A stretch of 49,500 nucleotides of DNA from an uncultured virus (IMG/VR IMGVR_UViG_3300028591_000091). Its lineage: Duplodnaviria > Heunggongvirae > Uroviricota > Caudoviricetes. The stretch lies in IMG/VR virus record IMGVR_UViG_3300028591_000091; one strand, 5' to 3'. The position numbers were made by a program, and so were the translations under genes. Below are positions 1-49,500 of the stretch, piece by piece. The notes under the pieces were generated by a model that was not told the DNA's origin, did no database searches, and worked only from the letters and a program-made list of their open reading frames with translations. Within the stretch, counting starts at the first letter, position 1, and every line of letters begins with the position of its first letter.

Positions 1-288
1 AAAGCTTGTGGTTGTTTTGAATGTGAGGTGAAGAAAAGATGGAGGCAAGAAATTAAAGGAGATGATTATAATGAACAGGTAATTTCTAGGATGGGTGATT
101 TATTCAAAGTAGGAAATAAATATTCAAAATCTGGTATAAAAGATTCTCTAAAAAAGTTATATCAAGAATTAGGATATAATAAGACGGCGAAAGCTACGGA
201 CCTAGAAGTGTTGTATGTTATGAAAGCCATTAAGGTATTAGAAGAAGGTAAATGGGTACATGGCTTTGAAATATTAGGAAGGAGGTAG
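1..288 (+). CDS. 3' part (5'-truncated by window edge) of a protein with the C-terminal domain shared with 25301..26344 and 26416..28431
   Basis: Frame is open from base 1 (KACGCFECEVKKRW...). The C-terminus FKVGNKYSKSGIKDSLKKLYQELGYNKTAKATDL...GKWVHGFEILGRR aligns by eye with FKPGYRYSKSRIKETLKEMYQKYGYQKTAKASDL...GKWVNGFEIQGKR of 25301..26344. Confidence 0.85.
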   Translation, partial: KACGCFECEVKKRWRQEIKGDDYNEQVISRMGDLFKVGNKYSKSGIKDSLKKLYQELGYNKTAKATDLEVLYVMKAIKVLEEGKWVHGFEILGRR

Positions 289-289
289 A

Positions 290-643
290 ATGTTTAAAAG
301 AGAATTTAGAGATATGTTAGGAAGGGTAGTTAAAGTTGATGATATTTTAGTCTACTGTTCCCCTTTCGATGGTCTTCATGCTTTATTAGTAACCCAAGAA
401 GATCCCGATGGTTTATTATATGTCAGTCCTTTAAAGTCGGATCGTTTAGATGAGGGTGAAGAATGGTTTCAGGCTTTTGATGCTCCTACTTATTGTTGGG
501 ATATTCTAGAAAGAGCGATTAGACATATAAAAGTTAGTAGGAGATGTTTTCCAATAGATCTTTATAGTGATTATATTATTCTGGAAGATATAGATGAGAA
601 AACGAAAATTGTAGGAACTTCAAGATTAGCAAAAATATGTTAG
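290..643 (+). CDS. hypothetical phage protein
   Basis: 117-aa ORF starting 1 nt after the previous stop; N-terminal D-x-x-G-R-x-x-K-V-D-D-x-x-V-Y pattern also seen in the next ORF. Confidence 0.7.
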   Translation: MFKREFRDMLGRVVKVDDILVYCSPFDGLHALLVTQEDPDGLLYVSPLKSDRLDEGEEWFQAFDAPTYCWDILERAIRHIKVSRRCFPIDLYSDYIILEDIDEKTKIVGTSRLAKIC

Positions 644-1062
644 TACGTCATAAATCGAAAGCTTGTCCTGGTCATTATTATTACCGAGAAGAATCAGACC
701 CAGACACTTGGTATTACGATAAATTTGGAAGAAAACCTAGACTTGGAGATTATTTTGTTTATACTCAGATAGACTCCAACGGTATTCATCATCTTCATTT
801 TGGTGTGATCTATTTACAGAGTCATATCATAAAAGAGAGGGATCCGATAACTGGGAAACCTATATGGGTGATAACAATTCTTCATTATGCTAGAGTTCGT
901 AGTTCACCTGTTCCACATAAAGGGGAGAAGTTAGTGAAAACTTTAGAAAATGGTTTGTCCTTATTTTCTCCTTTCTATGAATTAAGCAGTGTAAGATCTG
1001 AAAATGGGATTGTCCTTTTAAAGCCAGAGGTAGTAACTGGTGCTTTTCCGAATCTAAGATAA
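637..1062 (+). CDS. hypothetical phage protein
   Basis: 141-aa ORF overlapping the previous stop; DKFGRKPRLGDYFVY resembles the motif in 290..643. Confidence 0.7.
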   Translation: MLVRHKSKACPGHYYYREESDPDTWYYDKFGRKPRLGDYFVYTQIDSNGIHHLHFGVIYLQSHIIKERDPITGKPIWVITILHYARVRSSPVPHKGEKLVKTLENGLSLFSPFYELSSVRSENGIVLLKPEVVTGAFPNLR

Positions 1063-1064
1063 AA

Positions 1065-1224
1065 ATGGAGGGAAGAGAAAGGCGTAAAATAGAGGCGCGA
1101 GTTTGTTATACTTACTCCGTCTTTATTTTTATTCTCGCGCTAATTTTCAAGGCCAGGAAATTCTTGCTTTCGCTTTCTAAGATTTGGCCTTTATCACCAT
1201 CACGCCTTGTTTAGATCCCTCCAT
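1065..1224. repeat. branched inverted-repeat element (two nested outer stems plus two internal arms)
   Basis: ATGGAGGGA(1065)/TCCCTCCAT(1216); AAGGCGT(1079)/ACGCCTT(1202); GCGCGAG(1095)/CTCGCGC(1134); AAGGCCA(1149)/TGGCCTT(1185). Confidence 0.85.
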
Positions 1225-1256
1225 ATTATCATTTTGCCCTTTTATCCCCTCTCAAA

Positions 1257-1267
1257 CCTTATACTTG
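1257..1267 (+). promoter_or_regulatory. putative phage promoter, proximal box CCTTATACTTG
   Basis: Matches the recurrent CCTTAnnnnTG motif upstream of operons; followed by hairpin GGAAGGG..CTCTTCC and then thyX. Confidence 0.6.
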
Positions 1268-1317
1268 TGGAAGGGCTTATGACTCTTCCTGGATATTATT
1301 AATTTAAAAATGATATT

Positions 1318-2274
1318 ATGAAAATAGAAAAACCGAAAGTAGAGATGCTAGTACAAGAACCTGGCATACTCGGAATGTATCGTTTTATTGAGAGAGCTGG
1401 TAGAATTGCTTATAAAACGGAAGATAGAATAACGGATGATTCTTGGTCACGTTTTTTAAAGATGTTACGTGAAAGAGGACATTGGGCAGTATTCAATCAG
1501 GGAACTGTTTATCTTCGTTTTAATCCTGCCTCTCATATGGAAGAGTGGAGAAAACTGAAAGAGACAAAGCCTTGGACGAAATGGACTAAGGATTCAGACT
1601 GGGTAAATGTAACAACCGATTATCGTATTATCTTACAACTGGGATTAGAGCAGTTTATGGAGAATAACTGGGAAGAACCAGACTCAAGTTTTTATCGTCG
1701 AGTAGGATCTTATTGGTCTTGTTCTCGTGCTACTTCTCATCAGCTAGTTCGTCATCGTCTTTATAATTTTTTAATGGCTAGTCAACGCTATTGTAATTAT
1801 AGTAAAGATAAGTTTGGTGGAGAACTTACTTATATTCTTCCGCAATGGATTTATCGAGTGAGGGATGATATTGGTAATACGATAGATCCTGTTACTCTTG
1901 AGTCTAGGAAGTGGATTCTTAGGCTTGATGGAGATAAACTTTGGGATGAACTTACCTTGTGGGATCGAACTGTATCTGGTCATGATAATATCTGGAAAGC
2001 TATAGAAAAGGAATATATGGCTGAATTAGTAGCTGGGGATGGAGAAATATTAAAACCTGAAGAAGCACGTGGAATTTTACCCAATGATGTTAAGACTGAA
2101 TTGATTATGACTGGTTATGTGAGAGATTGGTTTTATGAACCTCCCCTAGATTCTTCAGAGAAAGCAGGATTTTTCTCTCTTAGATGTGCTCAAGATGCTC
2201 AACAAGATATTCGAGTATTAGCACAAGATTTGAAAGACCAGATGATACAAAATGGAGTAAACAAATGGAAATAA
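1318..2274 (+). CDS. thyX: FAD-dependent thymidylate synthase
   Basis: ThyX signature CSRATSHQLVRHR-x6-SQRY, plus RGHWAVF, PEEARGILP and LRCAQDAQQDIR. Confidence 0.95.
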   Translation: MKIEKPKVEMLVQEPGILGMYRFIERAGRIAYKTEDRITDDSWSRFLKMLRERGHWAVFNQGTVYLRFNPASHMEEWRKLKETKPWTKWTKDSDWVNVTTDYRIILQLGLEQFMENNWEEPDSSFYRRVGSYWSCSRATSHQLVRHRLYNFLMASQRYCNYSKDKFGGELTYILPQWIYRVRDDIGNTIDPVTLESRKWILRLDGDKLWDELTLWDRTVSGHDNIWKAIEKEYMAELVAGDGEILKPEEARGILPNDVKTELIMTGYVRDWFYEPPLDSSEKAGFFSLRCAQDAQQDIRVLAQDLKDQMIQNGVNKWK

Positions 2275-3230
2275 TTAAAGATCCAATTTTATACGAAAGG
2301 CTTCTACAAAGAGATAAGCTCATGGGTTATAGAGAGTGGGCTGAAATAATGGAGTCTGGTCAAAGGGAAACTTGTTATAGATGCAACAAACCTTTGGAGC
2401 CTCTTTCTTATCTTGATCCAGATTTCTTCACTCTCCCGTGTTGGTCCTGTGTTGGGAGGAAGAGAACGGAAAAAGAGTTAATGGTTGAAAGTGTGATTAG
2501 GAATATTCGAGATTTTTATATTAGCAAAATATTAGGGGATAGATATTTTCAACTATTCTTAATTGATCCCATCTATTTTGCTAACACACTCCCCCATACT
2601 TACTTAGAATTTAAAAAGGTTATTTCCAAATTAAATCCCCCTAGTAGAAATGATATATGGTTCTTAGATTGGGTTCCTGGTTTTCCAAAGATTATATCAA
2701 CGAAAAACATAGAAGGGTTAAAAATTGTCAACTTATCCTCACACTATAATATTAGTCTAGAGAAAAAAAAGACGGTAGTTGATGATTATGAGATCTTATT
2801 TCCTGAGGAGATAAAGACTGGAACTAGACATAGAACTAGGTATGGAATTTTTAGTAAAGGAAATGATAATAGGAAAAGTAAGAGATTAAGACTTGGAGAT
2901 CGTTGTTATCAATTGTACAATACAGATGATCCAAATATTAAATCACTTTTTCGTCTTACTTTACGAGGAGAAGAAATAGGATTTAGAAGTTTAAGTTATC
3001 AGGACTATGTTATTTTAAAACTAGCTTTGATGAGAAATCGAAGTTTTCTTAAGTTTGTGTTTGATGTTTTATCAGAATTAACACGTCAGGTTAGTATTTT
3101 CAGAGATGCTGTATTTTTAAAAAATACTGTCTTGATTGATCCTAAAAAGACTTTAAAAGTAAACTTAGTTTGGAATCCTATAAGTGATGAAATTATAGAA
3201 GACTTTGTTAATTTATCGTTATTATCATGA
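2265..3230 (+). CDS. hypothetical protein with N-terminal CxxC...CxxC zinc ribbon
   Basis: CYRC...CWSC. Start placed at ATG 2265 (coupled to the end of thyX) rather than 2184. Confidence 0.75.
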   Translation: MEIIKDPILYERLLQRDKLMGYREWAEIMESGQRETCYRCNKPLEPLSYLDPDFFTLPCWSCVGRKRTEKELMVESVIRNIRDFYISKILGDRYFQLFLIDPIYFANTLPHTYLEFKKVISKLNPPSRNDIWFLDWVPGFPKIISTKNIEGLKIVNLSSHYNISLEKKKTVVDDYEILFPEEIKTGTRHRTRYGIFSKGNDNRKSKRLRLGDRCYQLYNTDDPNIKSLFRLTLRGEEIGFRSLSYQDYVILKLALMRNRSFLKFVFDVLSELTRQVSIFRDAVFLKNTVLIDPKKTLKVNLVWNPISDEIIEDFVNLSLLS

Positions 3231-4357
3231 ACAAAAATAAAATAAAAGGTGTAGGATTAGATTGTTCTACTTTATCATATCGTCCTGCAGATTGGATTCT
3301 CCCGGATAATCTATACTATGATACTTCCTCTAATAATTTTCAATGCATAAAAGGATTAACTGAAGGAAAGAACCTGATAATAAGAGTAGGAACAGCAAAA
3401 GAAGGACTTATTCAGATCTTGGAAGGTTTAGGATTAGATAGACCCATAGATATTCTCCTTCTTCCGACATCAAAAATAGATCCTACCATATTAAAAGAAG
3501 CATTGGATAAATTTGATATAAAGAACGTTGGAATAGACCGGCCGGAATCTCTCACACAACTAGGGGAAGCGGCGGAATTAATAAAAAGCGTAATAATTCC
3601 TACCTATATTTCTCTTAATCTATGTCCCTTATATTTTCAAAAAGAGATTATAGATTGGGCTGAAGAAAATGAAGTTAGGGTTTTAGGTTTTAATCCTTTT
3701 GGCGGTTTTGTTTCTTCCTCTTCCATCATTGAATCTTTCTCTATTCCTTTTCTCTTAAATTTTTCCGCCGCATATTCAGAAGTTGTGTTTCTATCCGGCC
3801 GAGATCCTTACAACGCTACTAATTATCAAGATTACCTCCTGAGTTTAGTTGGTGAAGATAGGATGGAAAATGATATGATTGAAATAGAAAAAAGTGTAAA
3901 TCATCTGGTAAAACCACTTCCTCAGCTTGTCTATATGGGATTAAAGATGAGTGATGGTTCTATAATTCCTATATCCAATCCTGACTCTATATTTAATCCT
4001 GGAGAACTTGTATTTGATTCTGAAGAAATTATGTGGGAGGATAAGACAGAAAACTTAGATACAGATGATATTATAAAAAGTATCTTAGAATTTAATCTTT
4101 TCTCTCTTCCAATCTCCAAAGACTATGATAAACCAACGAACCTCTCTATAATTCTTCCTTCCATTATGAAAGAACTGAAGAAAACGGGAAGTGAAGTTGA
4201 AATGGTGAAACTAGGGGATCAGACTTTTCTAATCAAGGTAGAGAAAACGTTTAGAGAGATGAGATATGTTTGGTGGGATAAAGTATGGAAAGAGAAATCA
4301 TATTATATTCTTCATATGACTGAAGAAGGAGAAATGAAAGTTAAATTCTGGAAGTAA
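3227..4357 (+). CDS. degenerate aldo/keto-reductase-like (TIM barrel) protein
   Basis: LGLDRPIDILLL, IKNVGID and PTYISLNLCPLYFQKEIIDWAEENEVRVLGFNPFGG echo AKR consensus segments (LGLDYIDLYLIH, VKAIGVS, NQIECHP..Q..L...C...GI.V.AYSPLG). Confidence 0.6.
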   Translation: MNKNKIKGVGLDCSTLSYRPADWILPDNLYYDTSSNNFQCIKGLTEGKNLIIRVGTAKEGLIQILEGLGLDRPIDILLLPTSKIDPTILKEALDKFDIKNVGIDRPESLTQLGEAAELIKSVIIPTYISLNLCPLYFQKEIIDWAEENEVRVLGFNPFGGFVSSSSIIESFSIPFLLNFSAAYSEVVFLSGRDPYNATNYQDYLLSLVGEDRMENDMIEIEKSVNHLVKPLPQLVYMGLKMSDGSIIPISNPDSIFNPGELVFDSEEIMWEDKTENLDTDDIIKSILEFNLFSLPISKDYDKPTNLSIILPSIMKELKKTGSEVEMVKLGDQTFLIKVEKTFREMRYVWWDKVWKEKSYYILHMTEEGEMKVKFWK

Positions 4358-4364
4358 ACATATT

Positions 4365-4401
4365 AAAATGCGCTTTCCCAGACTTGAATGCCTTAGTAAT
4401 G
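4365..4401 (+). promoter_or_regulatory. putative bipartite phage promoter
   Basis: AAAATGCGC(4365-4373)-17 nt-CCTTAGTAATG(4391-4401), followed by a 5' hairpin TTGTTAG..CTAACAA. Confidence 0.7.
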
Positions 4402-4462
4402 AATTGTTAGGGAGCAAAATCTCTAACAAAAATAAACATAATAATAAAAATATCGAAAAGTT

Positions 4463-4879
4463 ATGAGAATTTACAACGGTACAAAAAAAGCTCTCACCCT
4501 ACCTTATACTGGTGGTGAGACATTGACAATTCCCGCTCATCAACCTTCGGGCAATGTTCTCTGTAGTTCTGAGTTTTTAAGCACTATTATCACAGCTTAT
4601 AACACAGATGAGATTGCTATTATTGCCTCTGGTCCTTTTGAGATCTCTGCATGCGCTAATGTTCCAACGGCTACTAACTATGTAGTTCAGTCTTTGGATG
4701 AGGCTATTGCAAGATTTAATCCTGATGCTAAGAAAATTCAGGAAATGGAAAAGGAGAAAGTTAAGGAAGAGCCGAAGAAGCAGCCTGAACTGAAGCCTGA
4801 GACACTCAAGAAGAAGGACAAGAAAGAGTCTGCAGAAAAAACTGAGGACGAGAAAAAGCCTGAAGAAAAGGCGGAGTAA
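4463..4879 (+). CDS. hypothetical protein with highly charged K/E-rich tail
   Basis: 138-aa ORF with its own promoter motif and a downstream hairpin. Confidence 0.8.
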   Translation: MRIYNGTKKALTLPYTGGETLTIPAHQPSGNVLCSSEFLSTIITAYNTDEIAIIASGPFEISACANVPTATNYVVQSLDEAIARFNPDAKKIQEMEKEKVKEEPKKQPELKPETLKKKDKKESAEKTEDEKKPEEKAE

Positions 4880-4886
4880 ACCAAAC

Positions 4887-4931
4887 ATAGGGAACTTTTT
4901 GAAGATGATAATTCGGATGAGAGTTCCCTAT
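4887..4931 (+). terminator. hairpin (terminator or processing site)
   Basis: ATAGGGAACT/AGTTCCCTAT inverted repeat after the stop codon; large loop and short T tract. Confidence 0.45.
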
Positions 4932-4948
4932 TTAAATTTAAACCTTAT

Positions 4949-6001
4949 ATGAGTTTTGAATATAAGGAGATTATAAAGAAAAACGGTAGAATTTTAGTCT
5001 TCTGTAACTTTGAAGATCTGCTCAAAGAGGCCTATGGTGTAAATACTATGGATCAAGTTGAAGCAGTTATGGAGAAGAAAGGTACTGAAATTATAGCACG
5101 ATGCCCATTCTGTAAACATGAACATACAAAATCTAAATTGTATATTCGTGACGATATGACTACGGGATGGTGCTTCTTATGTAATAGAACCTACATTAAT
5201 GTAACTGATACCTTAAATACTGATGTAGTTGTTCCACGTACTTTCGCAGATTTTGGAGCAGGGCCTTTAAAGTTTGAGCTCCCTGTTATGAAAGATAGCG
5301 AATGGAGTTTGGATAAATATTACTATGAATTTGATGATGAAAGCGATGTTGGAATGAAATATCTATTGGGTCGGCATGGATTTTTTAAAGATTTAGCAAA
5401 AGCACTGGGATTTAAATTTTGGAATGGTAATGTAGTCCTACCCTTTAAACACGATGGAGAAGTATATTATTATCAGATAAGATTTACGGGGAAGAATAAT
5501 AAGATTAGATATTTCTTACCGCCAGTATCTCAAAAATCATGTTATATAATTGAGAGATTAGAAGAAGATGTAAGACATAGAATCTTAATTGTTGAGGGCG
5601 TGTTCGATGCAGTAGCCTGTCTCCCCCAATGTCCAGATTTCACTCCAGTGGCGGTTTTAGGTTCCTCTATATCAGATTATCAGATAGCACAGATCCGAGA
5701 ATATGCAGGTTACGTGAAAGAGATCACAATTTGGATGGATGAAACGGACATCTCTATAAGAATAAAGAAGAAGGTAAGATCAATTATAGATTATTGCCCG
5801 ATTCATATCATCAAGTCTTATGGACCTGACCCAGAAGAAAGATTACAACGAAAACTAAAATATGGTCTTCCTCTGATCGAATATCGGAGTGAAGACGCAA
5901 TAAGAAAAGAACAAGAAAAAGATGCTGAGCTTAAAGAACAACAAGAATCTTGGAATGCTGGAACTTCAGACGGACGAGGATCAAGTGAGGTTTCTTCTTG
6001 A
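4949..6001 (+). CDS. DNA primase (zinc finger plus TOPRIM)
   Basis: CPFC...CFLC zinc-binding domain; TOPRIM motifs ILIVEGVFDA, VAVLGS and WMD. Confidence 0.9.
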   Translation: MSFEYKEIIKKNGRILVFCNFEDLLKEAYGVNTMDQVEAVMEKKGTEIIARCPFCKHEHTKSKLYIRDDMTTGWCFLCNRTYINVTDTLNTDVVVPRTFADFGAGPLKFELPVMKDSEWSLDKYYYEFDDESDVGMKYLLGRHGFFKDLAKALGFKFWNGNVVLPFKHDGEVYYYQIRFTGKNNKIRYFLPPVSQKSCYIIERLEEDVRHRILIVEGVFDAVACLPQCPDFTPVAVLGSSISDYQIAQIREYAGYVKEITIWMDETDISIRIKKKVRSIIDYCPIHIIKSYGPDPEERLQRKLKYGLPLIEYRSEDAIRKEQEKDAELKEQQESWNAGTSDGRGSSEVSS

Positions 6002-6323
6002 AGTTACAGAAAGAAAAACAGAATTTGTGCCCTGGAAAAGAAGGGTTGATACTGTAGTTAGAACTTATAGAATTTATGAACATAGGAAAACAGAAAAAGG
6101 AATAACTACATATTATCTCAGGCGTGGATGGGTTGCGTATCTTTTGAACACTTTTATTCATAGGATTAGCAAAGAAGAATATAACGATTTACTTCATGAT
6201 GTAATATATTCATCAAGTTATCGAACCTATCCGTTTAATGAATTGAGAGATTATCAAAACGAAGACGTCCTCCATTTGTTAAAATACAAGAGAGGAGTGC
6301 TGAGTTGTTATACCTCATACGGT
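5922..6323 (+). CDS. SF2 (UvsW/Rad25-like) helicase, exon 1
   Basis: Q-motif ELRDYQ followed by GVLSCYTSYG. Joining to 7411 restores Walker A CYTSYG|KT. The start may be the internal ATG at 5958. Confidence 0.85.
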
Positions 6324-7410
6324 ATTAATTCTCGTATTCAATTAACAATTTTTTAATTGAACAAATTATGAGAAGCAATTCATATATAAAGGAAGCTAAA
6401 GCTACTCCAAAAGAAACATTTGAGGAGTATGTAAATAAAGGGTATTCAAGGAAAAAGATCGCCGAAATATTCAAAATAAGTGAATCTTTTTTAGGAAAGA
6501 TTTTTAAAAATCTTAATATTCACACACATGCTCATGGGCAGGATGAAGAATACTATAATAAAAGAGCTAAGTTCAATATTTATAAATTTGATTCTATAGA
6601 TACAGAGGAGAAAAGTTATTGGTTGGGCCTTCTCTTTGCTGATGGATGTATCTCAAAAGATCAGGTTATCTTAAATTTAAAAGATTTAGATCATATTAAA
6701 AATTTAAGAGTTTTCTTGAGGATACTAGAGATGATGAACAAGCGATAAAGAAGTATGTAGTGAAAAGAGATGGAAAGGAATACATCTCATACACCTATCG
6801 AGCTTGTAATAAGTATTTTGTTAACACTCTAATAAACTTAGGCTGTGTTCGTAAAAAGTCTTTAATATTGAAATTCCCAGATGTAAATATATTCTCTGAA
6901 CATAAATTGATTTATGATTTTATTAGAGGATATGTAGATGGAGATGGAAGCTTAACCACTAATGGTAAAAGAGGCCGTCTTCAAATAATAATATTGGGTA
7001 CTTTAGAATTTTTAAGTGAAGTTAAAAAATATTTACCTCAATTCCCCAGTATTTATAAAAAAGAAAATATATTTAAGCTTGGATGTAGCTCAGATAAGGC
7101 AGATAAGATAGCTTACCAATTATATGAACATGCTAATATTTATTTAAGTAGAAAATACGAGAGATATGTCGCACTGTGTAAATTACATAACAGTGAAAAA
7201 TCGGATAAAATCGGTGAAAGCTGCGATGCTAATGCCGAGGTAACTTCTGAGATTGCGAAAGGCTCAGAGAGTACTGTAGAGAATAGTGAGTGAATAAATA
7301 TAATCTCACCACGAGTATCCGACATCTGAAAGGATGAAAATTTATTCCGAACTCTAGAGAATGTGAATCTAGAGAGCTATAGGATAAAGAGCCTATAGGA
7401 TAACAAAGTG
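6324..7410 (+). mobile_element. group I intron (IA-like) in the helicase gene, carrying a LAGLIDADG ORF
   Basis: Exon ends in U (6323) and intron ends in G (7410). P3 TCGGATA/TATCCGA; P4 region ATCGGTGAA..AATGCCGAG; P7 GAGAATA/TATTCCG; P8 CATC/GATG; P9 CTCTAGA/TCTAGAG and CTATAGG/CCTATAG. P1 is imperfect, so boundaries rest mainly on the restored Walker A. Confidence 0.9.
6368..7293 (+). pseudogene. two-motif LAGLIDADG homing endonuclease split by a -1 frameshift near 6700
   Basis: First motif SYWLGLLFADG in 6368..6748, second motif DFIRGYVDGDGS in the -1 frame, which is open from 6700. Fused product would be about 308 aa. Confidence 0.85.
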
Positions 7411-8499
7411 AAAACGCAGGTTATAGCAACGTTAGCTAATTATGCTGTGAGTTTAGGAAAGTCAGTTTTATTAGTGACACCAGGAACGAAGGCACAGGAT
7501 GAATTAGTAAAAAGATGTAAAAGCGTCTTCGGTTTAGATATTCCAAGTAAAGATGGAAAACTAGGCTGTATAATTACCAGCGGATTGAAAAATCGTAAAG
7601 ACTACAAAGATCCAAAAGGAAGAGCTAAGATTGAAGAATGGTTAAGAACTTTTGATTGGGTCTTGGCGGATGAAGTTGAATATACTATAAATGATGCTGG
7701 TAAATTTATATATTCAAACCTATCGGCGGAGAATGTTTATGGATTCTCTGGTACGAGTGATAAAAACTTTGCTGAAGCGATAACCTTTGAGAATGGTTTG
7801 TCTGATGTGGTATTAAGAAATAAGGATCTAATATCATACTTTGGACAGACCCTGGTTTATAGAGCTCCGGTCAATAAAGATATTGATGACATACAGATTA
7901 AAACATTAGCTTTAGATATGATTAAGTTTGAAGCTGATGATTTCTCTGAGGATGGAAATGTCTATATGAAAGTGATGAATAGAATATGGACGTCCCCAGA
8001 AGTATGTAGAGTAATAGTGAAAGTAGCTAAAAGATTTCCCTTACTATTTATTCCTATTAATAATCTAGCCAGCATCTTAACCGAATGGATAGATAAATGG
8101 TTTATAGGCACATTTAGGATTTTGCTCATCTGTGGCGAGGGGTATTTGTACTACGACCTTCAAGGAAATAAGACAAAACTTACATTATCTGAAGCCTGTG
8201 ATTATGTAAAGGCTGGAAAAGTAGATATTGTTCCTGCTACATCTTCAGGATATAGAGCACTAGATTTACCCTCCTTATCAAATATCTTATTAGTAGAGGG
8301 ATTGAAGGCTGGTGTCGTTTTACAATCGATAGGACGTATTGCAAGATCAGACCATATGAATATAATAACCCTTCAGTCCCTTAAAGGTAGAAAGATACCC
8401 GTCTATTCTAAGTCAGATGAAGCTAGAAAAGACTTGTATCAAAGCTATTATAAACATTGCAAAATTACGGAATCAGAAATAAACGAAGTAAATTTATAA
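7411..8499 (+). CDS. SF2 helicase, exon 2
   Basis: KT of Walker A, VLLVTP (Ia), VLADEVE (II), GFSGT (III), ALDLP (V), QSIGRIAR (VI). Confidence 0.9.
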   Translation, partial: KTQVIATLANYAVSLGKSVLLVTPGTKAQDELVKRCKSVFGLDIPSKDGKLGCIITSGLKNRKDYKDPKGRAKIEEWLRTFDWVLADEVEYTINDAGKFIYSNLSAENVYGFSGTSDKNFAEAITFENGLSDVVLRNKDLISYFGQTLVYRAPVNKDIDDIQIKTLALDMIKFEADDFSEDGNVYMKVMNRIWTSPEVCRVIVKVAKRFPLLFIPINNLASILTEWIDKWFIGTFRILLICGEGYLYYDLQGNKTKLTLSEACDYVKAGKVDIVPATSSGYRALDLPSLSNILLVEGLKAGVVLQSIGRIARSDHMNIITLQSLKGRKIPVYSKSDEARKDLYQSYYKHCKITESEINEVNL

Positions 8500-8509
8500 A
8501 ATTTATAAT

Positions 8510-9907
8510 ATGGAAAGTTTAGATTTTCTTTATTCATTGATGTCTCCTTTCTTATATAAGGAGGCACAAAATAATATTAAACATTTAGAGTATTATTTTG
8601 CAACAAATCCTAATACTGCTGGTAGTCCGTTGGTTCATGAGTTAGTAGATGCAATTAAAACCTATGACTATAATGCAATAGGTGAGCCGCTATTCAGATC
8701 TATACTTCAGAAAACTGGAAAGACTGCTGCGGAATCTAAAATGATCTTATCAGAAATAAACAAATGGAGGGGTTATCCTGAAAATCAGATGGATGCTAGC
8801 CGAAAATTTCTGATGAATGTTGTTGCAAAAGTTGAAATTGACCAAACACTACAAAGGTATAAAGATTCTCCAGCAGAAGCATATAAAGCAATTAAGGACT
8901 CAAGTCTTAATACTTCAGCAAATGACTCTTTTAAATCTTTCAAGTTTGGAGATATGAATATTCAAAAAGTTCTTGCTGATAAAAGCCAAGGCGCTGTTCA
9001 TACTAATTATCAATGGCTAAATGACGTATTTCCTCCACATAATGGAATTGAGCTGGGCCAGATTGGTCTTGTTTGTGCAGCTCCTGGTGTAGGTAAAAGT
9101 TTATTTTCAATGAACTTAGCTTTATATTTTGCATCGTGTGGGGTAAAAACTTTGTATGTAACTCTTGGTGATTTAGTTGAACGAGACTGGATCACACGTC
9201 TTGGAGCAATCTACTGTAATTGTTCTTTTGCTGAATCATATAACAACATGGAAAATATGTTTTATAATATAAAGAAAATTACAGGAGATAATTTAGAGTT
9301 GTCAATAAATCCATCAGGTAAAATAACTTCTACAGAGATAGTTGATTATGTTTTAGAAAGAGATTATAAGGTGATTTTTATTGACTATGATGCGAATCTT
9401 TGTGGAGCATCTGATGGAACTGAAGAATCTGGATCTAGTATGTATTCTAATTATGGAAAAATATATGCAGACTTTACCAGACTTTCAATGAATGGAAGAC
9501 TTGTAATCGTTTGTTGTCAACCCAAGATCTATAGTTGGGGACAGTTGATTGGTTTAGGAGATATTGGAGAATCTAAACGTAAACAAGAGACTGCTGATTT
9601 TATTGTTACTATATCAAAGACAGCTCCTGAATGTCCAAATCCTGTGTTTACGGCTTATATACCAAAAGCACGAAGAGGAAAGGTAGGAACAAAAAAATAT
9701 CTAGTTCGAATAGATGCGACTTTTTACGAAATCCCACATGGAGTATATCAACAGCTAGCCCAAATAAAGGAAGAAGTTAGATATACACCACAGGATATTG
9801 AGAGAATGGTATTGGAATATAATAAACAAATGTCAGGAATAAATCAAAAAACTCAGCAAATAGTTAATGCTAAAAAATCTGGTAATAATCCATTTGCTCA
9901 GCCGTAA
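8510..9907 (+). CDS. DnaB-like (SF4) replicative helicase
   Basis: Walker A AAPGVGKS, TLYVTLG, Walker B VIFIDY, IGESKRKQETAD and KARRG arginine-finger region. Confidence 0.85.
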   Translation: MESLDFLYSLMSPFLYKEAQNNIKHLEYYFATNPNTAGSPLVHELVDAIKTYDYNAIGEPLFRSILQKTGKTAAESKMILSEINKWRGYPENQMDASRKFLMNVVAKVEIDQTLQRYKDSPAEAYKAIKDSSLNTSANDSFKSFKFGDMNIQKVLADKSQGAVHTNYQWLNDVFPPHNGIELGQIGLVCAAPGVGKSLFSMNLALYFASCGVKTLYVTLGDLVERDWITRLGAIYCNCSFAESYNNMENMFYNIKKITGDNLELSINPSGKITSTEIVDYVLERDYKVIFIDYDANLCGASDGTEESGSSMYSNYGKIYADFTRLSMNGRLVIVCCQPKIYSWGQLIGLGDIGESKRKQETADFIVTISKTAPECPNPVFTAYIPKARRGKVGTKKYLVRIDATFYEIPHGVYQQLAQIKEEVRYTPQDIERMVLEYNKQMSGINQKTQQIVNAKKSGNNPFAQP

Positions 9908-9908
9908 T

Positions 9909-10243
9909 ATGAATGTAAGTGATAGGAATGTAAAAGTTCCTATTACTTTCTTTTATAAAAATCAGAAAATGAAAAATAGAATAAATTTTGTAATGGGAGC
10001 ACGAAAGATATTATCGGTTAATGCTCTCTATAATGCTAAAATGACCTGGGTAAACGGGAGACAAGTAGCAACTATATACAAAACAGGAGAAGCGAAACAG
10101 ACCGAAGCTTATATCAAAGAACAAGTCGAAAGATTAAATGTCCCTATAAATTATCCTTGGGTAAATAAAGATACGTTGTTCAAGATGACTATTAAGGTTG
10201 TCTTCAAGAGCGGTTTTTGCCAACGTGATTTAGATAATGTTCT
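9909..10243 (+). CDS. RusA-like Holliday junction resolvase, exon 1
   Basis: SVNALY motif and RDLDNVL; splicing to 10408 gives DLDNVLKLIQD...INDSHV, the RusA D-x-D-N-x-x-K-x-x-x-D pattern. Confidence 0.85.
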
Positions 10244-10407
10244 CTGTTTGGGAAATTAGCCTGAGTATTGCTGGAACCTTAGAGAAAAGGAATCAGCAGT
10301 TTAGGATCTTGTATCTTAAATTCAACGACTATGTACAGGCAAGTTTTATATTTATTAGAGTATAAAATGAAAGATATAGTCTAAGTATTATGATTAGAAT
10401 AATATTG
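10244..10407 (+). mobile_element. ORF-less minimal group I intron (164 nt)
   Basis: P1 with U10243-G10251 wobble; P10 TTTG/CAAG; P3 GCCTG/CAGGC; P TTGCTGGAA; Q AATCAGCAG; R TTCAACGACTA; S AAGATATAGTC; P9 hairpin; terminal G10407. Confidence 0.9.
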
Positions 10408-10948
10408 CAAGCTTATACAAGATGGAATTTTCAGAGCTCTCGAAATAAACGACTCTCATGTAGTATCAATTGTGGCGGATAAGGTTTTGTTTCCAGATAT
10501 CAGCGAAGAAAAGATTTACGTGTGTTTAGAAGAGGTGGATGGAACCGGTGTGAGATTCGACCTAATTCCAAAGCCTTCTAAAATTTGGTCCGCCGATTTT
10601 AATTTCGCTACACTTAAAGAATTACCAGAAAAAGGAGCTAGAAAAGGAAAACTTTATAAGACCGGGGATGAAGAACGCGCGGATACTTTTGTTTATATTG
10701 TTACACCGGAAAATCTCAACCTCTTAACTCCCACACGTATTATCCTTCGCTGTGTAGAGGCCGTCCTAGGAAGTAAGGGATTTGTTTATATTGCTTTTGT
10801 CGGTGATTTTGATAATAAAAATGAGGTAGAAGAATTCAAAGCCTTATTATTAGATGAACAAAAAGAATATAGTGGAATTATATTTAGAGATTTTCAAAAA
10901 CAACCTAAAGAAGAAGAATTATTATGCTGGATCTTGAAAGAACTGTGA
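10408..10948 (+). CDS. RusA-like resolvase, exon 2 with long C-terminal extension
   Basis: In frame with exon 1 after splicing (CT|C AAG); total about 291 aa. Confidence 0.85.
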
Positions 10949-11307
10949 TATGTAAAATATTTAAACATAATAATCAAAATTATGAAATTTTTGTTCCAAT
11001 ATCAGAAGAAATTGGATTAAGACCTAGAAATTCACTTTTGTATTATTATCTACACCTACATATTCGGCGACCTATAACATCTCACAAAAATAAAAATCCA
11101 AAATCAATACCTAAATATTTCTTTAATTCTACTTGTCTATTCTTTTTCGGACAAATTGACCCGATTTCGTTAATGACAGAAGAAGATGCACTATTTAATC
11201 AGAAAATAAAACTATCTTATTTACTTCCTGTTGTAAAAAATTGGTACAGTCTACACTATTTTCCTGCTATTATGATTGAAATGACGGATAATTATTGGAT
11301 AATTTAA
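10924..11307 (+). CDS. hypothetical protein
   Basis: 127-aa ORF overlapping the previous gene end; no motif recognised. Confidence 0.55.
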   Translation: MLDLERTVICKIFKHNNQNYEIFVPISEEIGLRPRNSLLYYYLHLHIRRPITSHKNKNPKSIPKYFFNSTCLFFFGQIDPISLMTEEDALFNQKIKLSYLLPVVKNWYSLHYFPAIMIEMTDNYWII

Positions 11308-11385
11308 TGTTAGATATTGAAGGAATTTTAAAGTGTAGAATTAAGCAAGTTGGTTCTCACTTAATCAAAAAAAACAATCTGATAT

Positions 11386-11883
11386 ATGTTGACGAATACT
11401 GGAAATCATAAATTATATTGTTTTAGTCAGTCTGATTTTAACAATGAATGTTTTTTGAAGGGCTGGAATGATGAGTGTTGTCCAGAAAATGTTGCTTTTA
11501 TTTCAATTACTGGAACAGAAGAGTGTCAAATGTATTATCTCAAAGAAAAAGAAGAACACTGGTTTAAACAAAAGCACCCTAATGTTCTTAATATAAGCTT
11601 TGATGATATTGATACTGATGAAGTGGAGTGGGAAGGTCATATATTCTATGGACTTCAACCAGAACAAGCAAAAGAAATAGTAAGGTTTATAGAATATAAC
11701 CTGGAGAAAGATTTTTGGATTCATTGCAGAGCAGGTCAATCAAGAAGCCAAGGGATAGTCAGATTTATCTTAGATTGTTATCCAGAATATGATTGGGAAA
11801 CTAGACCAAATAATCCCTGTATCACTCCTAATATAGATGTAGTAGCTAAACTTAAACGAGTAAAGATTTATGATTATCTTTGA
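11386..11883 (+). CDS. protein-tyrosine/dual-specificity phosphatase-like protein
   Basis: CX5R active site IHCRAGQSRS; upstream FDDI acid loop; PN motif near the C-terminus. Confidence 0.85.
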   Translation: MLTNTGNHKLYCFSQSDFNNECFLKGWNDECCPENVAFISITGTEECQMYYLKEKEEHWFKQKHPNVLNISFDDIDTDEVEWEGHIFYGLQPEQAKEIVRFIEYNLEKDFWIHCRAGQSRSQGIVRFILDCYPEYDWETRPNNPCITPNIDVVAKLKRVKIYDYL

Positions 11884-12238
11884 CGAAATTATTATGATAG
11901 ATAATATAGATAATATTGAGAGACATTTTTATATTGGACTATTATTTTATAATAAATCTGATAAAGACAATATAAATCTAACTGAATCATCTAGTATTAC
12001 TGTGTTGTTCCATTTAAAAGGATATATTATAAAGAATAAATGGTTTACCCCAAAAAAGATATATAATTGGATACTAAATAAAAAAGGAATAACTCGCTTT
12101 GCATCCACAAGTTATTTTAAATCTAAAACAGTAACAATAAAAAAAATAAGTATTAAAAATAATCTGAGCAATAAAGACTATCTTAAATTAGTAAGTTCTT
12201 ATCCCTTAGCATTTAAATACTTTCTAAATAAAAAGTAG
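11870..12238 (+). CDS. hypothetical protein
   Basis: 122-aa basic ORF coupled to the previous gene. Confidence 0.55.
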   Translation: MIIFDEIIMIDNIDNIERHFYIGLLFYNKSDKDNINLTESSSITVLFHLKGYIIKNKWFTPKKIYNWILNKKGITRFASTSYFKSKTVTIKKISIKNNLSNKDYLKLVSSYPLAFKYFLNKK

Positions 12239-12267
12239 AGATTTATGTTTCTCTACTTTTATTTTAT
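12226..12267. terminator. bidirectional intrinsic terminator
   Basis: AAAAGTAGAGA/TCTCTACTTTT hairpin with A and T tracts between convergent genes. Confidence 0.8.
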
Positions 12268-12831
12268 TTAAACGGTTATATTAAGATCTATATCACAGAT
12301 TCTAATAATATCCCTAAGTGTCTCAATTCCTATTACCTTTCCTACAAATCGTTTAGAATCTCTGTAGTTATTAGCGTCTAAGATCTGATCTATAGTGTTG
12401 TATGTTATTTCCCAACCATTTCCGCTTTTTGTCCAGATTACGTTATCTCCCTCAGCATTTATAAACCCAGAAGATTTCCAAACAAGATATGAATCACCTC
12501 CTTCCCCATTAATTGTTTTTATAGGATAATCTATATTATCACTACCTTCATCAACATCAGGATTTGGCACTCTTCCAAAAAGTGATCCTATATAAAAAAT
12601 CTTATCATCCTTTTTTAATTGGGGGAGAAGGAGGCGTCGATCTATTCTTCCAGGAGTCATAAAAATATCATTACTTACCTGATCATATCTAAACTCAAAA
12701 ATATGATCGACAGATGCATAAGTTGATACATGGCCGTTCCAAGCACCACACCAAACAGGGGCTTTAGGATTTTTTAATAACTCTTTTGCCACATCTTCTG
12801 CTAATAATCCCTTTTTATTCATAAAATTCAT
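12268..12831 (-). CDS. hypothetical protein
   Basis: 187-aa ORF, no motif recognised. Confidence 0.75.
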   Translation of the reverse strand: MNFMNKKGLLAEDVAKELLKNPKAPVWCGAWNGHVSTYASVDHIFEFRYDQVSNDIFMTPGRIDRRLLLPQLKKDDKIFYIGSLFGRVPNPDVDEGSDNIDYPIKTINGEGGDSYLVWKSSGFINAEGDNVIWTKSGNGWEITYNTIDQILDANNYRDSKRFVGKVIGIETLRDIIRICDIDLNITV

Positions 12832-13237
12832 TAAATAAAGTTTTTTGATGTTTTCCCAAGTTCAACAAGAGAGAACAAATTTCATTTTCATTAATTTCTA
12901 TATCTTTACTTATAATCATTTCTAGAATAAACTGATCTTCCTCAAAATCCTCTTCCTTACAGATTCCTATTTGTATTTCTCTAGATTGATTATTATGTTT
13001 ATTAGTAATCAAGTTTTTCCAAATTGAAGTTCTCTGTGATCTTTTAGAAAACCCAAATCTATTATTATAAACTTGATATATGGCGAGAACTTTATCACGA
13101 CGCATCTCTAAAAGATCTTCTTTCTCTTTATATAAAAGAACTCCTTTAACAGTACAATTTGTTCTTCTATTAACTACTATATATTCTTCTCTTAACATAT
13201 TATATAGATAAGGCGCTGAGGGATTTTTAACTGGCAT
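12815..13237 (-). CDS. hypothetical protein
   Basis: 140-aa ORF overlapping the next gene start; exact start uncertain. Confidence 0.6.
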   Translation of the reverse strand: MPVKNPSAPYLYNMLREEYIVVNRRTNCTVKGVLLYKEKEDLLEMRRDKVLAIYQVYNNRFGFSKRSQRTSIWKNLITNKHNNQSREIQIGICKEEDFEEDQFILEMIISKDIEINENEICSLLLNLGKHQKTLFNEFYE

Positions 13238-13308
13238 AAAAACATCGCTTATTATCCAACCCGAAGGAAGAATGAGTAAGCGATATCTAGAGAATGCCAG
13301 GAATAAAA

Positions 13309-13380
13309 AAGGAGGAAAATATAAGTCGGGATTTTCTTGCGTTCCGCCTTTTATTTCTCCGACTTGAAATAAACCTCCTT
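13309..13380. repeat. nested inverted-repeat element (one-armed relative of 1065..1224)
   Basis: AAGGAGG(13309)/CCTCCTT(13374); AAGTCGG(13323)/CCGACTT(13359); 29-nt loop containing TTCTTGCGTTCCG. Confidence 0.75.
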
Positions 13381-13471
13381 AATATGTCTCCTCAGCAAAA
13401 AAAAAATAAGTAAAGCGGTTCCTTCTTATCAACAGAATAGAACCAACTTAACCTTTTCAGGATTAAGACCT

Positions 13472-13528
13472 TTACCTATTTTTATTTGATTTTTCTTCTC
13501 TCACTCGTAATGTAAACTTTATTTTCAT
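13472..13528 (-). CDS. putative 18-aa small ORF MKIKFTLRVREEKSNKNR
   Basis: ATG 2 nt downstream of a CCTTATATATG box; followed by a long hairpin and T10 tract. Confidence 0.35.
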   Translation of the reverse strand: MKIKFTLRVREEKSNKNR

Positions 13529-13530
13529 TA

Positions 13531-13541
13531 CATATATAAGG
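13531..13541 (-). promoter_or_regulatory. putative phage promoter, proximal box CCTTATATATG
   Basis: Recurrent motif, intergenic. Confidence 0.6.
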
Positions 13542-13553
13542 TTTTCAGCCTTT

Positions 13554-14078
13554 CTAAAACTCAATCTTTCCAAGTTTTATAATATCAAGGTTCTGAAAAC
13601 TAAGATCATCCCTAACTCTAACCCCAACTTGATGTAATGCCCAACCTATAGCTGTAAGATTTCTATCACAGTCCATTACATCATAGTAAGAAGGATTAAG
13701 TTTCGGAAAATAGAGAACAGAGTCGGGAAAATAACAGTAATCTTGAAGTATCTCATCTTCCTCCAATTTTTCATATATCATTCTTCCATTATACATTATT
13801 CCAGGAGCTACCCTAATTATGTAAGGTTGATTAAATACACCATTCATATTTATTTTTATCCTAGAAATAACTCTATTCCCATTATCCACTAAGCTCTGAA
13901 CACTTGTAAGAGGATAAGTTAGAGAATTTATAATCACGACCTTTCCTACTAGGTACTTAATATTATCAGGATTTACAAAAACATTGCAATCCCCAATTTT
14001 ATTCCCTAACTTATCTTCAAGATAGATAGACTCAATAATCGAATTAAGTCCATTAAAATATACCATTTTAAACTCCAA
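13554..14078 (-). CDS. hypothetical protein
   Basis: 174-aa ORF in the topoisomerase operon. Confidence 0.7.
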   Translation of the reverse strand: MEFKMVYFNGLNSIIESIYLEDKLGNKIGDCNVFVNPDNIKYLVGKVVIINSLTYPLTSVQSLVDNGNRVISRIKINMNGVFNQPYIIRVAPGIMYNGRMIYEKLEEDEILQDYCYFPDSVLYFPKLNPSYYDVMDCDRNLTAIGWALHQVGVRVRDDLSFQNLDIIKLGKIEF

Positions 14079-14322
14079 ATATTATATTATTGTCTACTTT
14101 GATTGGAACTACATGCTCCTCAAATTTACTGACAGGTCTAAAATATACTACACTTTTAATTCCAACGTGCCCTTCCTTGTTAAGAGAAAATACATTATAA
14201 ATATACTCAGGAAGGATGTTATCAAAGACCTTCTCCCCCAATTTATCCCAATCAACAGGAAAAGCAGTATCATACTCTCCCCTAAAACAAATCTGATATC
14301 TACGTTTTTTCGATTTTTCCAT
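14068..14322 (-). CDS. hypothetical protein
   Basis: 84-aa ORF directly downstream of topoisomerase subunit A. Confidence 0.7.
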   Translation of the reverse strand: MEKSKKRRYQICFRGEYDTAFPVDWDKLGEKVFDNILPEYIYNVFSLNKEGHVGIKSVVYFRPVSKFEEHVVPIKVDNNIIFGV

Positions 14323-14327
14323 AATTA

Positions 14328-15692
14328 TTATAAACGTTTAATGATTTCTTCTGTATAAGTAATAGGATTGAATTTCTTAAGCTCTTTTAGCTTGTCTTTC
14401 AATTCTTTCACCTTACCTGTCGTATCTGAATTTTTCCTAAGATATGATATAGGTTTGCTGAGGACTGTTGAAATTATCTCTTCAGGCATTCCCAATTTAG
14501 TAACCAACTCTTTATCAGTGGCTTTCGGATTTATATTTAATATATAATTTGCCACAGTCGGAATAGCTTCAAAAACAGCAATATCAAATTCCGTTTTCTT
14601 AATCTTCCTCTGATTAGCTTTTGTTACTAAATCGATATAACGCTTGTATGTAAAATCAATCCATGCATAAAGTGGAATACGAAAAGCTGTCTCTCCATTA
14701 GTCACGTTGAGATTATAGTTTGTGGCATTAAAACAACACTTTCTACACAGAGCCTCAACATCTTCTATAGTTATACCTCTTGCACCGGGAATTCGATATA
14801 CTACCATTTTACATGATTCGTAATCTGTAATATCCTCAATGAAGATTTTACCGTCCTCTTCAAGCTTTCTGAGAGGCTTAAGTTTTGGAGTAAATATTTC
14901 AGTTCCATCCTTAGTTTCAAACAAGATACCCTCTAATCCAGTTTCCGGGTTTGTATATCTTGAAATCTTATAAGCATATACAACTCTTCCCTGACCTAAT
15001 TTCCAAAGCTTATCTAACTCTGAATTCTTTTTATCAAGAATTAGATCAACATTTGGTTCGAGAAGGTTTGGATTATTATGTTTGTATGCTTGATATATAG
15101 ACCAAGGACTGAAGTTTGGATATATCATACTTATTGACACGCCCAGACCACTTGACAAACTCTTCATTGAGAGTCCAGCAGGGAGAGGTAAAGGCAAGAA
15201 AGCGGGCTCTAAATTATTATTAGGGCTTTCTACCATAGGAACCTCTTTTATAAGATCTCCCATAATCTCCCAGTAAAGATTTGATATTTTACAATAAGTA
15301 TATCGTTCATTTGCTGGGGGATTTACTACGCCATCTATCTGAGTATATCCAATGGAGCCCTCAGTTTCGAATACACCACTTTTCGAGAGAACTGCTACTA
15401 CGTCATTTAGGCTCAAAATGTTATGAGGATGAAACATAGCAACTGCAGAAATCACCGTATTAGTATGATGGAAACTAGAGTGGCTGAATTGTGATAGTGC
15501 TGTATAAATTAATCTTTTATAAGAAACTTTAAATCCATCTAGATCTGCTAAATGTCTATGACAATTTATATAAGCACCAGCCTCAAGATAAGCTTCTGCG
15601 ACTACTTCACTAATTGGTACTTGTTTGATTTGTTCCGATGTAGCTAACGGTAATTCTTTCTCAGTTAGATCAATCTTTTTCTTTCTTGGCAT
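14328..15692 (-). CDS. type IIA DNA topoisomerase subunit A (GyrA/ParC-like, no beta-pinwheel CTD)
   Basis: DGFKVSYKRLIY, FHPH, catalytic ANERYT, EPAFLP; only 454 aa. Confidence 0.9.
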   Translation of the reverse strand: MPRKKKIDLTEKELPLATSEQIKQVPISEVVAEAYLEAGAYINCHRHLADLDGFKVSYKRLIYTALSQFSHSSFHHTNTVISAVAMFHPHNILSLNDVVAVLSKSGVFETEGSIGYTQIDGVVNPPANERYTYCKISNLYWEIMGDLIKEVPMVESPNNNLEPAFLPLPLPAGLSMKSLSSGLGVSISMIYPNFSPWSIYQAYKHNNPNLLEPNVDLILDKKNSELDKLWKLGQGRVVYAYKISRYTNPETGLEGILFETKDGTEIFTPKLKPLRKLEEDGKIFIEDITDYESCKMVVYRIPGARGITIEDVEALCRKCCFNATNYNLNVTNGETAFRIPLYAWIDFTYKRYIDLVTKANQRKIKKTEFDIAVFEAIPTVANYILNINPKATDKELVTKLGMPEEIISTVLSKPISYLRKNSDTTGKVKELKDKLKELKKFNPITYTEEIIKRL

Positions 15693-15704
15693 AATTATTT
15701 CTTT

Positions 15705-17729
15705 TTATATGTTGTAGGGATTACTAAGAATACCTGCATCCGTCATTAATTTTTTTCTTATATCAATATTTTCTGTTAAAGACATTGCATAGTCTATTCC
15801 TTCCGGAGTAACTTGTATCAATTTTCTTGTCTTAGGGTTGAAGAATATATCATAAATCATTTCTTTGGGGATCGATCCTAAACCTTTGAAGCGCCTAAAT
15901 TTTTTGGTAGTATCTATTCCAATCGGCACTCCATTTGAATCTGTTGGATCCCCAGGGTAATAAAATTTTCCATTCTGTTCGAACAATGGGCTTACACTAA
16001 TGTATACCATGCCATGCTCGATCAAAAATTTTGCAAACTTACTTATAACATACAATAATAATGCTATTATATGTCCACCATCTGCATCTGCGTCGCAACA
16101 TATTACTATGCGGCCATATCTTGAATATTTCATCAACCTTTCATGAGCCTCTTCATACGATCTAGCTCCAGTTGTTACATTCTTATCTTCAATTCCAACC
16201 CCTAAAACTTGGAATAATGACGATATTTCTTTATTTTCTAGAGCTCTATTGATATCAACTTCGCTCACATTGAGTACTTTGCCTTTAAGCGCAAAAACCG
16301 CCTCTCTAAGTCCTCCGTTTATTGTTCTTCTGCCAGACTTCAAAGACCCACTTGGCGAAAGTCCCTCTACAATATGAAGTGAACATTGCCATCTATCCTT
16401 TAGAGTCGCATCACTAAATCCTTCGATCAGGTTATTTCTGTTCTTGTAGAATCCAGTTCCTGAAGCCGCTGACATCATTCTTTCAGCTTTTTCAATGGCT
16501 CCAATATTACGACGTGAATCCCAAAGTTCATTTAGTTTCTTAACATGAAGGTCCCAATAATCGGAATTCTTTCTAAAGACTTTCTCTACCTCTTTTACGA
16601 TGGGGTTAAAATCATCTAGTTTAACCTTTGTAATAGATTTTAGATTCTCTTTCGTTTGAGAATTATAAACATTATCATTGCTGAGTACGATAATTCCAAA
16701 CTTAAGTCCCTCTAAAGCAAGATCATGTGTTACCTTATATTGCGATCTTAAGGCAGCTTTGAATATAGATTTTGCTAAGTTAACATGAAAACCAGCGGGA
16801 CAATTAAGACCATTTACAGAAGCGAATATGTCTTTATCTGCTTTAGCCAAGTCTTCATTAACCTCAAAAGTCAAGTAAACACCAACTTCTTTATTAGGGC
16901 TATTTTCATCCTTTGGTTTAATCGTTGTAGCAATCTCGAATTTGAAAGGCTTAAAATTACATTTAAGATCTTCTCCATCCACTATAACCTTAATCTTCTT
17001 TCTTTCAAAAAATCTCTGTTGAATTAGTAAGAAATAGTTTAAGTTGATATATGGTATCTTAGGTTTCAGTCCTTCTTCAAAAACTTCAGGATCAAGCTTA
17101 AAGAATATTAAGGTTGTCATTCCTCGAGGGATAGGAGTAAATTTCTTTATTCCCTTGAACATACGTTTCTCAATATCCTTAAGTAACATACACCCCTCAA
17201 AAACTTTATATCCTTTCTCACAAGCTATAATATAATATAACTCGTTCTTTTGTCTTGGCCCAACAGATTTCCAAGCTTCTTCAACTTCTGAAATTGATCC
17301 TTTCCAGTTATGTTCCCCTACTCTAACCAACATATAGAATTGAGTACTACATGCTTGAGTACAGGCACCTCCTACTCCATGTGTTCCTACTCGTCCAATC
17401 TCTCCAACTGTAAATTTGCTGGAAGAGTGGAGTTCTGTAATAGCTAGGAGTGCTTCGGTTTTGTTTGGATCATCTACTGAAATCCTGATGGGAATCCCTC
17501 GATCACTATTATCTGCTACATAACAAAATCCATTAAAATCATTACTTACATGAACAGTATCACCATGTCCAGATCCTACCTCGTCGCAAGCATTATCACA
17601 AATTTCTCTTAGTGCTGTCTCTGAACCGTCGCTAAGATTTGATCCTAAGAAAAGACCAACATGCTTTCGTACTGACTCGGGGAATTTCTGTAGCGATATA
17701 TGTCCATCACTTATTTTTTCTTTTCCCAT
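15705..17729 (-). CDS. type IIA DNA topoisomerase subunit B (GyrB/ParE-like)
   Basis: GHKL motifs EICDNACDE, DRGIP and GTHGVG; TOPRIM motifs IVEGLS, ALKGKVLN, DADADGGHI and RFKGLG. Confidence 0.95.
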   Translation of the reverse strand: MGKEKISDGHISLQKFPESVRKHVGLFLGSNLSDGSETALREICDNACDEVGSGHGDTVHVSNDFNGFCYVADNSDRGIPIRISVDDPNKTEALLAITELHSSSKFTVGEIGRVGTHGVGGACTQACSTQFYMLVRVGEHNWKGSISEVEEAWKSVGPRQKNELYYIIACEKGYKVFEGCMLLKDIEKRMFKGIKKFTPIPRGMTTLIFFKLDPEVFEEGLKPKIPYINLNYFLLIQQRFFERKKIKVIVDGEDLKCNFKPFKFEIATTIKPKDENSPNKEVGVYLTFEVNEDLAKADKDIFASVNGLNCPAGFHVNLAKSIFKAALRSQYKVTHDLALEGLKFGIIVLSNDNVYNSQTKENLKSITKVKLDDFNPIVKEVEKVFRKNSDYWDLHVKKLNELWDSRRNIGAIEKAERMMSAASGTGFYKNRNNLIEGFSDATLKDRWQCSLHIVEGLSPSGSLKSGRRTINGGLREAVFALKGKVLNVSEVDINRALENKEISSLFQVLGVGIEDKNVTTGARSYEEAHERLMKYSRYGRIVICCDADADGGHIIALLLYVISKFAKFLIEHGMVYISVSPLFEQNGKFYYPGDPTDSNGVPIGIDTTKKFRRFKGLGSIPKEMIYDIFFNPKTRKLIQVTPEGIDYAMSLTENIDIRKKLMTDAGILSNPYNI

Positions 17730-17810
17730 ATAAATTTTGTTTTATAAATTTCATATCGTTAAATATAGGTGAAGTAGAAATTCTCCTCCTCACCATATTA
17801 TATAAGAGTT

Positions 17811-18128
17811 TTAGACCAATTTTATAGCATTTGATAAGTCCAAAAATAATTCTTCTTCACTAATATATAAACTATATTTTATCTTTTTAAGAGTTAATAT
17901 ATTGTTGTGGTTAATAAATTCCTGAATATCTTCTTGAGTTAAATTTTCAGGTAATTTATTAATAACAATAGATATTTTAGATAAAAAATTATTCATGACT
18001 ATAAAATCATAAATCTCATAATAATCCCATAATAGGTCTTTAGTTGATTTAATTCTTTGTTCTTTTAGCCAAATATTTATAGAATTTACATCAACCAGTT
18101 TTTTAGTTAATCTTTTTGTTAATTTATT
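17811..18128 (-). CDS. hypothetical protein, start uncertain (frame open 44 codons upstream of ATG 17996)
   Basis: Open frame NKLTKRLTKKLVDVNSINIWLKEQRIKSTKDLLWDYYEIYDFIV-MNNF...; sits downstream of a bipartite promoter. Confidence 0.5.
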   Translation of the reverse strand, partial: NKLTKRLTKKLVDVNSINIWLKEQRIKSTKDLLWDYYEIYDFIVMNNFLSKISIVINKLPENLTQEDIQEFINHNNILTLKKIKYSLYISEEELFLDLSNAIKLV

Positions 18129-18180
18129 TTATTAATTAAACAGAGGATTGAATAAAATTTCCAATCCTCTTTGCCAGTTC

Positions 18181-18217
18181 CAAATATAAGGAGTTTAATT
18201 GAAAATTAACGCATTTT
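18181..18217 (-). promoter_or_regulatory. putative bipartite phage promoter
   Basis: AAAATGCGT-17 nt-CCTTATATTTG on the minus strand, followed by hairpin AGAGGATTG..CAATCCTCT. Confidence 0.7.
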
Positions 18218-18235
18218 ATCAATTTGGAGCAAAAT

Positions 18236-18271
18236 AAAAAAAGAGAGACAGTCTTCACAGATAGTCTCTCT
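18236..18271 (-). terminator. intrinsic terminator
   Basis: AGAGAGAC..GTCTCTCT hairpin followed by a T tract on the minus strand. Confidence 0.75.
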
Positions 18272-18317
18272 AAAATGGCTTTATTTTTGTTGAGTTATAC
18301 CACCCTTAACGGTTGTA

Positions 18318-18369
18318 CATATATAAGGAATATAATCGCACCATTCCCTTTTAATCCCTTATATATATG
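18318..18369. promoter_or_regulatory. back-to-back pair of putative promoters
   Basis: CCTTATATATG on minus (18318-18328) and CCTTATATATATG on plus (18357-18369, running into ATG 18367). Confidence 0.6.
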
Positions 18370-19005
18370 AAAATAATTAATGAAAAAGAATTTGGTCTTT
18401 TATATGACAAGTTGTATGAATATTTACAACAGACTGAGGGTAATATATATGGAGCTATAAAAGAAAGAGGAGAAGTAAATCGAACTTTAACACAATTTTG
18501 GTATTGCGGTAAAACTTGGGAGACAGTGACCTTAATTATTGCATATCATAATTCTAGAAAAGACTCTCTAATTTTAAAATTCTCCAATATAACCGTAAAA
18601 ATTCCTAAAAGTTCCTCGCTAAAAGAAATCAAAAAATTGTTAGACATTAAAGCAGATTTTTGTGAAACCTGCGAAATATCAGAGGAGGAATTTACGGAAG
18701 AATATAAAAACCTAAAATCATTAGTTACAAGAGCTAAAACCAAAAAAGAATTTGTGGTTTTACTCGATAATCTTAAAATAACTTCCAATAATAGAAGCCA
18801 CCTACATGCATATCGTAAAAGTGGAAAAATTTGGGAAATGATAGTATCTTTTATAGTGCTGATGAGAATAGGAATATATAAAGAAATTGTTGTAAATACA
18901 GATAAAGGGAAACTAGTATATACAGGGAAAGAGCAAGATTGTTTCCTGGTTTTAGAAAAGATAGAAAACCTTGTAAATAATCAAAACACGCCAAACAACC
19001 CCTGA
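18367..19005 (+). CDS. hypothetical protein
   Basis: 212-aa ORF; possible weak internal duplication (GKTWETV / GKIWEMI). Confidence 0.7.
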   Translation: MKIINEKEFGLLYDKLYEYLQQTEGNIYGAIKERGEVNRTLTQFWYCGKTWETVTLIIAYHNSRKDSLILKFSNITVKIPKSSSLKEIKKLLDIKADFCETCEISEEEFTEEYKNLKSLVTRAKTKKEFVVLLDNLKITSNNRSHLHAYRKSGKIWEMIVSFIVLMRIGIYKEIVVNTDKGKLVYTGKEQDCFLVLEKIENLVNNQNTPNNP

Positions 19006-19019
19006 ATTCCTTATTAGCG
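18983..19019 (+). promoter_or_regulatory. putative bipartite phage promoter
   Basis: AAAACACGC(18983-18991)-17 nt-CCTTATTAGCG(19009-19019). Confidence 0.6.
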
Positions 19020-19122
19020 TGGAAAAAGAGAGTTCCATTTGTTAGAGGAAAAAATTTGAGAGAGAGAAGTGAAGAAGATATCAAACTTTTCTTCTCTTTT
19101 TTATTAAATTAAAAATTGTGAT

Positions 19123-19368
19123 ATGGATGAATTTAAGATGTATTCTGGTGACTTAGGATATAATGGATCGGATAAAAACTATCTAGATTTCTATGATGAC
19201 GGAGTTACCCTGAATTATGACTACTACCCGTATTTTTTGGCAGAACAGATTTATCAATTGCCAACAGGGTATGAAGAACCAGAAACACTAGTAGTAAGGC
19301 CATTCCATACAACCTATCAAGAGCCTTTCTACACTAGTGATAGTAACTTATTATTTGTAAGAGGATAA
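19123..19368 (+). CDS. small acidic Tyr-rich hypothetical protein
   Basis: 81-aa ORF after a promoter and A-rich leader. Confidence 0.7.
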   Translation: MDEFKMYSGDLGYNGSDKNYLDFYDDGVTLNYDYYPYFLAEQIYQLPTGYEEPETLVVRPFHTTYQEPFYTSDSNLLFVRG

Positions 19369-19372
19369 AACT

Positions 19373-19543
19373 ATGGATGAAGAAACGCCCAAAACAGGAT
19401 CTCCTTTTATAGCTCAGGGTTATATTAGTAGCTATACAGGACCAGAAATTGACTTGGCTGTTACTAGAGCTAATGAAATGTGGTATAGTAGAATAGAAGC
19501 AGTTGAAGTAGAAGACCCAATACATGAAATAAAAAATTCTTAA
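19373..19543 (+). CDS. small hypothetical protein (56 aa, not in the ORF track)
   Basis: MDEETPKTGSPFIAQGYISSYTGPEIDLAVTRANEMWYSRIEAVEVEDPIHEIKNS; starts 4 nt after the previous stop and is followed by a hairpin. Confidence 0.7.
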   Translation: MDEETPKTGSPFIAQGYISSYTGPEIDLAVTRANEMWYSRIEAVEVEDPIHEIKNS

Positions 19544-19615
19544 GGGAAGAGGGATAAGGTAATAACTCAGTTTATTACTTTTATCCTTCTTATTTCTGAC
19601 TTATAGACGTCAATG

Positions 19616-19626
19616 CCTTATTAATG
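19616..19626 (+). promoter_or_regulatory. putative phage promoter, proximal box CCTTATTAATG
   Basis: Recurrent motif followed by hairpin AATCCCC..GGGGATT. Confidence 0.6.
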
Positions 19627-19659
19627 AATCCCCAAAGAAATGGGGATTAATGAGGAATA

Positions 19660-20700
19660 ATGAAAAATAAAAAATTAAAAATAGTACGAAGAATTGGAAT
19701 GCCCGAAACAAATTCCTCTTCATCACATGCGGTTTCTATTTCAACAAGCCCGGATAATCTTGTTAGTCCTGGAGATAAAGATTGGGATATTGAAATTACA
19801 GAAGATGGAGTTTTAAGAATACCAGGAGGAAGAGATTTCGGGTGGGAATATTTTAAAACAAATTCCATTCTTATTAAACTTCAATATCTTTGTGGAATAT
19901 ATTGTTATGATATAAGATCAGATTCTGGGAAAAAGAAAATTACCAGATTAAAAAAGATATTGAGACAGATATTTGGAGTAAAAGATGTAGAATTTCTTTG
20001 GATTACTGATTTTTCAGAAAGATTAAAAGAAGCAGAAGATCCTGAAGATGTTTACTATAGTTATCCAGAAATTGATCATAATTCTCATGATATATTTGAA
20101 GAGATAACAGAAAATATAAACGTTATCAGAACCTTCTTATTGTCACGAGATTCTTGGTTATTTGGAGGAAATGATAACTCTGATGCTCCCGCTGGTTTTT
20201 ATAGCAAGAGTATATGTAATAAACATGTTAGTGCTATTATAAGTATAGAACTTGGTGGAGAAATAGGCCGTGTTGATTGGGAAATAGAAAACTTATTTGA
20301 TAAAGTTGGTTCAGATGCAATAAAAAACACTATAACAAAAGAAGATTCATTCAATATATTAAATGAGATTTTTTATGATCAAAAAGAAAAAACATGGATT
20401 ATTCCTTCCACTACTGCAAACCGACAAAATAAAAACTTTTTAAAGGATTTAATAATACCTGATGGTTTATTTTCAATATTTAGATCACCAATAATATATA
20501 AAAACTCTAAACTTTATATATTATTTACAAGATGTAAGTTTAATGATGTTTGGATAGAAATTAAAAAAGGAAAAGGAAAAGATTATTATGAATATGATCA
20601 AATCACAAAAGAGGCTGTAGATTCATGTAAAGAAGGAGAAGATTATATATTATTCCCTATAAAAATTAAACTTTTAGATTATGGAAATTATGAAATATAG
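19660..20700 (+). CDS. phage protein of unknown function with ETNSSSSH motif
   Basis: N-terminal VRRIGMPETNSSSSHAVSI, internal IDHNS and GGNDN; coupled to the radical SAM gene. Confidence 0.8.
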   Translation: MKNKKLKIVRRIGMPETNSSSSHAVSISTSPDNLVSPGDKDWDIEITEDGVLRIPGGRDFGWEYFKTNSILIKLQYLCGIYCYDIRSDSGKKKITRLKKILRQIFGVKDVEFLWITDFSERLKEAEDPEDVYYSYPEIDHNSHDIFEEITENINVIRTFLLSRDSWLFGGNDNSDAPAGFYSKSICNKHVSAIISIELGGEIGRVDWEIENLFDKVGSDAIKNTITKEDSFNILNEIFYDQKEKTWIIPSTTANRQNKNFLKDLIIPDGLFSIFRSPIIYKNSKLYILFTRCKFNDVWIEIKKGKGKDYYEYDQITKEAVDSCKEGEDYILFPIKIKLLDYGNYEI

Positions 20701-21703
20701 ATCATCCTCAAACTTATATATAAACGGAAATTACATTGTTAAAACAGCTCGATATGGTAGTTCGTTTTTCGGACTATGGAAAAGAGCTCTGAGAATTGGA
20801 GAAGACCTAAAATCTGAATTTCCGGACTCTATTGATCTTAAAATATCTAATCGATGTTCTCACGGTTGTCCATTTTGTCATGAATCTAGTATTAAGAATG
20901 GAAAAATTCTAGATCTTGATAAAACTAAGGAAATTCTATCTCAACTTCCAACTAAACCAATTGAAATAGCTATTGGAGGTGGAAATGTATTAGAATGCTT
21001 AGATGAAACTGAAGACATCTTAGATTGGTTAAATAAAAGAGGATATCAAACAAGAATTACTATAACTTTTAACGATCTAAAATCTACGGGGTCCAAAAAA
21101 CTAGATGAAAAGATTACTAATATTTTATATGGAGTTGGTGGTTTAGGAATATCTATTACTTCTCTAAAAAGTACTGGAATCGATTTGTCTATATTGGAAA
21201 AGAATGGTAACTTTTTCCCCTTTAAAGGAGATTTGTTAAATTATACAGATCTCGGAAAAAATTTATCATTAGGTCCACAAATTGTATATCATGTTATAGC
21301 AGGAATAACTCCACTAGATGATATTAAGTGGCTAATAAAAAATACTAACAGTTCTATATTAATTTTAGGATTTAAACAGTGGGGAAGATCAAAAGATAGT
21401 GATATACCAGATCTATCTAAGCTAAAGGAATACTTAAAAGACTTAATTCAATCTCCGGAAAACAGTGATTTATCTACTATAGGATTTGATAATCTTGCAA
21501 TAGAACAACTTGATGTCAAAAATATCATTGGAGATAATTCATGGAAAGAAATTTATCTTGGGGATGAAGGAAGTTGCTCTATGTATATAGATGCAGTTAA
21601 AGGAGAATTTGCAAGAACTTCAAGATCTCCAGAAAGAATTTCATGGGATAATATAAAATTATTGGATTATTATGCTTCACTTAGTACCAAAAGAGAGATT
21701 TGA
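20681..21703 (+). CDS. radical SAM enzyme
   Basis: CxxxCxxC (CSHGCPFC) and IAIGGG motif. Confidence 0.9.
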   Translation: MEIMKYRSSSNLYINGNYIVKTARYGSSFFGLWKRALRIGEDLKSEFPDSIDLKISNRCSHGCPFCHESSIKNGKILDLDKTKEILSQLPTKPIEIAIGGGNVLECLDETEDILDWLNKRGYQTRITITFNDLKSTGSKKLDEKITNILYGVGGLGISITSLKSTGIDLSILEKNGNFFPFKGDLLNYTDLGKNLSLGPQIVYHVIAGITPLDDIKWLIKNTNSSILILGFKQWGRSKDSDIPDLSKLKEYLKDLIQSPENSDLSTIGFDNLAIEQLDVKNIIGDNSWKEIYLGDEGSCSMYIDAVKGEFARTSRSPERISWDNIKLLDYYASLSTKREI

Positions 21704-22202
21704 AAATTATTGTAAAGGTAAAAAACCTACACACCAAATCAACTTAACCCTAGGAAAAGATATTGAATGGCCATATTATGAGATACCAGAATCAGGATCT
21801 TGGCTTATTTATATGAAAGAACTAGGAATAGGATTAATCTTTGGTGAAGTTATTTCAGATTTTAATATAGACTATAGTGATTGGCTTCTAGAAAAAATAG
21901 GAGACAAGCCAAATAAAAAATATATTCTAAATGTAATGAAATCTTGTGTATTCCTTGACAGCGATTTTTATCAAACTGTAGAATCTGGTGAATGGAAAAT
22001 AACAAATACAAGATTTCCTTACAATATCACATTTTCTATTAAAGTTTGTGGATATATATATTATCCATCAACTTCAATTGGATATGAAGAGAAATTAAAA
22101 GTTCCGATTGATAAGTTAGAAATTAGAACAAAAGATAAACTAATAGAACATATTTGCTATGGAATTAGAGGAAATAATAAAAAAAGTAGTGAGCGAAGTT
22201 AA
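21672..22202 (+). CDS. hypothetical protein
   Basis: 176-aa ORF in operon. Confidence 0.7.
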   Translation: MLHLVPKERFENYCKGKKPTHQINLTLGKDIEWPYYEIPESGSWLIYMKELGIGLIFGEVISDFNIDYSDWLLEKIGDKPNKKYILNVMKSCVFLDSDFYQTVESGEWKITNTRFPYNITFSIKVCGYIYYPSTSIGYEEKLKVPIDKLEIRTKDKLIEHICYGIRGNNKKSSERS

Positions 22203-22575
22203 TAGAACACTCTGTCAATATGAAAAAAGTTGGGTATCTTGTGAAAGAATGCCTGGCGGAGGACGAGAAAGATGTGAAAGTTTTGAACATTTTATAGAAC
22301 TAAGATTTAATCGAGAGTGTTATAAAATTCCAGAACTACAAAAATTAATTCTCGCCACAGAAGGACATCTATTTCGGTGTACTTCTTTGGATGACCCAGA
22401 CTTAAATAAAAATAAATTTAGTATGGCTCATGTTGAAATGTTAGATCTTTCTGAAATTAGAGATGAAGATACTGACATAAAAGAAATGTTGATAGAAGTA
22501 CAAAAATTATTTGGAGGGAGAAAGCTTAGTTTTAATAGCGTAAAGAAAAAGATTAAATTTAAAATAGAGGACTAA
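22159..22575 (+). CDS. hypothetical protein
   Basis: 138-aa ORF in operon. Confidence 0.7.
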   Translation: MELEEIIKKVVSEVNRTLCQYEKSWVSCERMPGGGRERCESFEHFIELRFNRECYKIPELQKLILATEGHLFRCTSLDDPDLNKNKFSMAHVEMLDLSEIRDEDTDIKEMLIEVQKLFGGRKLSFNSVKKKIKFKIED

Positions 22576-22577
22576 TT

Positions 22578-24116
22578 ATGAACTGGAGATTAACAAGCGA
22601 AATTATAGCCTATGTACTTACTAGTAAAAAAGTATTTTTAGCTGCTACTGAGAAAAAACAATATCAAACTAGTGTATTAAAACTTATTGGTGATCAACCT
22701 TATCAAGAAGTCAGACTATATCAGAATCAGTTTGACCTTAAATTTGATGGAGATGATAACTCTATAGATCTTTACTTAAGATGTGAAGAATTATCTAACT
22801 CAGAAGAATGGTTTAGAGTAGCCAATTTTTATGAACCTGGAATATGGAATCTGATAGAAAACCATACTATAAAAGATGGTATAATAATTACAGAAGGAGA
22901 TAAATTTGAAGTTATCTTTGAAGAAAATCTCCCACAAGTTTCTTTCATTGAACCTAACATGAAAAACTTTAAGAAATGTTTTGAAGAGATGAGAAGAAAA
23001 ATGAATTGTGAAATGTGTAAGAAAACTAGTAAATGGATTCCTGGACATCGATATGACAATTTTTCTGAATCAGTTTTTCCTTTGTGTACTGTTAAAATCA
23101 AAAAAACATCTCTCACTAATTCACCATACCTGAAAGACTTAGACAAAATGCCAGAGGTTATGATATATGTAAATGAGATAAACAAAGAAACAACAGTATC
23201 GGAGGTTTTAAATAATAGAAGCTTTGGAGATGGACCTACAGATTTGAAAATAGCTTTTAAACCTAAACCGGCAGTAGATGCAGGAGAGGTGTTGAAAGAT
23301 GATTTTAGTGGAAACATTAAAGATTATTGGCTCTCTATTTATAATAATGCAAAAACTGAAAAGAAACCATTAAAGGAAATCTTGGATACTTTCTCAGTAA
23401 CCTCAGAAAAAATTGATACCCCTATTATTCCTAAAAAAGAGTTAATTGACCTAACTCAAGAAGTAATAGAAAAAGTATTAATTAATTGTTGGGGATTAAA
23501 TAATGTAAGAGAAGATCTAGTAGTTGGAGATAATAATATCATGGAAGAAAATATAGAAAGAACAGGAAAACTATTTGTAATTGATGGAATTCATGACATC
23601 AATTTCCTAAAAGGACTATATTATCCAGAACTATATAAAGACCTTGATATTAACTTCTCAGAGGCAGTAGAAAGAGCTATTGGAAATGTTTCTACTATAA
23701 AAATGTCTTATGATTTTGATATATACCTAAAATACATAGACTATTGGAAAAACCCACTGAGAATAGATGCAGAAAGATGTAGTTCAAAGCAAAGAATTAA
23801 ATCTACAAACTACAAACTTGATGTGGTTACTTTAAGTGATTTATACGGAGAAACATCTGAGCTTAAAAATACTCTGATAAAAATGATTAATAATGTTAGA
23901 GATAATTTTGGATTAGGTGCTTCTGAATATATAATAATTAATGTAGGAACTAAGAAAGATCCTAAAGCTTATATCTCTTGTAAAATAACCATAGAAGATC
24001 TCATTAAATATAAAAAAGGGGTATTAAACATGACTGAAACCCTTAAAGATGAGATCCTAAGAAACCACTTTGTCTGGGTACAAGTGGTGTTTGACAAGGA
24101 TGGAATTTTAACATAA
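22578..24116 (+). CDS. hypothetical protein
   Basis: 512-aa ORF, no motif recognised. Confidence 0.85.
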
Positions 24117-24123
24117 AAAAAAA

Positions 24124-24339
24124 ATGAAACAACAGAATATAGAAGTTACAGGAGTAGTAACACAAGAACTTGGAAATTCTATTTTTAAAGTAGAATTAGA
24201 CGAAAGTGGAGCTCTAGTAACTTGTACAATATCAGGAAAAATCCGGATGAATTATATTCGGATAATGACTGGAGATAAAGTAAGAGTTGAAATATCTCCA
24301 TATGATTTAACCAGAGGAAGAATTGTCCGAAGGTTATAA
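24124..24339 (+). CDS. infA: translation initiation factor IF-1
   Basis: 71 aa; [55 protein letters not shown] is a clear IF-1 sequence. Confidence 0.97.
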
Positions 24340-24403
24340 GTGTGTGTTAACGGATCACTTGCTAAAACAGGTGATCCTATGTTTAATCCTTAAAGCGTAA
24401 ATC

Positions 24404-25078
24404 ATGAAGCTAGAAGGACATTACAACTTGATCGGCACATTGATCGGTCATCAGTATCCATTTTTCTTAGGTAATACAAAATTATCAGACTCGTATTACC
24501 TTTATCAGGTCACGACACCAACATTAAGTCCTGACCTAGTACCTTACATCTCTTTGACAAAAATCTCAGAGAAAACAAAAACAGATGCCTCGGGAAAAAC
24601 ATCTGACATTCTAAGTGTTTGTATGGGGAATAAAAAGAGCTCTCAAGGAACTAAAGCAGAGTTCTTGAAAACCCTGATTAGAAATGAAGAACTTGTTATT
24701 GTTGAGGAAGGTAAAGAATTTCCTTGGATCGAAATGATGCTGGGAAATAATATGCAAAAGTCTCTTATTGTATGTCTTAGAGATTCTTTGAGGTGGAAAA
24801 ATTATAAATTTACACCAAATCATTATGTAGATCTTTTATGGACATCTAAAGATTATTTGGTGTTTAAAATTATGGGAGATGGGAATAGTATCTGGATCGA
24901 ACCAGTATCTGCCTATCGAAATACTGATGTAGAGATGAAGAACCCAATTTCTGTAGATTGGTCTCGTATTAATTATCCGAAAGAACATTTTACAGGATTC
25001 GCAAAAGCATCTGACCTAAACCGAGCATTGAAGAGACTAGAATGGAGTAGCTTTGATAGACGACCATTCAGACTCTAA
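24404..25078 (+). CDS. hypothetical protein
   Basis: 224-aa ORF. Confidence 0.8.
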   Translation: MKLEGHYNLIGTLIGHQYPFFLGNTKLSDSYYLYQVTTPTLSPDLVPYISLTKISEKTKTDASGKTSDILSVCMGNKKSSQGTKAEFLKTLIRNEELVIVEEGKEFPWIEMMLGNNMQKSLIVCLRDSLRWKNYKFTPNHYVDLLWTSKDYLVFKIMGDGNSIWIEPVSAYRNTDVEMKNPISVDWSRINYPKEHFTGFAKASDLNRALKRLEWSSFDRRPFRL

Positions 25079-25105
25079 CAGTTTCTATATTAAAATGTAG
25101 AAAAT

Positions 25106-25150
25106 AAAAAACCTAACATTGGAATTTTACCTCCTTTGTTAGGTTCTTTT
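25106..25150. terminator. probable bidirectional terminator
   Basis: AACCTAACA/TGTTAGGTT inverted repeat flanked by A and T tracts between convergent units. Confidence 0.6.
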
Positions 25151-25300
25151 CCCAATGTTTTGCACATCCAGGATCATATTGAGAGAGAATAATACTCTTG
25201 ATTAATCCCTCTTTCACTTTCTCTACTAAATAATATTATCATCTCTGAATAAATAGCTATCTGTTAATCTATAATCTTTCATCATATATAAGGAATTGAT

Positions 25301-26344
25301 TTATCTTTTTCCTTGTATTTCAAAACCATTAACCCATTTTCCATCTTCAAGAAACTTTACGTCCTTTGTCCAGAAATATTCTTGAAGATCACTGGCCTTT
25401 GCTGTCTTTTGATAACCATATTTCTGATACATCTCTTTTAATGTTTCCTTGATTCTAGATTTTGAATATCTATATCCAGGTTTGAAATATCCGAAAATCA
25501 CATTAGCAAGTTCATCACTAATACCAGCCTCTCCCCGTTTCTGTTTATTCCATTCTTCTTTTAACTTAGATTCTTGAAAACTATTAGCTCTTATTCGATC
25601 TGGTCCCATTTCAACATAATAGTCCCTAAACTTTGGTGGAATTATGCCGAGAAAGTCTATCATATCCTTTTTTGATATATTCTTTTTAGATAATTTTACA
25701 AGATATCTAAGTTTTTCTACACTATTACTTAATTCATTAAATTGTTCCACCGATCTTTTAACTTTATTAGAGACTTTAGAAAGGTCCAATGAATTATCTT
25801 TGACATATTTTAATAAAATCTCTTCAGAAATATTATAATTTTCTTTAATGAACTTTATTTGATCAGTTGGGCCAAAATTTCTAAGTTTATTATATATAAA
25901 TACTCTTTTAGATTGTATTTCAGTTAAATTTGTTATATCTTTATAATAATTCTCTAAAATACATTCAACAAATAAATAATTAACTTCATAATAACCTCTT
26001 CCATTCTTAGAAGATTTCGGAAGTTGATCTATACGGGATCTAAGTTTTTCTGAAGTATCATAGGTGTTGAAAAATCCTAATACTTCCTGACAGCATTTAA
26101 ACCATTCTGCTCCATATAAACAATATTCTTTAAGATGTTGTTTTATTTTTGTTTCATCATTTTTTGAAAAATTTCCTTCATATACATGAAGAACTTTTAC
26201 TCCACCTTTTCCATAATAAGCCTCATATCCAGATTTCAATCGATTATCAAAATCTTCAGAAAATCCAAACTTAATTTTATAGCTAAGGTTATACTCCTCG
26301 TCCATATGAGGTAATAAGAGTACATATAAATAATTCTTTGTCAT
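25301..26344 (-). CDS. T5orf172/MUG113-like GIY-YIG domain protein with shared C-terminal domain
   Basis: YLYVL...KIKFGFS.DFDNRLK...E..IKQHL...GAEWF; C-terminus homologous to 1..288 and 26416..28431. Confidence 0.8.
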   Translation of the reverse strand: MTKNYLYVLLLPHMDEEYNLSYKIKFGFSEDFDNRLKSGYEAYYGKGGVKVLHVYEGNFSKNDETKIKQHLKEYCLYGAEWFKCCQEVLGFFNTYDTSEKLRSRIDQLPKSSKNGRGYYEVNYLFVECILENYYKDITNLTEIQSKRVFIYNKLRNFGPTDQIKFIKENYNISEEILLKYVKDNSLDLSKVSNKVKRSVEQFNELSNSVEKLRYLVKLSKKNISKKDMIDFLGIIPPKFRDYYVEMGPDRIRANSFQESKLKEEWNKQKRGEAGISDELANVIFGYFKPGYRYSKSRIKETLKEMYQKYGYQKTAKASDLQEYFWTKDVKFLEDGKWVNGFEIQGKR

Positions 26345-26415
26345 AATATAAAATTTATAAAAAGAGGATAATAACTATATTATAATTATTATTAGTCACT
26401 ATCCTCTTTATTTAT

Positions 26416-28431
26416 CTACTTTTTACTAAATAGTTCAAATCCATTTATTTTCTTTGTTTTATCATTAGGATCAGACATTAGTACCTGTTTCAAATCAAAA
26501 TATTTACCAAGATCTGTTGCTTTTGGGTTAGCAGTTATATTACAAACCTCATATATTTTCTTTAATTTGTTCTTAATATCAGATTTAGCATATCTACAAC
26601 CTTTGCTAAATTGAACATAAATTAAACTACTAAGCTTTTCTTGATCTGCAGACAAATTTTTAATCTCATTTCTAATATAAGTCGTGTTAAATCCTAATTC
26701 TGCACATCTCTTAGGGCCTACCATATTATAGTATTGATCAAACTTTTCAGAGACTTGTTGAGCTATAATGATCTTTTCGTCTTTGGTAAACTCCTCATTC
26801 TCACAAAAATCTCTAAGTCTGTCTGATAGTTGACCATTCTCAGGATTTCTAAGATAATCAATATACTTCTCCAATCTTGATAAAACAACATTACTATCTT
26901 TAAGAATATTAAAAACAATAAATCTATCTTTATAATCTACCTGTTGAATATCATAAGCACGCCTCTCAGATATTTTAACTAGTATGTTAAATACAGGAGT
27001 TAAAACACCATTAACCATATTAACTGATAGATAGTCATCCTTATACTTTGAAAATATAATATCCTTTTTATATTTCTTAATTAGGGCTTCTCTCTCAGAA
27101 ACACTTTTAACACTTTCAATGGCGCTTAACAAACTTATAGTCTCTTTTTCCTTATCAGATATTCTTTTGTCAAATACTTTTTTATCAACTTCTTTTCCAG
27201 ACCCTAAAGTCTTAAAGTAGAACTCGGCGTGATTTTTCCAAGGATTTTCTATTAATCTTTGACGACCTAATATCTGAGGGAGATCAAGACTAATATCCAC
27301 AGCTAATGAATCTATATTAGCATCAGAAAATATAAATGTTTTAGCATTGGTTGAATAGAAATCCGCACCAAGATAGACGGTTCTTGTACAAAAGGTAAAC
27401 ATTTTATGAGGCTCACCTTTTAAAGGAACTTCTCCAATACTATATTTATCACCAATATTCTTTTTCATCTTTGCTCTATTTTGCGGATTATCAGAGCAAA
27501 GAATATTGACTTCTTCTGGTTTTAACCCAGCTTTTTTGATTACTTTAAATATATCTCCTACTGAATTAAGATAGAAAACCGCCTCTTGAGATCTAATAAT
27601 ATTACCATCAATATTTAAAAGAGAATCAAAATTCCCATCTCTATATTTTTTGATAATTGTATTAATATCTCCGATTATAGACTTTGTTTTTCGTATTTTC
27701 AATTCTGGTCTCATAATTCTTGAAGGATCATATTTCTCCCAATTAAACTCATAATAGTCCATCCCTCTGAAATATGGGATCATTGAAAGATAGTCATCTA
27801 TCATAGGAGTAGCACTAACAAAACATATATTATTACGTAATAGTTGTAACTGATTAAAGAAATCAAATTCAGTAGAAGCTTTAAATCTAGAGTCAATAAA
27901 AATCGACTGAAACTCATCTACTACAATTTTGAATTTATCTAATAAGCCTCTATCCTCCAAAAATTCCTTAACATGTTTAAAAGAATCATAGGTAACAATA
28001 ATTTTGCAAGGCTTTCTTTCGTCATAATGTCTTCTATCAATATATTCATAAAGCCTTCTCCTCATTTCATACTTAGCATCTAAGGTATCAGAATCTTTTA
28101 CTTTCTGCTCTTCTTCAGTCAATTCTTTCCCAGATTTACTATCACCATCTACATTAGGATCAAATTCTAATTTATTTTCAGCATAATGAATATCATCGGG
28201 ATGTTGTTGAAGTTTGTTATTCAAGAGCATTTTTCTTGGTGAAGTAAGAACAACGTCTTCATCATTAGTTAAACAATATTCAGTAAATCCACATCCTGGT
28301 ATTTGTTTATCAATAATGTAAGGCTTATCACCAAAGAAATTTAAATTGAATTCTGGCCAATCACTTATATACCTTATGCCTTTTGGAACAGGAATCATCC
28401 TTTTTCCATTTTCTAATTCAATAATTTCCAT
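26416..28431 (-). CDS. SF2 helicase-like protein with degenerate Walker A and shared C-terminal domain
   Basis: IPGCGFT (I), TSPRK (Ia), VTYDSF (Ib), IVVDEFQ (II), VSATP (III), LGADF (V), QILGRQR (VI). Confidence 0.85.
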   Translation of the reverse strand: MEIIELENGKRMIPVPKGIRYISDWPEFNLNFFGDKPYIIDKQIPGCGFTEYCLTNDEDVVLTSPRKMLLNNKLQQHPDDIHYAENKLEFDPNVDGDSKSGKELTEEEQKVKDSDTLDAKYEMRRRLYEYIDRRHYDERKPCKIIVTYDSFKHVKEFLEDRGLLDKFKIVVDEFQSIFIDSRFKASTEFDFFNQLQLLRNNICFVSATPMIDDYLSMIPYFRGMDYYEFNWEKYDPSRIMRPELKIRKTKSIIGDINTIIKKYRDGNFDSLLNIDGNIIRSQEAVFYLNSVGDIFKVIKKAGLKPEEVNILCSDNPQNRAKMKKNIGDKYSIGEVPLKGEPHKMFTFCTRTVYLGADFYSTNAKTFIFSDANIDSLAVDISLDLPQILGRQRLIENPWKNHAEFYFKTLGSGKEVDKKVFDKRISDKEKETISLLSAIESVKSVSEREALIKKYKKDIIFSKYKDDYLSVNMVNGVLTPVFNILVKISERRAYDIQQVDYKDRFIVFNILKDSNVVLSRLEKYIDYLRNPENGQLSDRLRDFCENEEFTKDEKIIIAQQVSEKFDQYYNMVGPKRCAELGFNTTYIRNEIKNLSADQEKLSSLIYVQFSKGCRYAKSDIKNKLKKIYEVCNITANPKATDLGKYFDLKQVLMSDPNDKTKKINGFELFSKK

Positions 28432-28539
28432 AAACTAATAATTATTATTAAATTCAACTCTAATATTCGTCCTGACTTCATAAACTACGTCAGGCCAAAG
28501 GAACCCCTCTTCATTTCATTACGAGGACGTTCCTGCTTT

Positions 28540-28576
28540 CGTATATTAGGTTTTCAAGCGCTTTAGAGCGCATTTT
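28540..28576 (-). promoter_or_regulatory. putative bipartite phage promoter
   Basis: AAAATGCGC-17 nt-CCTAATATACG on the minus strand, followed by hairpin GGAAC..CCTC/GAGG..GTTCC. Confidence 0.7.
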
Positions 28577-28724
28577 ATTAATTTCCTTTAAGATTTTGGT
28601 AATTTACTATATATGAATTAAAAAATAATAACATTTAAGAAACGTTCGCTATTCGCTTACTTAATTGTTTTAGGGTTTTCTTCAATTTATAGAGCAGGAG
28701 TTCGAAACGTTAGTGTAGAACGAT

Positions 28725-28746
28725 CTCGCTCTTCTAGAAGAGCGAG
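28725..28746. repeat. perfect 22-bp palindrome
   Basis: CTCGCTCTTCTAGAAGAGCGAG equals its own reverse complement; lies in a divergent AT-rich intergenic region. Confidence 0.9.
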
Positions 28747-28852
28747 GGTCCCTTAGGCATTTAAAAATAATTGTTTATTACTTTTATTTAATATTTAGGG
28801 ATAGGCAAAATTATTATTAAAAATAATAACTCGCCAAGAAAACCTTATATTT

Positions 28853-29176
28853 GTGAAGATTTGGATATTATCAAAAGGTAATGGTAATAGAATTTTAATT
28901 CAAAGCCAAGAGTTAGGAGAATACTATTATGAGATATCTTATTACTGGCTTTGGTATTCAACAAGTTATTCAGAAGAAAAAGGTCAAAGGATTCTTTTAT
29001 TAAATAAGCGGAGAAGAATAAATTTGAAGAAAATATTGAGGGTAAAAGAAAAGATTGAATTTCCTTTTCTTTGTTATATAAGTTTTCCTCCCAGTTTTAG
29101 TTATTCTTATGTATTTTTAGAAGGGGATAGAATATATTTTCATCAGATTAGAGATGAATTAAAGCGTTGTTTATAA
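28853..29176 (+). CDS. small basic hypothetical protein (GTG start abutting the promoter box)
   Basis: CCTTATATTTG(28843-28853) overlaps the GTG start. Confidence 0.6.
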   Translation: MKIWILSKGNGNRILIQSQELGEYYYEISYYWLWYSTSYSEEKGQRILLLNKRRRINLKKILRVKEKIEFPFLCYISFPPSFSYSYVFLEGDRIYFHQIRDELKRCL

Positions 29177-29227
29177 TTTTGCGTTTTTATTCCTCTTTTT
29201 TCTTTATTTATATATTAAGTAAGATTT

Positions 29228-29959
29228 ATGGATAAGTGTGTAATACGGAATAAAGTAATCTTAGGAGGTATAGGTAAGGGTTCACATTATTATAATCAGC
29301 ATGTATTTTTTCCTCGTAATGAATCTGGGTATCGTGATTTTCGTTATTATCAGCCATCTTCTTGTATATCTAGGGGTTGGTCTGAGAAGGAGTCGAAGAG
29401 AATAGATATTAGGCATCATCGGGAAGGTTCACAGTCAGGATCTTTAATGAATCGTGGTAGAAGTGAGCAAGTGACAATGATGTGGGAAAGACTGAAAGGA
29501 GTAGACTGTTTAAGAGAGTTAATAATTCTCTTGTCGGACGAAGATTTAAGGGTTTATAGGGAGGGATTAATACAGAACGGTTATAGTGAATCTCGTTTAA
29601 AGGATGAGGGTTTACAAAGGCATTGGTATTTGAACTATATATCTGCGGACTTTTATTTCCCAGAGTATAAGATGATTTTTGAGCTTGATTCATCTTATCA
29701 TATTCCAGAGATAGATAAAGCTAGAGATCGGATGTTATTTCAGAGGTATGATCTTAGGACTCATCGATTTTTTAGATATGACCTTAATAGTAGGGAGCAG
29801 GAGTCACAGGTCTTTCAGGTTTTAGGTTCAGGCAGGTTAGATATTCCTCTCTATTTCAACCAGGTAGATTTAATATTAGATCGATGGTTAGAAGAAGTTG
29901 GGGAAGAGGAGGCGGCTAAAATCCTTAATAATGTAAAAAGTAGAGGTTGCAAACTCTAG
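29228..29959 (+). CDS. DUF559/Vsr-like PD-(D/E)xK endonuclease
   Basis: ISADFYFPEYKMIFELDSSYH....DKARDRML...LRTHRF. Confidence 0.75.
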   Translation: MDKCVIRNKVILGGIGKGSHYYNQHVFFPRNESGYRDFRYYQPSSCISRGWSEKESKRIDIRHHREGSQSGSLMNRGRSEQVTMMWERLKGVDCLRELIILLSDEDLRVYREGLIQNGYSESRLKDEGLQRHWYLNYISADFYFPEYKMIFELDSSYHIPEIDKARDRMLFQRYDLRTHRFFRYDLNSREQESQVFQVLGSGRLDIPLYFNQVDLILDRWLEEVGEEEAAKILNNVKSRGCKL

Positions 29960-30062
29960 GGATTATTGCGGTGAGGAGTCGGATAATCTCAAGGAAAGGG
30001 AAAGAAGGAATATATGACTGAGTGCACAGAGGTTTCATATATTGTTCCCTTTCAAATTTTTT
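29934..30062 (+). ncRNA. candidate small RNA (three hairpins between a promoter box and a T tract)
   Basis: CCTTAATAATG at 29923-29933; hairpins TAGAG/CTCTA, GGGATTAT/ATAATCTC and GAAAGGGAA..AATATATGA/TCATATATT..TTCCCTTTC; no ORF. Confidence 0.45.
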
Positions 30063-30227
30063 GCGCTGTTATAAGAAAAGCGGGGAAGATAAAAACGCAG
30101 GAAAAGAATTGTCGGAGACGAGAATAAACCTGCGTAATTTTATTTTGGCCTATCAAATAATTTCGGAACGAGGAGAATAAGTCAGGCCATTTTTCATATG
30201 TCTCCCGCTTAATAATTTCAACAGCGC
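30063..30227. repeat. branched inverted-repeat element (same architecture as 1065..1224)
   Basis: GCGCTGTT(30063)/AACAGCGC(30220); AAGCGGG(30078)/CCCGCTT(30204); ACGCAGG(30095)/CCTGCGT(30129); TGGCCT(30146)/AGGCCA(30184). Confidence 0.85.
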
Positions 30228-30246
30228 GGATAATCCTTATATATAA

Positions 30247-30465
30247 ATGAAAAAGAGAATAAGATATTGGGTAAATAGACTGGATAAACAATTTGTAATA
30301 AAAAATGATTCTATTTTTGGTCGTTATTCAATTATTTCTAATAAAAAATTTAAATTAAGGGATAAAAACCAGTTAATTTATAAACTGAAATTAATTGAAA
30401 TAACTGCTGATGAGTCTTTTTATCTTAGTAAGAAGATTTGGAAAGAGATTTTCATAGATGATTAA
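30247..30465 (+). CDS. small basic hypothetical protein
   Basis: ATG 1 nt after the CCTTATATATA box (30235-30245); SNKKFKL motif. Confidence 0.65.
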   Translation: MKKRIRYWVNRLDKQFVIKNDSIFGRYSIISNKKFKLRDKNQLIYKLKLIEITADESFYLSKKIWKEIFIDD

Positions 30466-30745
30466 GTTTTATAAGAGTAGAATCAGTTCTAGGAGGGTAT
30501 GTATATTAGAAATGGATAGAAAAACAGAAGTATATCGTCTTTCTTTTTATACAATAATACATAGTAATAAAAGGGTTAGAGCAGATTTATATTCAATACA
30601 AAAAAGATGTATACATGAAATCTCAATAATGGATGAAAAATATATAGATAATATAATTGGTGGGGGATCGGGATCTTTCATTTGGATTCAGGTCCCTAAA
30701 GGAGAATGCATCAACCCCAACAGTTATAGAAGATATGGACGTTAA
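30458..30745 (+). CDS. small basic hypothetical protein
   Basis: Coupled to the previous ORF; SNKRVR motif. Confidence 0.65.
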   Translation: MIKFYKSRISSRRVCILEMDRKTEVYRLSFYTIIHSNKRVRADLYSIQKRCIHEISIMDEKYIDNIIGGGSGSFIWIQVPKGECINPNSYRRYGR

Positions 30746-30859
30746 AAATAATATAAGAAAATTTTATTTAGAGTGGAAGGTTCAGGAAATAAACGAAATT
30801 ATAAGCTATGAAAAAGAGTTATCATAGAATTATAATTTAGGTAAAAAATCAATCCATTA

Positions 30860-31090
30860 TTGAACAAAATAATTTACAAAGGAAATAGACTCGTTGGATT
30901 TATTAATAATCTAGGAGTAGTTAGAATATACAGTGTTGGTGGGAATAAAAGAATAGGTCTTTATAAAAATCAACACCGATTATCCAGAAAACTAGAATTT
31001 GTTTCTGTTATATCTGAAAAGTCTTTAAAAGAAGCTGATTGGAAAGTTTTAGAAAGAGAACACGGATTTTTATATCTTAGAAATGAATAA
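30860..31090 (+). CDS. small basic hypothetical protein (paralog of 31083..31316)
   Basis: IIYKG.R.VG.I...GNKR...WKVLEREHGFL; TTG start. Confidence 0.65.
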   Translation: MNKIIYKGNRLVGFINNLGVVRIYSVGGNKRIGLYKNQHRLSRKLEFVSVISEKSLKEADWKVLEREHGFLYLRNE

Positions 31091-31316
31091 TATAAAATTA
31101 GATTCTATTATTTATGCTGGATTAAGAGATATTGGGGTTATAAAAACTTCAGAAGTATTAATATATAGAATAAACGGAAATAAAAGATTTAAATTTAATG
31201 TTCTTAGTCCTAGATTAAAATATATTACTTCAATTCCAAAGTATGTAGGATTAAATTGGAAAAAATTAGATAAGAATCATAAATTTTTGTCAAGTAAAAA
31301 CCTTATAAATAAATGA
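31083..31316 (+). CDS. small basic hypothetical protein (paralog of 30860..31090)
   Basis: IIYAG.R.IG.I...GNKR...WKKLDKNHKFL. Confidence 0.7.
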   Translation: MNNIKLDSIIYAGLRDIGVIKTSEVLIYRINGNKRFKFNVLSPRLKYITSIPKYVGLNWKKLDKNHKFLSSKNLINK

Positions 31317-31603
31317 TAGATTTAAATTTTAAGAGAGTCTTGTATAAGGCTAGAAATATTGTATATTACTACAGTATTGACACACGTCCAAGATCTGTTT
31401 ATCTTCACGTAATAAGAGAGATGAGAAATGAAATGAAAGCTTTATTATCTGAATATGATAGTGAATCTGAACAATATAAAACTCTTCTTTCTATAATACG
31501 TGAATGTCCTCAGAAGATAAAGGAGGATGAGGTAGAGGAATATGTGTTAGGGATTTTAAAACCAACCATAGAGAAATGGATAAAGAGTTGGAAGATAAGA
31601 TAA
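31313..31603 (+). CDS. hypothetical protein
   Basis: 96-aa ORF; ATG 1 nt after the CCTTATAAATA box (31301-31311). Confidence 0.7.
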   Translation: MIDLNFKRVLYKARNIVYYYSIDTRPRSVYLHVIREMRNEMKALLSEYDSESEQYKTLLSIIRECPQKIKEDEVEEYVLGILKPTIEKWIKSWKIR

Positions 31604-31851
31604 AGAAGAATTGGTATGGTATTAACTTCAATCCTATTCTTGATGCTCATGAAGATAGGCGAAAAGCATTAGAGTTTCTTCGTGATAGAATCTTTGCTCT
31701 TGTTTGGTGGTATAATGAGTGTTTATGCGATGATCACCCAGCAAGACAGAGAAAGAATGAAGAGGAAATGAAGCAAATATCTGAAGAGTTATGCTGGCGA
31801 TTTCAAGATTATGAAGCTTTATGTACGATTTTCAAAAAGATTGGGACTTAA
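31576..31851 (+). CDS. hypothetical protein
   Basis: 91-aa ORF. Confidence 0.7.
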   Translation: MDKELEDKIKKNWYGINFNPILDAHEDRRKALEFLRDRIFALVWWYNECLCDDHPARQRKNEEEMKQISEELCWRFQDYEALCTIFKKIGT

Positions 31852-31881
31852 ATTACCAGGATTACGGCTTGGACAAAATAT

Positions 31882-32271
31882 ATGAGTAATAAAGAAAATA
31901 AAAAGCGAAGAAGACTAGAACGTCATATTCGAAATAAAAACAAGGAGATTGCTTATAAAGAAGAGGCTTGGAAGAAAGGAAAATTGATTGAAGAAAATCA
32001 CAACAATGGTCCTTATTCTCTTGAATATTCTTTAGAGTTGGGAGATCGTTTGTGTAGTATAATGAAAGATATCAGATCAAAGATGGAAGAGCAGGAAGAT
32101 AAAGAGACTTATGCTATTTTCAGATTTAGAAGTTATCGGAAAAAGATACAAGATTATATTCTTCATTATAATCCTGGAGCTCCTAAAAATGAAACTTATG
32201 AATTTTTAAAGAGACTTATAGAAACTTACTGGGATTGTCCTAAAGAATTGTGGAAGGAGGTTAACCTATGA
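31882..32271 (+). CDS. hypothetical protein
   Basis: 129-aa ORF. Confidence 0.75.
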   Translation: MSNKENKKRRRLERHIRNKNKEIAYKEEAWKKGKLIEENHNNGPYSLEYSLELGDRLCSIMKDIRSKMEEQEDKETYAIFRFRSYRKKIQDYILHYNPGAPKNETYEFLKRLIETYWDCPKELWKEVNL

Positions 32272-32726
32272 TAAACGATGAAACATTGATTAAAATAGTT
32301 AGGGGTAGGGGTCATAAAAGAACCTGGCCAGAACAAGTGATCTTAATGAAGGAACGGCTTGAATGGGTTCGCCTCGGTTTTCCAGGTATTCGTAATGATC
32401 ACTTATCTTTAATAAAATTTAGTGATCTTAAAATTGGGGATATCTATATTTATGATCAATATTTAGAGAAAGGGTTTGGTTTTGGCGACGAAGCTCCTCT
32501 TATGTTAAAATGGATTAATCAAGATCAAACTGAGATAATAGGAATTGGACAGGGAGATGATAGTATGAGAGATCCAGAGAGATTGAAACTGAGGTGGAAA
32601 GATATAATTCCTGCTCCTCAATTAGATCCAAATGTATTAGTACTTCTTGTCAATCCGAATCCAACACTAAATGGAGGAAGTGCTTATTATTATTTCTTTA
32701 AATCTTATCGTGATCTTAGAAGCTAA
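32268..32726 (+). CDS. hypothetical protein
   Basis: 152-aa ORF with ATGA overlap. Confidence 0.75.
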   Translation: MINDETLIKIVRGRGHKRTWPEQVILMKERLEWVRLGFPGIRNDHLSLIKFSDLKIGDIYIYDQYLEKGFGFGDEAPLMLKWINQDQTEIIGIGQGDDSMRDPERLKLRWKDIIPAPQLDPNVLVLLVNPNPTLNGGSAYYYFFKSYRDLRS

Positions 32727-32728
32727 TT

Positions 32729-33130
32729 ATGAGTATTAATGACGATTATTGTACGTGGTCAAAGTCTAGTTATTCTAGTTTTTTAAATTATTATAGTCCT
32801 GATTATATAACTTTTCCTTATACAGAAGAAGAGAAATTATTAGAATTAAGATGTAAAAAACTTAATAATATTTTGGATGACATAATTCTTGAGTTTTCGG
32901 AATGTGGGTTAAAAAGAGATATTCCAACTTCATTTACATCATATGTTAAAACAACTCTTAGACTTAGAAAAGAGAAGTATGACTTAGTATATGATTGTAT
33001 AAATCATGAATTAAGTTTTGGTGGAGGAAAGTTTATGTCTTTAGGAGATAGAGATTTAATAGAAATTACTAAAGAAGAGAAAGAAATCATTGAGAAAGAT
33101 TTATTGATTTGGATATATGACTGCCTTTAG
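32729..33130 (+). CDS. hypothetical protein
   Basis: 133-aa ORF. Confidence 0.7.
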   Translation: MSINDDYCTWSKSSYSSFLNYYSPDYITFPYTEEEKLLELRCKKLNNILDDIILEFSECGLKRDIPTSFTSYVKTTLRLRKEKYDLVYDCINHELSFGGGKFMSLGDRDLIEITKEEKEIIEKDLLIWIYDCL

Positions 33131-33446
33131 TAGACTCATTGAATTATTAATTGAAGTTGGGTTTGAGAGAAGTAACTCTTATATGTCGGGTAGTTATAGA
33201 GTATCTACAGAATCACTTAGTGTTACTGTTTATCTTGGATGTTATAGCAGTATTACTATTTTTGTTGTTGAACAGCCCAATAGATATAAAGTTTGTTTTT
33301 TCTTTACTTACAGTTTAAGAATAAAAGATTTAATAATGAGTTTTAAAGAATTGGAGGAGATGCTTTTAATTTCAATAATTCGAAATAGTTTTTTAACAGA
33401 GGAAGAAACTACAAAAGCGTATTTGGAGTTGCCGTTTTTACAATGA
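33117..33446 (+). CDS. hypothetical protein
   Basis: 109-aa ORF. Confidence 0.6.
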   Translation: MTAFSRLIELLIEVGFERSNSYMSGSYRVSTESLSVTVYLGCYSSITIFVVEQPNRYKVCFFFTYSLRIKDLIMSFKELEEMLLISIIRNSFLTEEETTKAYLELPFLQ

Positions 33447-33535
33447 AATAGATAAAAAGGATGTTATGAAGGGGGCAATTCCTTATGAGTGAGTGAAACA
33501 TTAAAGTTTCCTCATTCATTAAATTTTTAAATAAG

Positions 33536-33787
33536 ATGAAAGTATTAGATTCTAAAGTTTTGATCAAGCCCAAAAGTGAGGGTTTGGTTGAGAAGATCGG
33601 TAATTTTGAGGTTCCCGTTGGTGCAGGAGAATATGCAGTAGCCGAAGTTGTAGCAGTTGGAGATAAAATTGAAAATGTAAAATCTGGGGATACTGTTTAT
33701 TATTATCCAAACGCCGGAAAGGAATTAACAATTGATGGAGAGAAGTATCGAGTTATTACAAGTTCAGAAGTTTTAGTTGTAGTGTAA
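33536..33787 (+). CDS. groES: co-chaperonin GroES-like
   Basis: MKVLDSKVLIK, AEVVAVG, VKSGDTVYY, IDGEKYRVITSSEVLVVV; directly upstream of groEL, behind promoter box 33481-33491. Confidence 0.9.
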   Translation: MKVLDSKVLIKPKSEGLVEKIGNFEVPVGAGEYAVAEVVAVGDKIENVKSGDTVYYYPNAGKELTIDGEKYRVITSSEVLVVV

Positions 33788-33825
33788 TAGCTTAAGTGTA
33801 TTAAACGAATTAAATCAAAATTAAT

Positions 33826-35448
33826 ATGGCAAACGGAAAAATAATTAAATTTGGTGAAAGTTCTCAAGAAAAAATTATTGAAGGAGTAGAATTGGCAGCG
33901 AATGCTATCGCTCGTACTCTTGGTCCTGCAGGAAGAGGGGTATCTTTGGGTGTAGATTTTGGTGCTCCAGAGATTACTCGTGATGGTGCTTCTGTTGCTA
34001 AATTTATTGCATTCTCAGATCCTATGTTAAATCAGGGAGCTCAGTTGGTTAAAAAAGCTTCATCTCTTACGGAGGATAGCGTGGGAGACGGAACTAGTAA
34101 CACTGCGATCCTGACAAAAGAGCTCTGTAAGAAAGGTCAAAGAGCAATTAAGACTGGAGCAAATGTGAATGAGATCAAATCAGGAATGTTGAAGGCTCAG
34201 AAATGGATGACTCAGTTTATTGCTCAAAATTCTACACAGATTGGGGATGATCTTGAGTTGATTAGAAAGGTTGCTACAATTTCTGCAAATAATGATCCTG
34301 AAGTTGGTGATCTTGTTGTGGAATGTATGAAGAAAGTAGGTATTAATGGAGTCTTAACAGCAGATATGGCTTCTGGTCTTGAAACTGTTATAGATGTTAC
34401 AACTGGTATGAAGCTTGATCGTGGTTGGTCTAGTCCTCAGTATGTAACGGTTCCTGAAGAGAGTACCTGTGTTATGGATGATCCTTATGTTCTCGTAGTA
34501 GGAGAAAAGATTTCATCTGTTTCACAAATTCTGCCAATCATTCAACTTATCATGCCAACCGGTCGTCCATTCTTGATCATTTGTGATGAAATGGATGAAG
34601 TGGTAAATACAACTTTGGTTTTGAATGTACTACAAGGTGCGGTACGTTGTTGTGTAGTAAAGGGTATCGATTTTGGTGATTCTCGAAAGAACATTATGAA
34701 CGATATTGCTGTTGCTACAGGTGCCACTTATATCTGTCCTGAAACGGGTATTGACATCACTCAGGCTACTCTTGAATCTTTAGGAGCAGCACATAAAGTT
34801 GTTGTTTCTAAGGATCACACTATCATTTATGAAGGTGCAGGTAGTCCTAAAGAGATTAATGATGTTGCTGATATTCTTAAGAAACGTTTGGCAGATCCTA
34901 ATATTTCAAATTATGATAAGAGTAAATTTGAAAAGAGACTTGCTAATCTGGTCGGAGGTATAGGTGTTATTAAGGCTGGTGGTGCAACTGAAGCAGAGAA
35001 ACAGAATAGAAAAGCAACAATTCAAGATTCTATTCTTGCCTCTAAATCTGCTATTGATGAAGGCTGTGCTCCCGGGGGTGGTTATATTTACTACATGGGA
35101 TCACTTGAGGCTAAAAACGATAAGGCATTTTGGAAGTCTTTAGAGGGGGATGAAAAGGAAGGTGCTGAAATCGTGTTTAGCAGTCTCCCTGTCATTATGA
35201 AGACTATTGCTGAAAATTCTGGGGTTTCAGGAGATGTAGTTTTGGCAGATATCAAGAAAGAAAAGAAAAAGAAGAATTTTGGTTATAATGCAAAAACTAA
35301 GACTTACTGTGATCTTAGTGAAGCAGGTGTTTTAGATTCTGCTAAAGTTCTTCGTGTAGCATTGGAAAATTCAGTATCAACGGCGTCTATGATTCTTCTT
35401 ATTGATTGTGTTATTGTTGATGAAGAAGATAAAAAAGGCAATGAATAA
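33826..35448 (+). CDS. groEL: chaperonin GroEL
   Basis: TLGPAGR, ITRDGASVAK, VGDGTS, ATISANND, GMKLDRG, DFGDSRK, GVLDSAKVLRVALEN. Confidence 0.97.
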   Translation: MANGKIIKFGESSQEKIIEGVELAANAIARTLGPAGRGVSLGVDFGAPEITRDGASVAKFIAFSDPMLNQGAQLVKKASSLTEDSVGDGTSNTAILTKELCKKGQRAIKTGANVNEIKSGMLKAQKWMTQFIAQNSTQIGDDLELIRKVATISANNDPEVGDLVVECMKKVGINGVLTADMASGLETVIDVTTGMKLDRGWSSPQYVTVPEESTCVMDDPYVLVVGEKISSVSQILPIIQLIMPTGRPFLIICDEMDEVVNTTLVLNVLQGAVRCCVVKGIDFGDSRKNIMNDIAVATGATYICPETGIDITQATLESLGAAHKVVVSKDHTIIYEGAGSPKEINDVADILKKRLADPNISNYDKSKFEKRLANLVGGIGVIKAGGATEAEKQNRKATIQDSILASKSAIDEGCAPGGGYIYYMGSLEAKNDKAFWKSLEGDEKEGAEIVFSSLPVIMKTIAENSGVSGDVVLADIKKEKKKKNFGYNAKTKTYCDLSEAGVLDSAKVLRVALENSVSTASMILLIDCVIVDEEDKKGNE

Positions 35449-35536
35449 AATACCGAGATAGAAAATGAGAGAAGAGGTAGAGGATTGAAAAATATCCCCT
35501 ACTTCTTTGTGTTTAATGGAGTTTTGTTAAATGTGT

Positions 35537-35573
35537 AAAATGCGCTTTAAAAGACCCCAAACCCTAATATGTG
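35537..35573 (+). promoter_or_regulatory. putative bipartite phage promoter
   Basis: AAAATGCGC(35537-35545)-17 nt-CCTAATATGTG(35563-35573). Confidence 0.7.
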
Positions 35574-35581
35574 TAAAACTT

Positions 35582-35968
35582 ATGAATAAAAGTAGCGAAG
35601 ACATTGAAGGCCCCAAGAAGAATATATTTGGGGATACTATGTCAGAAGATGATTTTTTGAAAGATGAAGATGAAGAGTTTGATATGATCAATGAAGAAGG
35701 GCATTGTGAAGTTTTTGATGCTGTCATGAGTGCTATCTTCCTATCTAGACCATTGGGAATTTTATTTGATGAGGATCTTATAATAGATTTTTTACAAAGT
35801 AGAAAATATAGGATTGTAGAGAGAACTGACGACGATGGAGAAGTTTATTCTGTTCCTGTTAAAGTTGGTTCAAAAGTTATTCCCGACAGTAAAAGTGCTC
35901 TTAGAAAAGTTTTCGATCGTGAAGTACAAGAAACTCTTATTACGTGGATGAAATCAATTAAAAAATAA
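35582..35968 (+). CDS. acidic hypothetical protein
   Basis: Start moved to ATG 35582 because the longer ORF start overlaps the promoter motif. Confidence 0.75.
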   Translation: MNKSSEDIEGPKKNIFGDTMSEDDFLKDEDEEFDMINEEGHCEVFDAVMSAIFLSRPLGILFDEDLIIDFLQSRKYRIVERTDDDGEVYSVPVKVGSKVIPDSKSALRKVFDREVQETLITWMKSIKK

Positions 35969-35970
35969 AT

Positions 35971-37476
35971 ATGACACAAGAAGAGTTATTAGTAAAATGG
36001 AAAGTTTTAGTAGATGCTTGTAAATCTTATTATATTGATTCTGTTCCTACTGGCATGCTTGATTCTGAATATGATGATATGGAAAGACAAGCTGCAAATG
36101 AAGGTTTATTTGTTCGTGATTATGTATTCAATACATTCATGCAAGGTAAAAGAGCAAAGAATCAATATATAGAAAAGATAAAGAAAACAAAAGTGGAGGG
36201 AATGTCTATGTTAGATGCCCTTACTAAATTTCAATCTGAGTATGGTAAAAAAATCTACTGTGACTTAAAATATGATGGATCAAGTATAGCAATTTATCTA
36301 GACTCTACTACCGGAAAAGTTAGAGATATTGTAACTACTGGTAATTTAAATATTGAAGATTGTGGAATATCTCAAATGGGAAAATTGATTGGATTTATGC
36401 CCGATTGTTTTCCTAAAGGTATTGTAGCGATTCAATGTGAGGCTTTAGTAGATATTAATAGAATGTCCGGAGACAGTACTAGTAAAGAAAGAGCTAGACA
36501 AAAAGCAAATTCTTTAATAACTAGTAAATATCTAGCGGATGAAGTAAATCAACTTTTAACTCTTCGTGCATATCGTTATTATACAGATGATAGTCCTAAT
36601 GGAATAGCTATACGTGGAATGGATTATAGAGATGTTTTAAAATCATTTCCTATAGTTAGATCAAGAATAGATGGTCATTTTAAGTTTGTTCCGGCAGATT
36701 CTTGGACAATAGAAGAATTACAAAATAAGCCCGAAGGATTTACTGAGACTGACTGTACGATGACTTCCACTGGTTTATTCCAAAATGATGGGTGGGTTAT
36801 GTATTCAGAAAAAGGAGAATGTTTAGGTGCTTTAAAATATGCTGGAGCAGGATCTGGTTCTGAACGAATAATAACTACTATCAAAGGAATACAGTGGAAT
36901 AATCAAGTACCAAAAGGAAAAGATTCTTGGTCTGCAAATGTTATGATAGAACCAGTAACAGTTAGAGGATGTACAATTAAGAAACCCTCTGCAGGTTCTG
37001 TTGATAAACTTGTGAAAGAGAATAGAACTGCAGGTGCGGAGGTTACTATTATATTAGCAAACTCCACAATTCCACAAATAGGAGAAACATTAAAACCCGG
37101 AAACGGAGATTTTCAATGGCCTACCTGTTCTTGTGGTCATATAATGTCCGAAAAAGACGTCTTTGGTTCTCTTCTTAAATGCAGTAATCCAGATTGTTCA
37201 GAAAGAAAAGATAGAATGAGAAAATATCTTGATTCGCTTTCTTCTCCTTCTGAAATAGACCTTAATAAGTTTTTGGTAATTGATCGTTTTAAATGGGAGA
37301 CAACAGATGTAAATCTTACAAAACTTTTAGACTTTGTCAAAAAGGAAGATCCTGATTCCTATAAAGAATATTTAATGTCTTTTATGGGAACCAGTTTGAG
37401 AAAAAGAAACATGGAAGTTGTCTGGAAAGCATCTTATACAGTGTTACATGAGAAGTTTACAGGATATCAGAATTGA
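35971..37476 (+). CDS. ligA: NAD-dependent DNA ligase (compact, no BRCT)
   Basis: Ia domain YY....MLDSEYD, adenylation motif LKYDG, QCEA, NDGW, ANSTIPQI, C4 zinc finger CSC...CSNPDC. Confidence 0.9.
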   Translation: MTQEELLVKWKVLVDACKSYYIDSVPTGMLDSEYDDMERQAANEGLFVRDYVFNTFMQGKRAKNQYIEKIKKTKVEGMSMLDALTKFQSEYGKKIYCDLKYDGSSIAIYLDSTTGKVRDIVTTGNLNIEDCGISQMGKLIGFMPDCFPKGIVAIQCEALVDINRMSGDSTSKERARQKANSLITSKYLADEVNQLLTLRAYRYYTDDSPNGIAIRGMDYRDVLKSFPIVRSRIDGHFKFVPADSWTIEELQNKPEGFTETDCTMTSTGLFQNDGWVMYSEKGECLGALKYAGAGSGSERIITTIKGIQWNNQVPKGKDSWSANVMIEPVTVRGCTIKKPSAGSVDKLVKENRTAGAEVTIILANSTIPQIGETLKPGNGDFQWPTCSCGHIMSEKDVFGSLLKCSNPDCSERKDRMRKYLDSLSSPSEIDLNKFLVIDRFKWETTDVNLTKLLDFVKKEDPDSYKEYLMSFMGTSLRKRNMEVVWKASYTVLHEKFTGYQN

Positions 37477-37942
37477 TGTAGTTCGAATGGGGAAAGAAGT
37501 TAAAGTATCCCCTATTTTTGAAGAGAGATTTAAAGAGTTGAACGATTACCTAATGAGAAAGTTTAACTGTTCTGAGTTCAAATTGGAAGATTTCGAGATT
37601 GATAAAATAGATAACTCAAAATTTGAAAGCACTATTTTAAAATTTGCTATCTGTAAAGCTTTTGGAATCCCTGTTTATTCCGGGCCTAATAATCCTTGGT
37701 TTGATTGTTTTACTATTACAAGAACTGAAGATTTGTTAGGATATCATGGTTCGTCTAATTACATGACTACCAAGTATGATTTGACATTGAATAAGATTAT
37801 AAAATATGAAATTTATGATCTTATTACAGTATCAGAAGAACAGATAGAATTCATTAGAAGCTTTAAAGAAAAATATAGAGATCTTAAAGATAATCTTGAG
37901 ACTATAAAGTCTGATTTCTTCCCTTTAATGATTAGTGAATGA
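37451..37942 (+). CDS. hypothetical protein
   Basis: ORF overlapping the ligase end; start approximate (ATG of MRSLQD near 37449-37451). Confidence 0.7.
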   Translation, partial: RSLQDIRIDVVRMGKEVKVSPIFEERFKELNDYLMRKFNCSEFKLEDFEIDKIDNSKFESTILKFAICKAFGIPVYSGPNNPWFDCFTITRTEDLLGYHGSSNYMTTKYDLTLNKIIKYEIYDLITVSEEQIEFIRSFKEKYRDLKDNLETIKSDFFPLMISE

Positions 37943-38304
37943 AGATAACAAAAGACGATAAAGAGTTTCCTGAATCTACTATCTTATCCTATAGAATACT
38001 AAAGAGGAATGGCCTTTTGAAAATAACTGATTTTTGGAGGGCCCTTTCTTTAGTATTTGGATTAAAAGAATTTGAAATACTAAATCTCAACTCACCACAT
38101 ATCTTTGAGTTTGAGTCTTATATTATGGATCTTTTAATAGATTGGAGAAATGGAGAACCTATTGAATTTGATAATCTTGAAAATGCAATTTATTCATTTG
38201 GAGAATTTACAGAGATGGAAAAATTGTTATTTCAATTAGGAAATTTACAACATAGATTATGGGCGATTTATTTATATTTGATCGACCCAAATATGAACTT
38301 ATAA
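37939..38304 (+). CDS. hypothetical protein
   Basis: 121-aa ORF with ATGA overlap. Confidence 0.75.
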   Translation: MKITKDDKEFPESTILSYRILKRNGLLKITDFWRALSLVFGLKEFEILNLNSPHIFEFESYIMDLLIDWRNGEPIEFDNLENAIYSFGEFTEMEKLLFQLGNLQHRLWAIYLYLIDPNMNL

Positions 38305-38315
38305 AATAATAAAAA

Positions 38316-38939
38316 ATGATAGAAATTAGTTTGATTCAGATTCCTGCTGATGAATGGACAAGTACAGTAGGAACGTGTATCGCCCGTAATCGATTTGATA
38401 AAGAAGCTATGGGCGTAACTATTGAGGAATTCGCTCGTGGTTTCCTTAAAGAAAATCTTGAAAAGTTTGAGAATGGTATTGGAAGTGCTGAGTTAACTGA
38501 GCTCATCAATTCTAGTGGTTTCTTTGGTCGTAAAGATTTAGCTTGTGTAAATTATTATCTGTCAAAAGTTGGTTATCAAGTTAAGATCTTCAATGTGACA
38601 GACGACGAGGTTGATGCTACTGGTGTTCCTAGTGGTGAGATCGTAGAATGGAATGTTATTGATCGTAATTTCCTTCAGTTTGATTATCCCACTGCTATTA
38701 AGATCATTCCTGGAGAGGGACTTGATGTTCCTGGAGTATTACATCAAGTTATTGATCAGATTGGTGTTTTTGATGCCGATAAATTTGCTGGTCTTAAAAA
38801 TCCTTTTACAGATCTCTTAAATGCAATGGACGCTATCAAATCTACAACAGGCGGAGTAAATACTGGTGTTACTACTAGAATTTATGGCCTTCTTGATCAG
38901 GTTGGAATTGATCTGTTATGTCTTAGAGGAGAAGATTAA
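38316..38939 (+). CDS. hypothetical protein
   Basis: 207-aa ORF. Confidence 0.85.
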   Translation: MIEISLIQIPADEWTSTVGTCIARNRFDKEAMGVTIEEFARGFLKENLEKFENGIGSAELTELINSSGFFGRKDLACVNYYLSKVGYQVKIFNVTDDEVDATGVPSGEIVEWNVIDRNFLQFDYPTAIKIIPGEGLDVPGVLHQVIDQIGVFDADKFAGLKNPFTDLLNAMDAIKSTTGGVNTGVTTRIYGLLDQVGIDLLCLRGED

Positions 38940-39382
38940 TGACTACTTTACAAAATGATTTAATAGAGATTTATAATTCCCTAGTATTGTTTAGTAATGA
39001 TATTATAGAATTACCAAATCCTTCTCCTATAAAAGTTTATTATGAGAAAGAATCCAGACTTCTTGTAATGGAACTTAAAGGAAAGTCTGTTAGATTATGG
39101 ACTCCAGTCTATTATTGTTTAGGTTTGGAAGATCTAGAAAAACCTACATATCTTCTTCCTGAGGATTATGATTTCTTAATGTCTGAACTTAAACGTATAA
39201 TAGACTCTGGACTTTTACTACAAGAAAGAACAAGCCTAAGTCCTGAAAATTATGGATTTAATATCTATGCAGTAAATCGAACAGAACTTTGGAAAGGACC
39301 CGAAATTAAAGCAGGAATATTCTTTATATCAGGTCATGGTTGGTTATTTAGATGGTTAGTAAAAAGAAAATACAAGTTATAA
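38939..39382 (+). CDS. hypothetical protein
   Basis: 147-aa ORF with TAATG overlap. Confidence 0.8.
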   Translation: MTTLQNDLIEIYNSLVLFSNDIIELPNPSPIKVYYEKESRLLVMELKGKSVRLWTPVYYCLGLEDLEKPTYLLPEDYDFLMSELKRIIDSGLLLQERTSLSPENYGFNIYAVNRTELWKGPEIKAGIFFISGHGWLFRWLVKRKYKL

Positions 39383-39383
39383 T

Positions 39384-39845
39384 ATGAAAATTAAAGAAAA
39401 AGATTTAATTATTACAGACCCTTGTTATATAGCCTTAGATAAAGATTGGGGTGAGTCTTTTAATTATGATGATTATGTAATAGATAGTCCTGAGTTTAGT
39501 CAGTATATGTGGGAAAGTACAGGATATGGGGATGGTAGCCCTAAAGTTCTTAATGTTCCTTCACAAACTACACCAGAAGAATATATAAATGATTTGGTAG
39601 AGCTTGATGAGGATGATAAAGATATAATAGGAAAGTGTGCAGTTGATTCTGGTACTTTCGGAGTATTCATTCTGGAAGAAGTTCTAAAATATAATCCAGA
39701 TTTTCTTGATGAACTTTCTAAAAGTTGCTATCATATTGTTAGAAATTTTTCAGGAATAGTTTATACAGGATATGATGAAGAAGAATATATACATTTTATT
39801 CTGAAACCGGAGGACTCACAGAAATACTCAATTATAACCGACTAA
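39384..39845 (+). CDS. conserved acidic phage protein (DPCY...GYGDG...VDSG pattern)
   Basis: LIITDPCYI, TGYGDG, VDSGTFGVF. Confidence 0.75.
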   Translation: MKIKEKDLIITDPCYIALDKDWGESFNYDDYVIDSPEFSQYMWESTGYGDGSPKVLNVPSQTTPEEYINDLVELDEDDKDIIGKCAVDSGTFGVFILEEVLKYNPDFLDELSKSCYHIVRNFSGIVYTGYDEEEYIHFILKPEDSQKYSIITD

Positions 39846-39848
39846 ATT

Positions 39849-40289
39849 ATGAAATTACCTATTATAAATACTTCCGGATATCCTAACCCTGAATATGCTT
39901 ATGAGTGGGATTCTGGAATGGATATTAGAACATGTATTAAAGAACCAAAAACACTTCAACCTTTAGAAAGATTCTTATTTCCAACCGGCATAAAAATCGA
40001 CATACCTAAAGGCTTCGAAATACAAGTACGTCCTAGATCTGGTCTCGCACTAAAACATGGCATAACAGTTTTAAATACGCCAGGCACTATTGACAGCGGT
40101 TTTAGGAACGAGATTGGAGTTATCCTAGTCAACTTATCAAATGAACCTTACACAATACAACCTGGCGAAAGAATAGCTCAACTAGTTTATGCCAAAGTTG
40201 AAAAGTGCGAGGGTTTTCAGGACGTAACAGAATTCGAAGGAAAAACATGTCGTGGGGAAGCCGGTTATGGATCTTCAGGCTTAAAATAA
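39849..40289 (+). CDS. dut: trimeric dUTPase
   Basis: Motifs SGMDI, RPRSGLA, GTIDSGFR, ERIAQL, RGEAGYGSSG. Confidence 0.97.
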   Translation: MKLPIINTSGYPNPEYAYEWDSGMDIRTCIKEPKTLQPLERFLFPTGIKIDIPKGFEIQVRPRSGLALKHGITVLNTPGTIDSGFRNEIGVILVNLSNEPYTIQPGERIAQLVYAKVEKCEGFQDVTEFEGKTCRGEAGYGSSGLK

Positions 40290-40298
40290 TTTAATGTT

Positions 40299-40745
40299 AT
40301 GGAAAAAACAAAGAAAAAGATATCAGTAGAAAAGACAATTAGTGAAGAAGAATCAAAACAGGTAGAGAGAATGAGAATATATGGATTTGAGGACTCTATG
40401 CAGGTGGCTAGAGAACTTATGGGCAAAATTCAAGAAAACTTATTACAAGGAGATCTTATGTTTGCTTATAGGTCAAGTTCATCCTCAAATAAAACTTCAC
40501 TTTATCAGGTCGTTGTAGTAAATGATCTAAGAAGAGGAGCTGATGGAATTATATACTCAACTGATAAATTCTCTATTAGTATTGTCACTTCTGGTTATAC
40601 TGCTTATCTTCCACATATGCCAATAGAATATCTGGATGAGGTAACAAAAGATCTAGTGGAAGGAAAAGCAGAACAGAGAATAGTAGAAAATTTTAAAAAT
40701 ATTGTTGAAGACTTTAAAACTAAAATAAAGGGAGGAAAAGTATGA
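40299..40745 (+). CDS. hypothetical protein
   Basis: 148-aa ORF coupled (ATGA) to the actin-like gene. Confidence 0.8.
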   Translation: MEKTKKKISVEKTISEEESKQVERMRIYGFEDSMQVARELMGKIQENLLQGDLMFAYRSSSSSNKTSLYQVVVVNDLRRGADGIIYSTDKFSISIVTSGYTAYLPHMPIEYLDEVTKDLVEGKAEQRIVENFKNIVEDFKTKIKGGKV

Positions 40746-41752
40746 GATTAATTGCAATTGACCTTGGGTATAGTAACGTCAAGGTGGTTTACTATAATGA
40801 AGATGGTGCTCTACAGTTTGATAAATATATTAGTTCTGTAGCAAAGATTGATAATGCTCTAGAAATAGATAATGATATAATGTTCAATCTAGGTTCCGAC
40901 ACTTTTGTAATGGGAGCGGCATCTCTTAAGCTTGGAAGAAATTATTTGGTAGACTTGAAAGATTATGATAGTCTAAAAAGTATCTACCCCGTTTGGATTT
41001 CTTACATTCTATCTAAGTATGGTGGAGTCGATAGTTTTGATCATGTTATCATAGGTCTATCTCTCGCTTTCTCAGATAAAGCAGATGATCTCTTAACTCA
41101 TCTTTATAATACTCTGATGATAGAAAAGGATAACTATTTCTATGTTCTTCCCCAAGCCCTATCATGTAAATTGGGTTATAGTTTAAAAGGTCTCGACATA
41201 ACAGATACAAATACAGGATCAATGGGCGAAGCTTCTCTCAATAATTATCTTATTGTTGATGGTGGTTTCTATACATTGGACTGGGCAACCGTTATTGGCT
41301 CTAAGGCTAGTGCTGGTGCGGCTGTTGGTATAAAGGATAGCGGGGTTATTAGAATAGTTTATAACATTATAGACTACTTGTTTAAGACGTATCAGATTCG
41401 CGCTGCTCTCAAAGAAGGACAAAATATTCTTGATAATGGAGGAGTATTTATTCGAAGAGGTAGACGATATGATATTTCTGAACAAGTAAAAGAATTCACA
41501 AAGAAATATATTGGAGACGTTTTTGATCTCCTTGAAAATCAGGCAGCAGACTCACTAGACGCTTCTGATGGTATTATTTGTGTAGGTGGTTTGGCATATT
41601 TCTTAGCAAAGTATGAAAACGACCCTGATGTTAGTGCTGAAATAGAAAAGCATGTATCTAAATCATTCCTCCACTATCCTACTCATCATGCAGAGTTCTT
41701 TAATGCATATTCTTATCTTAAAGCAGGTGAGAAAATGTTAGGACTCATTTAG
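40742..41752 (+). CDS. ParM/StbA-like actin-family ATPase
   Basis: Phosphate-1 IAIDLGYSNVK, connect YVLPQA, phosphate-2 LIVDGGFYTLD, adenosine IICVGGLA, terminal AEFFNA. Confidence 0.88.
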   Translation: MRLIAIDLGYSNVKVVYYNEDGALQFDKYISSVAKIDNALEIDNDIMFNLGSDTFVMGAASLKLGRNYLVDLKDYDSLKSIYPVWISYILSKYGGVDSFDHVIIGLSLAFSDKADDLLTHLYNTLMIEKDNYFYVLPQALSCKLGYSLKGLDITDTNTGSMGEASLNNYLIVDGGFYTLDWATVIGSKASAGAAVGIKDSGVIRIVYNIIDYLFKTYQIRAALKEGQNILDNGGVFIRRGRRYDISEQVKEFTKKYIGDVFDLLENQAADSLDASDGIICVGGLAYFLAKYENDPDVSAEIEKHVSKSFLHYPTHHAEFFNAYSYLKAGEKMLGLI

Positions 41753-41824
41753 AAAACTTAAGGATTATGACAACCGAGTACAAAGCTCTAGTCATAATTC
41801 TTTTTAATTACGGATATTAACAAA

Positions 41825-42337
41825 ATGGCAGATAAGGTATGTTATGGCCAGCCTTATATTCTCAATGATCAACTTATTCAAGATACCGTTACTTTTTCAG
41901 AAGGAGGACAGGTTTATAATGGAACAAATGTAGTAATTGAAAATATCTGGGAAGATCTAATGGCTGGATCACATCAGTATAAGAAGTCCGGAAAGAAATA
42001 TTTTTATTGGGAAGTTAGTGTTACAAATGACGAGGATGAACTTATTACAATTAAGTTTGAATGCCCTAATCCCAAACCCGGACTTTTTGATAGTACAGGG
42101 ATGGTTGAAGAACTGAATCCCGAAGATTATGAAGGCGATTATCCTAAATATTGGGCTGAAAAAATAAATGAGGCCAAGAAAAATTATGAGGATAAGATGG
42201 CTATTCAAAAGAAAGAAATTGTGTTTGCCGAAAATACTACAGTTAACTATGAGGATGGTTCTATTGTAGTAAATGAAAAGTATTCGGTAAAGAACAATGA
42301 CTTAGGGTTTATTGAAAAACTTCTTTCAATTTTCTAA
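41825..42337 (+). CDS. acidic hypothetical protein
   Basis: 170-aa ORF. Confidence 0.8.
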   Translation: MADKVCYGQPYILNDQLIQDTVTFSEGGQVYNGTNVVIENIWEDLMAGSHQYKKSGKKYFYWEVSVTNDEDELITIKFECPNPKPGLFDSTGMVEELNPEDYEGDYPKYWAEKINEAKKNYEDKMAIQKKEIVFAENTTVNYEDGSIVVNEKYSVKNNDLGFIEKLLSIF

Positions 42338-42475
42338 GATTATAAATTGAAGTATTTTAAAATGAAGAAAACAATAGAAAACCCAAGCAAAATAGAGATT
42401 ACTTAGGCTATAAGAGTCTCTATTTTCTTTCCCGCTTTTGTGTGTTGTAGCGTAGGAAAGAGGTTTTAAATGATT

Positions 42476-42512
42476 AAAACGCGTGTCAGACGTCTTTAAC
42501 CCTTTATTTATG
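42476..42512 (+). promoter_or_regulatory. putative bipartite phage promoter
   Basis: AAAACGCGT(42476-42484)-17 nt-CTTTATTTATG(42502-42512); ATG follows 2 nt later. Confidence 0.65.
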
Positions 42513-42514
42513 GT

Positions 42515-42721
42515 ATGATGAAAAATTTGTTATACAGATTTAAGAAAACCGGCCACCTTTATAGAGTGGTCGAGAGTGAAGCGGAAATGAAAGATCCGAA
42601 AGTTAGAGATTGGAAAGAGTGTGTTATTTATCAATTTCAAGATACCAATAAAATTTATGTTAGAGAAAAATCTGACTTTAAAAAGAAGTTTGAAGTTTGT
42701 GAGGAGGAAGTAGATGATTAA
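42515..42721 (+). CDS. DUF1653-like small protein
   Basis: YRFKKTGHLYRVV...VIYQ......YVREKSDFKKKF pattern. Confidence 0.7.
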   Translation: MMKNLLYRFKKTGHLYRVVESEAEMKDPKVRDWKECVIYQFQDTNKIYVREKSDFKKKFEVCEEEVDD

Positions 42722-43274
42722 AATTTATTATGGTTTATCAGGGACTCTTAAAAGTACAACAATAAATTGTACAGCGGGAGTAGAAACAAATGTAATCAGG
42801 AGTGCAATAAAAAATTGGAAGTATAATAGAGATTTACTGTTCCCCTGGTTGAGTGATGAGACTAATCTAAATTATGCTTTACTACACCTAACAAGACTTC
42901 AAGAAGAGGTACATGATGGTTGTGATTTTATAATAGAACGTGGAGTAACAGACCCTCTCTACTATGAATATCAAAAACAGCCGAATTTAATAACACCAGA
43001 AGTTATAAAGAAAACTGTTGAAAGAGAAAATGAGATACTTGGAAATAGAGATATCCAACGAATTCTTATGATTATGGAGGATCGAGAATTTATATCTGAT
43101 AAAGTACTTGTTGAGAAAACCAGGAGATCTTGTTTTTCTGATGTTGATGATTACCTAAAGAGACAAAAAGATTATATTGAGTTTACTAAGACTTATAATA
43201 ATCTTTTTACAGAGAAAATTAGAATAATAGATGCTCGGGAATATCTGGGCACCTTAGGAATTGAAAATGTTTAA
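42714..43274 (+). CDS. P-loop nucleoside-monophosphate kinase-like protein
   Basis: YGLSGTLKST Walker A variant and FIIERGVTD (DR/ER motif of dNMP kinases); upstream of nrdD. Confidence 0.7.
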   Translation: MIKIYYGLSGTLKSTTINCTAGVETNVIRSAIKNWKYNRDLLFPWLSDETNLNYALLHLTRLQEEVHDGCDFIIERGVTDPLYYEYQKQPNLITPEVIKKTVERENEILGNRDIQRILMIMEDREFISDKVLVEKTRRSCFSDVDDYLKRQKDYIEFTKTYNNLFTEKIRIIDAREYLGTLGIENV

Positions 43275-43294
43275 CAATAAAATATTATTCCTAT

Positions 43295-44551
43295 ATGAGT
43301 GAAAATATTAGAGTAATTAAGAGAGATGGCAGAAAAACTAATTTCTCTGCAGAAAAAATGAAGTCTAGTATCTATCATGCAATGGAGAGAACCGATGTTG
43401 GTATTGATAGTAAAATAGCTTCAGGAATTGTTGATAAATTTCAAGAAAAAAATTCAGGAGAGATTTCAGTAGAGGTAATTCAAAACTTTATTGAAAATGA
43501 ATTGATGAAGTCTAAGTGCAAAGATGCTGCTAGAGAATTTATCAAAAACCGCCATGATAGAGATGTTGCTCGCGAAGCCAAAACAAAGGACATCTTTATG
43601 AGTATTGTTAATACTGTTAATAATGATGTCACCAGAGAAAACGCTAACATGAACAGCGACTCACCTGCTGGGATGATGATGAAGTTTGCATCAGAGACAA
43701 CTAAACCATTTGTAGATAATTATCTTTTATCGGATGAGGTAAGAGACGCAATAAAGTCGAATTATCTCCACGTCCATGACAAGGATTACTATCCTACAAA
43801 ATCTCTGACATGCCTTCAGCACCCTCTTGATAAAATACTTAGCGGTGGATTTAAGGCTGGTCATGGTGAAGCTAGAGGTGCTAAAAGAATTGAGACTGCT
43901 TCTATTCTTTCTGCTATTAGTATGGAAACTGTACAGAATGAACAGCATGGCGGTCAGGGAATTCCAGCATTTGATTTTTATCTAGCTCCGTATGTTCGTT
44001 TAACTTATATTGAAGAGCTTGAAAATTCTTTTGAATTGTTAGGCTTGGAGCTCACTGATGAAATTAGGAATGAAAATTTAAAAGATTATATAAAGAAAGA
44101 CATATCTAGTATTTCTGACCCAATTGAAAAAGCAAAACAATCTGCAATGAATAAAACGGTTTCACGCGTTCATCAATCAATGGAGTCGTTTGTACACAAT
44201 ATGAACTCAATCCATAGTAGAGGAGGAAACCAGGTTGTATTTAGTTCAATTAATTACGGAACAGATACTAGTGCTGAGGGTCGTTGTGTTATGAGAGAGC
44301 TTCTTTTATCCACAGATCGAGGTGTTGGAAATGGTGCTACAGCAATTTTCCCAATCCAGATTTGGAAACTTAAGAAAGGAGTGTCTTATCTTCCTGGTGA
44401 TCCTAACTATGATCTTTATGAATTAGCATGTAAAGTAAGTGCAAGAAGATTTTTCCCAAATTTCTTAAACTTAGATGCTACATTTAATGTAGATAAAGAT
44501 TGGAGAGAAGATGATCCTAAACGTTACGAACATGAAGTAGCAACCATGGGT
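43295..44551 (+). CDS. nrdD: anaerobic (class III) ribonucleoside-triphosphate reductase, exon 1
   Basis: ATP-cone VIKRDG, RENAN, HVHDKD, SLTCLQ, QNEQHGGQ, SRGGNQVVFSSIN, IFPI, RFFPNF; ends at ATMG. Confidence 0.95.
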
Positions 44552-45385
44552 AAGTGTAAACTACAGCTCATGTAAAATCTCTTGAACCGTGCTAACGGGT
44601 GTGCTCAGAAATGAGTGCTAATGGTTAGGCCCTAAAAAATAACCAGGGTGAGACCATGCTAAGCATCTTTAAGATATTCACATTAATTGAAATTTAAATT
44701 ATTATGTGGATATATAAAATAACTAATAAATTAAATGGGAAATCTTATATAGGTCAAACAAAAAGGCCAATAGAACAAAGATGGAGACGTCATGTTAATG
44801 ATGCAATGAATAATATATTAGATACCCATTTCGCTAGAGCCATAAGAAAATATGGTGAAAAATACTTTTCTGTAGAAGAGGTATGTAGTTCTGATTCACA
44901 AGATGAATTAAATCAGTTAGAACACTATTATATTCATAAATATAATTGTTTAGAAAATGAATATAATGAAACTGATTCAGTTTATAGGTGTGGTGGAAAT
45001 ACATATAATTCTAAAACAGAAGAAGAATTAAATATAATTAAGGATAAAATTCGTCAAACAAAATTAGGCGGATTAAATCCCAATTCAAAATCAATAAAAT
45101 TAATAGATAAGATAACAGGTGATGAATTAGTATTTTCATCTGTTAAAGAATGTTCTAATTATTTAGGACTTTCAACTCACCACCCAGTATCAAAAAGATT
45201 GACTGGGAATGTGAAAAAATTATTAAATGATAGATATGATTTTGAATATCTTAAGGATGAAAGTTTATCGACTATTGGTGATGAATGTAGCCAAGTAGGA
45301 GAGGAGATAAGCACCTCTTCGAAGCAGGAGACTCCTGAAAGGGAGAAGATATAGTCAGTGCCCTAGGTAACTAGGGATTAACATG
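44552..45385 (+). mobile_element. group I intron (IA-like) in nrdD carrying a GIY-YIG ORF
   Basis: P1 CATGGGT/GCTCATG with U-G at the splice site; P10 CTACA/TGTAG; stem CATCTTTAAGATATTC/GAATATCTTAAGGATG brackets the ORF; R ATCGACTA; S AAGATATAGTC; P9 CCCTAG/CTAGGG; terminal G. Splicing restores MG|CRT. Confidence 0.95.
44704..45354 (+). CDS. intron-encoded GIY-YIG homing endonuclease
   Basis: WIYKITN...SYIGQT...RWRRH...LEHYYI...YN; NUMOD1-like C-terminal FSSVKECSNYLG; the ORF end overlaps the ribozyme core. Confidence 0.92.
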   Translation: MWIYKITNKLNGKSYIGQTKRPIEQRWRRHVNDAMNNILDTHFARAIRKYGEKYFSVEEVCSSDSQDELNQLEHYYIHKYNCLENEYNETDSVYRCGGNTYNSKTEEELNIIKDKIRQTKLGGLNPNSKSIKLIDKITGDELVFSSVKECSNYLGLSTHHPVSKRLTGNVKKLLNDRYDFEYLKDESLSTIGDECSQVGEEISTSSKQETPEREKI

Positions 45386-46417
45386 TGTAGAACTAGAGTA
45401 TTTGATAATAGATTTGGTCCTAGAACTTCAGTAGGACGAGGAAACCTTAGCTTTACTACAATTAACTTTGTTAAAATTGCTATTGAAGTTTCTATTGAGG
45501 ATGGATATATCTATCTTGACCCTAGAGACAAAGAATATAAAGTAGATATTACAAGAGCTACTCCTGAACTTAATGAGAAACGACTTAATAGATTTAAGGA
45601 AAAACTTTCAGAGATTACAGGTTTAGCAGCAAAACAGCTTGATGAGAGATATCAATTTCAAAAGACCGCATTAAAAAAGCAGTTCCCACTTCTTATGAGT
45701 GGACTTTGGCTTGGTTCAGATGAATTAGGTCCAGAAGATCAGCTTGGAGATGTAATTAATCAGGGAACATTAGGCATTGGATTTATTGGACTTGCAGAAG
45801 CTCTAGTGGCTTTAACCGGCCATCATCACGGAGAGGATTCAAAATGCCAGGAATATGGATTAAGTATTATTCAGCAGATGTTTGAAGATTCTAAAAAATA
45901 TTCAGAACAGTATAAGCACAATTATTCAATTTTAGCAACTCCGGCTGAGGGATTAGCTGGTAAGTTTACAAAGGTTGATCAGAAGACATATGGAAAAATT
46001 CCCGGCATTACGGAGTTCATGTTCTATACTAACTCAAATCATGTCCCTGTATACTATCCATGTTCTGCTGCTCATAAAGCTGAGATTGAAGGTCCATATC
46101 ATAAATTGACTTTGGGAGGTCATATATTCTATGTGGAAGTAGACGGCGATGCAACAAAAAATCCGGAGTCAATTATGGATATTGTTGATCTAGCTTATAA
46201 AAATAATGTTGGATATCTTTCTGTGAACCATTTCCAGACACGATGTCCAAATTGTAATTATGAGTCGAATGAAGACAATGATGGTGGAATTTGTCCTGTA
46301 TGTGGAGAGCATCTTACTGTTTTACAAAGAATTACGGGCTACCTAGTTGGAACTACAGATCGATGGAACGCTGGAAAGCTGGATGAGCTGAAGCATAGAG
46401 TACAACATACACTATAA
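45386..46417 (+). CDS. nrdD: anaerobic ribonucleoside-triphosphate reductase, exon 2
   Basis: CRT, GRGNLSFTTIN, ATPAEG, YTNS, CPNC...CPVCG and glycyl-radical motif RITGYL. Confidence 0.95.
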   Translation, partial: CRTRVFDNRFGPRTSVGRGNLSFTTINFVKIAIEVSIEDGYIYLDPRDKEYKVDITRATPELNEKRLNRFKEKLSEITGLAAKQLDERYQFQKTALKKQFPLLMSGLWLGSDELGPEDQLGDVINQGTLGIGFIGLAEALVALTGHHHGEDSKCQEYGLSIIQQMFEDSKKYSEQYKHNYSILATPAEGLAGKFTKVDQKTYGKIPGITEFMFYTNSNHVPVYYPCSAAHKAEIEGPYHKLTLGGHIFYVEVDGDATKNPESIMDIVDLAYKNNVGYLSVNHFQTRCPNCNYESNEDNDGGICPVCGEHLTVLQRITGYLVGTTDRWNAGKLDELKHRVQHTL

Positions 46418-46418
46418 A

Positions 46419-46913
46419 ATGTTGAATGTATTGAAGATTGTTCCTGATACAATAGTTGATGGACCAAGAATGAGAACTTCAATATATCTTTCAGGCTGTA
46501 ACCATGAATGTAAGGGGTGTCATAATAGAGCCAGTTGGAAATTTGGAATTGGCAAGAATTATGAAAACCAAGAGCTAATTGATTATGTATTATTGTATGA
46601 TCATAAAAGAGTTACAATATCTGGAGGGGATGGATTATGTTATCAAGTAGAAGGATTAATAAGTTTTTTGAAAGATTTGAAAGCATCTATTCCAGATTGT
46701 AATATTTGGCTCTATACCGGATATACATGGGAAGAATTAATTGTAGATCCCGAAAGAAAAGAAGTTTTAGAATATATTGATGTTCTGGTTGATGGAAAAT
46801 TTATACCAGAACTTAGATCTACTAAGTGCCTTTTTAGGGGAAGTACAAATCAAAGATTAATCGATGTGGTTAAATCTTTGAACAGTGATGAAGTAATATT
46901 ATATAGTAAATAA
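46419..46913 (+). CDS. nrdG: anaerobic RNR activase (radical SAM)
   Basis: IVDGP, GCNHECKGCHN, TISGGD, WLYTGY, DVLVDGKF, FRGSTNQR. Confidence 0.97.
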   Translation: MLNVLKIVPDTIVDGPRMRTSIYLSGCNHECKGCHNRASWKFGIGKNYENQELIDYVLLYDHKRVTISGGDGLCYQVEGLISFLKDLKASIPDCNIWLYTGYTWEELIVDPERKEVLEYIDVLVDGKFIPELRSTKCLFRGSTNQRLIDVVKSLNSDEVILYSK

Positions 46914-46917
46914 AAAT

Positions 46918-46963
46918 AGAAAGTGATAGTTTAGGGTTAAAATCTACTCTATCACTTTTCTTT
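46918..46963 (+). terminator. probable intrinsic terminator
   Basis: AAAGTGATAG/CTATCACTTT stem followed by a T-rich tract after nrdG. Confidence 0.6.
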
Positions 46964-46981
46964 AAAATAAATTACATTGTT

Positions 46982-48742
46982 ATGCCTAGTAAGAAATGGA
47001 CACAAGAAACTTGTAGAGAGGCTGCCCAAAAATTCTACAAGTTAAAAGATTTTAGGGAAAATTACCCAGGGGCATACAGTGCTGCAGTAAAAAATAATTG
47101 GATTAAAGATTACACATGGCTATCCATAGGAAAGAATGCCGGTTATTGGGATTATGAACACTGTTTAGAAGAAGCAAAGAAGTATAAAACGAAGACCGAG
47201 TTTGAAAAAGGAGCCCCGAGTGCTTGTTTCAGAGCAAGAAAAGAGGGGTGGGTTGAGGATTATACCTGGTTTGAAGACGGAAGACAGATCGAATCTAAAA
47301 AACGAAGGAAGTGGAATTATGACTCTTGTTATAAATTAGCAAAAAGTTGTAATAAGAGGTCTGAGCTAAGAGAGAAAAGTGACGCTGCATATAGAGTTGC
47401 TTTAAAAAACAATTGGATTAAGGATTATACTTGGTTTCTTTCAGATGAAGAAGTAAGACATCAAAAAAGACCATCTGCTGTTAAATGGCCTTATGAAAAA
47501 TGTAAAGAGATAGCACTGACCTGTAAAACAGCTAAAGAATTTAGAGAAAAATCTTCAAACAGTGCTTATACTATCGCAAAAAGGAGTGGATGGCTAGATG
47601 AATTTGATTGGCTTATTAGATCTGAAATTCCATTTATAGATAAAATGGATAATGTATATGCATATATATTTGAGGATCTTAATTCAGTATATGTGGGTAG
47701 AACTATTGATCCAAAAAGTAGAGATGTGGAACACAGAGGTAGCGATAAAAGCGCTGTATATAGGTTTGCTTCAAATAATAAAGTAGAAGTCCCTAAAATG
47801 ACAATTCTTGAAACAGGATTAACTTTATTAGAAGGCCTTAAACAAGAAGATTATTATAGGAATAAGTATGAACTAGAAGGATGGAAAATCCTTAATATAG
47901 CAAAAACTGGGGTGAAGAGTGGTTCTCTTGGATGTCTCAGAAGAAAATGGACAAAAGGAGAGTGTTATAAAGAGGCCAAGAAATATAGCACTCTAAAAGA
48001 CTTTCGAAAAAATTCTCCATCTGCTTATAATGTATCTTTAAAAAATAAATGGAATAAAGAATATACTTGGTTGATTTCTAATACTAAACCGAATTATTGG
48101 GACTATGAACATTGTTTCGAGGAAGCCAAAAAATATAAAACTAGAAGACAATTTCAGGATGGAAACCATTCTGCCTATGATAGTGCGCTAAAACATAAAT
48201 GGTTAAATGATTATACTTGGTTTGATCCGCCAAAATTTGTTCCTTTAAGTTACGAAGATTGTTATGAATTGGCCAAGAAATACACTAAACTTTCAGATTT
48301 TATAAAAAATTGTGGAGGGGCTTATAATAAGGCAAGAGAGAAAAGGTGGATTGTTGATTATGTTTGGCTCGAAAAGACAGATATATCACAAAAACCTGTC
48401 CTGCAGTATTCTCTTAGTGGAACTTTTATAAAAAGATATAAGGGTGTAAGGGAAGCCTGCAGAGAAAATAATTTCAGTACAAATTCTGGAATGTCTGAGT
48501 GCTGTATAGGGAAACTTAGATTTCATAAAGGATATATTTGGTGTTATGAGGGGGATGAAGATACTGTAAATGAGAGAGTAAAGACCTTTGTATTTAAGTA
48601 TGATAGTAAATATTCTCTTATAGAAGTCATTCCTAAGAAAATATCTCATATCACGAAATATATAGACACAGGTAAACTTGCTCCGGATGGTCATTATTAC
48701 TATCATGGCCCACACGAGTTTACTGACAACGAACAAAAATAA
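46982..48742 (+). CDS. free-standing GIY-YIG endonuclease with seven ~44-aa tandem repeats and a NUMOD1-like C-terminal domain
   Basis: Central NVYAYIF..VYVGRT....RDVEH...E....LNIA; repeats W.YE.C.EEAKKY....F......AY..A.K..W..DYTW; KPVLQYSLSGTFIKRYKGVREA. Confidence 0.85.
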   Translation: MPSKKWTQETCREAAQKFYKLKDFRENYPGAYSAAVKNNWIKDYTWLSIGKNAGYWDYEHCLEEAKKYKTKTEFEKGAPSACFRARKEGWVEDYTWFEDGRQIESKKRRKWNYDSCYKLAKSCNKRSELREKSDAAYRVALKNNWIKDYTWFLSDEEVRHQKRPSAVKWPYEKCKEIALTCKTAKEFREKSSNSAYTIAKRSGWLDEFDWLIRSEIPFIDKMDNVYAYIFEDLNSVYVGRTIDPKSRDVEHRGSDKSAVYRFASNNKVEVPKMTILETGLTLLEGLKQEDYYRNKYELEGWKILNIAKTGVKSGSLGCLRRKWTKGECYKEAKKYSTLKDFRKNSPSAYNVSLKNKWNKEYTWLISNTKPNYWDYEHCFEEAKKYKTRRQFQDGNHSAYDSALKHKWLNDYTWFDPPKFVPLSYEDCYELAKKYTKLSDFIKNCGGAYNKAREKRWIVDYVWLEKTDISQKPVLQYSLSGTFIKRYKGVREACRENNFSTNSGMSECCIGKLRFHKGYIWCYEGDEDTVNERVKTFVFKYDSKYSLIEVIPKKISHITKYIDTGKLAPDGHYYYHGPHEFTDNEQK

Positions 48743-48772
48743 AAACATCAAAGTACTGCTAATACCTTGGTG
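48742..48772 (-). terminator. intrinsic terminator on the minus strand
   Basis: Minus strand CACCAAGGTATT-AGC-AGTACTTTGATG followed by TTTTT. Confidence 0.65.
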
Positions 48773-49425
48773 ACCTCTTTTAGTGAGGATTTCTTTAGTG
48801 GGATACTATACTTCACTCACTTAGGTAGTAATTAAACCTATCTTGGAAATCTAACTACCTTATTGCACAGATCTAAAATGTCTACTATGCTAGGATAACT
48901 ATACCTTTCGTCGCTCGGTATATTCTCCCTAAAGTTTCTCCTATAGTTTTTCATAATGATAAACATAAAAGAGGGTTTTGATTCGACTAGGAAATTCACT
49001 AGTCTATCCGGTTATCAAAATATGAGTCGGTACATTTTGTCTTGAAACCTGGAACCTTATTTTGCGGATAAAATTCCAGGACCACTTTTAATGTGGATTT
49101 CTTGGTTGGGTTACTTTCTTTACCCGTCCTTAGTTATTGGAAACTTAATGAAGTAGTCCAACAACTTTCTGGCACAATCCTAGAATTTCGACTGTGCTAG
49201 GGTGACTATACCTTTCGTGATCAGGTACGTTCACTCTGTAGTTTCTTTTGTAATACTTTTCCATTTTTGCTGGTGTATTCAAAAGTTAGTTCGACCAGGA
49301 AATTCACTGATCTATCCGGTTATTTTCCAAGCTCTGTGAAACCGGCACACTAAAAAGGGCTTGGTTTAAAGAATAAAAAACAGCTCTCCACACGTTAAAT
49401 GTAGAAAACTGTTAAAATGTTCTTT
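48745..49425 (-). ncRNA. large structured noncoding RNA candidate made of two homologous domains
   Basis: No ORF; promoter box at 49427-49437 and terminator at 48742-48772; two copies at a 307-308 nt period with identical blocks and covarying stems; G-U pairs favour the minus strand. Confidence 0.8.
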
Positions 49426-49426
49426 C

Positions 49427-49450
49427 TATTAATAAGGATTTTAGCGTTTT
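49427..49450 (-). promoter_or_regulatory. putative phage promoter driving the ncRNA
   Basis: Minus strand AAAACGCTAAAAT-CCTTATTAATAG, followed by a long 5' hairpin ACAGTTTTCTACA/TGTGGAGAGCTGT. Confidence 0.6.
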
Positions 49451-49500
49451 CTGGACGGAGAGAAAACTTTGATTTTAAACGGATAAAAAAATAATGATAT

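Follow-up and report, generated by a model that had tools for sequence, protein, structure and literature searches.

A compact, probable group I intron inside the catalytic helix of a RusA-like resolvase gene in an uncultured large ruminant-gut phage

A 164-nt insert interrupts the gene for a RusA-like protein in a large uncultured phage from the ruminant gut. Very probably the insert is a compact group I intron that carries no homing endonuclease gene, and it lies within the catalytic helix encoded by a fusion gene for a RusA-like Holliday-junction resolvase. It occupies positions 10244-10407 on the plus strand of the window, by which we mean the whole stretch of 49,500 nucleotides that was analysed (IMG/VR record IMGVR_UViG_3300028591_000091). 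The upstream open reading frame starts with ATG at 9969 (+), reads ...FKSGFCQRDLDNV and then meets a TAG codon at 10257-10259. Downstream, an open frame extends from 10408 to a stop codon at 10946-10948 and begins with (L)KLIQDGIFRALEINDSHVV... The 164 nt that separate the two frames are not divisible by three, and excision of 10244-10407 joins them as DLDNV/LKLIQDG, giving a predicted spliced reading frame of 271 codons (a product of about 31 kDa) in which the insertion point falls between the second and third bases of codon 92 (CU/C, Leu). On the DNA level the boundary is ambiguous by one base, with a C both at 10244 and at 10408, and the boundaries were set to 10244-10407 because the group I rule asks for an exon that ends in U and an intron that ends in G.

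Intron-less homologues were used to place the junction. Exon 2 as the query gave 61 proteins among 213 candidates, of which 14 were taken, and ten of these were full-length (249-276 aa) and uninterrupted. When aligned with the halves of the window gene and of a second interrupted locus (L001), all ten crossed the site gap-free, with the consensus DLDN[V/T/C] followed by [L/I/F]KL[I/V/L]QDG. In addition, a 126-aa fragment (P0061) reads DLDNVLKLIQDG exactly across the junction. The original prediction had noted that removal yields DLDNVLKLIQD, with the RusA catalytic spacing, and had proposed an alignment to intron-less homologues as a check; the ten homologues and P0061 matched the same junction with no gap.

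The identity of the host gene was addressed with sequence profiles and a structure model. Three of the four homologues tested scored above the Pfam cut-off for RusA (PF05866, 22.8 bits), namely P0002 with 23.1, P0051 with 23.4 and P0061 with 28.0 bits, and P0057 fell under it with 18.4 bits. The two separate halves of the window gene had no Pfam or PHROG family match. An AlphaFold model of P0002, made with alignment A2, had a mean pLDDT of 83.5, and the best six Foldseek matches of this model in the PDB were E. coli RusA (2h8c, 2h8e, 1q8r), with target-normalised TM-scores of 0.66-0.79 and E-values from 4e-5 to 4e-4. A sequence profile search of the PDB with alignment A2 gave no match. The host gene had been called RusA-like from the start, and the Pfam and Foldseek matches agree with this. 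The RusA fold comprises approximately the first 135 residues, and a further alpha/beta domain, about as large, comes after it. This C-terminal domain of about 135 aa (window 10408-10945 (+)) had no Pfam or PHROG family match, and the distant relatives P0058-P0060 carry Pfam PF15891, which is nucleoside 2-deoxyribosyltransferase-like.

The intron lies inside D87-L-D89-N-x-x-K93, the D-x-D-N-x-x-K helix, and R86, D87, L88, D89, N90, K93, D97 and D107 were invariant in all ten full-length homologues. The catalytic residues of E. coli RusA are D70, D72, K76 and D91, and we take the spacing of D87, D89 and K93 in the sequence to be the same as that of D70, D72 and K76. GenBank phages contained neither a DNA match to the region 9900-10950 nor a protein that matched P0002, no cultured relative was found, and the helicase adjoining the resolvase matched cultured phages at less than 32% identity. 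Two genes 3' of the resolvase, a 165-aa open reading frame (11386-11883 (+)) showed a weak match to dual-specificity phosphatases (PF00782, 17 bits, below the cut-off).

Judged from its sequence, the stretch 10244-10407 has the complete core of a group I intron (Table 1). The P4-P6 and P3-P8 stacks and the P3/P7 pseudoknot are present, and the sequences of J6/7-P7 and J8/7-P7' are conserved. We also found a guide-formed P1 with a U-G wobble, an omega-G, a P10 and an exact restoration of the host gene. There were no non-standard pairs among the 36 modelled nested pairs, a count from which P7 is excluded as a pseudoknot, and P1, P10, P3 to P9 and the omega-G were each located where they had been predicted. 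The predicted absences were also seen in the sequence: P2 has no room because just 4 nt separate P1 and P3, P7.1/P7.2 have no room because just 4 nt (UGUA 10332-10335) separate P7 and P3', and there is no room for a P5 extension. The intron is thus short because P2 is missing and P5, P6 and P9 are minimal, not because core elements are absent or reduced. Its G+C content is 29%, and the pairs of P8 and P9 are all A-U, a setting in which such pairings form easily. None of the loops L5, L6, L8 and L9 is a GNRA tetraloop, so tertiary clamps of the Azoarcus type are absent and unaided folding is not assured.

Table 1. Positions of the two exons and of the intron elements in the window, with the evidence for each. 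R1 is a covariance model derived from five close copies of the intron.
Feature	Position	Strand	Evidence
Exon 1, 91 codons + 2 nt, ends ...RDLDNV + CU of Leu92	9969..10243	+	ORF; 88% identity to N-terminus of intron-less P0002
Group I intron, 164 nt, without endonuclease ORF	10244..10407	+	RF00028 31.7 bits, E 2.1e-6; own model R1 189 bits by construction; junction from intron-less homologues
P1 5' strand UUCU, 4 bp with GGAA 10251-10254	10240..10243	+	U10243 is the last exon base, wobble with G10251; pairing shifts with exon in relatives
Internal guide: GUUUG 10246-10250 (P10 partner of exon CAAGC 10408-10412), then GGAA (P1 3' strand)	10246..10254	+	Sequence; guides GAGG and GGUGUU of relatives fit their own exons
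P3 5' strand GCCUG, pairs with 10336-10340	10259..10263	+	All 5 pairs changed on both sides across family
P4 10269-10274/10293-10298, enclosing P5 (4 bp) 10277-10280/10287-10290, loop AGAGAA	10269..10298	+	RF00028 alignment; pair check; family covariation
P6 hairpin, 8 bp, 10300-10307/10313-10320, loop CUUGU	10300..10320	+	All 8 pairs changed on both sides across family
J6/7 UUCAAC + P7 5' strand GACUA 10327-10331	10321..10331	+	Block UCAACGACUA conserved in window, L001 and family
P3 3' strand CAGGC	10336..10340	+	Sequence; pair check
P8 hairpin, 7 bp (A-U/U-A), 10344-10350/10361-10367, 10-nt loop	10344..10367	+	Most variable part among close copies; absent in L001
J8/7 UGAAAGAUA + P7 3' strand UAGUC 10377-10381	10368..10381	+	AAGAUAUAGUC exact match; P7 paired in 100% of cells across family
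P9 hairpin, 6 bp, 10386-10391/10399-10404	10386..10404	+	Shortened in L150; 9 nt missing in run X4 contig
Omega-G, last intron base	10407	+	G here in 7/7 intron-bearing loci
Exon 2, C of Leu92, KLIQDG..., remaining RusA fold + C-terminal alpha/beta domain of ~135 aa, stop 10946-10948	10408..10948	+	80% identity to P0002

Searched against a 451-nt stretch, the Rfam group I model RF00028 aligned its positions 1-253 to 10220-10402. The score given in Table 1 is under the gathering threshold of 50 bits, and an Rfam scan of the whole window gave no match at the gathering threshold or at E<=1. The shortfall arises because P2 is missing and the P8 and P9 loops are short, and the core is not responsible for it. 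The folding energy of the strand was lower than that of all 200 shuffled sequences (z -3.53), and the minimum-energy fold differs from the group I fold in the 5' part.

We infer the following splicing pathway from these elements. The pre-mRNA would fold into the standard P3-P9 core, and the guide GGAA would pair with UUCU of the exon to form P1. An external guanosine at P7 would attack after U10243, after which the guide GUUUG would align exon 2 via P10. The omega-G10407 would then occupy the guanosine site and the exons would be ligated, giving the 271-codon frame. The ligated-exon joint is predicted to read ...AAUGUUCU/CAAGCUU...

Besides the window, the same site was inspected in other alleles. 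Protein-alignment scans of IMG/VR, JGI metagenomes and GTDB genomes gave 2, 17 and 1 loci, and 21 sources were inspected at the site. An insert in the same phase was present in seven loci on distinct contigs, with lengths of 164 nt in the window, 162 in L150, 167 in L151 and L152, 175 in L158, 176 in L149 and 144 in L001 (L145 is the same contig as L001, and L162 ends short of the site). Twelve loci (L146-L148, L153-L157, L159-L161 and L163) were uninterrupted, and L164 was uninterrupted by match length and had no R1 match. All seven interrupted loci have U as the last exon base and G as the last base of the insert, and they keep the U-G wobble at the splice site. P1 was retained in three exon contexts, which are UUCU/GGAA in the window type, CCUU/GAGG in L149 and L158, and AACACU/GGUGUU in L001. 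P10, assigned by eye, has 5 bp in the window, 6 bp in L149 and L158 and just 2 bp in L001. P9 was shorter by 2 nt in L150 and by 9 nt in a DNA contig of sequencing run X4, and a single P3 mismatch occurs in each of two close copies (U-U in L151, A-C in L158).

A stop codon lies 14 nt past the presumed take-off site and the frame resumes downstream, as would be needed for a ribosome that crosses the 164 nt by frameshifting or by translational bypassing in the style of T4 gene 60, with no RNA splicing. The gap in T4 gene 60 is 50 nt, compared with 164 nt here. The insert moreover matches the group I model from end to end, and in the relatives the guide tracks the exon, which bypassing does not predict; we regard this explanation as extremely improbable.

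Four (X1-X4) of the 24 sequencing runs that were found were examined. The intron was found in DNA from two independent studies (runs X1 and X4), and the contigs from the metatranscriptome runs X2 and X3 lay solely outside 9942-10796 and showed no joints. Among the intron-bearing alleles dN/dS was 0.11-0.16 at dS 0.6-1.2, and intron-less pairs had values of 0.08-0.12. The exons of the intron-bearing alleles are under purifying selection, and this selection suggests that the window intron is spliced in vivo.

The gene halves alone give no RusA match, and public gene calls hold many exon-2-only proteins of 141-172 aa; both would suit a decayed intron relic or another kind of insertion, with the resolvase being a pseudogene or being expressed as two pieces. 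This is very unlikely, as both exons are open and the purifying selection holds in all intron-bearing alleles, at the dN/dS given above and at dS up to 1.2, and the intron core is intact and conserved above the exons. In the case of two-piece expression the catalytic D-x-D and K would fall on different polypeptides, and the first start codon available in exon 2 is GTG 10472, from which translation would lose KLIQDG...NDSHV. With a group I intron as the preferred reading, the RusA-like resolvase of this phage group should be annotated as one gene and not two. Gene callers that are blind to the intron give shortened proteins, and exon-2 pieces make up most of the 61 database relatives.

The identity between alleles was 92-96% in the intron versus 78-91% in the exons beside it, and the exon identity did not rise toward the intron. 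In exon 1 the window groups with L151 (91% nucleotide identity) and in exon 2 L149 groups with L151 (89%), and these differing groupings indicate that the resolvase alleles are recombinant mosaics. The intron-bearing L149 is nearer to the intron-less L147 (94% amino-acid identity) than to other intron-bearing alleles. Taken together, the pattern is consistent with a constrained RNA that may have been gained, lost or exchanged among alleles and that does not itself encode an endonuclease.

At 144 nt, the intron of L001 (3271-3414 of an IMG/VR contig), at the same RusA site, is the smallest copy that was verified. It has P1 (6 bp), P3, P4, P5, P6, P7 and P9, and lacks P2 and P8, its P3' and P7 3' strands being just 13 nt apart. 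Another 6-bp hairpin is possible in L001 and could compete with P7. L001 matched R1 with 31.3 bits (E 2.9e-4), and against Rfam only two pieces of it were matched, both weakly (one with 17.4 bits at E 0.038, the other with 12.8 bits at E 0.86). The assignment of the L001 insert to group I, made from sequence, rests on the R1 match, the shared site and the splice-site rules.

Relatives of the intron were found to be numerous. The pattern CAACGACTA-N8-38-AAGATATAGTC had more than 143 matches in IMG/VR, many of them in contigs of 200-400 kb and some in giant-virus bins. R1 gave 80 matches at E<=0.01 in 100 sources and 31 in 64 further ones (111 in 164), and no match in the intron-less loci. Among its matches are many IMG/VR contigs of 200-400 kb that have the blocks UGCUGG...UCAGCA, UCAACGACUA and AAGAUAUAGUCU in common. 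In alignment A5, which contains 58 distinct sequences and is fitted to R1 so that its pair counts are inflated, 95.5% of the cells were paired versus 34-45% with the partners slid by 1-3 columns, 36 of the 41 pairs were changed on both sides, and none of 500 shuffles reached the observed score; the replacements in P3 and P6 are nevertheless evident by eye. Changes on both sides occurred in P3, P4, P5, P6, P8 and P9 across the 58 relatives, and P7 was invariant save for four sequences with a change from C-G to A-U.

The size of the window intron was compared with that of complete relatives, defined as those holding both P4 and the P7 3' strand, with spans taken from R1. The span from P3 to the 3' end is 152 nt in the window, and it was shorter in 42 of the 46 distinct relatives, equal in two and longer in two. 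The P8 of the window is the largest of this set, in which 9 of 47 sequences have at most two letters in the P8 columns. Nine relatives were delimited by hand, requiring an exon that ends in U, an intron that ends in G and a P1; they measure 172-181 nt, have a P2 hairpin and have a tiny P8 or none. An open frame of more than 40 codons ran across the joint in eight of the nine, L170 being the exception. The original prediction had described the intron as exceptionally small and near-minimal. This description was not supported, given the 42 shorter relatives, the 144-nt homologue at the same site and a published mean of about 206 nt for introns of gut jumbo phages (PMC12880540). By its sequence the window intron is unremarkable within a large family of compact introns that lack an endonuclease gene and occur in large gut phages.

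A group of 62 stretches from IMG/VR (L165-L226), 34 of them distinct, has the P7 5' strand and AAGAUAUAGUC only 8-17 nt apart, which leaves no room for a P8 hairpin. On this sequence pattern L165-L226 form a recurrent class of P8-less group I introns, mostly in phage contigs of 200-400 kb. Six hand-delimited examples measure 174-181 nt, and an open frame was restored in five of them. A literature search for P8-less group I introns returned no relevant paper, and one for the shortest known group I introns was likewise unproductive. These P8-less relatives, rather than the single 164-nt copy, are the more interesting lead. In several jumbo-phage contigs of IMG/VR (L059, L077, L054, L016 and others) 2-4 compact introns were seen within about 600-1500 nt, with exons of about 60-90 nt between them.

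Many organellar group I introns splice with a protein cofactor, and the window intron could likewise be a real group I intron that is unable to fold alone and depends for its splicing on a phage or host protein of the maturase or chaperone type. This is a sub-case of the intron reading and not an alternative to it, and we hold it to be plausible at somewhat less than even weight. The intron has no P2, no pair of GNRA loop and receptor, a P1 of just 4 bp and a P8 and P9 of A-U pairs only, and the loss of P8 or P9 altogether in relatives suggests that the RNA scaffold is not self-sufficient. On the other hand, no candidate cofactor was seen, the neighbouring open reading frames being without an informative family match, and the intron is conserved above the exons, as expected if the RNA itself is functional. 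Small size alone also demands no protein, since the Azoarcus pre-tRNA-Ile intron of 205 nt is reported to self-splice efficiently (PMC13168695).

Variants of the window intron range from 155 to 176 nt and have the full core without P2. It is conceivable, if rather doubtful, that the window intron and its relatives mark the lower size limit of natural group I ribozymes that are still able to splice. If they are self-splicing, the minimal natural group I architecture would be 20-30% smaller than that of Azoarcus, and P8, which is usually counted as part of the core, would be dispensable in nature. For RNA biology the family offers natural and sequence-diverse candidate group I introns, some 145-180 nt long, in which the missing peripheral or even core-adjacent helix differs from one intron to the next. 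Together they could serve as a natural deletion series for what a minimal group I ribozyme needs, with no P2 in the window, no P8 in others and a reduced P9 in some. A single copy of 164 nt contributes little beyond the published survey of jumbo phages (PMC12880540).

A second group I intron in the window, of the classical type, splits the gene for anaerobic ribonucleotide reductase (nrdD) at 44576-45382 (+), where the exact splice sites are approximate. The open reading frame 43295-44575 corresponds to residues 1-268 of Pfam NRDD and the one from 45383 to residues 264-562, and between them the open reading frame 44704-45354 encodes a GIY-YIG endonuclease. The 3' core of this intron (45257-45377) matched RF00028 with 25.3 bits (E 2e-4). 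With its GIY-YIG gene it is of the classical kind found in T4 td, nrdB and nrdD (sunY).

Among known systems, the introns of gut jumbo ('Jug') phages are comparable in several respects. In these phages 2513 group I introns were reported in 136 of 139 genomes, and splicing was backed by metatranscriptome reads for 37 of 76 (PMC12880540). Dense introns have also been described in crAss-like phages (PMC7886860). The resolvase intron resembles the Jug-phage introns as reported there in being short, in belonging with introns that mostly lack an endonuclease gene and in splitting an essential gene of a gut phage, and nrdD is split in the window as it is in Jug phages (PMC12880540). Unlike the Jug-phage set as published, the window copy has 164 nt, lacks P2 and is located in a RusA-like gene, and the source of the window is a 173.5-kb contig from a ruminant sample instead of a curated Jug genome. 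The words 'RusA', 'resolvase' and 'Holliday' are absent from the main text of PMC12880540, and 'RusA' is absent from a part of its tables that does not include the intron table S8. Among titles and abstracts, no published intron in rusA was found. Compact introns of gut phages are thus already known, and the window copy appears to be a rather short addition to them, in a gene for which no published intron was found.

The Azoarcus intron is the usual benchmark for minimal self-splicing group I introns; it belongs to subgroup IC3 and has a P2, GNRA tetraloop-receptor contacts of L2 and L9 and a host site in a tRNA anticodon loop. The window intron shares with it a small size, the lack of an endonuclease gene, a complete P3-P9 core and few peripheral elements. 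As had been predicted, it is the smaller of the two, with 41 nt less than the 205 nt of the Azoarcus intron (PMC13168695). It further differs in having no P2 and no GNRA tetraloop-receptor pairs, in being A+U-rich and in interrupting a protein-coding phage gene instead of a tRNA anticodon loop. Membership in IC3 was rejected on the missing P2, the missing GNRA loop and the protein-coding host gene.

The phage introns of T4 td, nrdB and nrdD (sunY) and of Twort form part of subgroup IA2 and have P7.1/P7.2 between P7 and P3'. The resolvase intron is similar to the td and Twort type in its phage host, in its position in a conserved catalytic motif of a DNA-metabolism gene and in having the same J6/7-P7 and J8/7-P7' blocks. 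In contrast to these introns it has neither P7.1/P7.2 nor an open reading frame, and its length is approximately one fifth to two thirds of theirs. Membership in IA2 was rejected, as the only sequence between P7 and P3' is UGUA.

Still smaller are the rRNA introns of Phialophora and lichen fungi, which at 56-81 nt are reported to keep only P1, P7 and P10 (PMC3160393). Like the window intron they are natural and far below 200 nt, and a group I pathway has been claimed for them; the window intron differs from these fungal introns, as described, in retaining P3, P4, P5, P6, P7, P8 and P9 (PMC3160393). GIR1 is of a similar size and its core is likewise derived from group I. However, GIR1 is situated in a larger twin-ribozyme intron and carries out branching, not exon ligation, whereas in the window the P1 wobble, the P10 and the omega-G lie around a coding joint at which the frame is restored exactly.

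What the first reader, a model, noticed from the sequence alone, without database searches (positions are those of the whole stretch)
48745..49425. ORF-free ~680-nt transcription unit built from two covarying, highly structured RNA domains (candidate novel large phage ncRNA)
Seen: in an otherwise gene-dense genome this stretch has no ORF, yet on the minus strand it lies between the phage promoter box (49427-49437) and a terminator (48742-48772). It holds two diverged copies (about 48774-49015 and 49082-49323, period 307-308 nt). Identical blocks are TCTATCCGGTTAT, GGAAATTCACT, ACTATACCTTTCGT and GGATTTCTT. Between them, stems keep their pairing while the sequence changes (minus strand: GAUCAG/CUGGUC vs GACUAG/CUAGUC; CCAC/GUGG vs CCUC/GAGG; AGUUGUUGGA/UCCAAUAACU vs AGGUAGU/ACUACCU; GCACAG/UUGUGC vs GCAUAG/CUGUGC). 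G-U pairs work only on the minus strand. A hairpin loop GAAUUUC (49299-49305, identical at 48991-48997) is complementary to another loop GAAAUUC (49183-49189), suggesting a kissing-loop contact within or between domains. Inference: a selected, ornate RNA with tandem domains, possibly multimerising like GOLLD/ROOL-type RNAs, or acting as a ribozyme, scaffold or anti-defence decoy. I cannot match it to any family I recognise.
Basis: partly seen in the sequence, partly recalled or inferred. Interest (0 to 1): 0.9.

Follow-up and report, generated by a model that had tools for sequence, protein, structure and literature searches.

The report
Tandem structured RNAs carrying tiny genes
A large rumen phage carries two diverged copies of a ~300-nt, hairpin-rich minus-strand RNA that matches no known RNA family, but each copy holds a conserved 38-39-codon gene, so it is more likely a structured small-protein messenger (or dual-function RNA) than a pure non-coding RNA.

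Summary
The two ~308-nt copies, the identical blocks and the stems that keep pairing are real. Across 34 consensus pairs, both copies are 100% paired; 4 pairs changed on both sides and 6 changed on one side through G-U. A further hairpin, H2, folds in both copies with almost no shared sequence. The minus strand folds better than the plus strand. No Rfam family matches.

The stretch is not ORF-free. Each copy has an ATG ORF of 39 or 38 codons. Start and stop lie at homologous positions, and the copies differ by an in-frame 3-nt indel. There is a protein-level conservation signal (permutation P = 0.0004; 0.0019 given no new stop; the other five frames 0.095-0.95).

The proposed kissing loop is chance-level and absent from copy B. 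No relatives were found beyond ~95%-identical rumen variants and one 42-aa ORF call.

Best reading (0.5): two tandem cassettes, each a structured mRNA or dual-function RNA for a small basic peptide. A pure ncRNA remains possible (0.28). Transcription, translation and function are not shown.

The parts
49427..49437 (-). It belongs to a motif found 4 times in the window; its role here is uncertain.
   Evidence: 4 matches against 0.58 expected; the other three copies abut ATG starts; this one does not.
49369..49413 (-). T0: a 15-bp hairpin followed by a U run. It is an intrinsic-terminator-like site upstream of cassette A and probably ends an upstream minus-strand transcript.
   Evidence: the only terminator-like site found in 48000-49500. 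(z -4.34 for 49366-49500).
49081..49360 (-). Cassette A, a structured RNA. Helices: H0 49345-49316, H1 49312-49293, H2 49285-49245, H3 49234-49202, H4 49197-49172, H5 49166-49132, H6 49125-49108, H7 49096-49082. An optional closing helix pairs 49360-49346 with 49095-49081.
   Evidence: helix lists; consensus pairs.
49290..49323 (-). Most conserved block of copy A (91% identical to copy B): single-stranded AUAACCGGAUAGA followed by hairpin H1 with the invariant loop UGAAUUUC.
   Evidence: D2; helix 2: one pair changed on both sides, one on one side; -6.9 kcal/mol.
49145..49264 (-). ORF A, 39 codons plus stop (MEKYYKRNYRVNVPDHERYSHPSTVEILGLCQKVVGLLH). The AUG sits at the apex of H2 and the stop codon lies inside H5.
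49048..49080 (-). T1: a 13-bp hairpin between the cassettes (-15.8 kcal/mol, z -3.66) with a poor U tail. It may be a terminator, a processing site or a stabiliser.
   Evidence: (I6); in the X21 variant a different inverted repeat follows 49080.
48773..49037 (-). Cassette B, a structured RNA. Helices: H1 49004-48985, H2 48972-48937, H3 48929-48892, H4 48890-48865, H5 48860-48823, H6 about 48821-48796, H7 48788-48774.
48982..49015 (-). Most conserved block of copy B: AUAACCGGAUAGA followed by hairpin H1.
   Evidence: D2; -7.5 kcal/mol, z -3.36.
48838..48954 (-). ORF B, 38 codons plus stop (MKNYRRNFRENIPSDERYSYPSIVDILDLCNKVVRFPR). The AUG sits at the apex of H2.
   Evidence: A 42-aa variant, P0003, was called as a gene elsewhere.
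48730..48772 (-). T2: a weak A/U- and G-U-rich hairpin followed by UUUUUAUUUUU, oriented for the minus strand. It abuts the stop codon of the convergent GIY-YIG gene.
   Evidence: -8.1 kcal/mol, z -1.28; sequence; the ORF 46982-48742 ends here.

Best explanation
The stretch is a pair of old tandem duplicates of one cassette, read on the minus strand. Each cassette gives a ~300-nt RNA that folds into seven or eight hairpins and carries a 38-39-codon ORF for a basic peptide. The peptide has a K/R/Y/N-rich N-terminal part and a predicted amphipathic C-terminal helix. It is therefore a structured small-protein mRNA, possibly a dual-function RNA, and not an ORF-free ncRNA.

Shown: the duplication; the conserved hairpins with compensatory changes; the AUG at the A-rich apex of a hairpin (H2) kept in both copies although its sequence has turned over; the stop codon inside hairpin H5; the protein-level conservation signal in one frame only; and minus-strand-oriented hairpins between and after the cassettes.

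Inferred: the RNA is made and the peptide is translated. The invariant 5' element (AUAACCGGAUAGA plus the H1 hairpin with loop UGAAUUUC) is an operator for a trans-acting factor, perhaps the peptide itself, that sets stability, translation or read-through. The 3' hairpins H5-H7, T1 and T2 stabilise or end the RNA. The module behaves like a moron-type accessory cassette, because its flanks differ between strains. What the peptide does in the host is not known; by position and size, a host-takeover or anti-defence accessory role is a guess.
For: Coding.
- The ATG and the stop codon fall at homologous alignment positions, and the copies differ by an in-frame 3-nt indel.
- pN/pS is 0.33 in the ORF frame against 0.64-1.07 in the five other frames.
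- The BLOSUM62 score of the 34-codon core beats random placement of the same 35 substitutions at P = 0.0004. P is 0.0019 given no new stop, and 0.019 with positions fixed and target bases shuffled. The other frames give 0.66 and 0.48 and 0.26, 0.095 and 0.95.
- Start contexts (aaaATG, attATG) resemble those of the phage's other genes, which mostly lack a Shine-Dalgarno sequence.
- A gene caller called a 42-aa variant of ORF B on another contig (P0003).

Structure.
- In 34 consensus pairs all 68 cells are paired, with 4 double and 6 one-sided changes; slid controls give 25-38% paired.
- H2 folds at -8.9 and -8.8 kcal/mol (z -4.3 and -2.9) in both copies, and the AUG is at its apex in each.
- Whole-copy z-scores are -4.75 and -2.71.
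- In ~95% variants, 49154/49143 change A-U to G-C and 49122/49111 change U-A to C-G, with a U-G intermediate. By my reading, only 1 of 25 variant positions inside the two copies lies in a consensus helix, and that one turns U-G into C-G.
- The 14-nt identical block keeps its third-codon positions unchanged, which suggests RNA and peptide constraints overlap (sequences).

Module.
- Contigs of DNA run X3 leave the window's sequence at 48742 and at 49367 or 49443.
- Contigs of 3 of 3 laid RNA libraries cover parts of the module. One 756-nt contig from X2 bridges A, T1, B and T2. This shows presence only.
Against: - Only two paralogues and close variants exist, so both the coding test and the structure test rest on little independent change. 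The consensus structure was also derived from the same two sequences.
- Among the ~95% variants, amino-acid changes are as frequent as silent ones. ORF A has E2K, S20D (two adjacent bases in the most conserved block), G36E and L38P against one silent codon. ORF B has D15N, I23T and F36L against two silent changes. P0003 adds E16K and R35K.
- The ORFs are not poorer in variants than the rest of the copies: 13 of 25 variants fall in 43% of the length.
- The third-codon-position excess alone is not significant (10/8/17).
- The peptide profile found no relative among 1.84 billion representatives apart from P0003; the two other hits are tandem-repeat sequences. Pfam, PHROGs and the ESM Atlas gave nothing. 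The AlphaFold2 model is weak (mean pLDDT 66).
- No promoter was identified for either cassette, and the promoter box is followed by a strong terminator-like hairpin.
- Neither transcription nor translation is shown. RNA-library contigs may be carried-over DNA, and run X2 also holds the neighbouring endonuclease gene.
Confidence: 0.5

Rival explanations
1. Pure non-coding RNA. Two tandem ~300-nt structured domains act as RNA (scaffold, sponge, decoy or regulator). The short open frame is a by-product of sequence kept for structure.
For: - Conservation outside the ORF is as high as or higher than inside it: 5' block 91%, 3' block 81%, ORF core 67-72%.
- All 10 variable consensus pairs keep pairing.
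- H2, H5 and H6 keep hairpins while their sequence turns over.
- Population variants avoid consensus helices but do not avoid the ORF, and amino-acid-changing variants are frequent.
- There is no protein family and no distant peptide homologue.
- The minus strand folds better than the plus strand.
Against: - The coding signal is specific to one of six frames (P 0.0004 to 0.019 depending on the null).
- ATG and stop are at homologous positions and the indel is in frame.
- No Rfam family matches, and no homologue was found by the covariance model or nhmmer in 80 related loci and 5 whole viral records. Covariation beyond the two copies therefore cannot be tested.
- The proposed kissing loop is at chance level.
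Confidence: 0.28
2. Type I toxin-antitoxin-like modules. Each cassette would be a stable, tightly folded mRNA for a small toxic peptide, held in check by an antisense RNA and by 5'-3' pairing, and duplicated in tandem as many such loci are.
For: The ORFs are small and sit in a heavily folded RNA. The cassette is duplicated in tandem. Long-range 5'-3' helices are predicted: in copy A, 49360-49346 with 49095-49081 at probability about 1; in copy B, a weaker helix of probability under 0.55. That tandem duplication and mRNA locking are typical of such loci is recalled, not tested here.
Against: - The peptide has no hydrophobic stretch of membrane-spanning length. The predicted helix is about 15 residues and amphipathic, and carries D, N, K and R in copy B.
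- No antisense gene or plus-strand promoter-like site was seen within 48743-49500, although that scan does not cover Bacteroidota-type promoters.
- The closing helices differ between the copies.
Confidence: 0.07
3. A DNA-level element (origin, packaging or recombination site, or homing-endonuclease target). The inverted repeats would be protein-binding or cruciform sites, and neither an RNA nor a peptide matters.
For: The module lies at a convergent junction next to a free-standing GIY-YIG endonuclease gene. Its flanks are polymorphic between strains.
Against: Six G-U cells and a better minus-strand fold point to one strand. Stems keep pairing while their sequence changes, which sequence-specific protein sites would not do. 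There is a frame-specific coding signal. No other copy of the conserved blocks occurs in the window.
Confidence: 0.05

Closest known systems
Dual-function RNAs (for example SgrS/SgrT, RNAIII/delta-haemolysin, SR1/SR1P, Spot 42/SpfP). Reviews and papers PMC12612679, PMC7430163 and PMC8916003 were seen only as search listings with the start of the abstract; the examples are recalled.
   Same: A structured RNA of a few hundred nucleotides also carries a very small ORF (SR1P is 39 aa, recalled). Here both the RNA structure and the peptide appear to be constrained.
   Different: There is no sequence or family relationship. No base-pairing target is known. The RNA is phage-encoded, duplicated in tandem and far more hairpin-rich. 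Neither translation nor regulatory activity is shown.
Phage morons (promoter-gene-terminator accessory cassettes between operons; recalled concept)
   Same: The module is discrete, about 630-700 bp, lies at a convergent gene junction, ends in hairpins, has flanks that differ between strains and holds very small accessory ORFs.
   Different: No promoter was identified. The conserved structured untranslated parts are longer than the ORF itself, which ordinary morons do not show.
Lambda N / nut processive antitermination (recalled)
   Same: The layout is similar: a conserved single-stranded box plus a hairpin with an invariant loop near the 5' end, then a gene for a small basic protein, then terminator-like hairpins.
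   Different: There is no homology to N (no Pfam hit). The peptide is 38-39 aa with only 4 basic residues in its N-terminal part. No gene lies downstream to read into, only the antisense of the endonuclease gene. Nothing was tested.
GOLLD / ROOL and other large ornate RNAs of phages and prophages (Rfam)
   Same: Phage-borne, large, multi-hairpin and of unknown function.
   Different: No match to any of 4227 Rfam models at gathering score, and only four weak matches, all with E of 2 or more, on this stretch. It contains a conserved ORF. The proposed multimerising loop contact is at chance level.
Type I toxin-antitoxin loci (hok/sok, ldr/rdl, AapA/IsoA; recalled)
   Same: Small ORFs in tightly folded mRNAs, often repeated in tandem.
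   Different: The peptide is not hydrophobic enough for a membrane toxin, and no antisense RNA is evident.

Membership tests
Any Rfam family, including GOLLD, ROOL, group I intron, riboswitches and ribozymes | Match to the family's covariance model at its gathering score | tested here: not met
   0 matches in the whole window at gathering score; on 48600-49500 only 4 matches, all with E of 2.1 or more and scores of 15-22 bits against cut-offs of 47-56.
GOLLD/ROOL-type multimerising RNA | Conserved loop-loop (kissing) contacts between domains or molecules | tested here: not met
   GAAAUUC occurs only in copy A. There are 29 complementary 7-mer pairs in the stretch against 29.3 in shuffles. Multimerisation itself cannot be tested with these tools.
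Dual-function RNA | Small ORF under protein-level selection | tested here: met
   pN/pS 0.33; P = 0.0004, 0.0019 and 0.019 under three nulls; five control frames not significant. The test rests on two paralogues only.
Dual-function RNA | Conserved RNA secondary structure beyond what an mRNA needs | tested here: met
   34 pairs, 4 double and 6 single changes, none broken; H2; z -4.75 and -2.71.
Dual-function RNA | The peptide is translated and the RNA regulates targets by base pairing | not testable with these tools
   No ribosome profiling, proteomics or target data. RNA-library contigs show presence only.
Type I toxin-antitoxin | Small hydrophobic, membrane-spanning toxin peptide | tested here: not met
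   sequences; helix at residues 24-38, amphipathic; basic and disordered N-terminal part.
Type I toxin-antitoxin | Overlapping antisense RNA gene | tested here: inconclusive
   One search found no plus-strand sigma-70-like promoter within 48743-49500, but that scan does not cover the likely host's promoter type.
Lambda N / nut antitermination | Homology of the protein to N, or an arginine-rich motif | tested here: not met
   no Pfam family; 4 K/R in the first 10 residues, which is not an arginine-rich motif in the strict sense.
Lambda N / nut antitermination | Conserved box plus hairpin upstream, and terminators downstream that are read through | tested here: inconclusive
   The box plus H1 is conserved and T1 and T2 are present. 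Read-through cannot be tested.
Diversity-generating retroelement (template and variable repeat) | Differences between the two repeats confined to adenines of one copy | tested here: not met
   of the 35 core differences, 11 start from A, 11 from C, 8 from T and 5 from G.
Phage moron | Discrete cassette with its own promoter and terminator, with variable presence or flanks | tested here: inconclusive
   Flanks vary and a weak minus-strand terminator, T2, is present. No promoter was identified.

The most novel reading that the evidence does not exclude
Each cassette is a self-contained RNA-peptide device of a kind not yet described. The ornate ~300-nt RNA would be a functional product in its own right (scaffold, sponge or decoy). 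The basic peptide it encodes would bind the invariant 5' operator (AUAACCGGAUAGA plus the H1 loop UGAAUUUC) of both copies. The outcome would be either a small ribonucleoprotein or control of read-through at the T1 and T2 hairpins, in the manner of N/nut. On this reading the two paralogues are kept because they act together.
Probability: 0.12. Interest if true: 0.75.

Novelty: new variant of a known kind. Interest (0 to 1): 0.45.

Why it matters
If confirmed, this would be a clear phage example of an RNA on which structural and peptide-coding constraints overlap along the same ~120 nt. The start codon is presented at the tip of a conserved hairpin, in a lineage whose genes mostly lack Shine-Dalgarno sequences. 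It would add to the few known dual-function RNAs and give a handle on translation control and small-protein biology in rumen phages, probably of Bacteroidota. It also illustrates a practical point: 'ORF-free structured RNA' calls in AT-rich phage DNA should be checked for very small conserved frames.

Tried and rejected
Known RNA families
- Rfam gave nothing useful. The only match near the stretch was a PyrR-site match at 49373-49485 with E = 2.1, far below its cut-off. No tRNA or tmRNA was found.

Searches for relatives
- blastn against GenBank phages: no match.
- Exact or degenerate DNA patterns in IMG/VR: 0 hits. Two further hits lack the hairpin and are chance matches.
- JGI metagenome contigs: 1 hit inside a long ORF of a high-GC contig, a chance match.
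- GTDB genome contigs: 1 hit in a Runella MAG, which the covariance model did not confirm.
- nhmmer on 81 loci: only the window's two copies.
- Covariance model R1 on the window plus 80 NrdG-linked IMG/VR loci, on 5 whole viral records and on three other loci: only the two copies, with the best other hit at E 0.076.
- Peptide profile against 1.84 billion representatives: only P0003 plus two tandem-repeat hits.
- Word search with P0003: found only itself. tblastn against phages: none.
- Back-translated peptide patterns in IMG/VR: one chance hit in the 3' end of a 128-aa ORF just upstream of a 737-aa ORF.
- Peptide profile on the window's six frames: only the two ORFs.
- Pfam, PHROGs and the ESM Atlas: nothing for the peptides.
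- Earlier-findings look-ups: nothing.
- The listing of cluster members could not be run.

Ideas rejected
- Kissing loop: chance level.
- DGR template/variable repeat: wrong substitution spectrum.
- A longer ORF through H1: the frames differ between the copies.
- Plus-strand ORFs: not conserved between the copies.
- The conserved 5' block as a repeated phage promoter: no other copy in the window.

Reads
- Contig cover cannot show transcription, strand, ends or level.
- The RNA contig end at 49367 coincides with a point where DNA variants also diverge, so it is not read as a 5' end.

Peptide model
- The AlphaFold2 model has low confidence and was not taken to a fold search.

Full report
CONTEXT
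The window belongs to a large, AT-rich (32% GC) phage. It encodes a GroEL-like chaperonin, type II topoisomerase subunits, a ligase-like protein, and NrdD and NrdG. It is only distantly related to phages in GenBank. The best GroEL match is 40% identity, to Bacteroides phages SJC03 and DAC16-23. The topoisomerase matches at 29% or less. No whole genome is held for the window. Most genes lack a Shine-Dalgarno sequence and start in A/T-rich contexts. Near-identical DNA is held by public runs labelled sheep, bovine and goat gut. Four of these were laid, and all four hold the module. A Bacteroidota host is an inference from these points, not a result.

THE OBSERVATION
The repeat is real. Three blocks recur with a spacing of 307-308 nt: 34 nt at 91% identity, 36 nt at 81% and 90 nt at 72% (alignments). 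Only these two copies exist in the window.

On the minus strand the copies fold with z = -4.75 (A) and -2.71 (B). On the plus strand the values are -2.75 and -2.23. A consensus of 34 base pairs in six helices is fully paired in both copies. Four pairs changed on both sides and six on one side through G-U, and none is broken. When the 3' partners are slid by 1-3 columns, only 25-38% of cells pair. Six cells are G-U, which fits the minus strand only. This consensus was derived from the same two sequences, so the comparison is biased in its favour.

A further hairpin, H2 (A 49285-49245, B 48972-48937), lies in the part where the copies share almost no sequence. It still folds in both, at -8.9 and -8.8 kcal/mol with z -4.3 and -2.9. 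H5 and H6 likewise keep a hairpin while their sequence changes.

POPULATION VARIANTS
Contigs of runs X21 (an RNA library) and X3 (DNA) carry ~95% variants. Laid on the predicted folds, the variants behave as follows.
- Two pairs change on both sides: 49154/49143 go from A-U to G-C, and 49122/49111 go from U-A to C-G, with a U-G intermediate in X21.
- Three changes are wobble-compatible: 48887 and 49056 strengthen their pairs, and 49108 weakens G-C to G-U.
- Seven changes break a predicted pair. None of these lies in a consensus helix: they fall in apical or terminal pairs, in H6 (49125, in X21) or in the T1 stem (49068).
- Of the 25 variant positions inside the two copies, only one (48887, U-G to C-G) lies in a consensus helix, where about six would be expected by length. 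This is my count.

The stretch is not ORF-free. One search lists minus-strand ORFs in both copies. From ATG they are 39 codons (49264-49145) and 38 codons (48954-48838). The evidence that they are homologous and under protein-level constraint is as follows.
- The ATGs and the stop codons lie at homologous positions, and the copies differ there by an in-frame 3-nt indel. The peptides are 58% identical.
- By the Nei-Gojobori method, pS = 0.68-0.71 and pN = 0.23, a ratio of 0.33. The five other frames give 0.64-1.07.
- A permutation test placed the same 35 substitutions at random in the 105-nt core. The observed BLOSUM62 score is reached in 0.04% of trials in the ORF frame, against 66% and 48% in the other two frames.
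- Conditioned on no new stop, P = 0.0019. With the positions fixed and the target bases shuffled, P = 0.019. The reverse frames give 0.26, 0.095 and 0.95.
- The third-position excess alone (10/8/17) is not significant.

In both copies the AUG sits at the A-rich apex of H2, and the stop codon lies inside H5. A gene caller called a 42-aa variant of ORF B on another contig (P0003).

EVIDENCE AGAINST A PEPTIDE UNDER STRONG SELECTION
Close variants change amino acids about as often as they are silent. ORF A has E2K, S20D, G36E and L38P; ORF B has D15N, I23T and F36L; P0003 adds E16K and R35K. The ORFs are not poorer in variants than the flanks. No family or distant homologue exists. The AlphaFold2 model is weak (pLDDT 66) and shows only a C-terminal helix at residues 24-38 after a basic, unstructured N-terminal part.

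OTHER CLAIMS
- Kissing loop. The motifs GAAUUUC and GAAAUUC are at the stated coordinates. GAAAUUC is absent from copy B, and 7-mer complementarity in the stretch equals the shuffled expectation (29 against 29.3).
- Promoter box. The motif CCTTATWWATA is enriched (4 against 0.58). The other three copies abut ATG starts. The copy at 49437-49427 is followed 12 nt later by a 15-bp hairpin with a U run, T0. T0 more likely ends an upstream transcript.
- T1. A strong hairpin, T1 (49080-49048; -15.8 kcal/mol, z -3.66), separates the copies.
- T2.
- Transcription. Whether there is one ~680-nt RNA or two ~300-nt RNAs is open.
- Read evidence. Contigs from 3 of 3 laid RNA libraries lie on the module. 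One 756-nt contig from X2 bridges A, T1, B and T2. This shows presence only, and X2 also holds the neighbouring endonuclease gene.
- Flanks. X3 DNA contigs depart from the window at 48742 and at 49367 or 49443, so the module sits in different flanks in other strains. The 586-aa GIY-YIG gene appears to be absent there.

INTERPRETATION
- Best reading (0.5): two tandem cassettes, each a heavily structured RNA that carries a small basic peptide gene. That makes it a structured small-protein mRNA or a dual-function RNA. It has an invariant 5' operator-like element (AUAACCGGAUAGA plus H1) and 3' hairpins.
- Pure ncRNA: 0.28.
- Type I toxin-antitoxin-like: 0.07. The peptide is not hydrophobic.
- DNA-level element: 0.05.
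- The remainder is left unassigned.

Nothing links the stretch to GOLLD, ROOL, ribozymes or riboswitches. The repeat differences come from all four bases, so it is not a DGR template/variable pair.

NOVELTY
No family, RNA or protein, matches, and the lineage is known only from ruminant gut assemblies. The kind, a small accessory gene on a structured or dual-function RNA, is known. The overlap of eight conserved hairpins with a conserved 38-39-codon frame, in tandem, is an unusual variant. I searched the paper library twice and saw only listings and the starts of abstracts. Nothing in them describes this element. That is not proof that it is unpublished.

Noticed in passing
window 43295-46417 (+): NrdD is in two ORFs: 43295-44575 (Pfam NRDD positions 1-268 plus an ATP-cone) and 45383-46417 (positions 264-562). 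A 216-aa GIY-YIG-type homing endonuclease ORF (44704-45354) lies between them. No group I intron was detected by Rfam, even at E up to 1. This is either a gene in pieces or an unrecognised intron.
   Followed up: partly
window 18357, 30235, 31301 (+); 25293, 13541, 18328, 18191 (-); 28843 (+): The motif CCTTATATAT(A/G), or CCTTATATTTG, recurs in intergenic DNA, usually 0-4 nt before an ATG or GTG. CCTTATWWATA occurs 4 times where 0.58 is expected. It resembles the Bacteroidota -7 promoter box TAnnTTTG (recalled) and would imply leaderless or near-leaderless mRNAs.
   Followed up: partly
window 46982-48742 (+): A 586-aa free-standing GIY-YIG endonuclease carries repeated W-x-x-D/E-Y-T-W modules. 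Its best relatives are in huge uncultured phages and Vibrio jumbo phages at about 30% identity. DNA contigs of run X3 leave the window exactly at its stop codon (48742), so the gene appears to be a presence/absence polymorphism.
   Followed up: partly
window 49366-49500 (-): Upstream of T0 there is a second hairpin (49467-49446). There is also an alternative pairing of 49452-49439 with 49416-49403 that overlaps the 5' arm of T0, which looks like an antiterminator/terminator pair. Rfam gives only a weak PyrR-site match there (E 2.1). The window ends at 49500, so this could not be resolved.
   Followed up: no
window 49080 (variant in run X21): In the X21 contig the sequence just downstream of H7 of copy A is replaced by an unrelated stretch that begins with its own 7-bp inverted repeat (CGAGATA ... 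TATCTCG). A hairpin at this place may therefore be kept while its sequence is replaced (table 7).
   Followed up: no
window 29960-31881: A 1.9-kb stretch has no ORF of 100 aa or more, but holds two copies of the CCTTATA(T/A)ATA motif directly before ATGs (30235, 31301). It probably contains several small genes.
   Followed up: no
window 49299-49303 / 49094-49098 and 48991-48995 / 48786-48790 (-): AUUUC in the invariant H1 loop is complementary to GAAAU in the invariant block AAGAAAUCC just before H7, in both copies. This could be a 5-bp tertiary or pseudoknot contact that closes each domain. It is too short and too invariant to test here.
   Followed up: no
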